Made by a program: the position numbers and the translations under genes. Source: Octopus vulgaris (Eukaryota). Taken from it: a DNA stretch of 64,000 bases. Shown one piece after another: positions 1-64,000 of the stretch; positions within the stretch are counted from its first letter, which is position 1, and every line of letters begins with the position of its first letter. The notes under the pieces are model-generated. The model was not told the origin of the DNA. It ran no database searches and saw only the letters and a list, made by a program, of their open reading frames with translations. The stretch spans positions 62,434,001 through 62,498,000 of the forward strand of contig OX597822.1 in NCBI GenBank assembly GCA_951406725.2, given 5' to 3'.

Positions 1-19
1 TCATATATTTGGTTATGTA

Positions 20-1824
20 CATAGTATTGTTGTAGAGAGTGTTTAAGAAAACAAGAAAATTATGAGTTTGCTTTAAAATTTGAGATTACATAAACAGTAT
101 GTTACGTAGGATATGGGCAGTTCCCATGAGCACTATGTTTTGAATTTCTGCCATTCTGAGGTTTTCTGGTATCTGAGCTAGGTAGCAATCAGCCCGTTTT
201 GCTATCATTCCCAGGGCACCTATGACAACAGCTATTGTTTTAGTCTTCAGGTTCCACATTTTGCCAATTTCTATTTCAAGATCTTTATGCTTGCTCAGTT
301 TTTGGTACGTCTTGACAGATACGGTTATATCGATTGGGACAGCCATATCAATGAGGAGGCATGAGTTCTGTCTAAAGTATTTCAATATGTCTGGCTTATT
401 TGCATCTATTTTTCTATCAGTTTGAATGGTGAAGTTCCAGAGGAGTGAGATGTGATCATTTTCAAGCACTGGAGGTGGATTGCCATCCCACCAGTTTTTA
501 TCATGGGGCAGATCCTGGCTTTTGCAAATTATTGTACAGCTCTATCATTCCTGTTGAGATACTCTGTAGGCGCAAGTAGACTGCACATGGAGACAACATC
601 ATCAATGGTTTTATTTTGTTGTTGACATATATAACATGTTGGGCAACTGCCGTTCTTTAATATGTTGGCCTGGTAGTTTCTTGTAGGTAGGCATTGATCT
701 TGGGCTGCTATGATAAACCCTTCTGTTTCTGATTTTAAGACAGAAGCCATTAACCATTGATGAATAAGGGCTTTGTCAACATCGACATTATTAGCTCTCT
801 TTGGGTATTTGCCATTCAGAGGTTTTTCATGCCATTTATCAGTAAGAATATCTAAAGTAGCAGTTTTAGCACGGGTTTTCATACGCTTAGCTTTTTCTTT
901 GCTTCTTTCTAGTACGTCTAATTCTGGAATTTGTTGTATTTGAAATTCACTTATATATTCCTTTGCCTGTTTTGTTTTTGAGTATGATACTTTCTTGTTT
1001 TCATGTTTTGAGACAAGTTTTAACATCCAGTCCTCAGAATTTTTCAGGCAGGTGCCAAGGCCAATTGTGGCAATATTCATTGTTAATTCCAGTTGTAAAA
1101 CTCCACGGTCTCCCACTTTTCTTGGCAGATAAAGTCGTTCTATATTTGCCTTAGGGTGGTACATTCTATGCATTGTCAACAATTTTCGTATTTTTCTGTC
1201 AAGATTACATATTTCAGTAATTGACCAGTTAATGATATTGAAACTATAAGTCATGACTGGTATGGCTAAATTATTGATCGCTTCGATCCTGTTTCTTGCA
1301 TTCAGCTCTGTCTTGAGTATTGCTCTCACCCTGCGATAACATTCTCTTCTGATCCTTTCCCCTCATCACTGAATGTTTGATTCCGTCCCCTTCAAACATC
1401 CCTAGGTATTTGTAGCTCTCTGTTGGTCCTAACTCCTTTATGGCATTCTGCTGGTCAAGGTTAACGTTAGATGTTTCTGTTATTTTTCCTTTGATAGAGG
1501 TAGCTTTTGCACATTTATCGAAGCCAAATAGCAACCTGCTGTCATCATTAAATTGTTTAAAAATCGTTAGTAACCCCTGGAGTTGTTGGCCATTTTTTGC
1601 AAAGAGCTTTCAATGATCCATTTTTATCAAACATTTTATAACCTTACTGTACATCATTGAGCAATTTCAAGAGAGGTAGACAAAAGAGGAGTGGTGATAG
1701 AGAGTCACCCTGGAAAATGCCACATGAAATTCTTACATCTCCAGCATTAAGAGATTCATTATTGTCACGATGTCATACTTACAGACAAAAAGTTTCATAG
1801 AGTAGGTGCTATTTTACACATTTC

Positions 1825-1826
<2 letters not shown>
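20..1826 (-). mobile_element. 5'-truncated, frameshifted R4/Dong-like non-LTR retrotransposon (RT C-terminus, zinc finger, restriction-like endonuclease)
   Basis: Minus-strand ORFs 1271-1534 (FGFDKCAKA...YKYLG), 529-1329 (ETEGFIIAAQDQCLPTRNY...CYICQQQNKTIDDVVSMC) and 86-469 (KPDIL...LIDMAVP...K..KHKDL...AHILR). It abuts an (ATT)n tract at 1827-1870, the typical Dong/R4 target. Confidence 0.85.
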
Positions 1827-1870
<44 letters not shown>

Positions 1871-2475
1871 GATTAAGTTATTAATTAATTTATTATAGGT
1901 CGTTTATTATTATTAATTAATTAATAAAATGTTGGTCATATAACCAATATTTTTAGGCAGTCGGAATCTCTGGATATGATACCTATGAACACTCTATGTT
2001 CATAGAAAGAAAGACATATACTTGTCTTATTGTAATAATGTTTTGCAGTCACTATTAAACAGTACTTTGCTGTTGAGATATAGCAATATTGAAACAGAAA
2101 CATTTGATGAGGTTGTCACTGTACAGTTAATGACCAAACTAACTCCTAATTGCGTTCCTTATTTAATTAATTAAGAATTCGTGTTTCTTATCAATAGACG
2201 TATAACATTAATTAATTAAAATTTCAAGGTTTCCTATCTCAAATATATTGACACTCACGTAGGTGCTCTCGAGCAGTTTCCAGTGAATTGGCTTATCGAA
2301 AGAAGTGGAGAAATAACAATAAATGCTATTACGAGAAGCCCATAACAATATAATGTATCTTAACAACGCAATAAGATAGTTAATATTAAAGTTTCAACGA
2401 TACACATTACACCTATTGCTATGAATGTGTATGAATAAATAATATAAAACCACACTAGAAACTGATGTGGGGGGT

Positions 2476-2478
2476 TGT

Positions 2479-2538
<60 letters not shown>
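2476..2538. repeat. (TG)n microsatellite
   Basis: Direct reading of the sequence. Confidence 0.95.
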
Positions 2539-2540
<2 letters not shown>

Positions 2541-2996
2541 TTTGTGGCTGTATGAGAAAATAGACGATATCACATTGAGTAAATGAGAGTTGTTTAATCG
2601 ATGAAGGCCATGACGACCACAGCGCTATTTCAGTTCAGCAGTGCTTAAGGTGTTAACGATCTCGTTAGGATAAAAGGTAAATATTATCCACGTCGTGCAA
2701 TCGAGCATAAGGAAATACTGCAATGTCCTCTCATGTTCAAACGATTTAGTTAATTCATCACACTTACATAAGACAAATGAAAACTATTGCACGAAACATC
2801 GCTAGCGGGTCGTTTGCTTGAGGAGTTCGTTTGCGCTTCCACGTTTTGCCCTTTTTTATTGTACTGCGTCACATCTTGCACATATGTCTTCTACAACAGC
2901 CCGGTTTGAACAACTTTTCAGTGGAATTTGATAGATGGAAACTGTTCGGAAGTCCATTACTTTCAAACTCCAAAGAATTCCTCTCAACACATGGCT

Positions 2997-3399
2997 ACCT
3001 CGTCTAGGCACTTGATGTAGGCCTCTGTGATGAGTCTGAGGCCATGTAGGAAGGTGAATGGAGGCATGACGTCGCCATCACTAGTGATCACTCCATCACC
3101 ATAATGCTGATCGGATGCTTGATTGTAATCACTCTCGGTACATGTCGTCAGATTGCACTCTCCTCAGATTCACACCCAAAAACTCTGAAATCTTCGTATT
3201 CGAGCTTCCGGTGCGAATCACAAGCAGTACAACATGTTGTTTCCAAATTTGTGGAGTCAGTTGCGGCATGGTGTTGCTTTTCTCATGGAGGGTGCCCAAC
3301 TGAACCTACTATACTGTGTAGTTAACAAAATCAAAAAGAGCCAAGGGCACGCGCGAAATATAAAATATAAAGTGACAACAATTTACCCATCGCACCCTG
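2997..3399 (-). mobile_element. Tc1/mariner (maT/Bmmar1-like) transposon remnant with one terminus
   Basis: Minus-strand translation reads KHPISIMV.GVITSDGDVMPPFTFLHGLRL.TEAYIKCLDEV. The terminus is TA|CAGGGTGCGATGGGTAAATTGT. Confidence 0.7.
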
Positions 3400-3417
3400 T
3401 ATGCATACATATACATA

Positions 3418-3590
3418 GGCGCGGGAGTGGCTGTGTGGTAAGTTCCTTGCTTCCCAACCACATGGTTCCGGGTTCAGTCCCACTGCGCGGCACCTTGGAC
3501 AAGTGTCTTCTACTATAGCCTTGGGCCGATTTGTTCGACTAAAGGCGATGCCCCAGCATGGCCACAGTCAAATGACTGAAACAAATAAAA
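3418..3590 (+). mobile_element. tRNA-derived SINE, family B (GGCGCAGGAGTGGCTGTGTGGTAAG head), internally deleted
   Basis: A-box- and B-box-like motifs are present. The same family recurs at about 8700-8910(-), 25034-25345, 26735-27140, 27158-27327, 27690-27880, 28918-29795, 32510-32690(-), 33497-33660(-), 39335-39655(-), 42175-42570, 43470-43876(-), 52240-52460(-), 55095-55252(-) and 60215-60600. Confidence 0.85.
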
Positions 3591-3623
3591 TAATTAAATA
3601 ATATAAATACACACACATATATA

Positions 3624-3672
<49 letters not shown>

Positions 3673-3869
3673 TGAGAGAGAAAGAGAGGGAGAGAGAAAG
3701 AGAAAGATACATAGATTATCTAGCAACATACATTCTATGATATCAGAAGCCGTTGAGACTGTGCTTATTGGTAAGTTTAATTTTATTACTTCAGAAAACA
3801 TAGTATACAAGGGTTACCTTATTGGAATGTTATGTGAAATGAAACACTAACAGTAGTAGCAATTTTAAA

Positions 3870-4500
3870 AGCGGTCTGGGAAGATGATATTTCTTATCGT
3901 TGTGATTTATTCCAACCCAACTCAGACCAAATTGCCGTTACTTACTTGGACCACTTGGAGCACAGAGCACTCAGCACCGGCTGCTCGTGCGCTTTCGTTA
4001 ATAGGTATGTAGATGGCATCATGCTCACACCTTTCCATGAGGAGGCCACTGCAATACAGAAACACTTCAATGACCCAGAACAGCACATTTAATACACAAC
4101 GCTGGAACCCTCTGATACACTTTCCATTAAGCATTATGGACAAGGGAATATCGACACGGCATTCTATCGAAAAGCAGCCAGCCGGAACCAGTTTATTCAC
4201 TTGGAGTCAGCTCTCCAAAATTGACTACATGTGGAACGAGATCGCACATATCCATGGCATATGTAGTGACACTACTAGTCAGAGATGAACGGAGACCATA
4301 GGCGAGCAGTTTTGACAGAATTGTCGCACGTCAAACGCATTCGAAAGCTTTAATGCAGTCGAGTGCAATAACATAACTTTTACCAAATTTTACGACCAAA
4401 TTTCGTGACCTGAATTTAGATGTGACTGTTGGTGGTTAAGGTGAATTGAGACCCTATGTGAACGAAAAGGTTGATGTCAATATCTTTCTCGGTGGCATTT
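3870..4500 (+). pseudogene. Degenerate Penelope-like reverse transcriptase (thumb region) fragment
   Basis: One frame at about 4140-4215 reads GNIDTAFYRKAASRNQFIHLESAL, resembling the PLE motif T..YRKP....YLH..S. Upstream WEDDIS resembles YVDDI. Stops and frameshifts are present. Confidence 0.55.
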
Positions 4501-4918
4501 GAGATATTTGAAATGAATAAGTTAGAACGATAACTGGCATGTAACAGAGGTTGTTCATCCTTAGAATGTTCCCATGGAGTAGTATAAACTTCGAGGAGAG
4601 AGAAAGAACGAGAGAAGAGAAGAGAGTTACAGGAGTTTGATATAGATGGGAGTTAGTTCTGGAGCAAGTTGTTTGGTAGCAATGGAAGGAAAATTATCAA
4701 GGCCGACGGACTTAAGGCTGAAAAATTGGCAGAATGGCTAGAGTGTTGGACAAAATGCCTAGTAGAATTTCACGCAAATCTTTAGGCTCTGGATTCAAAT
4801 TCCGGTGATGGTGGTCTGTGCCTTTCATCCTTCTAGGTCGATAAAATAGAATACTAGTTTAATATTAGGGTCGATACTAACTTCTTACCTCAAAATGTTT
4901 GGCCTTATCACTAAACAT

Positions 4919-4966
<48 letters not shown>

Positions 4967-5282
4967 GTTCTGGTTGTTCTTCTTCTTCTTCCAATCAGGA
5001 CTCACCCCATTAGCCACAAAGAATAATCTCTAATTCGAGCTTACTCTAAGCTACTAAGAATGCGTGTGGCAACTTGAAGATTCACCCACCACGCGCGATA
5101 GATTGGCGGTTGCACGGGCGCGAAAGCTACGTTGTTATCCTCATTCCTTAAACGGTGGCTTTTAACGGGCGGAGAGCTGAACTATCCTGGGGTACAGAGG
5201 ATTCGCAATCTAGACAAGGGTCTGAAGGTTTACCACACCATAATGGGTTACACCAGGGTTCCTCTGCTTTATGGCAGAAGTA

Positions 5283-5675
5283 GGAAGAAAGAGTAAGAGA
5301 AAGTTGTGGTGAAAGAGTACAGCGGGTTTCATCCACAACCCCGCCGGAGGCTCGTGGAGCTTAGGTGTTTTTGCTCAATAAATACTCACAATGCCCGGTC
5401 TGGGAATCGAAACCGCGTTCTTATATTTCTTTATTACCCACAAGGGGCTAAACATAGAGAGGAAAAAAAAGACAGACAAATGGATTAAGTCGATTACATC
5501 GACCCCAGTGCGTAACAGGTACTTAATTTATCGACCCCGAAAGGATGGAAGGCAAAGTCGACCTCGGCGGAATTTGAACTCAGAACGTAATGGCAGACGA
5601 AATACGGCTACGCATTTCGCCCGGCGGGCTAACGTTTCTGCCAGCTCGCTACCTAACCACTGGGCCATTGCGCCT
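5283..5675 (-). mobile_element. tRNA-derived SINE family C (GGCGCAATGGCCCAGTGGTTAGG head) with a family A SINE nested inside (about 5420-5651)
   Basis: The flanks match 56126-56320 and 57125-57317. The insert matches the reverse complement of 38863-39095. Confidence 0.8.
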
Positions 5676-6607
5676 CCACTGTTGTCATTGTTGTCGTCGT
5701 CGTCGTTCTTGTTGTTACTGCAGCTGTTATTTGCTAGAGAGAAAAAAAATGAAGAACTGAATTTTAAAACGGTTTACTTAATAAGAACTTTTTCTTTTCG
5801 TTTTACTAACAAGTGACATCGGAACGTACACGTATCCAATCCATTAACTCTCGAGTGAGAAATAAGGTTCGTTCCTAAGCGTTTATAAATTTGTTTTGCC
5901 ACACCTATTGTACAAATTGCTAGTAATTTAGAATGGCATCGTGTGAGGAGGTGAGTGTTAGCTGCAAACGTGATGACAACAGATGTAGCATCAAAGAAAA
6001 TTTTGAAAAACCAAAAGAAAAGAGAAACAGAATTTAAAATGATACCCAGGAAATAAAGAAATGGCGATACAGGAAGAAGCAAAAGTAGTTACACATTTGA
6101 GCAGTTATTCACTATAAATCAGAACCCCCCACCGAAGCTAGCACTAGTACTGACTCAAACGTAATAAACATCTTTTTACTCAACAAACGTAAAGATTTTG
6201 ACTGGGGTGTTCGCCAAGAGGTGAACGCTTGCTATCAGTGATTTAGTCGGAGGCACACAAACTCGTGTTTCCTAGCAGGCCTACTGACAGCAATTCACTG
6301 CATTACCGAGCACAGTATACATAATATCGAAAGAACTGACGTGGCTAATTATTTTGTTTTACTGCGATGCTTGCAGGTAAGTGTCTTGTTCAGACGAATA
6401 CCTATCCACCAGAATTAATAATAAAACATAGATAATCAGAAAAAAAAGAAGTGAAATAAAGAAATGACATATCATGGAACAAGTCAGTACCAAATCTACC
6501 TTCGCTAATGCTCTGATCAATTTAGATAAGTCTAAATCATACGTCAAGGTCAGTCATCTTAAATCTAGTCGTTTTATCCTTCCCTTCAGAAGATGATTCT
6601 CTACAAC

Positions 6608-6670
6608 AGTGTTTCTCAACCTTTTTACCCTTGCATAAACCTTAAAATAAATTACATGTCTCAAGGACAT
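6608..6670 (+). mobile_element. hAT-type terminal fragment (CAGTGTTTCTCAACCTTTT)
   Basis: Matches the Charlie/Buster-type TIR start. No partner end was seen. Confidence 0.4.
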
Positions 6671-6732
6671 GTAATTTCTCATATACTTTTCATCGTGTTT
6701 CATGTGGTGAATATCATATATATATATATATA

Positions 6733-6986
6733 CAACTTATCACTGACGAGCAGAAAATTCTTATGAATTAACTCTGAAATCGGGGCCGATATGATAATAA
6801 CGGAATTTTTTAGAAGTTTCTGGTGGCTTACAATATGGTTATTGACGATTTGTCAACTTTCGGCATATTTGGCATTAGAATTTTTTTTGCCCTTGTTTAT
6901 AAGTTGTTTATAAATTTAACCATTAAAGGTATTTTTTAATATGCTGGCCATTGATAGAATTTTTTCGAAAATTTTTATCCTATATT

Positions 6987-6990
<4 letters not shown>
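6733..6990 (+). mobile_element. Short element between (TA)n tracts with a degenerate type I HHR (6738-6791); same family as 62365-62700
   Basis: tatca-CTGACGA-...-GAAA-tcgg-ggc-cgata. About 200 bp downstream aligns with 62470-62690. The UH cleavage site is mutated in this copy. Confidence 0.65.
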
Positions 6991-7020
<30 letters not shown>

Positions 7021-7984
7021 GGTTGCTAAATATATTTTTTAATAACATAAAACGGTTAGATAGTATGACATTACAATATTACAATAACCAATAATGTGTT
7101 TTGCATGTATAGTAATATTACGATCATGAAATTAGCATTATCTTATCTCACTCTTTCTCGTTGAAGAGCATTCTGATAGAATTGGTCTGCACATATATAT
7201 TGTTTATGTAGTATAGTACAAGAAGTACAAGTGTCATATACTACAAGAAAACTATACATACTAGATGAATAAAATTCACTCTGGCTACGACATGGGTTAA
7301 TGTCATTAACTAACTCATAAATGTCAACGCGTATCACACCTATCTAGAGATTCTTTGTCAGAATATATTACAATAACATTTCAATGAAAATAATCGTCTC
7401 ATTAATATGTAACAACAAACCAGCAAGGCACAGAATGTATTACACCAAATGTAAGATATAAATCTCAATGTAAGCAGGACAGTTGTAAATTTCATTAATG
7501 AAAACTGCTATACCGAACGGAAACATATACAATGAGGCGCCATTACAACTCATTAAAATACAGTACATTATATAAAATTAGGAAGAAAAGTAAATAAATT
7601 GGTAGCATTACTCTTCACAAAATAAATAAATGAATAAATAAACGATTCAAGAAATAACTATTTACTCTTTCGTACTTGAAAAATACAAATAAAAAAATAA
7701 ATACACTCATATATCATACGTCAAATAAATCCTGAAATCAACCAGATCTTAACCGTTGTATAATTCTAAGTTTCGGTTCGGACCATTTTATCAGATGTAA
7801 GCAATATTTTCATGATCTTTTGTGGCTCACACGCGAAAAAAAAACACGCCATTGTTACTATCACTTCATTCTGATGGTGTGTTCTAACAGGTCTTGAAAT
7901 GAGGAACGTTATTGTTATACATTACATTAAAATAAAGAATACAAGTAATTGAATATGAAAAATCCTGAAGAAAAGAAACGAAAT

Positions 7985-8410
7985 GAGGTGGTGAACTGGA
8001 AGAATCGCTAGCAGCCGGGAAAAATACTTCCAGGTATTCCGTCTGTTCTTATGTTCTGAGTTTAAAATTTCACTGAGATCGATAAACTAAGTACCATTTT
8101 AGTATTGGAGCGGATGTAATCGACCGCCCCTCTCCACTGGAATTACTGGCTTTGCGCTAAAATTTGAAAACCAATATTAGCTATGAAGGAGGAGGTGAGC
8201 TGGCAGAATTGTTACCGTGCCGGACAACATGCTGAGCGGCATTTCATCCATCTTTACGTTCTGAGTTGTTCAAATTCCGCTGAGGTTGAATTTGCCTTTC
8301 ATCATTTTACGGTCGATAAAACGCGTATCAATTGAGCATTGAGATCGATCTGATAGACACCCCCTCCCCATCTCCGGATATTGCTGTCTTGTGCCAAAAT
8401 CAGAAACCGA
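7985..8410 (+). mobile_element. Two adjacent family A SINE copies (GGCGGTGAGCTGGCAGAA head)
   Basis: Similar to 38863-39260. Other copies lie at about 4718-4915, 10505-10668(-), 13225-13755, 28532-28670, 37200-37415 and 41214-41428. Confidence 0.8.
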
Positions 8411-8584
8411 TATCAACAATGAAGGAAGAGAAGACCCCTGTCAACATAACATGGCAGTCCTGGTTTAGGACAAACATTCTTTATTCCAAAGTACTGTTGC
8501 TGAATATTTCTTGTGAGAATTAAAAATAGTAATTTTCTGAGAAGACCCCTGTTTATCTTTTTACACAAATATATTTGAGTGTGC

Positions 8585-8659
<75 letters not shown>

Positions 8660-11600
8660 CGTATATATGTATGCATGTATGTATGTATGTATGTATGTAT
8701 GTATATATTTATCATTATAATTGTTTTCGTCTTGGAATGCGGCCATGTTGGGGCACCATCTTGAAGAATTTTTTGTCGAACGACACGACTCCTGTATGTT
8801 TTTAAACATGCTATTTATAGTAAAGGTCTCTTTTGCCAAGCCACTAAATGACGAGAAATGTAAAAGCACCAACACCAGTTGTGAAGCAGTGATTGGGACA
8901 ACGTCACAAGATATACACACACACACACTATATATGTGTGTATATGTGTGTGCGTGTGTGTGTGCTTGTGTGTGTGTATGTGTGTGTGTATGTATACATA
9001 TATATATACGCATTGGTTCCATTACCAATATTGTGATTCTACCTTATTTTAGTGATCGTTGTCGCATGTACCTGAAAAAAAAAGCTCCTTTTCTTAAATT
9101 GGATATTGGCCTCAAACATTATTATATAAAATGTTTCGTGTATGGATCCATGTGGTAGCGTCAATGAATCCGATCTGATCGTAATTCTATATCTTGATCG
9201 ACTCGATTTAATTCCTCTTTAATTATCCCCCTGCATCTTCAGATGACGTACTTGTGAAAATTTTATTGCCAGTGTAGTTAACCTCTTCTGAATATATATT
9301 CTCGTAAACATCGTACTTCAAGAGTTATTCGAAGTTACCGCAGATTAGGATCATGAGAAGGAGGTGGAAATTGCTTAAAGATAGTTACATGAAACCCAAT
9401 GAACGAAGTAACATGCCAGCAACTGTCAACCCAATACTTGTATCAATTTGTTAAAGATTTAGATGTAATTTCAAGGCAGTTTTTCCTCAGTTATATCCAC
9501 ACACAAAACCCACAGAAAATTCAAATATGGGTATTTTTATATATGGAATAATAGCGATACAGATTACACAAAAATAACTGCTGGACTTGGAAATAGCAAT
9601 ATCATAAATCACAGTATTGGACTTGTCTCTAATAAAAATACTTGCGTTTATAATCAGGGTATCTTCTTAAATATTAATTTGTTACACATTAACCACAAAG
9701 CAAGAAGTTATTTCAGTAGCTGCTTTCTGACGTGGTTTTGTGTGTGTCCATATGTAAGCTTATGGAGGCAATAGATATGAGTGTAGAGAATATTCAGCAA
9801 TAGACACTGTGTAATGCAAATATGAGGAACTTATATTTTCCTCATATGTACAATTCATCTAATGAATGTACAGGATACCATTTGTGAAGCAGGTAATGAA
9901 ACTCACTCCTTTACATTAATGCTCTTACGTTTTGTTTTTATCCGCTTTGCCGGAAAGTGCGCTGTTTCGCGTACACGTGCATAATGTAATTAACAAATTA
10001 CATTTAAGCATAAGGTGTGAGTTGAAGAGCTGGAAATACTCTCGATCGAAATGTTTTAGTCAGTTATTAAATCCACGGGGCAACGGTGTAATGGTATCAA
10101 CGGATTCTGAGATTATGCGAAGGTGACATTCTATATTGTAGAAAGTCAGGATATAGAATCTATATATACTGAATCTATATATACTGAATGCCAGGATATA
10201 GAATCTATATATACTGAAAAATACAAACAGCAAGATATTGGTTTCACATTTTAGTACAAAGCTAGCCCGCCGAGGTCGGCTTTACCTTTCATCCTTCCCC
10301 CAAAATTTTGGGCCTTATGCCTAGAGTAGAAAAGATTTTAGTGCAAGGCTAGCCTGGTACTAAAATGTGAAACCAGTATATAGTAGTAGTTTCATGAGAA
10401 ACGGTTATATTAAAATCATAGATATGTGTTCGAAATGTTTAAGTATCTTCCATAGAGTTACCGAATATAATTATATCGTCTAAATAAAACTAAATGGATT
10501 CAAACTTCGGGAGAGGAAGTAAGCCGATTATTGGTACTTATTTTATCGATCCCGAATTATGAAAGGCAAAGTTGACATTGAGGGAAGTTTAACTCAGAAC
10601 ACAGCAACGGACGGAATGCAACAAAGCATTTTGTCCGGCGCGCTAACGATTCTGCCTACTCGCTGCCTTATAATGTTATATTGACACAGTTTTATGTTTC
10701 AACATTCTTCAAAAGTAATTTAGTCAAATGTCTCTGAAACTTCCCTACTGTTGTTCAGTTTTGCTTAACTAAATATTGTAAGTGTTACAGCCTTCATTAA
10801 TTTAAGACATAAACCTATTTTGTTGTATTTTGTAGACAATTGCCAACCTGTAAGTAAGCAACTAATATATCATAGAACCGAGTCACTCTCCGTGAATAGA
10901 TCACATTGTAACAAATTAAAATCACAACAGACGGTTTGCCACTGATTGCGTGTTAAGCCTCTGAACAACAAGTCTCCGTATGCAAATTTTCCAAATGATT
11001 TTGCAAGCGTTATGTATATTTCATTAAGCATTAAATCAAATTCTCTCGCAGAATATTCTTGAATCCTTTTAGTCGTATTTAGATGATATAATTATATTCG
11101 GTAACTCTATGGAAGATACCTAAACATTTCGAACACATGTCTATGATTTTAATATATCTGTTTCTCATGAAAAAATGTATTTTTTTGTAAAACAATAATC
11201 AATTTATTTTAGTTACTGCATTTGATGCCATGAAATAACACCTGCTACTTCTTAAAGTCCTCAAAGTTCCAATTTCTGAATCGCAAAATATTCTGCTGCT
11301 GAGAGAAAAAGAATAGATGCGCTGATGCCGGTCACAATTATATTATTCTATTCGACCAGATCACAAAAGTTTCTACGAAGTATGAGAATAATACTGCATT
11401 ATGAAAAAGGAATTTTTCTTCTTGTTTTTTTTTTTACTACGGATGCTCATAAAATTTATTATGAGAGCCGATTATGTTCTAAAATAGTCTATATTCTCTA
11501 AAACACATTGGCTTGCTAATTTATGTGGCTGGTGCTTTTTCTGATAATGCAAGACACTTAATGAACTGTTTCATTCTTCCAATTCCTCAAGAATATTTAC

Positions 11601-13257
11601 TGCTTTCAAAATATTCAAGTTGACGTACAAAAGGTTATTTTCTATGCTACACACAACTCCATCCAATTCATATTTGAGAATGACGCGTCAACCACGAAAC
11701 CAGCTGCAACATTGTCAAAGAGATTGCGTCCCACAGCTTTTTCTTCTGTTCCAGTTATGAAGTGAATTGTTCATTCCTTCTATTAGCAGTTGTTGGGTTC
11801 TTACATATATGATAACACTACGCTTCTAGTGCAGACCAGCAGTCTGATTTAGGATTGATAATTTTGATAATTCTCGTACATAAAGAATATTTCCTGCTGA
11901 TGAGAAAAAAAGAATAATTGCGCTGATGTTAGTTATTCTACTCAACCAGATCACAAATTTTTCAACGAAGTTTCTATAGATTGTATCACTTAAATTCGAC
12001 AATGTCGCTGCAACTAAAGTTTCTTTTTCTGTTTTCCACCAAGAATGCTCATAAAATTTATTTTGAGGGCTGAATATGTTTCATACGAAAGTCTAAATTT
12101 TAAAAACCTAATGATTAATATTTTCCAAATGCCACTCTGTTTATAGAAAGTTTTCATTGAATTTTATTGTACCTAAACAGTCAGTATTTTTAATCAAATA
12201 TTTTCTACTGGCGATTAATTCATACTTACGTTAGCACTTTTCTTTTATTTGCTCTGATATCAATTCGCAGACCATTTTTTGATATCTTAAACAGTTATTT
12301 CAGATGGAAGTCTCGGTGGTACCTTCTATGAAACAGGGAGCTCAACTAATGTTTATAGAAGTGCAAAATTTTCTAAAACAACGACAAATTATGCTAAGCC
12401 GAATTGTACTTTGTAACCCTATAGGAACTCGACAATACAAGAGATCCAAACAGACAATATAGAAAACAGTATTCTTAGCTTTAATTCAGGGAATATTTAG
12501 AAAGCTTATTGGCTCAAATTTTAGTACTATCTTCAATTAGATCACTGATCTCAATTGTTACCAGTGATATTCATTATAATCGTTTCTTTTAAATGTTGAT
12601 CCCCTGTTGGTGTTCTTGAAACCTCTTGGTTATTTTCTTATAGCCCAGTCCTTACTGGAACTGTACGCCTAAGCAAATGCTATCATTTAGAAATTAAACT
12701 ACTATAATACATTTGTTCAGAGAAAGTAATACAATTGCACATACTGTTTCACTCGTGATATGTCACGCTACACAACATTTCCGGACGAAATAGTTAAGTT
12801 TGTGAAGTTAGAATTAACGATTACTGACTCAGGTTCAAATTCCAGAAGCACCCTCAAACCTCATTCTTACCTACTACAATACTATTTCTCAATCGAAACA
12901 TTCCCTGAGTAAAAGAAATAATAATGATATTTTACCGAGCATTCACATGCCTATCGCTCCAGCTGACAAAGTCTGTAGTTCAAATAGAACTATCAGCTAT
13001 GAAACTATATGAAAAACTTAATATGTGACATTTTGAGTTGAATTTAGTTGAATTGTACTGGATTAATGTTATATTATTGCTGTTAACTTCTATAAGTTTT
13101 ACAAAATGTAATTTCTTGCAATTTTTACAAGAAGAGTGTATGTTGAGATTCTTAGTTCTTTTAGTAATTCATATCCTAATGGACGAACACTAACCTATCT
13201 TCAAGTTGATGCTTCACTGTATGTAGCAGACAGAATCGTCAGAGCGCCGGAAAGATT

Positions 13258-13576
13258 TACGGAGATGTACTTGCATGGCAAGTGACCAGCTCTGAGATTG
13301 TGTGCTGGAACGAAAACAATTGCAGCGTGGAAGGTTTTTATAAGCCATTTAAGAAACACACAAAAACCGTTAGATTCACTTCAACATTTAAATTTAATTT
13401 GCCAAAATATTTTCGTCGCTTTGAGATCGCGACCTGTTCACTGACAAAATTCCGTCTCGCGGTCTCAAAGCGACGAAAATATTTTGGCAAATTAAATTTA
13501 AATGTTGAAGTGAATCTAACGGTTTTTGTGTGTTTCTTAAATGGCTTATAAACACCTTCCACGTTGCAATTGTTGT
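13258..13576. mobile_element. Fold-back insertion in a family A SINE with a 10-bp TSD
   Basis: Inverted arms are 13315-13432 and 13457-13574. CGGAAAGATT is duplicated at 13248-13257 and 13577-13586, and the SINE resumes after it. Confidence 0.85.
13400..13446 (-). ncRNA. Type I hammerhead ribozyme, G3:C8 variant
   Basis: UGUCA-GUGAACA-g-GUCGC-gaucucaaa-GCGAC-GAAA-auau-UU-UGGCA. Stems I and II pair, helix III is a palindromic loop, and the core shows a compensatory C3G/G8C change. Confidence 0.7.
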
Positions 13577-13959
13577 CGGAAAGATTGCTTTGCGGTATTT
13601 GTTCCGACAGTTCATATTCTGAGTTCAAATACCACTGGGATCAAATATGCCTTTCATCCTCTTGGGCTGCATAAAATGAAGTACTAATCTCGTACCATGG
13701 TCGACGGTATCGATTAATCCACTCAGAATTTCTGACCTTATGTTTATATTAGAAATGTTTATTAATTCTTACAGCATCTATCTTAGAAAAACCGCAGGTT
13801 ATAATAAACATTTGATAATAATCGTTTCAACTAAAAGCACAAGGCCTGGAATTTGCGGGGGGAGGAGACCAGTTGATTCCCCCCAGTCCAGTGTTTCACT
13901 GGTACTTATCGACTCCGAACGTATAAAAGGCGGAATTAAACACTTGATAATAATGATAA

Positions 13960-14020
13960 GCTGCTACTACTACTACCACTACTACTACTACTACTGCAGC
14001 TGCTGCTGCCGCCGCTGCTG

Positions 14021-14085
<65 letters not shown>

Positions 14086-14100
14086 GCTACTACTACTACC
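13960..14100. repeat. Compound (CTA)n/(CTG)n trinucleotide repeat
   Basis: Direct reading of the sequence. Confidence 0.95.
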
Positions 14101-15029
14101 ATTTAATTTGCATAGATAATGTTTGTCCATCGCACTTCATGTTTATATTAAATTTAATTATTGGTTAAGTCAATGAAATATATGTGCTGTTAAAGGATGT
14201 TGTTGCTATGGTTATTGTTATTGCGTACGTCTCTCATACTGTTGGTAGTATTATTGAGTTATTTGTTGTCACAGCTGTTGTTTCTGATGCAATTCTTTTT
14301 ATAGTTGCAACTTGATTTAATAGGCGGTTCTAATGAGGCTATTGTTTGCTATTTTTGATATTATTGATGTTATTCTTGTTGTTCCTTTTTGTTATTTCGT
14401 TGTTGATTCTTTTTACTGGTATTCCTTCTTTTTTTGTTGTTGCTATTATTTAATAAAATCTTGTATTCTGTTGTCTAATTGCTGATCAGGCAAGTTTTCA
14501 TTATATTTATATTTTTTGATTAGTTTTCATAATATAAACGTCATTAAATGTTATATGTGCGTCTGTATATATGTATATGAGTCTATGGAATATGATTTAA
14601 TAACAAAGTTAATTGCTAGTACCAGACAACACATCTTTTTTGCGAAGATAATCTAGATTTCCATCTACAAAAGAGACATTAGAGATATTCATGCTCAAAA
14701 GATGTTTTATAAGAGTGAAAATAAAGAAACAAATAAAGAAAAGTTTTCAATTGATACATGAAATAGTGGACCAAGCTTTATAAAGCGAATTCACTCCCGA
14801 AAATATAAAACATATATCCGGGTAAAACAAACAAAACGTACATACATTATACAGTCTAATTATAGAATCCAGGAATACTTTATGAAAAAATATACAATCT
14901 TTGTAAATAAAAACACACGTACTATTACATTACAATTAGATAATATGGACATATCAAAAATCACTCCGAGAACCAAACACATTAGCGTCAGCGCAAACTC
15001 ACAGATCTGCTCGTTACATGTGAAAACGC

Positions 15030-15360
15030 ATGTCGCAGGGGTTGGGGCGTCGGGCATGCAATCGTGAGGTTGTAAGCTAGATTCTTGGACCGGGTTGCGT
15101 CTTGCGTTCTTGAGCAAGACACTATCTCACGTTGCTCCAGTTCACTCACCTGCTGAAATGAATTGCGACGTCATTGGTACCAATTACTATCGGACTTTGC
15201 CTTTGCCTTGGGCAACATTGGTGGTGTGGAGAAAGGAGACTGGCATGCATGGCCGGCATCTGGTCTTCCAAAAAAATTTTCCCAGATTTGTGCCTTAGAG
15301 TGGAAATTTTAAAATTAAATTCCATGACCATTCATGACCGAAGTGGGTCTTTACTCTGAT
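15030..15360 (+). mobile_element. Diverged tRNA-derived SINE related to family C and to 51324-51600
   Basis: Shares the TTGAGCAAGACACT.T.TCACGTTGCTCCAGT.CACTCA core with 51404-51445. Reverse-strand relatives lie at about 16255-16435, 41760-41860 and 55390-55570. Confidence 0.6.
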
Positions 15361-16599
15361 CGTTATATAATTTACTTTAACTGACGGCTGGGATATACGA
15401 ATTTCACTATATACACAGGCAGCTGCAAACTTCACGCGTCAATATATTATATTGGATATACAAGCATGAAAAACACTCAGACCGACTAACATTGTGTTTA
15501 CAACGGAAATCTTATAAAACAACACGTTATACTAGAAAACAGAAACAAAACTACATAGAAAATGTTTACTGGATAACACAAACATCTTATATACAATTTC
15601 ACAGCATAGTTAGATTACCAATGAGAAATTTAATAATAACAAATAATTTACACGAAGATAATTAGCGGTGATAATAAACTAAAATGAGTTACTGATCACT
15701 GAAAATAACTTCACCCGAGTTAACCTTTTAAATCCGACACCTTCACAATAGCCTGATTCTCATCGTTCTTACTTTATAGTAATAGTCAGTAACCATTATT
15801 TCACACAGAGAATAAGACTTCGAAGTTTTAGAAATGTTAATTAACCCAGAAATGTTATTGTTTTTGATGAAACATAAAGGTCAAATGAAAAAAATCATGC
15901 AAATTTTGCATTTTGTAAAGATCAACCTCATAGTAGTTTTCTTTTCGGTATAAGTTATTTAAAAGCAAAGCTGTTCTGCCCCAGACTGTTTCAAGAACAA
16001 ACATTTCTCAAGTAACCCTCGAATTTCTTTTTTTAGTGGAGTGTTCCAGAAAGAATTGTAATTCAATCGGTGTAGCCACTCCTACACGTATGTAGATAAA
16101 TCTTTCTCTTATTTTAAAATCATAATAGGTAAGTGGTACTGTAGTGTTTGTCAGAAAGAAAAGTGGTGGACAACTAAATCCTTGTTGTCCGTCGATGGCA
16201 ACGCTTAGATCGCTCTGTCTTTAGCCCTAGGACTTTTGAAACCAGAGCTTAACCTGGTTTCTATGACGTATAAATGACTGAGATTACTTCCCGACTGGAA
16301 CGCATTTTTAGCTGGAAAAGAAGCAACGTGAAATGAAATATTTTGCTCAAGAACACAACGCATCGCTTAGATCAGGAATCAAAATCACGATCTTACGATC
16401 GTTAGTGCAATACCCTAATCACGAGGCCACACACCTTCATTTCAGGTAAACACTACTTAAAAGGTAGTTATGTCCGCACCCCTAAAAATGTTTTATGATG
16501 TCTTTGCACTCCTTAAAAAATTGATAAGTTATTTAACGATAAAGGAGGTGAATTTATAGTAAATTTTAGCAATATATTTTATATTATCTAATTTTTCAA

Positions 16600-17485
16600 T
16601 AATTTATTAACAAAAACGAAACACATAGTAAAAAAAAATATTATAACAAATTAAAATAAATCTTATAACAAATCGAAAGAACTAATGCTCAAATGTTCAT
16701 GAATGAATTTAAATTCAATAACACTTTTGTTCCTGTTTCTTAGTTATGAGTTCTACAAAACATGGAGCAATATTGCTGATAGTAATATGCATGTCTGCCT
16801 GTGCATTCAAGTGATTTCTAGATTTTGTCCTGATTGACAAAAGAGTACTAAATACAGGCTCACATAAGTATGTCGTCGCAAATGGGATGAGTGCAGCTTG
16901 TGCATTTTCACAAAGTCTTGGAAACATATTCATAGCCGAACACCAATCAGGACAAAATTGCTTCGAAATTACATTTTCAGGACACGATTTTCACACAGTT
17001 CAATAAGATCCTCCTTCTGCTCTCCACCATGCAACATATTATCCAATTTGAAGGGGTATGGATTCATAATCCATTCTTCAGAAGTTTCCAGTTTTCTTGC
17101 TGCAAAATATCCATCAAACGTCTTTGACAACATTTCCAAACGAGCCACAATTTCTTCATACACACTAGGAATTATAGATTCATTATCACATTGACCGTTT
17201 CTTCAAGTAATGGAAAATTTGAAAAATTTTACTCGTCGACACCAAATAGCTAATTTTTCTTTGAAAACATTTAGCTTTTCACAGCATTTCAATATGTTTA
17301 TGTTTTTTCCTTGAACAGATAGACTGAGATAATTCATACGAGTGAAAATGTCTGTCAAATAAGCTCGCATTTGGTTGAATTCTTGTGATTCCAGTTCTCC
17401 AAGCAAATCATAGCTACATTCCTCCAGAAAAGCTTTGATTTCTTCTCGCAGTTCGAAGAAGCAAGTTAAAGCTCTCTCACGTGTC
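16600..17485 (-). mobile_element. hAT (Charlie/Buster-like) transposase pseudogene, C-terminal part
   Basis: ORFs 17203-17406 (AYLTDIFTRMNYLSLSVQGK), 16969-17163 (EWIMNPY) and 16715-16933 (LIPFATTYLCEPVFSTLLSIRTKSRNHL, the hAT dimerization motif). Confidence 0.85.
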
Positions 17486-19307
17486 TAAGTCTTAGAACAA
17501 AATACTCATAAATTCCAAAATTATTTGCCCTTTAAATTTCTGCAGAAATTAGAATTATCTACCGATAATGCTTTGAGTACTTTATTCTAATTGGTTATTT
17601 CAGTTCTAGCGAGAAAAGTCTAACAATATTTATCATTGAAACCGCTAGAGTATTGACGGATAGCTCCAATTTCAGTATTATAGTAATCTTTTATAGTGCT
17701 TTTTATTTCGTTTGCGTTATTTTAGTCCATTAATTATTAATCATTTAGTCCATTAAATATTCGTTAGCCTGTATTTGATCTCAATTTCTAATGTTTCTTT
17801 ATCATGATAGTAGTTTTTATAAATGTCCTTCATTGAAAATCTACCTTTATGGATTTTTTTTTAAAAATTGAGTTTAATATAATTTAATAGAAGTAATCTA
17901 TTTGCTACGCAGAAGATTGTTATTACTATTTTTATAGACTTAGTGACAGGAATAGTAGTATTAAACGAAATGACTTTGGTATACTTCCGTTTATTTCTAT
18001 TTCTTCACATTAACGACAATTTCTAATGGTATGGGTATATTGATTACTAATAGGTTAAAATTGAAGTATAAATTGTAATTTACAGTAATAATAATTATTC
18101 TTAGTGAAGGTTATTCAGTTTACTAGAACAGAATTGGATCTTTCTTGAATAGTTAAGTTTCATGTAAGAAATGAAATCAATATCCAATGTGTTTATAGCA
18201 GTCCGGTGTCTACCATCCTGCGCAGATGTAGGTACTCAGCATTAATATGATATTTCATAATTTTGTTGTATATATGGCATATGTATAATATCAAAGAATT
18301 TAAGACGTAAGTCAATTTGAAAACAGTTTTATTAAATTTGAAACTGCTATTGCACATCATCTATTACCTTTTATTATTGATGCCAATCAACCCAATTCAA
18401 TGTACCGTTTTTCTTAAACAAAAACAATCTCATAATACCCAACTAACTAAATTTACTTTAAACTTCAGCTGTTGTCCAGTCATCTTTCTCACTACTCCTT
18501 CACATATCCACACTAATTCTTCTTACAAAAACACTTGCAAATGCTTCTTGTACCACACCAAAACTACGGCCAGTGATACAACTTATCATTAATATCACAA
18601 ACAAACAATAATTCATTGATGCTTTCCGTCAAAAGGCAGCAGAATGATCTGCCGATAAAAACACTTTCCTCCAAACCCTGGGATTTTATTTTTCTTTCTT
18701 AAATTTGATAAAGGGAATCTCTCCCGGAATATTATAGAAACAGTAAACAAGCTATGTAAGATAATGCAATATCTTCTCTTTGTTTTTATTTATTGACATT
18801 GCCTTACATATTTTGCCTAACTTCTGAACTGCATCGCTAGATTTACATCAAGTGTATACGTACATATATACATACACACACACGTACATACAGCTGAGGC
18901 TCGTCTTATCTAATGTTGATTGTTTATATTGCAGCCGCATATTCTGTTGAACTACATCTATCAATATTATGAGGGATCTCCGAGCCCCCAGAAAAAAGCT
19001 TCTGGACTTATAACACCTTTTTACCACCCCTTTGATTTTGCCTGTCGTTTGTACTGTCTAAATTGGATATATTAATATAAATATATATCGCCTGTGTCAT
19101 TGATTCTGTTATTATCATTTTTAAAATAGTTACATTGGATAATAATAGAATTAATGACACCTTTGTAAATTAATTTTTGGTGAATTATTTTTCTCGTAAA
19201 TTGTATCGAGATTATTTTACACTGGTGGCTGTTATGATTTCTGCGCGAACGAATCAGTTGCAGCACAGACTTCGAAGTGATAGGTTGGGAGTCTCTAATC
19301 ATGGTAA

Positions 19308-19362
19308 CACGTGCTGAAGAAGCTAAGGTTTTATTTTACCAATGCAGAAACCGGTCCGCGTG
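19308..19362 (+). ncRNA. Type I minimal hammerhead ribozyme
   Basis: CACGUG-CUGAAGA-aGC...GCa-GAAA-ccgg-UC-CGCGUG. Stem I has 6 bp including one U-G. The motif lies in a unit ending at the (TA)n tract at 19524. Confidence 0.75.
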
Positions 19363-19514
19363 AGTCCAGATACTTAAATGTAAGTTAGTAGATGTTCTTA
19401 ACCTGATTTTGCCTTCGTTTGACTTCTGTAATTTTCACCAGTGTATTTTTGGGCGATTTAATAAGAGTTTTGACTGTTATTTCTAGCAGGTACACATACT
19501 TAGTATGTCCTTTG

Positions 19515-19589
<75 letters not shown>

Positions 19590-19795
19590 GAGGCTTTGAG
19601 ACAATATATATTTAAGTACAAATATAGATATATATATATATTTGTACTTAAATATATATTGCCTGAAAGCCTCTTCTTTTTGCATTCTCTCGTTTTGCAT
19701 GCATACACACACACACATATATATGTGTATGTATGTATGTATGTATGTATGTATGTATGTATGTATGTATGTATGGATGGATGGATGGAAGGATG

Positions 19796-19835
<40 letters not shown>

Positions 19836-20821
19836 ATTCAATACCCAAACTGTTATTTGGTATATTTAATTTGTTTCTTCACATAATGCCGCTACATGTA
19901 TATTTATATATATGCATGTATGTAGGTATGTATGTATGTATGTTGGTAGGTAGGTAGGTATGTACGTACGTACGTACGTAGATAGATAGGTAGATACTTA
20001 GTTAGTTAGTTAGCTAGGTAGGTAGGTAGGTAGGTAGGTATGTAGGTAGGTAGGCATGCATGCATGCATGTACGTATGTCTCAGGAGAGAGTGAGAGAAT
20101 GGAAAGAGGAATGCTGATAGAATTTTCTATGAAGCCCAAGGGTATGTACTTCTAAGTGTCCCAAGCTCAAACATTTTCGATCTCTAAAAGTGTCTTATTG
20201 ACGTTTCCATGTCTATACCTGTTCAATTATTTGTATTATTCAGCATTGAAATCCTTCTTGGCCTTCCATGAAATACCCATAAATATACAAAGAGACACTG
20301 GACCTATCTGCCGGTCCATTGAGACGTTGATGCGTGCATGAGTGATTCTATCAGGTTATCTCACACCGCGCTAAAATACACGACATATTGAATTCATAAA
20401 TTAGCGACAATGCACTCCAGATAAAACGTTTTACTTGCAATATGAATTGTTAAAACACATCGATGTATTAAAACAGATACATTTACAATTACTATATCAC
20501 TTTATTACTCTAAAGCATTAATATTCAAGCATGAATATTCTTTTCGTCTTGTTATAAGTTTTCGGCTCCTATATTTTCATTCGCACTTTGGAGTCAAATG
20601 TACTTTCTGTAATAAGCTCAGACTAGAGAGAAGCAAGTAGCTCCCATAAAACATTTAATGAACAGCTATCTCATCCACATTAATCATACATACATACTTA
20701 CACACTCACACACACACACGCACACACGCACACACACATATATATATATCTGTGTGTATGTGTGCATTTTTGTATTTATGCGTATATGTGTGCATGTGTA
20801 TGTTATACCTGTATGTGAGTG

Positions 20822-20868
<47 letters not shown>

Positions 20869-23158
20869 AATGTATGTGTGTGTACATACTTATATGTATA
20901 TATATGCATTTATGCATACAAAGAGATAATTATATACATGTGTCTATGTATGCATGTCTCTGTATGAATGTATGTACATATATTTGCATATATATATACT
21001 TATATATATATGCATATATATACGCATCTATATATGGACATACATATATTTCATAAATATACGCCACACAGGCACAAATATACATATACGCCCACATACA
21101 GACACTCATGGCAAAGCTATTATTTATAGAGATGAAAAATAAGTAAGTCAAGTTTGGAGAAAAGATAATGATTATTAGAGACAAAAAAAGAAAAACACTA
21201 AACATTAAAAAAAAGGAAGAAGTACAATGGTAGCTTTCAACGAAAAATGATTTATAATTTCATTCGCGGAATTAACTGAAATGACAGTAGATTTCGCACA
21301 AACGGAAATGGCGAAATCATCTAAAGAAAGGGACGGCAAATCAAACTAGAATAGAACCTAACTATAGACTTGTATAGAAATATTCCTGATTGAATTGTCA
21401 TTGATTGATTTATTCGACGTAAAGATTTATTCATTTGGCTTTAAAATGGCGGATACAATATTGGTTTTATTTCACTCCTAATCTTTTCTTTATACTTTGT
21501 AAAGAGACCACCCAAGTCCCAAACCGCTACACTTTGTTATAAACCTATTGATAAGCGACGCATTGCAGTGGAAAGTTTATTGCTTGTTGAAATGGATGAG
21601 CTATAAGTGAATCCATAAATCTAGCCTTCTATATTAATAACCGTTTCTAAGTTAGGAACAAGGCCAAACATTTTCAAGGAAAGTACTGCCGACTCCTGCA
21701 CTTGTTGAGTTACGGTCAGGTCTCGCAAGTATTTATACTCAGAAAGTAAATACAACAAAGCATTTTGTTCGAGCGTTTAATGATTCTATCAATACATGAC
21801 TTTTCAAAATAATAATTTCTTTTAACATAGCGCAAGGCCTAAATGTTAGTGGAGTAGTATTGTCGTTTATATTAACCTCGATATTTTACTAGTATTAAAC
21901 TTTATTGACCACTGCAATGATAAAATCAAAGCTGACCTTAAAGTGAATCTAACTCATGTATGAATGCGTATGCATATACATACATACATACATACATACA
22001 TACATACATACATACTTCTTTTAATCCAGAACATTTTCTGTACTAACGCTTGAAGATTGATTGAAAGAACCTGAAGGAAAAATGCAGGATTACTCAGTTA
22101 AGCTTTATTTCTTTCATCAGATTTTGTCCCTCAGCCAAATCTTTTTTTTCTATCTCCGAGAAACAATTTTCAGCTCTATGTATATAAGGAAAGGATATTT
22201 CTTGAAATGGAAATGTTAATGAAAATCTCTATTCTTCGTACAATAGTATATAATCACCACCTAATTGCATGCTTGAGTTAATTTTCGTTATTGAAATCTT
22301 TTAGATCTATCAACAAGACATTAAACTGATTAAAATCGTATTTTTAATACAACAGAAAGTTGAGACAATCCTATTGAAATAAAATGCTCTTAATTATGCT
22401 AAATATCTTTAGCTTTACACCTTTAATTTTCAGTTATATACTTATTTTAACACCTACACATACTTACTGAACACATTCTCAAAAATGCTTACAGAGTTTG
22501 AACCAAGTGAGACACACCATTGATAAACGACAGAATGAATTCGAATTACACATTAGAAGCAGCTCTGTTACATAAACATCTCATACAGAGCCATTCTGCA
22601 GCGATTTTGTTTGACTTAGCTCTGAAGTATATTGTATTTCTTATCACTATATACCTACAAAGGGATTTTTTTCCCGGACGAAAAACCGCCGCTTTTAGAG
22701 ATTAAACAACACACATAAGTTAAGTATGTGGGACTGATAATATTCACATCATACAACCGATTCTATACCATAATTCGAATTTATTCTGATGATGCGGCGC
22801 AATTGCAAATCCACGGATAGTTTATACACTATCTGTATATTCTTCAAATTAGTGATTTCCATTTCATTTCAGAAGTGACACGAGCTTGCTACATTGACAA
22901 AGTGCAGTTATGGCGAAATACGGTTTCTGTTGTATACGTGATCACTTTTGGGGAAATCTTGTTTCGTCTAGCTCTGAGTAGTATTATACTTTTCAATACT
23001 ATATTCTTTAAAGGAATTATTTCGATGATACATCGCAGCTTCTGGCGTTTAAACAACATACATATGTTAAGTATATTTTTATATATTATAGCTGCGTGTG
23101 TGCGTGCGTGCGCACGTACGAGTGTGTGTCTTTGGTTGTTTATGAGGGTTCTCATATA

Positions 23159-23190
<32 letters not shown>

Positions 23191-24104
23191 GAGTGTGTGT
23201 GTGCGTGTGCGTGCATGTGTATGTGTATATATGCTTTAAGACCCGAAACATGCAGTGAACCCAGGATACAACAATCACAATATATCCGAGTTTTGCTTCA
23301 GTAAATGGATGTTGAAATTTAGTGGAACGTATGTGATCATAAAACAGAGCACAATCTGTATCACATCTATCTCTATAAGTCATAGATAGAATATATTGGT
23401 GAAATATATGAACGTAAAGCATGAACTAGCAAACATCGTTATACACAAATTTCCTTGTAAACATGAAAATCGAAACTATTGTTTAGACTGTTACATCATA
23501 CACACAAGTATGATTCTTTCTCTTTAGTTGACAAGCATTTACAATAAGCAGTTATAGAAGCTTAGCATAATACTATACACGGATTGAAATTAGATACAAA
23601 AAAAAACTTTTAAAAGCAATATAAATTTGTACAGATTTTCATAACATACGAGCGAGAAAATAACTGTAGAAGCCTTATCAAAAGCAAACTACTCACTAAA
23701 ATTTAACATATTCTTGCATTACAAGTAAAATAAATAATGATAACCGTTGTATAATTTTAAATCCAGCGTTGACAATCTTATAACTTATAAAAGTATTTCC
23801 ATGATCTTTAGCGACCTACAACAAAATGAGCGAACAAGTTATTAATATCGCTTCATTTTTGATATAAGCAAGAAAGATTTGAAACGTCAATGGACTAATG
23901 GATGTTAGAGACGAAATTGTTCTAAACTAAATATTAAGAAAACAGAAAAATCAGGAAGGTAGTAGATCGATTAAAATCGAACATAGTTATGTTTTTTTTC
24001 CTTATAAGCCTACGAAGTGAACATGCAAACATGTCAAATTCTACCTTTTCTCCATAGAACAGAAAAACAAAATCTGATGAGACTTAATCGATTTTCGACC
24101 TTTG

Positions 24105-24325
24105 TTGGTTTATTGTCAGCGATGTCTACATCACTTGATCAATCCCCGAGAAAAAGGAAACCATTTGAAAACGTTGCTATATATATATATATATTACGTG
24201 TGTGTGTGTGTATGAGTGTGCATATGCTTAAGTATGTATATATATGTATGTGTGTAGCAACGTTTTCAAATGGTTTCCTTTTTCTCGGGGATTGATCAAG
24301 TGATGTAGACATCGCTGACAATAAA

Positions 24326-24329
<4 letters not shown>
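24105..24329. repeat. 75-bp inverted repeat (24105-24179 / 24255-24329) around a TA/TG spacer
   Basis: The arms are reverse complements; the ORFs on opposite strands give the same peptide (SAMSTSLDQSPRKRKPFENVA). Confidence 0.9.
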
Positions 24330-24380
<51 letters not shown>

Positions 24381-24399
24381 ATCAATATAAGGGTAGCAA

Positions 24400-25028
24400 A
24401 AATTCAATAGAAATTATTTTCGCCACCAGCGGTCCAGTGAGAAAGAGAAAATAGTCACAGACTATATATATATAATTTCAACAATATTAAGGAATGGCCC
24501 TGATAGGCCATTCGACTCACTAGAAAGAGCAGCCAAACTCAAACCGCTAAATAGTAGTAATTCAGAAATCAAAGGAAAATTAAGAAACATTTACCCTAAT
24601 CATCTTTGGACAATGCGTTGTTTCGACGTACTTTTTGGCAAACCAGCCCAATTAAATTAAATTTAATTTAATCAAGTCAATTTACCAATGGCTCGTCTCA
24701 TCGGCAAAGAAGCCAGGAGGGATAAATATTCCACGAGGCAGCAGCATCGATGCCTCGGGAATATATACTCTAAATTTTCAAAATCTACCGTAATCGCGCC
24801 AACTTATCAGCAGCAAATATAAACTGCTGATTTAATTTCAGAATTAGTCAAAAAATCATTAAATTCAATAGAAATTATTTTCGCCTCCAGCAGTCCAGTG
24901 AGAAAGAGAAAATAGTCACAGACTATATATATATATAATTTCAACAATATTAAGGAATGGCCCTAATAGGCCATTCGACTCACTAGAAAGAGCAGCCAAA
25001 CTCAAACCGCTAAATAGTAGTAATTCAG
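24400..25028 (-). mobile_element. Partial tandem (461-bp period) HHR-containing element, retrozyme/pLTR-like
   Basis: Direct repeat at 24400-24565 / 24861-25028, with an HHR and several hairpins in the unique middle. Confidence 0.8.
24604..24709 (-). ncRNA. Type I hammerhead ribozyme with extended stem II and a real stem III (U4C core)
   Basis: CUUUG-CCGAUGA-GACG...CGUC-GAAA-CAA-cgca-UUG-UC-CAAAG. All three stems pair and the cleavage triplet is GUC. Confidence 0.8.
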
Positions 25029-25101
25029 TAACCGTGAGTAGATTTGGTAGACGGAAACTGAAAGAAGTCCATCGTATATATGTATATATATATATATATA
25101 T

Positions 25102-25149
<48 letters not shown>

Positions 25150-25583
25150 TGTGTATCTGTGTCCCCCAACATCGCTTGACAACCGGTGCTGGTGCATTTA
25201 CGTCTCCGTAACTTAGCAGTTCGGCAAAAGAGAACGATAGAATAAGTACTAGGCTTACAATGAGTAAGTCCTGGGGTCGATTTGCTCGACTAAAGGCGGT
25301 GCCCCAGCATGGCCACAGTCAAATGACTGAAACAAGTAAAAGAGTAGAAGAGTATATTTGTCAACCACAGGCTATGCAGGATATTTGGTGCCAGATGAAG
25401 TGAAAACGAACTGGAAACCATATTGCTGCTAAGTACACTTCTTAACCACACAGAGCTACCACAACCATCGCTTTGAAAGAAATGCAAACTCTGAAAATAT
25501 CAGTTAACAAACAGGTATCATCATTTTTAATCTGGAAAATCCTGTGAGTGATTGAAGTATTATTTACAGATGAATGCAATGTG

Positions 25584-25633
<50 letters not shown>

Positions 25634-26110
25634 GCATATACATACAAACACATGCACACATATATTATGTGTGTATGTGTATGTGTGCGTGTGTGTGTAA
25701 GTTTAAAATTAACCTTTTTCTTTGAGTGCACATTTAAGATATTTCTATTTACACGGAATACTGAGTTTGATTAAGGAGCATTTATAACAAAGCACGAAAC
25801 CACTGATGCAGGGAAAATTATTTTTGCAATTTTAGCTAATTTAAATGTATGCTTCATAAAGACAGCCATATTGAAATGATTTCAGCCAAAGGCCTGCTGA
25901 TTTCGTTATGATTAAGTATTGTTATACACACTCTTTTAAGTCTTTTTTTCCTCTGCTCTTCTCTAACAATTACAGCAATCATGGAGATGAGTCTAAAGCA
26001 TTTATATTATCGTATTTTCAACACAGAACTGTTTTTGAGAATAAGCTGAACGAATAGGAGAATGACCAGATAATACGATAGATATCTAAAACACACCAAA
26101 CGCATTTGCT

Positions 26111-26438
26111 CAGGGGTTCTCAATCATTTTTTTTCTTATCTATGGACCCTTTTGGCTAATATTTTATTTTGGTGCACCCCCATAGCTATTCAATGTTTGA
26201 AAATTAGTTTTATAGATGCTTCTGTCAAAATACATCAACTTGGTTGAATTATGGAAAATGTTACAGAAAGAAACTGAGCTGTTTCTTGCAATACACAGCA
26301 ATACATAGATCTAAAGCAAAAGTTTTTCACGGACTCTTAAAATACTATTTTGATTCCCAATTTACTATTTTGTTGTGGACCCTCAAAAATATTATAGGGA
26401 CTCTCAAGAGCCATATGGAGCCCAGTTGAAAGCCATTG
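26111..26438. mobile_element. Non-autonomous hAT-type MITE
   Basis: Imperfect TIRs CAGGGGTTCTCAA ... TTGAAAGCCATTG. No 8-bp TSD is retained. Confidence 0.55.
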
Positions 26439-27537
26439 TTTTAAATAATGGAAATTAAGACACGTCTTAAAGACACAAAACTATCAGCATATTTGTTTTT
26501 GTTTTACGTCGTTGCAGTCTCTATCACTGTTAATGTGTACATTTCTGATAGCGTTGCTGTTTTAACGTCCGAAAATCCGATTTCATCTTGAGTTGCCTAA
26601 ATCGAACGCAGAATGTGTGTCATTAGCCAGCTGGAGGAAATGTCTTGCTAGGGCTATAAACATCAGTAGCATTGAGCTGCAGAGGACGCTACACTTGGTT
26701 GGCAATTATATATTGCGATTATTATTTATATATACGGCTGTGTCGTAAGAACCTTGCTTGCCAGTCACATGGTTCCGGGTTCAGTCTCACTACGTGGCAT
26801 CTTGGGCTAGTGTCTTCTGCTATAGCTTCGGGCCGACCAAAGCCTTGTAAGTGGATTTAGTAAACAGAAACTGAAAGAAGCCCGTTGCATAAATATTTTT
26901 TTTTTGTGTGTGTGTGTGTGTGTATGTATCTTAGCTTGCTCCACCCCCACCATCACCTGACAACCGATGTTGGTATGTTTACGTACCCTTTTATCTTGCG
27001 ATTCGGCAAAAAGAGACCGATAGAATAAGTACTAGGCTTACAAAGAATAAGTCCTGGGGTTGATTTCGTCGACGAAAAAACCTTTTAAGGCGGTGCTCCA
27101 GCCTGGCTGGTAACAAATGATGGAACAAATAAAGGAACAAAAGAATATATATATATAGGCGCAGGAGTAGCTGCGTGGTAAGAAGCTTGCTTCCTAACCA
27201 CGTGGTTCCGGTTTCAGTCCCACTACGTGGCACCTTGAGCATGTGTCTTCTAAAATAGCTTCTGGCCGACCAAAGCCTTGTGCCTTGTGAGTGGATTTGG
27301 TAGACGGAAACTGAACGAAGCCCGTTGTATATATATTTATATATATATACAAAATTTAGAGGAATGACTACTAATAGTGGACAGCCTGTATGCTAGATAT
27401 AGACGTCAAACTCGTCATTTACCACGAAGAATGTGTTCCCAAAAAGAAATCAGCAAAAACCAAAGTTTAAAAATAAGACAAATGAAGATATACGAAAATA
27501 AAAGAACCCTTACCTACGTACTAATTAGTTTCACTTG

Positions 27538-27607
<70 letters not shown>

Positions 27608-27618
27608 TGTGTGTGTGC

Positions 27619-27650
<32 letters not shown>

Positions 27651-29246
27651 ATGTATGTATGTATGTATGTATGTATGTATAAATTTGTATATCTGTGTTT
27701 GTCCCCTAACATTGATTGACAACCGATGTTGGTGTGTTTAAGTCTCTGTAACTTAGCGGTTCTGCAACAGAGTAGGATAGAATAAGTACTAGGTTTACAA
27801 AGAAGTCCTGGGGTCGATTTGTTCGACTAAAGGCGGTGCTTCAGTATGGCCGCATTCAAATAGTGAAATAAATAAAAGAAAAAAAAAGAATATATATATA
27901 TATATATATATTTCGGGATACGTATTTGTTTATAAATATACAAACACGCCGATGAACTTTTTTCTCTTTCATATGCAGTTGTTAGTATTGTACGTATCGA
28001 TGTACAATATGTTTAAGGAATTAGTCATCTCACATCTCAACTAAGAATAACAGCCATGGTAAAATTCATTGGTGTACTTAGCGGATACGCTGTAAGAATA
28101 CGATGAGTGATCTATTGGCACACAATGTCAAAGTCAATTGTTCATGAGGGGATATATTGGCTATGTTACATTAATTTCATATTCAAAGTGTGATTTCTTA
28201 ATGTCCGGGAATTGATTTCTTAAGAATATTTAATACGGTTTTTGAACCTGCTAGAAACTTCAACCAAACATATAGTCAACAGTCTCAAAAGATATGTGGA
28301 ACGCATAAGACATTGTAGTTTTAAATACAATGTTTCTGATGAAAAAAAATCGATGAATGCATAAAATTGGAAAGTTCTTTTATCATTTGTCTGTTCGATC
28401 AGGACTGGCCTCAGATCAATCAATGACAATAATCATAAACATATTTTTATCTCCTGCGGGTCAGTATGCCAATAATAAACACACGCACTGGTTGTATTTC
28501 AATTTTTTGTTATTATTCGTTCGATTAATCAAGGCGGTGAACTAGCAGAATCGTTAGCACGGCGGGCAAAATGTTTAACGGCATTTCGTGCATCTTTACG
28601 TTCCGAGATCAAATTCCGCTGAGATTGATTTTCCTTTTCCTCCTTTCGGGGTCGATAAAATAAGTACCTGTTGAGATCTCTATTTCCAGCGACTTCGAGG
28701 GCCAATCCTAGTGGTGTCGGGGGTCAACTACAACAAGACGACCAAAATTTTTTTTTCCTAGCTCTGGGGTCTCTCGCACCTAAGCCCTAGACCATCACCT
28801 AATCACCCTTACACGTCTTGTTGCTTAACAACAACAATAGCAGCACCAACAAGAATAACAAATTCACATGCACAAACGTGCACGCATACTTAAAATGTGG
28901 AAAATATGCACGTATAGACGAAGGTGTGGTTGTTTTCAAACCACATGGTTCCGGGTTCAGTCCCACGGCGTGGCACCTTGGGCAAGTGTCTTCTGCTATA
29001 GCCTCGGACCAGCCACAGTCTTGTGAGTGGATTTGGTAAATAGAAATTGGAAGACGTATGTCATGTATGTGCGTGTGTGTGCGCGCGAGTGTGTGTGTTT
29101 GCGTATGTGTGTGTATCTTTGTCCTTCACCACCACGTGACAATCGGTGTTGGTGTGCTTACGTCCCCCTGAATTTGAGGCTCAGCAAAAGGACACTGATA
29201 ACGTAAGTATCTGGCTCAACAAAAAAGTAAGTACTATGGTCGAGTC

Positions 29247-29728
29247 GGTTCAGTTTTTAAGAGATGAGGAATTATGTACATTATTTACATTATTTACATT
29301 TGACGGATATTTGTCCTTATCTTGTTTGTTGTAAACACAACGTTTCGGCTGATATACTTGCCTGCCAGCCACCATCAGGTGTCTTGGGGAAATTTCGAAC
29401 ATGGGTTCTCATACCTAAGGTATTTTTCAATGTTGTTGTTATTATTTTTATTATTCAGGACACTGCCTGGAATCGAACTCGGAATCTTGGTATTAAGAGC
29501 ATATGGCGTAGTGGTTAAGAACGCGGGCTACTAATCCCAAGATTCCGAGTTCGATTCCAGGCAGTGACCTGAATAATAATAATAATAATGAGAATAATAA
29601 TAATAATAATAACATCGAAAAATACCTTAGGAATGAAGGCTAGAGGGTATATCAGCCGAAACGTTGCGCTAACAACAAACAATATGAGGACAAATATCCG
29701 TCAAATGTAAATAATGTAAATAATGTAC
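29247..29728. mobile_element. Fold-back element with tRNA-like head and HHR, inserted in a family B SINE with a 9-bp TSD
   Basis: Inverted arms at about 29275-29490 / 29536-29728. GGT(C/T)GAGTC occurs at 29238-29246 and 29729-29737. A-box TGGCGTAGTGG at 29504-29514 and B-box GAGTTCGATTCC at 29547-29558. Confidence 0.8.
29334..29384 (-). ncRNA. Type I minimal hammerhead-like motif (core partly mutated in this copy)
   Basis: GACAC-CUGAUGG-ug-GGCUG...CAGCC-GAAA-cg-UU-GUGUU. The opposite arm (29633-29680) reads AUGAA-GGCU...AGCC-GAAA-cg-UU, which supports an ancestral CUGAUGA. Confidence 0.65.
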
Positions 29729-29997
29729 GGTTGAGTCATTCGACTAAAATCTGCATGGCTGCAGTCTAATGACTGAAATAATTAAAAGATAAAAGATATA
29801 CAACACATGATGCGTGCAACAGCTTCCGTGCAATCGTGTAACTCTTTTATTAATTAGTAACTAAAGCTCTTTCACATCACACCTTGACATCATGATTAAA
29901 TGTCTTTCGCCATAGCCTCGTGTTAACTGATATCTTGTGAGTATATCTTTAAGTGTACCTAATTTGATACCTTATTATTATTATCATTATTATTATT

Positions 29998-30533
29998 GAG
30001 TGAAAGAGAAGTGCATGCCACCAAAGTGATACTGTGATACAATAATACAAAGCCCTATATACCCATCATGACTACCCGTCTGATAAGGGTACACCAGGCA
30101 TATGCATCATAATTATATGTGCGCGATATGGTGATATGATATCAAGGTAAATAACGCAGGACTTTGTAGGTGAGGCCCAGTTAGAATTTTCTTCAAATTG
30201 AGGAGCCCATACCGCTCAAAAGAATCCCTGAATAAAGATTGTTTGAGGATGATGAACGAAACACCCATGTTTCCAGGGGTAAATTATTCAAGAGCCAAAG
30301 AATTCCTCTCATCACATGGCTATGATATACTGTCAACCACAAACATATCGTCAGCCACTAACAGACATGCTCATCTGGTTAAAATCACGCAGCTGACCAC
30401 CAGATCTGTGTTATTGAGCTGAATATTTGGTATAGCTTATCTTTTACACCAAAACAAACAATGTTCTTGATAACACTTCCAATCAGTTAAGATCAGAAGC
30501 CATGAGAGCTAATGCCCGGTACTGCATCAGAGT
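29998..30533. repeat. Unclassified interspersed repeat between (ATT)n tracts
   Basis: Bounded by ATT repeats. A piece (CCAAAGAATTCCTCTCA.CACATGGCTA) recurs at about 2970-2997. Confidence 0.45.
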
Positions 30534-30562
30534 ATTTATTATTATTATCATAATCATCATCA

Positions 30563-30621
<59 letters not shown>

Positions 30622-31700
30622 TCTCTTTATCACAGGTTTTGTTGGGACTCCTGGAGTCTTACATGCGTAGCAGGCTTGCTACCTGCAGTCTACAGTACCA
30701 TGCTATCCATTTTCTTTCAGCTATCTAATACTTTCCTGATTACTCTGGTCGTTCCAAGGAAGCAAAACGTCTGTAACAGTTGTACTGAACACTCTATTCT
30801 AATTTTCTTTATATTCCCCTTGATGCCTTATGATACCGTTCCCAAGGACGCAAGAATAACTGGAACTATCGTCACCTTCTTCATTTTCCATAGCCGGCTA
30901 TTTCGTACTTAAGTGGGTTGTATTTATTTATCTTTTCGTGTTTCTTCTTGACTATTCGTGGGTTAAAGGGGCATGCAACATCAACTATATAGCATATGTG
31001 GTACATCTTGTCGACCACCACGAAACCCGATTTGTTATACTCTAGCATCTGATCTGTTTGCATTGGGAAATCCTAGAGGATTTTGTTAGTCTCCGACTCC
31101 GCCACTCTCTGCGATTTGTGCCCATACCACGTCTTGCTTCTCTCTCGCTCCCACTCCTCGCACAGTTTTCAATGTAACACTATCGCTACCTGATCGTGTC
31201 GCCACAACTTGTAGTGGTTTTGGGCAAGTCTAGAACATTCGTTCGTGATATGGGTAATGATTTCATCCACACTATTGCAGATGCGGCACAGCGGAGTCAT
31301 TTGCTCATTCCTAAGGTTGACCCTCTAGTTTGTAGCCAAAGCTTGGTCTTGTGCTGCCAGTATAGGGCTCTCGGTCTCTTTTTTAGTGTTCTTTTTATCA
31401 GTCAATCTCGCCTATTTTTTCCAGCAACTTCTATTGTGGCAGCATGGAATTGATTGTGTAGTTCCTTCCTGCGTAATTATTTACAGTTCACCGGCCAACG
31501 CCCCTAACATTAGTTTCCACATTAGTGGAAAGAACGTTATCAGTCTAAAGTTGGATGAACAATTTCCCTTTTCAGGATCCTTGTCACACAAGAATATCTT
31601 TCCCCTTTGTCATCCAGCTGGGCACTGCGCCTTTCTGCAAGCGCTCATCTAGCTGCTGCGCTATCCTTTCATAGAGCCCTCTCAGCTTCTTCATCCAATA
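30622..31700 (-). mobile_element. Second R4/Dong-like REL LINE 3' remnant
   Basis: QTDQMLEYNKS...CYIVDVACPFNPRIVKKKHEKINKYNPLKYEI (REL motif). A zinc-finger region lies at about 31200-31300. The 3' end abuts (ATT)n at 30535-30621. Confidence 0.75.
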
Positions 31701-31724
31701 ACCTTGGAGCCCACCATATCGTAG

Positions 31725-31787
31725 TTTTAAAAAATCTATACACATCTCAAAGTTTTAATACACATATAGACAATTTCATAGTTTAGC

Positions 31788-31854
<67 letters not shown>

Positions 31855-32106
31855 TAGTTTTATTTTTATAGCGTGCTTTCACTTCACAACCGAGCGCAGC
31901 TCTGTGTGCCTTGGGTATGTGCTGTGATTTGCTGTGATGCTCTGATGGTTATTGTATGGAAAGTTTTCTGCGTAGGACGTGTGCAGTACGCAGAACACTT
32001 TCTATACAATAACCATCAGAGCATCACAGCAAATCACAGCACATACCCAAGGCACACAGAGCTACGCTCGGTAGTGAAGTAAAAGAACGCTATAAAAATA
32101 AAACTA

Positions 32107-32161
<55 letters not shown>

Positions 32162-32230
32162 GTAATAGCTAAACTATGAACTTGTCTATATGTGTGCTAA
32201 AACTTTGAGATATGTATAGATTTTTTAAAA
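31725..32230. repeat. About 250-bp-arm fold-back built from an R4/Dong LINE 3' end, its (TAA)n tail and flanking DNA
   Basis: Arms are 31725-31974 / 31987-32230. The centre encodes H(V)LRRKLSIQ*, like the LINE C-terminus (compare AHILRNILFM at 86-469). Confidence 0.85.
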
Positions 32231-32773
32231 TCTATTATTATTATTACTATTGAACTTTTGATAGTTTCAGGCAGATTTCTATTGCACCACTTGCTACATG
32301 TCTCTGTTGCTGGGGTGTGTGCAGCATTGGGTGTTCCTTTTTGTTGCTAGGGGAGTGCAAACTCTTTCCAGTTTGTATTGCATCAGTTCGTTTCGTGATA
32401 GGTTTTGGTTACAGACTTTTGCAGTATTAAAGTTTCTATTGCGTGTAAAGCGAGTTGCATTCTTCTGTTAGGTATCCGGCCTGTAGCAGACAAGTGGTGG
32501 TGGTTATCTTTTATTCTTTATCTGTTACTTATTTCATTCTTCAGTCTGTGGCCGGGCTGGGGCACCGTCTTGAAGAATTATTAGTCGAATGAATCTATCT
32601 TTTTTGCTGAAGCGCTAAGTAAGTGAAATGTAAACACGCCAACACCAGTTTTTAAGTGGCTGTGAGGGACAAACACAGAAACAAATACACACACACATAT
32701 CTGCCTGTATCTGTCTCTCTCTCCATTTATATATATACATACATACATACATACATATATACATATATATATG

Positions 32774-32838
<65 letters not shown>

Positions 32839-33216
32839 GTATATATATTATTTTACTTTATTTACATGATATATATTATATATTTTTTTATATGCTCCTA
32901 TATGTATATATATATATATATATTATATATTTTTATATACCTATATTTTTATATACCTATATATTCTTTATATATTACTTATATTATATTTTACTTTCTA
33001 CGTCTTTTTATAAATGTATTTTCTCTGAATCGCTAAAATATTAAATGTAAATTTTTAATGATAAGAATTTTTCTCGCACCATATTATTATTATTATGTGC
33101 TATACAGATGAATTTTGTTCCATCTTGCGGGTTCTATGTTTATTCTATAATTAAATGTTCGAATTATGAAATGATATGCGGATGACCTTGCATTTGTTTG
33201 TTCAATGATTTTAGTT

Positions 33217-33256
<40 letters not shown>

Positions 33257-33338
33257 TTTATTTAAAGCAGCAGAAAATTCAACAAAATCTGTTACTCTGA
33301 GTTTCACGTTCCCGTTCGTCGGACAGTTTTTGCTAGAA

Positions 33339-33376
33339 CTGTCCGACGAACGGGAACGTGAAACTCAGAGTAACAG
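33339..33376 (+). ncRNA. Type I minimal hammerhead ribozyme (U4C core); identical copy on the minus strand at 33289-33326
   Basis: CUGU-CCGACGA-ACG-ggaa-CGU-GAAA-CUC-a-GAG-UA-ACAG, within a perfect 42-bp inverted repeat at 33287-33328 / 33337-33378. Confidence 0.8.
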
Positions 33377-33445
33377 ATATATTTATAATAAGAGTAGATC
33401 GTATACGAGTGGGTATATATTTGTAAAAAAGAAGTTTGAAAACGC

Positions 33446-33499
<54 letters not shown>

Positions 33500-33759
33500 G
33501 ACGAGCTTCTTCCAGTTTTAATTTACCAAATCCTCTCGCAATCCTTTGGTCGGCCCAAGGCTATAGTAAGAATCACTCGTCCAAGGTGCCACGCAGTGGT
33601 ACTGTATCCGGAACTATGTGGTAAGGAAGCGTGCTTCTTACTACACAGCCACGTTTGCGCTTATATACAAAAATTGATGCACAACGATAATCGACTCTCA
33701 AATTGTTTTGGATACTAATCAATTTGACCAATCACACATCAGTTTACTGCATGGAGTCT

Positions 33760-34286
33760 GTCTTGAGATTGTGGATTCTGGAGTGTTTTGCTTAGATTGC
33801 ATTTCTGGATTGAAAGTTTCCTGTGTAGAATGTAGGCTGTTCCTAGCAGGGCTATTTTTCGGACAGTGTGTAGGGCCGAGGGTCAAGGTATAGTTTCTAC
33901 GTTTTTGTTCATATATTTGTTTTTATCATACCCAGTCCTTTAATTATTACTGGTAGTATTTTTACCTTCATGTCCCACATCTTGAATTCTTCAATTTCGA
34001 GGTCGTTGTGATTTGACAATTTCTCCACTTCTTTTGGAGGTAATATCTTGGTCAGAAACGACTTTAATGTCTATCAGTAAGCCGGTGGTTCTTTTTTGTC
34101 CAATCCTTGATTATTATGTCTGGGGATTAGCTTTTATTTCTTGGTCAGTTTAAACAGACATATCCCAGATAATTGTGACCTGGTCGTGTAGGTTGTTTGG
34201 CACATGTTTATGTCATTTCTTGTTATTTCTTATGTTGCAGTGTTGGCATATTGTCGATGTCTTTATACATACATACATACATACAT

Positions 34287-34337
<51 letters not shown>

Positions 34338-34737
34338 GATATATATATATATAATAGAAATATTAAAATTACTAAGTCTCTCTAAAAGAGATCGCGACAG
34401 CGCTACTGGAAATTAATTGATATCGCCATACTAATATGGTAGTCTTATATAAGACTAAAACTGTCGCTTATTAGCTCCATGAGGCCATCCGCCTTAAGAT
34501 AGCTACTTGATACACAAACTGTATCCATTTTAAGCATTCGAACAAGGGAGGTCAGCCGCTTCACACTGCTAGTCCAACAGCTACAGACGCGTTTCAGGGT
34601 ATTTGCCCTTTGTCAATGTAGCGTAGCCAGACCCAGCAGGTGTCGCCACTAACGTCTCTGTTCGAAGGCCTTTATTTACCTAGTTTCGGTGGAATACATC
34701 CACTTGTTTTCAATAATAGAAATATTAAAATTACTAA

Positions 34738-34818
<81 letters not shown>

Positions 34819-34975
34819 GATTTGACAAGGACTGGGCAGCCAGCGATGATGTGGTCATTATGCTGGGTGCACATTCTGCATTTTGTGTTAAGGCCTGTTT
34901 TCATTATTTTGCTTTTATAGTTGTTTGAGGTGAGGCATTGGTCTTGTGCACACAAATAAAGTAGCCCCAACACTA
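33760..34975 (-). mobile_element. Third R4/Dong-like LINE remnant, interrupted by microsatellites and an HHR element (about 34262-34815)
   Basis: AQDQCLTSNNYKSKIMK...KCRMCTQHNDHIIAGCPVLVKSEYI at 34815-34973. A decayed REL region (..EIKANPQT..LLIDIKV..DLEIE) lies at about 33950-34200. A further RT-like scrap is on the plus strand at about 35040-35300. Confidence 0.7.
34580..34622 (-). ncRNA. Type I minimal hammerhead ribozyme, U3:A8 variant
   Basis: GCUACA-UUGACAA-AGGG-caaaua-CCCU-GAAA-cgcg-UC-UGUAGC, with perfect stems I and II. It lies in unit 34351-34739, which has a 27-bp terminal direct repeat. Confidence 0.8.
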
Positions 34976-36105
34976 CTAGAATATATCAACCATGCAATGG
35001 CAAACTAGAAAAATGAATCGAGAGTCATTAAAACCTGCCCTATACCCATAAGAGACTCACTTTCACCCCCTGCTTTCCTACCTTACTCTGACACGACTAA
35101 TAGACTTGCTAAAGAAACATGGGTTACAGATAACTTGAAAATTTTCATTAAAAATACCACGGAACATAAAAACCTAAAAGTTGTCCCTAGTTTCAGCAAG
35201 AACCTTCATCCATGGGTTGGATAAATGTGTCAAAGTGAAATTGAGAAGAGGCAAATTAATCAGCACTAGAAACACTGCACTCGAAAGAGACACAGAAACA
35301 GAGAATTAGACAACAATTGTTTTCTGGTAATCAATCTAAGTCATGTTGAGCTTTGTCTTTTTCTTTTAGTTTTTAACTCCTTTTGTTTCTGTACACTAAA
35401 AATCTATAGAACAAACCACAGACAGGGAATTTTGACAATCAAACAATATCTGTATATGCAATATTTATTTTGTGAATTTAACACTTTCATAATTGGGATG
35501 CCTGTGAGATCCTCTAGGTGTAGTTATTTGACTTTGATCAGCAAGAATCTTTACGTCTGATACATGCCCAACACTGAGACCAGCACACAACTTACCATTT
35601 GTGAATATGATAGTAACATTGTAAAGAAAGTATTGTAAAGAAATATAACAGAGAAAAACAAATATTTATTCCTAAGTTTTCTTATGAGAAATTTAAAGAA
35701 TAGAGACTCCTCATTTTCTTTGCATTTTGTAATAAAATTAATTCTTTTAAAAGAAATTTTCTATTTTTGAAAGTAGTAGGCTAACGTCTTTAACACAAAT
35801 ATTAAAATACATACATACATGCATACATACATAACCACATGCATAAATACACACATGCATACATATGTACATACATACAGAAGGAGAGGGTGAGAGGAGA
35901 GGTTTTTGCGATTAGAGATCGAAATAAAAACAGATATTATATTTCATTCATGATAAACTACTCGGTAATAAAATTTATTTCAAAATGAACGTAAGAAAGT
36001 AATCGTTCAACTATTTTTCTGAAATGATTGAATACAGGAAACTGAAGTGGACAGTGCCTGTGAGTCATCTCGGCTGGTTATGTATTGGGTGAAGATAAAA
36101 GCAAT

Positions 36106-36106
<1 letters not shown>

Positions 36107-36174
<68 letters not shown>

Positions 36175-36315
36175 ATAGAGAGAAAGAAAGAGAGAGAACG
36201 AGGGAGGGAGAGAAAGAGAGAGGTAGAGGGGGAGAGGGAGAGCAGGAGAAAGAGAGAGAGAGAGCGAGAGAGAGAGCGAGAGAGAGAGCGAGAGAGAGAG
36301 CGAGAGAGAGAGAGT
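36107..36315. repeat. (GATA)n followed by GA-rich repeats
   Basis: Direct reading of the sequence. Confidence 0.95.
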
Positions 36316-36829
36316 CAGATAGCATTTCTTATTGTGAGGAAAATAATATATTGATATTTAACAGAGGAAAACAGATATTTATTCGCATTTTTCTTTCTAT
36401 TTTTTAAAATTAATTCACATTTTAAAAGATGAGTTTTTGTATTTTCGAAAGTGGTAGCTTAATGTCTTTAACTATTGTGCCAAATGTATATATGTGCGTG
36501 TTTATGTACATACATCAAATATACAGAGAAAGAAGGGAGAAGGAAAAAGAGAGAAAGAAAGAGAGATGCGAACCAAACTGGAAGTTATGTTACAAGGAAG
36601 CAGATTTCACAAAAGTTGTAACAATGAATTGGCCGTGATTTGACAGTTAAACTTTTGTTGTTAAGCATATGTAGACAGACAGAACTGTTAAGGCGACGGA
36701 AAAGATGCTTACGTTATTTCTTCACGGGAGCTGTTGCTGGTTTCGGTCCAGTCTTCAGAGGCTGGATCGTTGCATAATGTTTTTATTAAAGTCACTTTAT
36801 TTTCTTGCCTGTTTCTGCAAATGTATCTA

Positions 36830-37044
36830 TTGGGTTGTCCGGAAAGTTCGTGCCGATTTATAGTAGCTTACCTTTCGACTTACCCTCCCAGGCACCTCAA
36901 TTCTGGGAAGAGGGTATTTTCAAGTTAAAGGAAAGATTGTGCAACAAAATGGTTCATATTTGGTTGATTAAAAATATAATGGCAAGTATTTATTGACCTT
37001 TTTCTTTCCTTTAAAAATCGGCACGATCTTTCCGGACAACCCAA
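36830..37044 (+). mobile_element. Mariner-derived MITE (internal deletion derivative)
   Basis: About 30-bp TIRs TTGGGTTGTCCGGAAAG.TCGTGCCGATTT with TA on both sides. The interior encodes FWEEGIFKLKER / QQNGSYLVD*, a mariner C-terminus. Confidence 0.85.
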
Positions 37045-37414
37045 TACAATTTCCTTCTGACACGATTCATGTATATTCTCAATGCTGTTGCTCACGCATT
37101 ACTAGTTATTTTTTCCAGAATCCACTTATAGGGAACACTGTTAAAGGCCTCTTATACTTAACCCAAGACGTGCTCAGACTCTTCTTTCACATTCAACAGT
37201 CTTTGGTTATAGTTTTACCGACGCTTAGTAACACGATGGAAAAAAATTCTCAATGGCATTTCTTCCGGCGTTACGACCTGAGTTCAAATTCTGCCGAGGT
37301 TGATTTTTGTCCTTTCACCGTTTCGGAGGCGATAAAATAAGTACCAGTTGAGTACTCTAGTCCATTTAATTGACTAGTCACAAAATTTCAGACCTTGTGC
37401 CTGTATTAAAAAGG

Positions 37415-37452
<38 letters not shown>

Positions 37453-38062
37453 CATCATCATCATTATCGTCATCATTTACATGTTTTTAATCTTTCAGTT
37501 GGCACAGAGAATGTTCCCCATACGCATACCTTTTAACTATAAGTAATTTCTCCATTGCTGTGAAAAATTTCTTCTTCTTCTTCTTCTTCTTCTTTACCAT
37601 CCCACGCATAGCTTCGCGTTTCTCTCTCCGCTCTCTTTTATTTCCAATATTTTTCTGCTTTCTTTTCGTCTTCTTTTTACACCCATTTCTTCTTCTTCTT
37701 CTTCTTCTTCTTCTTCTTCTTCTTCTTCTTCTTCTTCTTCTTCTTCTTCTTCTTTCCCTTCCCTTCTCCCTATTCACATTTCCACCCCCTCTCTCACCGT
37801 TCTTTTATTCACCCTTCTCACTCACTCTATCTCTCGTCCTTACTTTCTTCTTTGTACCATCGTAATGACTGTGAACATAATTTCCATCATCATCATCATC
37901 ATCATCACCATCACCACCATCATCATCACTACCACCACCACCATCATACTCTTCATTGTGACGAAATTATAAACATTATTGTCATCTGAATCTAAATCAT
38001 TTTAACTTGTATTATGGTTATTGTTATTTTTAGAACTAAATAGAAGAAATTCCTACTGCTTC

Positions 38063-38121
<59 letters not shown>

Positions 38122-38498
38122 ATTATTGTTGTTGTTTTGTTATTAAAACACTAATAGGCAGAGGACATTTTTCAACGAAGAATCCGAATGTAATTATTGT
38201 CTCAGGGGTTGCTAATTATGGTCGTGATCACATCGACTTTCCTTCCCCAAATTTTCTCCTCGACCCTCTTCCTCCGCCACGTCCTCCTCCTCCTCCTCCT
38301 CCTCCTCATCCTCCCCCCCTACTACTACTACTACTACTACTACTATTACTACTACTACTCCTGCTACATCATCTCTTTCAAGACGGCATGACTGTAATTT
38401 TAATGAAGCTACCACCTCTCGCTTTATGCTTTCCTTCTTCTTCACTTCATCATCATCATTCTAGCAACAACAACCTCAATCATGAGGTTAGTAATGAC

Positions 38499-38558
<60 letters not shown>

Positions 38559-38560
38559 TA
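37415..38560. repeat. Cluster of trinucleotide repeats: (ATT), (TTC), (CAT/CAC), (CCT), (CTA), (AAT)
   Basis: Direct reading of the sequence. Confidence 0.9.
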
Positions 38561-38862
38561 GTATAATTAGAATAATGAAAATAATAAATTCCATCATCAT
38601 CTATTATATTAAAGACTTCAATACCGAATTCTTTTTTTTACCAGTTTTCTGCAAAAACGTAGGTATGTAATATCTACGTACTTAGGTTTACAAGCATACG
38701 CATATACATGCACACATTCGCACACACACACATATGTCCATATATATGAGTGTACGTGTATGTATGTGTGTGTGTTTGCGTGTGCGCGTGTGTGCGTGTG
38801 TGTGATAGATATCTAGACACGCAGGAGCCTCAGAAGCAATATTTTAATTCTTATAGTTGTAA

Positions 38863-39260
38863 AGGCGGTGAGCTGGCAGAAACGTTAGCACGCCGAGCGA
38901 AATGCGTAGCCGTATTTCGTCTGCCGCTACGTTCTGAGTTCAAATTCCGCCGAGGTCGACTTTGACTTTCATCCTTTCGGGGTCGATTATATAAGTACCA
39001 GTTACGCACTGGGGTCGATGTAATCGACTTAATCCGTTTATCTCTCCTTGTTTGTCCCCTCTGTGTTTAGCCCCTTGTGGGTAGTAAAGAAATAGGTATT
39101 TCGTATGCCGCTACGTTCTGAGTTCAAATTCTGCCGAGGTCAACTTTGCCTTTCATCCTTTCGGGGTCGATAAATTAAGTCCCATTTGCGTACTGGGGTC
39201 GATCTAATCGACTGGCCCCCTCCCCAAAAATGTCGGGCCTTATACATAGGGTGGAAAAGA
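38863..39260 (+). mobile_element. Well-preserved family A SINE with a duplicated body (dimer)
   Basis: GGCGGTGAGCTGGCAGAAACGTTAG head with GAGTTCAAATTCC B-box. The body is repeated from 39096. A triple minus-strand cluster lies at 60915-61560. Confidence 0.85.
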
Positions 39261-39695
39261 ATTCTTATAGTCAAGAGTACTCAATAACTAATTATAAATT
39301 ACTCGTACCTATAACCAATATTTATCCTTATTTTATCTCTTTTTACTTGTTTCATCATTGGTCTTCGGGCAAGTTAGGACTCTGCTTTCAAAGGTTTTAG
39401 TCGAACAAATCAACCCAAGGACCTAGTCTTGAGTCGGGTTCTGATTTTACCATGTCTTTTGCCGAACCGATAACTTTCAGTGAAGTAAACATACTAACAT
39501 CGATTTTCGAGCGGTGAGTGGTGTCCAAACACAAACATAAATACACACATGTAGACAATAGACTCCCACACAGTTTCCGACTGCTAAATTTCCCCACAAG
39601 ACAATAGTCGGTCCACGGGTATTGCAGAAAACGTCTGCCGCACGGTGGGACTAAAATAAACAAAAGAGAAAGAATAAATTTTCAACATATCCATG

Positions 39696-39789
<94 letters not shown>

Positions 39790-39839
39790 TTATATTTATA
39801 TATATTCTGAATTTCTGCAAATGTGTATAAAATAAGATA

Positions 39840-40509
39840 TCAGTTGAATAAAGTTACAACATGTTCTGGTTTTCAGTTTTTTTATTATTGTATTTTAAAA
39901 ACAAATTTTTACAATGTTGAAGTATGTTAAAATTTAAAAAGATATTTTGTAATCTTCATAAAGTTCAATTAGCGCTTTCACACGTTCGTAGTAATAATCA
40001 GATTTTAAAATGTATTGACTGACAGTAGAGCTGAGTGCTTGACAATTGCAGTAAAATGACTGGCTTCTTCCTTTTTATACCTTTTAGAAGGCTCCGACAA
40101 ACTGAATTTTTCGAACACGGTTTTGACCAATCAGCATGATTCTTAAACGTCACAGTTTGCCGGGCGCACCGATATTACTGGCATATATTCCGCCTTTATT
40201 TTAAGCAAATAGTTTTTCGGTTTACGTGCAATGCTTTTATTAGTGAGCAAACTTAGTTGGTTTCGATCGTTTTTATTTCAATCGGTGAGAGTCTTCTGTA
40301 ATTAGTTCATATCCTTATGCTACAGATATTTTTTAATCCACATCATTAATCATTAATTATTATTTTAATCCACATCTGAACGGAAATAACAACAATAATA
40401 TAACAATCAGTTAATGATGTGGATTAAAGAAATCTTTAACATATTTTTAAAATACAATAATAAAAAAAAAACATGAGAACCAGACCATATTGTAGCATTC
40501 TTCAACTGA
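39840..40509. mobile_element. Non-autonomous DNA transposon with imperfect ~60-bp TIRs and TA flanks
   Basis: TA|TCAGTTGAA...TTCAACTGA|TA. The arms 39840-39900 and 40445-40509 are diverged reverse complements. Confidence 0.65.
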
Positions 40510-40533
40510 TACATACATACATACATACATACA

Positions 40534-40564
<31 letters not shown>

Positions 40565-42112
40565 GTATATATATATATATATATATACATTGTTATTTGA
40601 ATTTTAACTTTTCTATTATATGTAATTTTCTAGATGGTGTAATTTAATTATTCATTTTGAATTGATAAAAGGTGGTTTTTTTCTAATATTTTATACATAT
40701 ATAATATTTTATTTAGTCTTCACATTTACTTAAAATTCGTCGACATGGAATCAAAGCATTGGTCACATGTTCGGCCGATGAACACGCTCAACGATTAGAT
40801 ATCTCGCGTAAATGAATTCAAATTTTACAACGTATGTACGTGGCACTCTGTCTACCTAACCCCAAACCAATGTTATTTACACTGCCTTTCTAAGAAAATT
40901 GTTATTTTTCGTTGATATCCAAAGTCACTGCTTCGTTCCTTCGTTCAGATATCGTGCGTCAATACATTGTGCAGCTAAAGAAGACAAAATATACTGCATA
41001 AGCAGTCAACGAGGTAATTAGGCACCGAAGTATTTAGTTATCCAGCGAAGTAAGCCGCAGGAATTATCCCATTTTTATCTTCACTTTCTATGGCGTATAA
41101 ATAATCCTGTATTTTGATCTTGTTTTGTTCGTAAAGAAATATACGAACAGTACTGACCCCCTGTTGCCTTTTCGCTGTGCAGTTTTAATGATTCAATATC
41201 TTAGAGCAAGCAAGGCGGTGAGCAGACAGAAACGTTAGCACGCCGGGCGAAATGCTTTGCAATAATTCGTCTGCCTTTACATTCTGAGTTCAAATTCCGT
41301 CGAGGTCGACTCTGCCTTTTGTCCTTTCGGGGTCGATGAATCAAATACCAGTTCGTACTGATATCGATCTAATCGACTAGGCCCCTCCCCAAAAATGTCG
41401 GGTCTTGTGCCTAGAGTAGAAAAGAATATCTTAGAGTAAGCAAGTTATAATGCTTTGCTTCTGTGTCGAACTACCGTGTGTGCGTACTTGTGTGTGCGAT
41501 CGTGTGTGTATGTGCGCGTGCGCGCGTGTATGTAATGTACATATATATATGTATATAAAACATATATGTGAACACATATTTCTATACACGCATATACACA
41601 TATGATGGACTCTCTCATCGAAGAAGATGTATGAGTGTTTAGCTTTTTCGGAACAACCTACACAAATGATTTGTTCATAGTGATCAAATGTTCGTGCCAC
41701 ACATTAGCACACTTCCGCCACCAAATTGACGTTGCCCGAACAGGTGTACAGTGTACCATACGTCAGGTGTCGAAGTGATCGCAGGACGACGTTAGATGAA
41801 GTGCTTTGGTTAAGAAAACAGCGCATCACCCGGTTTAGGAACTGAAACTACGATATCGCATGGCCTCGTGGTTAGGGTCTTGCAAATACGATCGCGTCTT
41901 TGCATACACACAACTATATCCATAAGTTCTCACATAAACATATATACGTACATGCATACATATATATATAAACTGTGAAACCGGTTAAATCTTTAAATAT
42001 AATAATAAAAAATATATTAACCATTCTCAGTGCATTTCAACTTCTATTTTTCCTATATTTCTACCCGTGTGGAATAATGGAATAAAATAACTTTCTGTTA
42101 CATTATATATAC

Positions 42113-42162
<50 letters not shown>

Positions 42163-43047
42163 ATATTTGTGTTTAGGTGCAGATGCGTCGCTTCCCAACG
42201 AACAGGTTTCAGGTTCTGTCTTACTGCGTGACACTTTGGGTAAGTGTCTTCGACTATAGCTCTGGGCTGAACAAAGCCTCGTGAGGGGATTTGGTAAACG
42301 GAACTGAAAGAAACCCGATATATTTGGGGGTGCGTGTATGTATGTATTTATGTGTTTGTGTTTGTCACCCCATCATCACCCTATAACAATCGGTGTTTTT
42401 ATGTTTACGTCTCCGCACCTAAAAAGCTCGACAAAAAGACAACGATAAAATAAGTACCAGGTTTAAAGAAAAATAAGTACAGTGGATGGAGATTTGTTCA
42501 ACTAAACCTTTCAAGGAGTTGCCCCAGTATGACTGCAATCGAAAGACTAACACAACTTAAAAAGTAAAAGATATATCGAATCAGCTTAAAAACAATTGAC
42601 TGAAGAGTACTGAGCGAAAACCTATTTTGGAATCCCAAGATACATTTGCAATATTCTCTCTAAAATGAAGTTAATCTAAATTTCCCAACAACTGGCAAAA
42701 TAATTCCAATATAGAATCAAGCACGCCCATCCTGAATTGAAAACTTTCTGTCTATACGGAAAGTGGTGTGCATGTGCTCTTTCGGTATCCCATTACCAAC
42801 TTTTGACAGGAGTTTAAAATAGTTAGACTTTGTGATTTTATTTGAATTATCGCACCGGGAACATACTTCTTGGTGATAAATGTGCGATTGACGAGATTGG
42901 AACTAGTTTAATTCTCTAAAGCAATATCTGAATGTCAGTTTTAATCATGAAATTTTCAGTATGTATTAGCGTAGCGAATTGGACAGACATAATAACAGAC
43001 TTCACATAAACAGAAACGCATACAAATATATGTACGTACTGTTATGC

Positions 43048-43094
<47 letters not shown>

Positions 43095-43888
43095 ATATTA
43101 CATTATTATATTATATCATATTATATATTAATACCCATGCACGAACACAAATTTAAATAGCTTGACTATGTGATGTTATTTCAATAATCACTTCGATTAA
43201 TATGTACCCAGGTGGAGGGTAATTCTCTAACAAAGAGTAGCACACATACACACACACACACACAGTCACACACATAGAGGAATAGTGAAACCCGAAACAT
43301 ACATAAATCTGTACGTATTAACTGCATGCAAATATTGTGTTGAAAAACTTGTTTGAATATTTACATATATAGCCTTGTGTGTGCTTCGAGATCCGCTATT
43401 CCAAAAAATAATTATTCCACACTCTCTCGAGAGTTTGTAAAATTCTTATGCCATTAACAATATATATTCTTTAACGTGTTTCAGTCATTTGACTGTGGGT
43501 ATGCAGGAGCAACACCTTTTAGTCGAAGAAATTGACTTATTATTATTCTTTGTAAACCCGCTGTTTATTCTATCGGTCTTTTTTGCCGAATCTCTAAGTT
43601 ACGGGGACGTAAACACACCAACAGCGGTTGTCAAGCGATGGTGGGGGGACAAACACAGACACACAAACATACACACACACACAAACACACACATATACAT
43701 ACTTATATATATGTATATACGACGGGCTTCTTTTAGTTTCCGTCTACTACATCTACTCACAAAGCTTTTGTAGGCTCGAGGCTATAGTAGAAGACATTTG
43801 TCCAAAGTGTCGTTGAGTTGGACTGAACCTTGAACCATGCGGCTGAGAAGCAAGCTTCTTACCACAAAGCCACTCCTATATGTGTGTG

Positions 43889-43975
<87 letters not shown>

Positions 43976-44134
43976 ATATGTGACAATTATCTTGGCTACT
44001 GAATAATTGTCACATATTTTACAGATAAATTTCCTCTATTTACATAATATTGAGGTCTCCTTCTTCCTTTTGTTATCTTACTGTTTTTACCAATATATAT
44101 ATATAGACACACACACACACATACCGTGTATGAG

Positions 44135-44655
44135 TATACATATATACATACATATATATATACATATATATATACATATATACATACATATATATATACA
44201 TATATACATACATATATATATACATATATACATACATATATATATATACATATATACATACATATATATGTATACATATATACATACATATATATATATA
44301 TACATATATACATACATATATACATACATATATATATATATACATATATACATACATATATATATACATATATATATACATATATATATACATATATACA
44401 TACATATATATATACATATATACATACATATATATATACATATATACATACATATATACATATATACATACATATATACATACATATATATATACATATA
44501 TACATACATATATATATACATATATACATACATATATATATACATATATACATACATATATATATACATATATACATACATATATATATATATATATATA
44601 CATACATATATATATATACATACATATATATATATACATACATATATATATATAC

Positions 44656-44695
<40 letters not shown>
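44135..44695. repeat. Complex TA/CA higher-order microsatellite (units such as CATATATACATACATATATATATA)
   Basis: Direct reading of the sequence. A similar tract lies at 53510-53821. Confidence 0.9.
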
Positions 44696-44696
<1 letters not shown>

Positions 44697-44707
44697 GCGC
44701 ACACGCA

Positions 44708-45249
44708 TAGGGTTATTCAAAAGGAATGAACCGATTCCATTACGCAATATTTTAATTAGGACAAGCAGTAGAAAACTCCAGCTAAGTCACAAATATTTAC
44801 TCACACTCAACTTTTATTTCCTATCTTACAAGTGTTCAATGTGGCCACCACCTGCAGCACTGGCAACATCAATGCGATAAGAGAATTCTTCCAAGACTCG
44901 TATCAGCATATCACGATCCAGGGACTTGATGACTGTTGTATAATTTTTTTTGTGTGGATATGTAAAAGATCGCGTTTATGTTCCACCACTACTCACTTAC
45001 CACGATGACCTTAAACATCGAATAACAACAGCGATCAACTTAGTGAATCGTGATATGCTGATACGCGACTTGGAGGAATTCGCTTATCGCATTGACGTTG
45101 ACCGTGCTGCAGATGGTGGCCACATTGAACTCTTGTAAGACAGGAAATAAAAGTTGATTCGGAGTAAATTCCTATGACTTAGCAGGAGTTTTCTATTGCT
45201 TTTCCTTATTAAAATATTGTGTAATGAAATCGGTTCATTGTTTTTTAAT

Positions 45250-45255
<6 letters not shown>
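44708..45255 (+). mobile_element. Tc1/mariner-type element with long (~230 bp) TIRs that include the transposase C-terminus
   Basis: ORF 44950-45138 CGYVKDRVYVPP...DDLKHRITTAI...YRIDV.RAADGGHIE. Diverged inverted arms at about 44710-44938 / 45022-45254. Confidence 0.8.
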
Positions 45256-45322
<67 letters not shown>

Positions 45323-45517
45323 CAATAATAAATCTCTGGTCTAGGTATAAACAGTAGCTGCACGACATCGTGAAGTATATTTGTCACTTAAATGTGGCTA
45401 ACCTTTAAGGGTGGATTCTACTGTAACTTGTAGCCCCAGGAGGACACCTCCTCTAGCTGGCTATTGACACACTTTCTGTGCCCTATCAGTTTCTGAGTAT
45501 TGACCCGTCATCAGCCT

Positions 45518-47773
45518 GTGACAATCACCGGTTTCTCTTTATTATAGGAACAAGGCCTGAATACAGACGGGATATACACAAACAAGCGAGAACAAAAAAA
45601 AACATATGAAATAATGAATTACAATGAATTAAATTACAATGAATATGAGACGGTTTTCTCGGTCCCGCTCCAAGACGAAACCGTGATTTCTTTTTTACAA
45701 TTAAACGTTCTTAGTCTTTTCTTTTTTTCCGTTTTTAGCTTGTTCTTTTTCTTAGTCTTTTGTTGTTGTTTTTTTGTTGGTTCGTTTTCTTCTTCTTTTT
45801 TCTTTAAACTTTTTAACAGTCTATTTTCTGGGGTTTTTTTTTTATGAAGTAAAAATGTTACTTGTTTTTAAATGTTCATAAAGGGTTTCAAATTTAATTC
45901 CACGACCGGTTGGAGCTCGTCAAACTCGACTTCAACCCCCAGCGGGTCTATGAAAAATCCAGACATCTCTCTCAATTTCAAAAATCTCTCTTTATCTATG
46001 ACTATTCCTTTAGTGTGTTCCGAGTATTCTCCTGGTGGCAGCCTTAATCTTATTACCGATTTATATTTTACTATCGTTTTCTCTATTTCTTTACATTTAG
46101 AACACGTGACCAAATGCCACTTATATCTCTTCCTTTTCACTTCTGCTTGCTTCGGCTCCCGTTCGGGTGTGCAGAAACATAACCAATTTTGTAAATGCTT
46201 CCTCTTTCTCCCTCTTGTAATGCTGGTTTTTCCTGTGTGCCTTCTTTCACTACTGCTTCTGTTGGTGCTTCACACCTATTTCTCTTTTTTTGCACCACAA
46301 TCTCTTTTAGCCTTTTTTGACTGTCTGGGGGAGAATTCAGCTGTTCCTTTCTCTTTCTCGTGTTTACTACTGTGAAGGGTTCTTCCACTCTATCTGTCTC
46401 TTTTATTAGTATTACCTCTTCGGTATTGTTTTCTTCACTTTTTCTCTCCTCTTCGTTTTCCTTCTCGGGACATCTTGCTTTCATGTGCCCTTTTTTTGCC
46501 GCATAGGAAGCATGTTGGTGGTCTTCCTTCAAATGTTATTCGAAGTCTGCTGTCTTCCGGGAGTATTATTTCCTCCGTTACACAATGCAAATCTTTCAAA
46601 GATACCTGCATGGTCACTTTGAGGCCATATCCCCACCAATTGACCTTTTGGGTTTTCGTTATCTTGAGGATCTCTACCCCATCCTTCATGTCGTGCATTA
46701 TGACTGCTACCAGCCATTCTTCCTCGATTTCACGGTGCACTCTTCCAACTCTCACTCTGGCAACGCGTTTGCCACAGTACGTCGGAAGTAGTATCAATTT
46801 CGTTGTCCGTAACGGGTCCGTGGAGTGGTTTATGGCATCTTCATTGCCAAACCTCCTTTCACTGAGCCATACTTTTTCCGCGTGTATAGAATGTGGTCAA
46901 TATTTTAACATTTTCGAGGCATTCCTCTATTCCTTCTTTTGGGGCGAACTCTATCTTGTTCGAGGACGTAAGCAACATTCTGTATACTACCGTCCTCTTC
47001 ATTATGCTTTTCATCAGTTCTTCTGGGGGAGTCAGCTTTAGACTGACTCCCTCCTTTTTTTACAAATTTTCTTCCTTCCTTTCTCTTTCTTGTGTCAATT
47101 TCTATTTCCTGTACTTCCCGGGTGTTGGCATTTATTCCTTGTGTCGTTGCCGCTGCATAACTGTGTGTGTTCTCCCTCTCTCTTCCTTTCTTCACTCCTC
47201 CCGTAGATGGGGATTATACAAGTGCAAAAGAAACAGTGTCTGAAATTCAACAATTTACACAATCCAACGAATCTTGGTTCACCCGCGCGAGGAAACCTAC
47301 AAAAAACATATAATATCAGTGTGCAACGATTCGAACTCACATCGAAGAAATCACTACCAACACCCATTAGTGACAATCACCGGTTTCTTTTTATTATAGG
47401 AACAAGGTCTAAATACAGAGGGGACATACACAAACGTTCGGTAACAAAAAATATATGAAAGAATGAATTACAATGAATATGAGACGGTTTTCTCGGGACC
47501 GCTCCAAGACGAAACCGTGATGTCTTTTTTACAATTAAACATTCTTACAGTCTTTTCTTTTTTTCCTTTTTTAGCTTGTTCTTTTTCTTAGTCTTTTGTT
47601 TTCTTATCTTTTTTTCTTTTTTCTTTAAACTTTTTAACAATTTGTTTTCCTCGTTTTTTATATGAAGTACAACTTTTAATTTCTTATTTTTAAATGTTCA
47701 TAAAGGGTTTCAAATCTAATTTCACGACCAGTGGAGGCTCGTCAAACTCGACTTCAACCCCCAGCAGGTCTAT
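45518..47773 (-). mobile_element. ORF1-only (gag-like CCHC) retroelement in partial tandem, 1852-bp period
   Basis: Frameshifted ORF pieces from 47195 to 45868 include RITFEGRPPTCFLCGKK/GHMKARC (CX2CX4HX4C, Tx1/L1 ORF1-like). AATAAA lies near the 3' end. Direct repeat at 45518-45951 / 47370-47773. Confidence 0.7.
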
Positions 47774-47778
47774 ACGCC

Positions 47779-47872
<94 letters not shown>

Positions 47873-48099
47873 ACTAGTTTCACATATATATATATATATA
47901 TATATGCAACTAGTTTCACTTTAAAGTGAAAGATCATTGAATGGTGTCATCAAAATATATAATATCTTACATATAGTTCGTGCTTGTTTCCACTTTTTCG
48001 AGATCAGTGACTTTTCGTCACTGGAAAAAGTATATATATATATATATATATATATATTTGCATTGAGAATCATTTCCCATCACCAACCCGTGGTTTTCA

Positions 48100-48265
48100 C
48101 ACGCTCATGACGGGTCAATACCCAGAAACTCGGGTTTGTGTGTATCACCACAGGCTGGAGGTGGGAACGATGACTTCCCTTTGCAAGTAGTGATAGGGCA
48201 CAGATAGTATGTCAATAGCCAGCTGGAGGAGATGTCTTGCTGGGGCTACAATCTCTAGTAGCCTC
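48100..48265 (-). repeat. Interspersed repeat family (GGAGGACA.CTCCTCCAGCTGGCTA core)
   Basis: Copies at about 45400-45517(+), 26620-26670(-) and 58605-58670(+). Confidence 0.6.
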
Positions 48266-48286
48266 AACCCCTATATATACACATAC

Positions 48287-48366
<80 letters not shown>

Positions 48367-48575
48367 GTTATGAGATGTAATGGTGTCAGTAAGACCCAAA
48401 GGTGTCAAGTAATGCTGAGTAAGTTCTATGACCATAGTTAAGATCCAGGTTCAGTGATTATGCGAATAAGGAGTCCACCATAGGTCGTATATCAGCATGT
48501 TATATATTAAAAAAAATTCAGAATGAGATAAGAAAACACCAAGGCGGTGAAGATTTCAGAGCATTTATAAATAGG

Positions 48576-48621
48576 TCTTACAGCTGTTTCCGGGATATTT
48601 ATTATATCCTTTCATCGGAGA
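48576..48621 (-). ncRNA. Type I minimal hammerhead-like motif (U4C core) inside inverted repeat 48519-48574 / 48665-48718
   Basis: UCU-CCGAUGA-aaGGAUA...UAUCCcg-GAAA-cagcug-UA-AGA. Stem I is short. Confidence 0.6.
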
Positions 48622-49407
48622 TGGTGTGAGAAAATGTGATTAAGCAATAGTTAATTTAAATCTTCTATTTATAAATGTTCTAAAATCTTCACAGCCTTGG
48701 TTTTTGTATCTCATTCTGTAAAAAATTATATATATATATATATATAATAATAAATATTAGGGAATAAATCCAAATTTACAGGGAAAAAAATCAGATTTAG
48801 GATTAAATCCAATTTTATAGTAAAATATTATATAATATTAATTAGAGACAGAACCACTATTTTGCAAAACAAACAAGGAAAGACTTAATCAATACATAAG
48901 ATTTTAATAAAAAGTCAAAAAAACCGCCACTACAATTGTTTCTTGTCCTGATCGACAATCTTCAGGTGGACTTCCAATTTTCAAGTCATTTTCAAATTAT
49001 GAAGTGAAATTAAATTCTATCCGTTAAAAACGTCAAACAAAATTACGTTACCATAGGAACCCAACATATGTATAAAAAGTATTCCCGCTCTGGAAATCAT
49101 TCAAAATTTTAAGTCAGTTGAAACTGACTTGAAATTTTGAATGATGTTCGTTTCCAGAGCGGGAATACTTTTTATACATATGTTGGGTTCCTATGGTAAC
49201 GTAATTTTGTTTGACGTTTTTAACGGATAGAATTTTTAACGGATAGAATTCAACTGACTTGAAATTTTGAATGATGTTCGTTTCCAGAGCGGGAATACTT
49301 TTTATACATATGTTGGGTTCCTATGGTAACGTAATTTTGTTTGACGTTTTTAACGGATAGAATTTAATTTCACTTCATAATTTGAAAATGACTTGAAAAT
49401 TGGAAGT

Positions 49408-49450
49408 CCACCTGAAGATTGTCGATCAGGACAAGAAACAATTGTAGTGG
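49408..49450 (+). ncRNA. Canonical type I minimal hammerhead ribozyme; identical copy on the minus strand at 48927-48969
   Basis: CCAC-CUGAAGA-UUGUC-gaucag-GACAA-GAAA-caauug-UA-GUGG, in the ~290-bp-arm fold-back 48829-49547. Confidence 0.88.
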
Positions 49451-49535
49451 CGGTTGTTTTGACTTTTTATTAAAATCTTATGTATTGATTAAGTCTTTCC
49501 TTGTTTGTTTTGCAAAATAGTGGTTTTGTCTCTAA

Positions 49536-49594
<59 letters not shown>

Positions 49595-49705
49595 GATGAA
49601 TATGGTACTTAAGTTGAGGTACCAGAATTTAGTACAGTATTCGCCATACAATTTCAAAATAAGGTGATTAAAATCAAAATAAGCAACAAGGATATCCAGA
49701 GTTAA

Positions 49706-49792
49706 TGCAGTACGATTGTTTCATACGACTCCATTTAATTGAACAATGCAATCACTACATCAATTTAAAATGAAGAGCAATCTTCAGCTGCA
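49706..49792 (-). ncRNA. Type I hammerhead ribozyme with long stem II
   Basis: UGCAG-CUGAAGA-[long imperfect hairpin]-GAAA-caaucg-UA-CUGCA. The inverted arm (49815-49891) has the palindromic GAAA-cgaucg-UA. Confidence 0.7.
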
Positions 49793-51207
49793 CAAAGACA
49801 TAGAATTTAATTCAATTGTTCAATTAAATGGAGTCGTATGAAACGATCGTACTGCATTACCTCTGGATATCCTTGTTGCTTATTTTGATTTATATATATA
49901 TGGGGTTGTATATATGGGGTTGTATATATACATACATGAAGACAATGATGTTTGAATTGAATGGTATACATAGTAAAACCTACCGTTATTGAATTGTGAA
50001 TCATTTAGAATCAGTGGGAAGTAGTGAGGGTTTGGAAGAGACTAAGACAAATAAGTGAATAAACTGATGTTACAAAATAAAATGAAATGAAATGAAATAA
50101 TAAAAGGAAAAGATCTATAATTTACAGAGAGAACTCAGTTGAATTAATATCATCTACTGCAGGGTATTATATAATAGATTGAAATATCTTTAAAGTAATA
50201 AATTTTGTTGAGGCCAGTAAATTCATATCTTCATGATCATCATCAACGATCATTGTAGAGTGTTAGATTAGAGATAGCTATATAATTTTAAATGTGTTTA
50301 TGTGATAAGGTTAATTGTTTTAAAAATAATAACACGAACCCTAAGAATGTTATTATTATTGGTTTTGTTAAGGAAAAAAAATCAATATTGTTTAAAGATT
50401 ATATTTTTAAAATTATATTTTCTAAATAAGGTATGATTATCTCTAGTTAGTAGGATTAAATCTGTAAAATCTGTAAAATTTATGGCTCCAATTTGAAATA
50501 TTCAAATATTGATGGTTAATAATTTATGATCTGTAAGAACGTTTTCTGCTTAGAGCTCAGTCGAGACAAAAGCAAACCCAAAATTTATATTTGGGATTAT
50601 ATTTAAAAATTACAAAGATATTCTTTTGTATTCATTTACTATTCTTTTTGTATTCTTTTAATATTCTTTTAATAAGAATGCATAGAAAGAAGACGTAGAT
50701 AGAAAGCTGAGATAAGTTACAGATGAAGCATCAATATCAAGAAATATTGATTCATTGTCTTGTTTTTCTTTTTCTAATTCTCTAATCCTAGTAGCATAAA
50801 ACAAAAAAAAGTCATTCGGAGTTGAACATGAGACTGCTTTTAGAAGGTGCCCTATAGTGTTTTATCGGAAAGATATAATATACACAATGCGTGGAATAAA
50901 CCAAAACAAATATATTTCTCGCTGGTACAGATAAGAGCTTCAAGATGAAATGATAACGGTTATTAGTTCGTCCTCTGAGTATTGGTTTGTCACGACCAGC
51001 TTTTCTCCGGCAAATACATGGAGCAATTGCGCTAGGTGATTTTATTGTCCTTTTTTTTTATTCCGTCTAAGGGTATTACTCCTTATTTTATATGATATTA
51101 ATTATGTATCGCTGTAGCTGCGTTTGAGATACCTAAAGAGAAACTTATTTTAAACTTATCAATGATTTGAGGAAAGCAAAATCATACACAAACTTATGTG
51201 TGTATTA

Positions 51208-51253
<46 letters not shown>

Positions 51254-51273
51254 ATGTGTATACGCGCACACAC

Positions 51274-51319
<46 letters not shown>

Positions 51320-51323
51320 GTGA

Positions 51324-51600
51324 GGGCGCGTGACTTAGTGGTTAGGAAATTCGGCTCACGATTGTAAGGTCGTCAGTTCGATTCCCGGCGACGTGTTGTG
51401 TCCTTGAGCAAGACACTTTATTTCACGTTGCTCCAGTCCACTCAACTAGCAAAAATGAGTTGTACCTGTATTTCAAAGAGTCGGTCTTGTCACACTCTGT
51501 GTCACGCTGAATCTCCCTGAGAACTACGTTGGGGGATAGGCGTGTCTGTAGATTGCTCTGTCATTTGCACGTTAATTTCATGAGCAGGCTGTTTCGTTGA
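51324..51600 (+). mobile_element. tRNA-derived SINE (GGCGCGTGACTTAGTGGTTAGG head)
   Basis: A-box and GTTCGATTCC B-box are present. The tail matches the reverse complement of 56995-57125. Confidence 0.8.
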
Positions 51601-51608
51601 AGTGCTCC

Positions 51609-51660
<52 letters not shown>

Positions 51661-52518
51661 TAATATAGAGTAGTTGATTACGAATATCAATGACAGCTCT
51701 GAAGGAAATAACCGATTGTCATTTTGAAAGAGGCTGCTCAGAAAATGTATAACATCCGTTGATTACGAATACATGCTGATCGATATCAAACCATAAGAAA
51801 AAAGAAACGCTTTATACATATAAATATGAAGTCATAAATTATTGTATTATTGAGACAGAAACTTAGAAAATCCGGTACAAAACTTCAAAAGTATCTGGTA
51901 AATTTATGTGTGACAATCAACGGAAGCTCTGTGGGACTCCCAAGATGTGATTCCCATATTAATTAGCTGTTCAAAAGTTACATCACAGCATAATTTTAAA
52001 AGAGGCCTGTTATAATATCCAGATCACGATACAATTCGTAATAAACGAGGATAGCTCTGAACATTTATCTATAAGAATTGAGAGGGATATGTCATGCATA
52101 CATACTCACAGCGTGAAGGAAATTTGCTTGAATGAATTTGATCAGAATACTAATAAATCAGACATGAAATATTTGCCTGCGATAGAAAATAAAAATGAAA
52201 ACTATAATGTTATAAAGATTATAGCACCTCTAATATATTCTTTTATTCTCTTACTTATTTTAGTCATGTAAGTGAGGCCATGCTGGAGCACCGTCTTCAA
52301 GGCTCTTGGTCGAACAAATCGACCCCAGGACTTTTTTTAAAGCCTAGTACTTATTCTATCGGTCTGTTTTGCTGAACCACTAAGTTACGAGGACGAAAAC
52401 ACACTAACAGCGGTTTTCAAGCGGTGATTGGGGGCAAACACAGACACGAGAACACACACATAGATATATATATACACACATACAGCGCATGTGTGCGAGT
52501 ATGTATATATGCACGCAC

Positions 52519-52573
<55 letters not shown>

Positions 52574-52574
<1 letters not shown>

Positions 52575-53168
52575 GCGTGTGTGTGTGTGGTTGTGGCTGT
52601 TAATCTATGTGTGTGGTTGGGCTTAGTATCGTTTGAGGTCATTGGAAGAATTTATAGTAAGAATTTTGGTAGGAGTGGTTGCCTGTTGTGTGTCTAGCAT
52701 CCTAGATAATGTGCCTTCAGATCATGTTCACCACTTACGGCCACCAAGTGTCAACGGCGTTACTGCGATTTCGTCGATGGATCTACGTCCGCATAGATTA
52801 TATTTTAAATGATTGATACGGGACACGGAGTGTAACTAGAAGTTTTATTAGCACAAAAGTCGTTTCGGTTTCACTCTGTGTAGATCTCTATTTGGTGTGG
52901 GACGATGTAATGACATCAGATGCAATGCATAGTGCAGTCAGCCTCATCAGGTGAGGTAACATGCTTCAAAAGTAATCAGATTGACATTTTCTTTTCGCTC
53001 CAAGCTATATGCTGGTGGTGATTCTAAGGAATGATTCTAGGATGCTAGACACACAACAGGCAACCACTCCTACCAAAATTCTTACTATAAATTCTTCCAA
53101 TGACCTCAAACGATACTAAGCCCAACCACACACATAGATTAACAGCCACAACCACACACACACACGCA
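52574..53168. repeat. 133-bp inverted repeat (52574-52706 / 53036-53168) enclosing an HHR-like motif (52852-52953, minus)
   Basis: The arms give identical peptides on opposite strands. The spacer reads CAC-CUGAUGA-GG...CC-GAAA-cgacuu-UU-GUG. Confidence 0.8.
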
Positions 53169-53377
53169 CACGTGCTATCATTACACACACACGCGCGCGC
53201 ACCTGTGCGCACGCACATACCCACACATACACACACATGCCTCCTCTTGCACTCTCCTGTGTTGAAAGAACTTTTTCTTCACCCATTCCCTTCCGGTCAT
53301 TTCAATATGTGACCGCGTGTGTATCGGTGATTTTCTTTCTCTGTCTTTCCTTCCTTGGACTTTTCCTTTTTTTTTAT

Positions 53378-53412
53378 ATTTCTGACGAAGAGCTCCGCTC
53401 GAAACGTTAAAT
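53378..53412 (+). ncRNA. Penelope-type minimal hammerhead ribozyme in a PLE-like 3' end (about 53170-53510)
   Basis: AUUU-CUGACGA-a-GAGC-ucc-GCUC-GAAA-cg-UU-AAAU. Confidence 0.75.
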
Positions 53413-53525
53413 CCTCCTTCTTTCTTTCCTTTCCTGAGCGTCCAATACCATTTACTTATTCCACGTCCTCGCATTGTTGTGCTTTCTCTTTGTTCATGTT
53501 TGGATTAACTATATATGCATATACA

Positions 53526-53627
<102 letters not shown>

Positions 53628-53641
53628 CATATATATACACA

Positions 53642-53673
<32 letters not shown>

Positions 53674-53676
53674 CAC

Positions 53677-53707
<31 letters not shown>

Positions 53708-53730
53708 CATATATATATACATATATATAC

Positions 53731-53761
<31 letters not shown>

Positions 53762-53762
53762 C

Positions 53763-53821
<59 letters not shown>

Positions 53822-55085
53822 ACTGAAATTCATAGAAAAACAACAGACGAAGACAGGTGCATGAACAACAAGCAGGTGTATTATTAGTTCGCTCAGGAGA
53901 GTGAGAAGGTCTTTTACGTTTGGAGCCTACGCTCTTCAGCAGAAAGGAATAAGAGAAAATAAACAGTGAGAGTATTAAAAAAAAACTTGTGAATTTAGCG
54001 ATGAAGCATGGCGACTGCTTGGGGGGAAAAGGTTTGACAGGAGGGATAGAAAGAAGGGGAGATATGAAAGTACTGGTGATCCCAAAACGAAGGTGCACGT
54101 ACATGTGTGTGAATGTGAGAGTGTGTAAGTTTGTGTGTGTGGATAAGGGCTAGTGACTTTGACGTGTAAATGTCTGCATGTATGTGTGCCTCTGTAATGT
54201 GTGGGTGCGTGGATGATGGTGTGCGGGTGTGCAGATGATGGTGTGTGGTGTGGGTGCTGGAAAGTGGTCAGTGCAAGTGTGTGTGGAGCGATGTGATGTG
54301 GTGGTGTGGGTGGAGGGAGTATCAGTGAAGAGAGAATGTAGGTAGGAAAGAAGAGAGGAAGTAGGTGTCAGAGCAAGAGAGGAGAGGAGAGGTGAGTAGG
54401 AGTGAAGAGAGGAAGTAGGTGTCAGATGAAGAAAGGAGGGGAGTCAGATGAAGAGTGAAGGGGAGTTGAGCCCATGTGGCGCAAAGGAGCGAGGAGAGAA
54501 GATTAATATCTGTTTATGGCGAAGGCGGTTGTCTGGATGACCCCTGTGCAAAGACAATTCAAACACAGACAGGTGTTGTAGTGAATGACCGGTGGAGTGG
54601 AAATGGCGTTAGGCCTGGGTGTCATTGCCGAGTCTGATGTCTCGGGGGTGCTCCGCGAACCGGTCAGCCAAGCGGCGTCCCGTTTACAGATGCATAGAGA
54701 AGGGCAGAAAGAGCAGGAGATGCAGTAAATAACGTTGCTAGAAGTGCAAGCAAAGTAGTCGGTGTATGTGATAGGGGCAATGATGGGTACCTGTGAGGAA
54801 GTTAGTGTTGGAGAGGTAGGGGCAAGTGGGGCAGCGTGGTTGGAATCAGAAGGACGAGCCAGGGTAGAAACTGTGGACCAGAAGATCACGCTGGTTGTGG
54901 GCTCGTTTGAATGAGGGAAGGGGTAGCTTGGGAAAGATGTGTGAGGTGGAAGGGTCAGACAGGAGTCGCTCGAAGGCTCGGAGAATGGTGCGTTGGAGGG
55001 ACAGGGTGCATGGGTGGTAGGTGAGGGGAAACGGGAGACGGGCAACGGCGTCGTGGGTGCGGCGAGAGACAGCAGTGGCACGGTA
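53822..55085 (-). mobile_element. Penelope-like element 3' part: GIY-YIG endonuclease remnant plus 3' UTR with a decayed HHR (53911-53946)
   Basis: FACTSSNVIYCISCSFCPSLC(I), then in a shifted frame TGRRLADRFAEH. Upstream PLTYHP...FPKLPLPSFKRAHNQRDLLVHS is a PLE RT-EN linker. The HHR reads CUUU-CUGCUGA-a-GAGC-guag-GCUC-cAAA-cg-UA-AAAG. Confidence 0.85.
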
Positions 55086-56125
55086 CACACACAGTATATT
55101 TTACGTGTTTCTTTCAGTTTCCACTTACAAGGCTTTGGTCGGCCCGAGGACATATTAGAAAACACTTGTCCGAGGTTTCATGCAGTGGGACTGAACCTGG
55201 AACCATATGGTTGGGAAATTAACTTTTTACCACAGATCCACGCCTGCACCTACAATTAAAATGGTAAAACACCTATGGAAAATTGATGAAAAATTTGTAA
55301 AACCACAATCAAAATCCTATTAAGGTAGTTAATTATTATCATCATCGTCAACCTGCCGACATTACTGCCATGAGTCCTGGGAATCTTAGGGTCGGTTACC
55401 TGGTTTCCATGGCGTGTAAGGGACTGATATCACAGTATTCTCCTTGAACGGGACGCTAATCCATCGCAAGGTTACTTATTTACAGCTGAGTGAACTAGGG
55501 CAGCGTAAAATGAAATTCTTAGCTCAAGAACACAACGCAGAACCCACTCTGGGAATCAAATTCATGATCTTGTATACGCGTAAAGAATGAATTGCAATCT
55601 ATGAATGTGCGTTTGTTTAACAGCATAATGTTAGAAATTACCTAGTATCCCCCCCCCCTCTCATCAGTTTGTTTCCTAAGATCTGTATTCGTATACTTTG
55701 TTATAATACTATTCAGAAAATACATTTCCAAAATACCATCGAAGTTGAAAAGAAACTAATCTAGTCTGAAAACCAAATCAAAGCCAAAACCCAGTTAGAA
55801 ATCTTTATTTTCTATTTTACTTTTCTTTATCTTATTCTATTTTGTTGTTTAATTTTGTTGTTCTTTTATTTTGAAAAGTGTTGTTGGTAAAAAGAATCCC
55901 GTTGGAAGAAAGTTCCAAAATCTGATAGTTTAGTGACATTAAATTTGAAAGTCTGTAAGTAGATAAGCTCAGTATAACAGACTCAACTGTCATCAACAAG
56001 CTCATTAGCATACCATGAAGATAATCTTATCGACAAGCAGAGGATATAAACTGTCAGTGTAAGAGTTAAACCAGGTGGGAAATTGGTGAGATTGTTATAT
56101 TCCATTATGTTATATAATTTGTAGA

Positions 56126-56410
56126 GGCGCAATGGCCCAGTGGCTAGGGCAGCGGACTCGCGGCCGAGGTTTCGATTCCCAGACCGGACGTTGTGTGTGT
56201 TTATTGAGCCGAAAACACCTAAAGCTCCACGACGCTCCGGCAGGGGGTGGTGGCGACCCCTGTTGTACTTTTTCACCCCTAACTTTCTCTCACTCTTTCT
56301 TCCTGTTTCTTGAGTAACGCTGCGATGGACTAGTGTCCCATCCAGCTGGGGGGAACACATACTCCATAGAAACCGGGCCCATGAGCCTGGCTAGGCTTGA
56401 AAAGGGCGCA
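56126..56410 (+). mobile_element. Family C tRNA-derived SINE
   Basis: GGCGCAATGGCCCAGTGGCTAGGGCAGCGGACTCG...GGTTTCGATTCCC. Confidence 0.85.
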
Positions 56411-56944
56411 AAAGAAGAAAGATGTTATATAATTATAATTCCTTTACTTTCCGTGTTCAAATCCCGCTCTTGTTAACTTTATATTGCGTCCTTCTAGAGT
56501 TAAAAAAAGAGTATTAGATACTGGAATTAATATAACCGATTAAATCACTCCCTTAAATGTAAAATGTCGCAGCTATTTAAGAAATCAAAATATGCGCATC
56601 AGAAAAGGACACCTGAGTAATCCATGCACTACTTTATATTCTCTCTCCCTGCCTTTTCTAGCTTGGCCTTTGCTTCTCCCTCCAGCTGTTCGCGTATCAC
56701 GAGTAGTCAGAAACTCCTGACTCACTAGTCTTCCTACCTTCTGGTCATTCATATTATATCCATCACAAAGACCAAAATTAAATTCACAAGTCCACGTTTT
56801 ATCTGAAGTCGTTGAGTCTCAAACATTCATTAGAAACATTAATAATCCTTATTCTTTGCTATTGGTAGATCCGAACTCACCATGGTCGCATTCACCTTCC
56901 TTTACAACAGCCTCATTAAAATATTTATATGAAACGTATCTTTG

Positions 56945-57317
56945 AAGCACTCCGTCGGTTACGACGACGAGGGTTCCGGTTGATCCGATCAAAGGAACAG
57001 CCTGCTCGTGAAATTAACGTGTAAGTGGCTGAGCACTCCACAGACACGTGTACCCTTAACGTAGTTCTCAGGGATATTCAGCGTGACACAGAGAGTGACA
57101 AGGCCAGCCCCTTGAAATACAGGTACAACAGAAACAGGAAGAAAGAGTGAGAGAAAGTTGTGGTGAAAGAGTACAGCAGGGATCACCACCATCCCCTGCC
57201 GGAGCCTCGTGGAGATTTTAGGTGTTTTCGCTCAATAAACACTCACAACGCCCGGTCTGGGAATCGAAACCGCGATCTTACGACCGCGAGTACGCTGCCC
57301 TAACCACTGGGCCATTG
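56945..57317 (-). mobile_element. Family C tRNA-derived SINE with a different tail
   Basis: Reverse complement of the 56130-56315 head and body. The tail is shared with 51460-51600. Confidence 0.85.
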
Positions 57318-57460
57318 TATAATGTATAAAAAGTATTAAATGATACCGCCTTATGTCAAAATTAAATTATCATTAGCCAGCTACAGGGATATTTTTATAT
57401 GTAGAAATTTAAACTACTTAGTCGATTATTTCCGTACAAAATGATTAATATTTAGATAAT

Positions 57461-59263
57461 CTATTACATTAACCTATTCTTTCAATCTAGAAAACGAAAT
57501 ACTTTTATGGTTTAAATATTACATACCGACGGCTTTTTCGTTTTGCATATGATATTTCAATATAATTTTGTATATCAAATTTCAATATAATTTTCCATAT
57601 ATTTCAATATGATTTTGTATATCATATTTCAATATGATAACATTATTAACTATATATCATCATAAGTCATTAATCAATAAATCAACAATAAATGCATCAA
57701 TTCTCTGTAATAAACTATATCTACAAATTATAATGATGTGTCATTAATCATAATCAATCTTTAATTAACATCAATTACCATTAACGTAAGCATCGTTATT
57801 AGTCATTCCCATTAATTACTATACATTATAACCAATCATTAATCATCAACTTTAATTCACCTTTAGTTATTAATCACTGCTAATTCCGTCACTCATCACG
57901 ATCAATCACAATGAAACCTTATCGTCAAAACATTAATCATCAATCTTTATTCGAATGTCATTACTCATCACTAATCAATGATCACCGTTAATCAACGTCA
58001 ATATAATCATCTTCAATTATAATCACCATCATTATCGTCATTTTCATCATCGTTCATCAGCATTGTGTGTGCGCGTGCGCGCATTTAAAAAGAGAAAAAT
58101 TGGCCGATTCACTTAAATGGAGATATTGGTTTGTGGTACACGTTCTAGCTGTCTGCGTTAGAGGTTCAATTACAACCAAGGTCAAATTTATCATTCATTC
58201 TTTCGCGATCGGTAAATAAAATAAAGGCCATGTACTTGTGCCCTCCCTCTTTCTCTCTCTTTCTCCCTTCTCTCTCTCTCTCTCTACCCTCTCTTTCTCT
58301 TTCTCGGTCTGTCTGGATAAATCGGCTATGATAAGATTAAGGAGGGATGGGCTCCACTATGTCGAAAAATGCCCGTGGCAGACTGCATAATGGCGGTGCC
58401 CCAGCATGGCCACAGCTCATAAGCTGAAACTAGAATCAATCAATCAATCATACCCAAACAGTGGCGCTACCACTCCAGCTGGAATTCAGAGCTTACACAC
58501 ACACACACACACACACACGCACACTCACACACACACACACGCATACAGTAATGGTTGTTACCACCTCAACATGGTTGTTCTGCATAGAACAGTGTTACTA
58601 GTCTTTTTAACCTCGGGAGGACACCTCCTCCAGCTGGCTAAAGACACAATATCTGTATCTGATATATTGCAAGCAAGGGAGCGAACAACTCCCATCTAGC
58701 TACGACAGGACTGGTAGACCAGCTGGTTTCAGGGTCTCACTCTTCCTCAGTACTCGCACACCTGTCTGCTAGAAATGGTAGTCGTTCGTCCCAGTTCGCA
58801 ATATATAAAAAAAAACAAGTGACTCACGGCAGCTGTCTTGCAACAAGCAAAGTCGCTAGTTCTAAAATATTTATAATAGATATAAGTAGTAACTCTACTG
58901 AAAAATAATGGTTTTTACCACCTGGATATGGGGATGGTGGTGTTTATAACTATAAAAATTAACAAAGAACATTTACTGTGAAGACACATCATTATAATTT
59001 GCAGATATAATTTATTACAAAGAATTGATGCATTTATTGTTAATTTATTGATTAATGATTTATGATGATATATAGTTAATAATGTTATCATATTGAAATA
59101 TGATATACAAAATTATATTGAAATATATGCAAAAATTATATTGAAATTTGATATACAAAATTATATTGAAATATCGTACAAAATGAAAAAGACTACGGTG
59201 TGTAATATTTAAACCATAAAAGTATTTCGTTTTCTAGATTGAAAGAATAGGTTAATGTAATAG
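57461..59263. repeat. ~280-bp inverted repeat (57461-57742 / 58983-59263) with a 1.24-kb spacer
   Basis: The arms are near-identical reverse complements and contain internal ATTTCAATATAATTTTGTATATC sub-repeats. Confidence 0.9.
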
Positions 59264-59339
59264 TAAAAACAAAATATTTATACTTTGTATTCTAGTTTTG
59301 ATGTCTTTATTGTTATTTTTCAATAACAAGTTGCACTAG

Positions 59340-60200
59340 TTTGGACTGAAAAGTAATCGAGCTTTTGGCATACGAAACAGATAAACCTTGTTCAGCTCTA
59401 TGTACAAAGCCTTTTCTATGGCGATGTAGCTTTACCACTGAATTGATGTCGTTCTTATAAGACTATTTACGCAGAATAAGAGAGTGTCAGCTACGATGAC
59501 TACCCATAGTTGGGCATGACCATGATAACGTCCCTAAAAGAAGACGATTTCAATCACAGACTTTCAGAAGACAACCAACCAATGACTGCATTTGAGATGC
59601 TGAATGTGAACACGCACAACAGTCTCAGAATATTGGTGGTAATCGTTTGCGGATTACTCTAGCGATTTCGACTATACAGGCGTGTCATTTGTATAGAGCC
59701 ATATATTAACGTGAAGATCTGGAAAGCTCCTCTTGAATTTTCACGGTTTCATATAGATAGGAATCTTTCCTAGTGGAGTCTTGTTAAGTGGACGGAGAAA
59801 GCGAAGTTCAACTGGCTTTGAACTGGTAGTAAAATACAAGTGATACGTTGTCCTCGCGAGAAACAAAATTTCAGCCAACTCTGGATCAACGAATAGAAAA
59901 GTAAGGTCAATGTGATGCCTAAGGGGGTTTCTCGGCTTGAATTTCTGTCCTTATTTATCAGATCACCGCTACTATGATTAAAGAAGTACATCTTGTGATA
60001 TGTTTTTCAGCCCTTTTTCGCTCATAATTTCTCGTTCAAATGGATCATAAATTTTGACAAAAATCCCATCACACTACTCGTTCGGTTGAGAAATTTATTT
60101 ACATAAAAAATTTACGCTTAAATCCTTACCTGCTCAGCTCTCCAGTCGGTAATCCGTGAAAAAAGATTTGTAATATACAAAGTCAATAACCGTCAAGTTT
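59340..60200 (+). pseudogene. Highly decayed Tc1-like transposase remnant
   Basis: Scraps WSLVKWTEKAKFNW (compare W..V.WSDESKFN), VNVMP.G.FS (compare SVMVWGCFS) and PAQLS..NP. Confidence 0.4.
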
Positions 60201-61711
60201 AAATCACAAATCTTAGGCGTGGCTGTGTGGTAAGACGGTTGCTTCCAAACCACACACTTCAGGGTTCAATCCTTGGGCAAATGTATTCTGTGCTACAGAC
60301 TCGGGCCGAACAAAACCATGTGAGTGGAAGACGGAAAATGGAAGATGTCCGTCGTATATATGTGTGTGTGTGTGTATGTGCACGCGTATGTGTGTGTGTT
60401 TGTCTATGATTATTTCTCCACCACTGCTTTTCAACTGCTGTTAATATGTTTGCCACGCAATAACTTAACGGTTCTGCAAAACAAATCGATAAAGTAAGTA
60501 CCAGACTGGGATCGATTCATTCGACCAAAAATTATTCAAGGCGGTGCCCCAGCATAGCTGCAGTCTAATAACTGAAACAGATAAATGATAAAAGATAAAA
60601 GCGTGTGATCATACATTCCAGAGAGTAAATACCTAGAAGTCTCGTTTACCAACGTTTTGTTTAGTCCATAGATGCGGCGAAGTCATTGCAAGACAGGAAT
60701 ATTTCATTGGATATCACATGAATACATATTTTACTTTATGAGGAATTCGTGCTTGGGTTAATAATATTTTTCACTTCTGGTTCTTATTCTTAAGCATCTT
60801 GAATTCTAAACACCAATCAAATCACATTGACATAAGAGAAAATATTCCGACATATAACGATTAGTTTCGTGTTTGCCTTGGGCGTGTTTGCGTATAGAGT
60901 GTTAATGGAATATTCTTTTCTACTCTAAGAACAAGGTCCGAAATTGTTGAGGGGGGGGGGGCGCAGTCGATTAGATTAACACCAGTACGCAAGTAGTACT
61001 TAATTTATCGACCTCGAAAGGATGAATGGCAAAGTCGACCTCGGCGAAATTTGAACTCAGAACGTAAAGACAGATGAAATACTATTAAGCATTTCGCTCG
61101 GCGTGCTAACGTTTCTGCCAGCTCGCCGCCTAATAGAATATATTCTTTTCTAATCTAGACACAAGGCCCGAAATTTTGGGTGAGGAGGTCAGTCGATTAG
61201 ATCGACCCAGTGCACAACTGGTACTTAATTTATCGACCCCGAAAGGATGAAAGGCATCGTCGATTCGGCGGAATTTGAACTCAAAACGAAAAACCGCTAA
61301 ACATTTCGCCCGGCGTGCTAGCGTTTTTTATTTCTTTATTGCCCACAAGAGGCTAAACATAGAGGGGACAAACAAGGACAGACAAACGGATTAAGTCGAT
61401 TACATCGACTCCTGTGCGCAACTGGTACTTAATTTATCGACCCCGAAAGGATGAAAGGCAAAGTCGACCTCGGCGGAATTTGAACTCAGAACGTAACGGC
61501 AGACGAAATACCGCTAAGCATTTTGCCCGGCGTTCTAACGTTTCTGCCAGCTCGCCGCCTAATGGAATATTATATATATATGTTTATTTTACCCATTCTG
61601 TTCATAAATTATAGAACTATAAAAGTCACAAACATCTGCTCAATATTTGAATTTATAGAGGTTAATGTGTCAGGTTTAGAAAGTCATGTGGTATATAAAA
61701 TAGATATATTG

Positions 61712-61750
<39 letters not shown>

Positions 61751-62295
61751 CATGTGTATACAATGTAAGGGACTCTGCAAAGTTTGCACATGATGTATGT
61801 TTATATGAGGGAGAAAAGAATGAAGAAGGAAAGAGTGAAAGAAATCAAGAAACAAAGGCACGAGAAAACGTGCGACGAGAAATATAAAGAATGAGAACGA
61901 AAAATTGTAAGAATATGTGATGTAGAAAAAAGGTAAAATAACAAATGATCAGTGAGAAGGAAGACATCACAATAAATCAAGAAATTTGATGTTACGCGAA
62001 TGTAAATGACATTTTCAAGAGCGATGGATATGTGGGTTCCTAATCATTTGTGTATATTAGTGTGTGTGTATGTACAGAAGTTTTTAGTATATCTAGAACT
62101 CCATAAGTTAATGAGTTCATACTCATTAACTTACAGAAGAGAGGATGTAATTAGAGGTAGATTTGTCTGCTTATTTTAGTAGGTCGTGAAACCACGTACT
62201 GATTATGTGTATATGTATGCCTATACGTATGAGTGAATATATTTCTTTATGTATGTGTGCATGTATATGTACATTTATGTATGTATGTATTTATG

Positions 62296-62346
<51 letters not shown>

Positions 62347-62410
62347 ATATATGTATATATACAGCTTCCATGGGTATGAGTAAGTATCTCATTTATTTCC
62401 TTACCACATT

Positions 62411-62469
62411 TATCACTGACGAAGGGAGGGTTCTTACGAACTAACCCTGAAATCGGTCCGATATGGTAA
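62411..62469 (+). ncRNA. Type I hammerhead ribozyme in a (TA)n-bounded unit (about 62365-62700)
   Basis: UUACCA..UAUCa-CUGACGA-AGGG...CCCU-GAAA-ucgg-UC-cGAUA-UGGUAA. Stem I is extended with a bulge and has one core-proximal mismatch. Confidence 0.72.
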
Positions 62470-62696
62470 TAATGGAATATTTTAGAGATTTCTGTCGACC
62501 TTTTTTTGAGTAGCGTGCGAACTGTGGAAAATTACATGGTTATGGACAGGGTGTCTAATTTCGGCATATTTGGCATTAGAAATTTTTTCGTTTGCCCTTC
62601 TTTATAAGTTGTTTATAAATTTAACCTTTAAAGGTATTTTTTTATATGCTGCCCATTGATAAAATTTTTTTCGAAAAAGTTTTATACTACATTAAA

Positions 62697-62737
<41 letters not shown>

Positions 62738-62766
62738 GTAGATATATATGTATATATATATATATA

Positions 62767-63149
62767 CTAGCAGTATCGCCCGGCGTTGCTCAGGTTTGTA
62801 AGGGAAATAACTATAAAGCATTTTTAGAGAGTTATAGCCAAAAAATAGCAAAAAAATGGGAAAAAAATGATGGTAAATTTTTTTTTGAGAGTTAAAAAAG
62901 GTGGAGTTGCGTCCCCTAGACGGTCTGTGGTTTGGGTTTCTGATTCTCGACCCCATGTCGAATTTATCGATTTTTTTCAGAACGGGGAACTTTTCAAAAT
63001 TTTCGCTGCGTTAGTTTTGAATTATGACATTGGGCTAAGTGTGTGTCAAGTTTCATCAGAATCGGTTGAAAGCCGTGGTCAGAGTGAGGGTACGAGAAAA
63101 CAGACACACAGAAAACGCACAGACAAACTGCCGTTTATATAGAGAGAGA
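62767..63149 (-). mobile_element. Non-autonomous Helitron
   Basis: The minus strand begins TC(TCTCTATATAAACGG) and ends with a GC hairpin (CCTGAGCAACGCCGGG) plus CTAG. It is inserted between A and T with no TSD. Confidence 0.85.
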
Positions 63150-63221
63150 TGAACACTACTATAAAAATATTCCTTTAAAAAAACTTTTCTTCTAATTTTT
63201 CTAAATTTAATTATTTAATCG

Positions 63222-63265
63222 TTACAGTTGAAAAGGGTTCAAAATGACCGAAACCGGTACTGAAA
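63222..63265 (+). ncRNA. Type I minimal hammerhead ribozyme, U3:A8 variant
   Basis: uuaCAG-UUGAAAA-g-GGUU-caaaau-GACC-GAAA-ccgg-UA-CUGaaa. Confidence 0.65.
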
Positions 63266-63612
63266 TGTTCACTATAAAATTATTTTAGCATTTTCTATTT
63301 TTGACTTGTTATTTCATATATATCAACTCGTGTGTTCCTTTTCACCCTTATACATATCATTAACCCACACGAGATACAGAAAATGCCGACAAAAACAGAC
63401 ACAATCACCTCCATAAATGAAGAAATACTGAAAGAACTCAAGAAAATCAACACAAATTTGTCAACATTTTTGAACAAATTCGACTAGACACATCAACCCA
63501 ATCGAGAGAACAATGAGGAAACAGATACGAAAAATACAACCTCCGAAATTGTCGAAAACCTTGGAAACTTATGCGAAACAATTAGAACATTTTTCTCTAA
63601 CAACGCTAACCA

Positions 63613-64000
63613 ATGACCTCCAAACGCGTCAATATATGGGATCAATACTCTAACAATATACCAAATGAAACACCACAATGGAACAAATCACTCAGAGATA
63701 GAAAGTTCGCCTTTTGGAAGATGATCCAAAGCAACAACAAAGCGGATATATACGAAAAATGGCTCAACCGGACCCCGTTAATCCTCCCACGTAAATTCCA
63801 GTTCAAAGCCATTACAGAAGAACCTGAAACACAAAGACACCTCAGGGAGAAAATGGCACTGGAAAAAATGAAAATGGAAATAGAACTTCTGAAATTGAGG
63901 GCCCAAACGAATGAGGATAAAATAAAATCCACCGATGAAGATATCAACGAAGAAATTCGCAAAATGACCCAAGGCCCAGATCAAGAGAAGTTCTCCAAAC
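63613..64000 (+). CDS. ORF of unknown function running off the window (129+ aa, helical/coiled-coil); probably element-encoded
   Basis: MTSKRVNIWDQY...QWNKSLRDRKFAFWKMIQSNNKADIYEKWLNRTPLILPRKFQF...MALEKMKMEIELLKLRAQ... has no stop before the window end, so it is absent from the ORF track. An upstream frame from ATG 63383 has one stop and ends in an overlapping ATGA. Confidence 0.6.
   Translation, partial: MTSKRVNIWDQYSNNIPNETPQWNKSLRDRKFAFWKMIQSNNKADIYEKWLNRTPLILPRKFQFKAITEEPETQRHLREKMALEKMKMEIELLKLRAQTNEDKIKSTDEDINEEIRKMTQGPDQEKFSK

Follow-up and report, generated by a model that had tools for sequence, protein, structure and literature searches.

Our results suggest that the 319-bp insert at 13258-13576 of the window, the 64-kb stretch of Octopus vulgaris DNA that was analysed, is very probably the product of a single integration of a non-autonomous Penelope-like element (PLE) of the pLTR type. 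This reading draws on the anatomy of the insert and the target-site duplication around it and, among other copies of the family, on outer ends at two preferred places, inversion points that vary, the occurrence of solo copies and a high abundance, all of which were observed.

Results

A fold-back insert interrupts a SINE

The insert lies within a SINE and is bounded by exact 10-bp direct repeats (Table 1). The repeated 10-mer, CGGAAAGATT, has 2 occurrences in the whole window, and its chance from base composition is about 1e-6 per position. Six other SINE copies in the window could be aligned in register with the SINE flanks of the insert, and each of them has the corresponding 10-base stretch once. 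The host SINE, called 'family A' under a label of the earlier note's own, is old, since the 10 other SINE matches found by BLAST in the window are just 68-74% identical to it. Its 3' part contains GAGTTCAAA near 13621, which we take to be B-box-like; ARAGORN found no intact tRNA gene in the window.

Contigs of four public sequencing runs (X2, X7, X4 and X5; three organism labels, three studies) were compared with 12950-13456. Contigs bridged the left junction of the insertion in X2 with 0 differences and in X5 with 2. The runs showed no empty allele, the flank contigs of X7 and X4 ending at 13253 and 13161, both short of the junction. Note that the last T of the left duplication copy may also be the terminal base of the element; several contig pieces of the family begin at 13257.

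Table 1. Coordinates of the insert, its parts and its host SINE in the window.
Feature	Position	Strand	Basis or remark
Host SINE, 5' part	13225..13257	+	BLAST and alignment to other window copies
Target-site duplication, left copy, 10 bp	13248..13257	+	Ends in ATT
Long element copy, 199 nt	13258..13456	-	5' end central, 3' end outward
One-sided 3' extension ('tail'), ~55 nt	13258..13312	-	No mirror in right copy
Minimal type I hammerhead motif	13398..13448	-	Descriptor scan and fold
Head-to-head (5'-5') junction	13454..13457	.	Sequence against loose ends of the family
Inverted 5'-truncated short copy, 120 nt	13457..13576	+	From stem II interior to about the family's short outer end
Target-site duplication, right copy	13577..13586	+	Exact repeat of left copy
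Host SINE, 3' part	13587..13720	+	BLAST, alignment to window copies

Two copies are joined head to head

The insert is composed of a minus-strand copy and a shorter plus-strand copy whose 5' ends meet in the centre and whose 3' ends point outward. The long copy falls ~9 nt short of the common 5' boundary of the family. The short copy lacks the 5' half of the catalytic core described below, its first base being the one after G10.1. The inverted arms, 13311-13432 and 13457-13578, are 97% complementary, with 4 mismatches across the 120 nt of the right arm, and the junction holds either one extra C or a GT microhomology with a 2-nt slip. The tail, which the earlier note had not mentioned, is confined to the left copy.

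The remaining anatomy agrees with what the earlier note had described: a 319-bp insert that splits a SINE, a perfect 10-bp duplication, one copy with a G3:C8 hammerhead that is complete as a motif, and an inverted partial copy that starts inside stem II. It had also proposed that the whole hairpin arrived in one integration event, and the duplication, which encloses the entire unit, fits this. In a family as abundant as this one, two copies could also come together through separate insertions, or a solo copy could be duplicated in inverted form at a later time, and PLEs tend to insert beside earlier copies (PMC6765202). We consider such a history extremely unlikely: both copies lie within a single duplication with no target DNA in between, and head-to-head pairs of this geometry are found again at many loci and in a second hammerhead family.

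According to the annotation of octopus repeats in PMC13282606, a distance of 0.09 corresponds to 25 million years. If this scale holds and the arms started identical, the 3-4 arm changes on which the estimate is based would give, as a rough inference, an insertion age of a few million years.

The long copy carries a putative hammerhead ribozyme with a G3:C8 core

Read on the minus strand, stem I of the motif has 7 bp, one of them U-G (13448-13442/13404-13398), and is followed by the core GUGAACA (G3..C8 A9, 13441-13435), with an extra bulged G after A9 at 13434. Stem II has 5 bp (13433-13429/13419-13415) and the closing pair G10.1-C11.1, GAAA lies at 13414-13411, and stem III has 2 bp within the palindrome AAUAUU. 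The cleavage triplet is UUU, and the predicted cut falls between 13405 and 13404. The descriptor used, which admitted C3:G8 or G3:C8, matched 5 sites in the window, this one scoring best, and gave 0 matches in 20 of 20 block shuffles. Rfam at its gathering threshold gave 0 matches across the 64-kb window, and the fold z-scores are modest (-1.6 and -2.3).

The motif has the base between 9 and 10.1, the G10.1-C11.1 pair and the palindromic helix III, the traits that PMC4209133 gives for PLE hammerheads (there with a palindromic 15.2-16.2/loop 3). In the predicted fold of a lone copy the mean pair probability is 0.63 for stem I and 0.97 for stem II, and the element ends 13258-13262 and 13451-13455 pair over 5 bp. 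In that of the whole insert, the pair probabilities of stems I and II are 0 and 0, and a long hairpin of -196 kcal/mol forms; the ribozyme fold is thus predicted to be lost within the complete hairpin. This copy is probably inert now, because a read-through transcript would form a 120-bp hairpin that abolishes the ribozyme fold. Unconstrained co-folding of two ribozyme copies did not give a dimeric hammerhead; the palindrome duplex alone reached -3.8 kcal/mol.

The U-G pair of stem I is mostly U-A in other copies (13402 C>T, 65-77% of depth in the contigs of the four runs). Among the 40 variants listed of 80, loop II varies at 13421-13427, while GAAA, stem III and the triplet are free of variants. 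This pattern lends weak support to a conserved hammerhead structure. That no listed variant falls in the core at 13428-13447 was given no weight, since the 40 of 80 variants listed do not extend past 13427, near the end of the compared stretch at 13456.

A C3G/G8C swap partly rescues cleavage (PMC11167929, in the element PAc; PMC8495972), and U3-A8 covariation is described in PMC4209133 and PMC3088659. No natural G3:C8 core was found in a literature search that included PMC3088659 and PMC6155905 and took in the papers on PLE variants incompletely, and no novelty claim is safe for this core.

The family is abundant and its inversion point varies

BLAST found no second copy of the family elsewhere in the 64-kb window. 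In the four runs, depth summed across the body of the element reaches a maximum of 1.5-5.1 million, where the unique flank has 8-104. This body/flank ratio of 4x10^4 to 2x10^5, which is one of depth and not a copy number, places the family among the very abundant repeats. The outermost bin of the tail reaches 5-18% of the peak depth, a drop due in part to the divergence of this copy from the family at 13287-13290. In RNA runs, at most 0.20 of the query words were present.

The outer ends fall into two groups, pieces that start at 13257-13262 and loose ends before 13314 (X2) or 13319 (X7), the flanks of the latter being scattered and AT-rich. On the inner side, 80-87 contigs in each of the 4 runs share ~9 letters past 13455 and then scatter, with an agreement of 0.46-0.50 among the loose ends after the shared letters, and one subfamily departs at 13449. 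The element is therefore about 210 nt long, and its 5' boundary, which lies just upstream of the ribozyme, is fairly sharp; the compared stretch ended at 13456, and this edge is seen via loose ends only.

Among the 15 joints listed of 82, 5 are internal skips and 10 are strand changes. Nine of these ten strand changes have one side at 13439-13455 and must be head-to-head, because the compared stretch ends at 13456; their partner sides are 13314, 13352, 13366, 13380, 13399, 13401 (twice), 13403 and 13417. To these the present locus adds 13432. The nine joints have depths mostly near the single-copy level, and three are common to all four runs. One contig (X2 record 7) holds a solo copy, flanked on either side by other DNA. 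Two joints, 13364/13261 and 13421/13260, are possibly tandem, their kind not being given; the locus itself contains no partial tandem pLTR.

The earlier note had looked to variable inversion points with a constant outer end and variable duplications as support for retrotransposition, and to identical arms in all copies with a fixed duplication length typical of a DNA transposon superfamily as what would refute its reading. The inversion points do vary (partner sides from 13314 to 13417 in nine of the ten strand changes, among the 15 joints listed of 82), and the outer ends are constant, at two places and not at one. Since the inversion points range across about 100 nt and there are solo copies besides, arm length is not fixed. 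As far as the arms go, the outcome is in favour of retrotransposition, and PLE-type inverted-end insertion is supported.

These data also bear on whether the insert could be a MITE or fold-back DNA transposon, with arms that serve a transposase as terminal inverted repeats. A near-perfect inverted repeat of 120 bp, together with a clean duplication and a lack of coding capacity, would suit such an element, and among about 20 further local inverted repeats in the window some are MITE-like. However, the left arm is not terminal but has a 55-nt overhang, so that the fixed terminal inverted repeats of a MITE are not found at both ends, and the hammerhead motif has PLE traits. A MITE with fixed arms is refuted by the variable inversion points, spread over ~100 nt, together with the solo copies, and the reading as a MITE or fold-back DNA transposon is on the whole largely refuted and very unlikely.

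Open reading frames and database searches

No open reading frame for a reverse transcriptase (RT) or GIY-YIG endonuclease is present at the locus, and searches for homologs, in metagenomes and in Pfam found no partner that shares the pLTR. A 66-codon plus-strand frame in the left copy gave 6 candidates, none at E<=0.01, with no longer homolog and no Pfam match, and a 113-aa frame across the insert had no Pfam match. With no homolog or Pfam support, the open frames were treated as probably due to chance. A scan with the 22-nt core motif gave 1 match, in a metagenome locus (L001, 566-595) on a contig of 57% GC, with 28/30 bases alike over the 5' half of the ribozyme. It was rejected as a relative, having neither the second half of stem II nor GAAA after the match, which is probably a chance one.

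Other elements in the window

In its SINEs and other repeats the window looks like octopus DNA. A second head-to-head fold-back occupies 48829-49548, with canonical CUGAAGA hammerhead motifs in both arms, which are 99% alike. It has an internal partial duplication, terminates in (TA)n, and ends roughly 100 nt past the predicted cut; extra sequence beyond its left arm, to ~48745, may be a one-sided tail. This second hammerhead family has the same geometry as the 13258-13576 insert. Adjoining it is a small fold-back at 48510-48725 (arms about 48519-48574 / 48665-48718) with a hammerhead-like motif near 48619 on the minus strand, which has a CCGAUGA core, a palindromic stem III and a U4C change in one arm; this motif was read by eye and has no descriptor match. 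Related solo hammerhead-like motifs with a CTGACGA core occur at 6743 (+) and 62416 (+), the latter passing the descriptor and the former failing it.

A minimal hammerhead motif lies at 53382-53420 (+), with a decayed one on the opposite strand at ~53905-53945 (-), near 53940. The frameshifted frame at 54447-54799 (-) presumably resembles a Neptune-type GIY-YIG C-terminus; this endonuclease-like remnant found no support in Pfam, NCBIfam, homolog or atlas searches. Together, the features of 53382-54799 are possibly a decayed autonomous PLE. Frameshifted ORF pieces at 86-1609 (-), with a weak zf-RVT match (E 0.084), resemble what we take to be the RT and C-terminus of a non-LTR retrotransposon.

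At 31725-32230 there is a nested palindrome in which two repeat ends stand head to head with (TAA)n tails outward, the flanks beyond being inverted too. Long inverted ends were seen at 44713-45251, 57435-59289, 56130-57317, 52575-53167 and 10390-11172; those of 52575-52706/53036-53167 are 100% alike. Some of these elements are probably MITEs or DNA-transposon remnants.

Discussion

A model for the insertion

We infer the following scheme; its enzyme, the way in which priming and joining proceed, and ribozyme activity of any kind are all proposed. A Penelope-like RT/GIY-YIG protein, probably a dimer, would nick both strands of the SINE 10 nt apart, and reverse transcription would be primed from both nicks. 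The first cDNA would start at the distal site, 147 nt 3' of the predicted ribozyme cut, which would give the tail, and would run almost to the 5' boundary of the RNA just upstream of the ribozyme. The second would start at the proximal site, about 90 nt 3' of the cut, and stop in stem II. The two cDNAs would then be joined at their 5'-side ends, and gap filling would produce the target duplication. Priming from both nicks of a 10-nt staggered cut is favoured because the two outer ends of the family lie 86-91 and 147 nt past the predicted cut and because the target duplication ends in ATT, the latter in one case only.

The same Penelope-like element could have acquired its inverted arm by snap-back, the first cDNA folding near its end and being copied as DNA. 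In support of this, the arms are 97% alike and share a minority base at 13402 (where the family majority is T, 65-77% of depth), and there is short microhomology at the junction. However, snap-back gives no reason to stop near the short end of the family, and the right arm ends opposite 13313, where solo copies end at 13314-13319; moreover, PAc extends both strands in vitro (PMC11167929). Snap-back is therefore improbable, and independent priming on RNA is favoured over it because the short arm stops near the family's short end.

Beyond this locus, the family might be a natural G3:C8 hammerhead family that can still cleave as a dimer and has been amplified to something like 10^4-10^5 copies as ~210-nt run-off cDNAs, 'strong-stop'-like products running from the RT start sites to the 5' end of the transcript, with the fold-backs recording two-strand priming at the two start sites. 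We put this forward as a tentative idea, and a rather doubtful one. If true, such a run-off family would put the Penelope integration model to the test in vivo on the scale of a genome, and would also give the host a large supply of perfect hairpins of double-stranded RNA.

Several points count against the Penelope-like reading itself. No RT or endonuclease ORF could be linked to the family, the four runs showed no empty allele, and the joints listed are 15 of 82. The 5' end of the family looks fairly sharp, where published descriptions have PLE copies truncated at the 5' end to varying extents. The tail of ~55 nt compared with the published 30-40, the lack of a match in Rfam and the modest fold z-scores also count against it.

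The single locus is of little weight, being a tidy example of a published Penelope-like insertion anatomy. The family is of modest value: a clean duplication in non-repetitive target DNA, together with its many fold-backs, could test how integration is resolved, and PMC11167929 leaves integration beyond first-strand synthesis open. A G3:C8 core in a very abundant family, a long tail and a sharp 5' boundary make it mildly unusual.

Comparison with known systems

As described by PMC8557442 and PMC4209133, this insertion anatomy is already known and is the published norm for Penelope-like elements. According to Craig et al. 2021 (PMC8557442), the 5' end of a PLE insertion often carries an inverted copy that is itself 5'-truncated, and a tail of 30-40 bp is present at one of the two ends. 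The insertion units given there for Penelope/Poseidon, Neptune and Nematis are like ours in the inverted 5'-truncated copy joined at the 5' end, which in our family varies in length among copies (nine of the ten strand changes among the joints listed). The endonuclease-bearing units are also like it in the one-end tail and in having the hammerhead in the pLTR. They differ in the tail, 30-40 there and ~55 nt here, where it is optional and the family has two outer ends, and our locus has no ORF and no partial tandem. In D. virilis, Penelope has inverted terminal repeats of varying size, and its copies are flanked by target duplications (PMC2377424).

For metazoan PLE hammerheads, Cervera and de la Pena 2014 (PMC4209133) report low in vitro activity and mostly solo motifs, with some pairs on opposite strands at distances of 100-700 bp. 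These minimal type I motifs share with ours the base between 9 and 10.1, the G10.1-C11.1 pair and the short palindromic helix III. They have C3-G8 or U3-A8, whereas the present motif has G3-C8, with 7 bp in stem I, 5 bp in stem II and a UUU triplet. In the curated annotation of Octopus vulgaris (PMC13282606) there are 31 Penelope-like families with recent activity, and the present family may already be in its repeat library.

Non-LTR retrozymes (bioRxiv 10.64898/2026.07.22.740005) are, like this family, short, non-coding and PLE-derived, with a type I hammerhead. They form tandem arrays with at least two complete ribozymes, whereas this locus has no such array but an inverted pair with one complete motif.

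Finally, the Anolis Poseidon element PAc (Frangieh et al. 2024, PMC11167929) prefers ATT, and it nicks both strands and extends them. Its RT begins at two internal sites that define the tail, it is predicted to dimerise, and it does not need ribozyme cleavage. It is autonomous, with a canonical core and an ORF that starts in stem II, and the insert has no comparable evident ORF. The two are alike in that both have two defined 3' ends on the downstream side of the ribozyme, with a start site some 90 nt beyond the cut and ATT in the target.

Follow-up and report, generated by a model that had tools for sequence, protein, structure and literature searches.

In the 64-kb stretch of Octopus vulgaris DNA that was analysed (contig OX597822.1, here called the window), a non-coding repeat unit of 362 bp with a GC content of 41.7% occupies positions 34351..34712 on the minus strand and represents one member of a high-copy family. 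Its limits are marked by a 27-bp repeat. The copy at 34351-34377 (minus strand) is borne by the element itself, forms the 3' end of the ribozyme strand and is a putative Penelope-type tail and reverse-transcription start, and an identical copy at 34713-34739 (minus strand) forms a terminal redundancy at the 5' end. The pair is exact, with a period of 362, and the 27-mer occurs only these two times in the window; identity stops at its borders, with no extension on either side of either copy. By chance about 1e-8 exact 27-mer pairs at most 1 kb apart would be expected in 64 kb, or 1e-3 under an AT-only worst case. The original prediction of a 362-bp monomer with a 27-bp terminal redundancy was therefore accurate. 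No open reading frame of at least 100 codons overlaps the unit, the RT/GIY-YIG frame of an autonomous Penelope-like element is absent from it, and no tRNA-like head was found on it.

The ribozyme was expected in the middle of the element rather than at an end, with a U3:A8 core, and this is where it lies: a type I hammerhead motif is located at 34580..34622 on the minus strand. Helix I consists of 6 bp (34622-34617 pairing with 34585-34580), the core U3-U4-G5-A6-C7-A8-A9 (UUGACAA) is found at 34616-34610, helix II has 4 bp and a loop of 6 nt followed by GAAA at 34595-34592, and helix III is the 2-bp palindromic ACGCGU, with cleavage predicted after C17 at 34586 (34586/34585). The motif has the features of type I hammerheads, namely the 3:8 pair, G5, A6, A9, G12-A13-A14, U16.1-H17 and three helices, and it departs from the canon in the U3:A8 pair and in the A-U pair at the base of helix II. 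The ribozyme call is based on this anatomy because Rfam models do not score the motif: nothing in Rfam reached the gathering thresholds and no hammerhead appeared even at E<=5. A relaxed motif scan returned 3 hammerhead motifs in the window, compared with 2 hits across 20 shuffled windows. Loose A-box-like and B-box-like motifs lie 21 nt apart just downstream of the predicted cut (34576-34535, minus strand); the match to the box consensus is probably a matter of chance.

The predicted fold of the whole unit reaches -120.1 kcal/mol (z -5.7), a stability equalled by 0 of 100 shuffles, and it contains a long predicted stem at 34531..34671 (minus strand) with the hammerhead at its tip. Folded as circles, the antisense strand is also stable (z -4.6 vs -5.0 for the ribozyme strand), and a stable fold by itself does not therefore single out one strand. 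For a pair of motif copies the predicted co-fold is a double hammerhead at -31.5 kcal/mol, as against 2 x -13.1 kcal/mol for the separate motifs, with an intermolecular helix III of 6 bp, and on the strength of this predicted fold the ribozyme may cleave itself in dimer form. Cleavage of Penelope hammerheads as dimers has reportedly been observed in one study.

The unit is nested in a decayed LINE, as had been proposed, and stands between simple repeats: a compound microsatellite (ATAC)n(AC)n(AT)n at about 34263-34350 on the left and a (TA)n tract at 34740..34815 on the right. The upstream half of the interrupted LINE (34816..35070, minus strand, outer limit approximate) encodes a cysteine/histidine knuckle ending in KSEY and was recognised by tblastn at 34955-34815 (E 2e-6), and the downstream half (33830..34262, minus strand, outer limit approximate) encodes an endonuclease-like region recognised at 34034-33924 (E 3e-8). 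Both halves match the LINE copy at 86-1362, with 38% identity over 50 aa and 57% over 37 aa in tblastn. In minus-strand translation the right flank ends in ...KSEY and the left one resumes with IK..., and the LINE reading frame is continuous between these two points when the 27-mer is left out. The interrupted LINE is presumably R4/Dong-like, a label that does not come from a database match; for the related copy, no name reached significance in Pfam or PDB. The original target was a short TA run, which is now represented by long microsatellites on both sides, and at this one locus the target is (TA)n/AT-rich and shows no clear target-site duplication (TSD). The interrupted LINE has two other decayed relatives on the minus strand, at 86-1609 and 30896-31384.

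Part of the queried stretch was detected in 20 of the 24 listed sequencing runs, and at least half of its words in 5 of them; none of the runs that contain it is recorded as RNA. The contig comparison took in four of these 24 runs, three DNA runs and a fourth (X9) whose RNA label is presumed. The DNA runs, which carry two species labels, contain 1956, 1598 and 1323 contigs on the unit and cover all 30 bins, and the 362-bp unit is thus a multi-copy family of high copy number. X9 has only 9 contigs on the unit and is uninformative on expression or circularity. At 13 of 335 sites the window copy departs from the majority allele that the three DNA runs have in common. Of the 39 variant sites listed, none affects U3 or A8 and only one falls within the 43-nt motif, a modest depletion (P 0.025) that was looked for post hoc. 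A minor form without one base near core position 7 is carried by 4 contigs in run X3 and 1 in X9. Within the long stem, three majority alleles change a G-U pair to a Watson-Crick pair, one weakens a pair, one breaks a pair and one is unpaired. The exact patterns had no match in viral contigs or in prokaryotic genomes, and a degenerate ribozyme pattern found two loci in metagenome contigs, neither of them of this family. One, at 807-848 on the minus strand of a contig that is probably animal host DNA, is a C3:G8 hammerhead beside a (TTC)n tract; it is unrelated, although its helix III is also the ACGCGU palindrome. The other is a chance match in a prokaryotic contig.

A 27-bp direct repeat around an insert could be read as a TSD, and the original prediction would have failed if the 27-mer were target sequence missing from other copies. 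The repeat is AT-rich, and the TSDs of metazoan retrozymes, when present, exceed 4 bp according to PMC7229834. Nevertheless, the 27-mer has no place in the rejoined LINE frame. The left end is reached by five of the 24 DNA contig pieces listed. They differ from the window copy at 7-11 sites each, as befits copies from other loci, and all five include the 27-mer joined to the body, while none of the 39 listed variant sites falls inside it. The 27-mer is accordingly treated as element sequence, and the TSD reading is rejected as extremely improbable.

Evidence on where the copies end was drawn from 24 of 312 loose ends and 32 of 4931 pieces. The five left-end pieces stop within 1 base of 34351, a place where a variant at 34382 could also break contigs; both short joints among those listed land on 34351/34352, and one X9 contig departs into unrelated sequence at 34355. 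Four X3 contigs pass at about 34460 into a microsatellite-like tract, which is what 5' truncation of a copy would produce. A single listed contig enters the right 27-mer from the body, by 6 nt. In the three DNA runs 332, 213 and 176 contigs run over the unit ends. No head-to-tail junction contig is present among the 32 of 4931 pieces, which is no evidence either way, and no pile-up of internal ends is listed, one of the 24 loose ends shown appearing to leave internally into a microsatellite. The 5'-end pile-up at the ribozyme cut site that is expected of linear cut monomers is likewise not listed, contigs being a weak source for this. These sparse data lean towards a fixed 3' end at about 34351-34355 with variable 5' ends, which is the usual Penelope pattern.

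Summed contig depth has a median of 0.53-0.74 M in the end bins and of 0.09-0.16 M in the interior, although depth does not equal copy number. Both 34676-34739 and 34351-34389 exceed the interior 4-8-fold in this depth, and on a tandem or circular map the two segments form one block. Possible reasons for the deep block are a cis site that is conserved, sequence held in common with other families, or branching of the graph at the ends. Its part at 34676..34712 (minus strand), which follows the 27-mer on such a map, is a possible cis site for reverse transcriptase (RT).

Further hammerhead-bearing repeats are present in the window. The reasoning of a permuted monomer had been extended to 24400-25028; the element at 24400-25031 (minus strand) is an ordinary Penelope-type partial tandem made of a 461-bp unit and a 171-bp 5'-truncated copy that are 96.5% identical. 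Its hammerhead is of type I and is built around a C4 core (CCGAUGA at 24704). Helix II holds an AT-rich insert of roughly 65 nt, helix III measures 4 bp, and cleavage is predicted after 24609. A second TA-flanked hammerhead family lies on the plus strand at 6737-7020 and about 62350-62727 (77% identical, core at 62416). Between cut site and 3' end the 362-bp unit has 235 nt, compared with 209 nt for the 24400 element and about 230 nt for the 62416 copy. At about 54760-53820 on the minus strand there is a frameshifted endonuclease remnant, GIY-YIG-type by motif likeness to sequences in the PMC8557442 supplement. Behind it come a degenerate hammerhead-like motif (near 53940-53910) and (TA)n. The remnant resembles the 3' terminus of an autonomous Penelope-like element and suggests that Penelope enzymes once existed in this genome. 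A 92-bp near-perfect palindrome between TA tracts (33287-33378) encloses a C4 hammerhead-like core, the downstream part of which resembles a Hydra-clade 3' end in the same supplement. Long inverted repeats occur at 13311-13578, 24105-24329, 29276-29728, 31725-32230 and 40316-40443, some at least centred on microsatellites, and are possibly inverted Penelope ends or MITEs.

Taken together, the locus holds a high-copy, non-coding unit with a hammerhead motif and a 27-bp redundancy, which is probably a non-autonomous Penelope passenger (a non-LTR retrozyme) copied into a TA site from tandem or circular RNA. A tandem source locus would be transcribed on the ribozyme strand, and two hammerheads pairing through the palindromic helix III may release RNA of unit length that could be ligated into a 362-nt circle. 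A Penelope RT-endonuclease acting in trans would nick a TA tract and begin cDNA synthesis at an internal position that is fixed and lies about 235 nt beyond the cut site in the 3' direction. Synthesis would mostly halt early and leave 5'-truncated copies; here it would have covered one unit and 27 nt, so that the tail came to stand at either end. Having a single ribozyme and lacking a second unit, the window copy is probably a dead end. The second hammerhead family supports this account, its two window copies (compared over 6737-7020 and 62410-62727) having a common TA-flanked 3' end and different 5' ends. No autonomous partner sharing the sequence of the unit was found in the window, the GIY-YIG remnant included, and the 10-base helix III motif has no match in the supplement of PMC8557442.

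The template itself had been proposed to be circular or tandem RNA. This part of the original prediction stands insofar as a unit plus an overshoot passes through the cut site; RNA cut at two hammerheads starts at 34585 and cannot yield such a copy, so an uncut tandem or a ligated circle is likely unless an array has collapsed, and from one copy these three cannot be told apart. Given a Penelope passenger, an uncut tandem transcript is judged the somewhat likelier template and a ligated circle the somewhat less likely one. The logic of circular or tandem templates is reasonable for such elements and is already in print. Another part of the prediction, that copies should begin at different points of the permutation, finds no support, as the visible ends cluster at 34351-34355, with few contigs being informative.

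That clustering bears directly on the idea that the point of RT entry into a 362-nt circle varies and that synthesis travels just over one lap, leaving random circular permutations as copies. It would explain a ribozyme in mid-element with a short redundancy and a high summed depth that is continuous across the ends only on a circular map, and circular templates have been proposed for Penelope elements and retrozymes (PMC4209133, PMC7229834). The absence of any listed pile-up of internal ends agrees with the clustering in speaking against it, and in the one element tested in vitro initiation took place at defined internal sites with ribozyme cleavage dispensable (PMC11167929); random entry is accordingly held to be improbable. 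The sequence following the 3' end is present only where units stand in tandem or form a circle, and it corresponds to the deep block, which favours a fixed internal start by a Penelope enzyme. The excess depth at the ends could, on the other hand, be taken as a sign that they are common to another family, the unit being a rare product that an autonomous Penelope element leaves by internal deletion or 5' truncation and not a small family that propagates itself. Each of the three DNA runs nevertheless covers all 30 bins, contigs 70-145 bases long overlap one another along the unit, no skip joint leads to a long insert and the unit lacks overlap with any frame of at least 100 codons, so that a by-product is very improbable, a little more so than random entry.

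An origin at the DNA level, by recombination that collapsed an inserted tandem array to one unit and 27 bp or by insertion of a full unit beside an earlier tail-only copy, is also unlikely, if slightly less so than random entry. Any array ending in the tail would be expected to collapse to this form, the 27-mer is partly doubled in two contigs, Penelope elements are described as inserting into or beside their own copies, and with 13 of 335 differences from the majority allele the window copy may be old enough. The two 27-mers are, however, identical (P about 0.12 at that divergence, a weak argument), and an extra event is needed for a form that a fixed start at the tail yields directly. The fixed start on a tandem or circular RNA thus remains the preferred explanation. 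A stronger version, in which the unit with 27 additional nucleotides is the dominant full-length form of the family and RT begins at one constant site of a 362-nt circle produced by the ribozyme, passes once around and stops a fixed 27 nt later, is doubtful, though less so than the alternatives above. Should it be true, the family would carry the genomic footprint of circular RNA, and not of an uncut tandem transcript, as retrotransposition template, and some of the "long TSDs" of animal retrozymes would be tails.

The role of hammerheads in Penelope transposition is debated, circles having been proposed as templates whereas uncut RNA was the main substrate in vitro. A small and very abundant family with a measurable overshoot makes the template question testable by counting ends. 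The family also adds an abundant retrozyme-type element with a U3:A8 ribozyme in an animal genome, and joins a retrozyme-sized unit and a Penelope tail in one copy, which fits animal retrozymes riding on Penelope enzymes. A search of the openly accessible literature on octopus hammerhead ribozymes and cephalopod non-autonomous Penelope elements returned no description of the family or of the signature of unit and tail.

The element likely works as a non-autonomous Penelope passenger, and it has the retrozyme features of size, GC content, hammerhead and copy number. According to PMC7229834 and bioRxiv 10.64898/2026.07.22.740005, metazoan non-LTR retrozymes are comparable in being non-coding, in a GC content under 45%, in a single type I hammerhead and in a highly self-paired predicted fold, and the 362 bp of the octopus unit fall within their range of about 150-450 bp. 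Mussel retrozyme units measure 350-390 bp and are expressed as circles (PMC7229834). Dispersed monomers are known among non-LTR retrozymes and Penelope has been proposed as their motor (both sources); the bioRxiv text also reports such monomers and ties retrozymes to pLTRs. Unlike non-LTR retrozymes in tandem, the locus at 34351-34739 is a monomer, and it differs further in its U3:A8 core and 2-bp palindromic helix III. A 27-bp redundancy borne by the element is not described for non-LTR retrozymes in the sections consulted of the two sources.

The arrangement of a hammerhead upstream of a short tail resembles the pLTR and "tail" of EN+ Penelope-like elements (Penelope/Poseidon, Neptune and Hydra), as given in PMC8557442, PMC11167929 and PMC3846280, and so do the TA/AT-rich target without a discernible TSD, the apparent 5' truncation and the partial tandems. 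In those elements a tail of 30-40 bp may stand at either end and (TA)n is targeted (PMC8557442); the tail of 27 bp is slightly below this size, and the window unit is without the RT or GIY-YIG frame of EN+ elements. For the anole Poseidon element PMC11167929 describes reverse transcription in vitro that starts at two internal sites which define the tail, depends on RNA beyond the start site, favours AT-rich DNA and does without ribozyme cleavage, uncut RNA being the main substrate. From the positions given there, the distance between cut site and main start site is computed as roughly 85-92 nt, compared with 235 nt from cut site to 3' end here. PMC3846280, PMC7761336 and PMC6765202 agree with the published picture of Penelope elements and retrozymes. 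The closest likeness in the ribozyme core, compared by anatomy only, is that to the minimal U3-A8 hammerheads of Schistosoma Cercyon, which share the core covariation, the type I form and the dimer dependence predicted here, and differ in a helix II of 7-8 bp (4 bp here) and a helix I of 4-5 bp (6 bp here). For these Schistosoma Penelope elements, with their U3-A8 cores and dimer-type helix III, PMC4209133 proposes circles as templates for more-than-unit reverse transcription.
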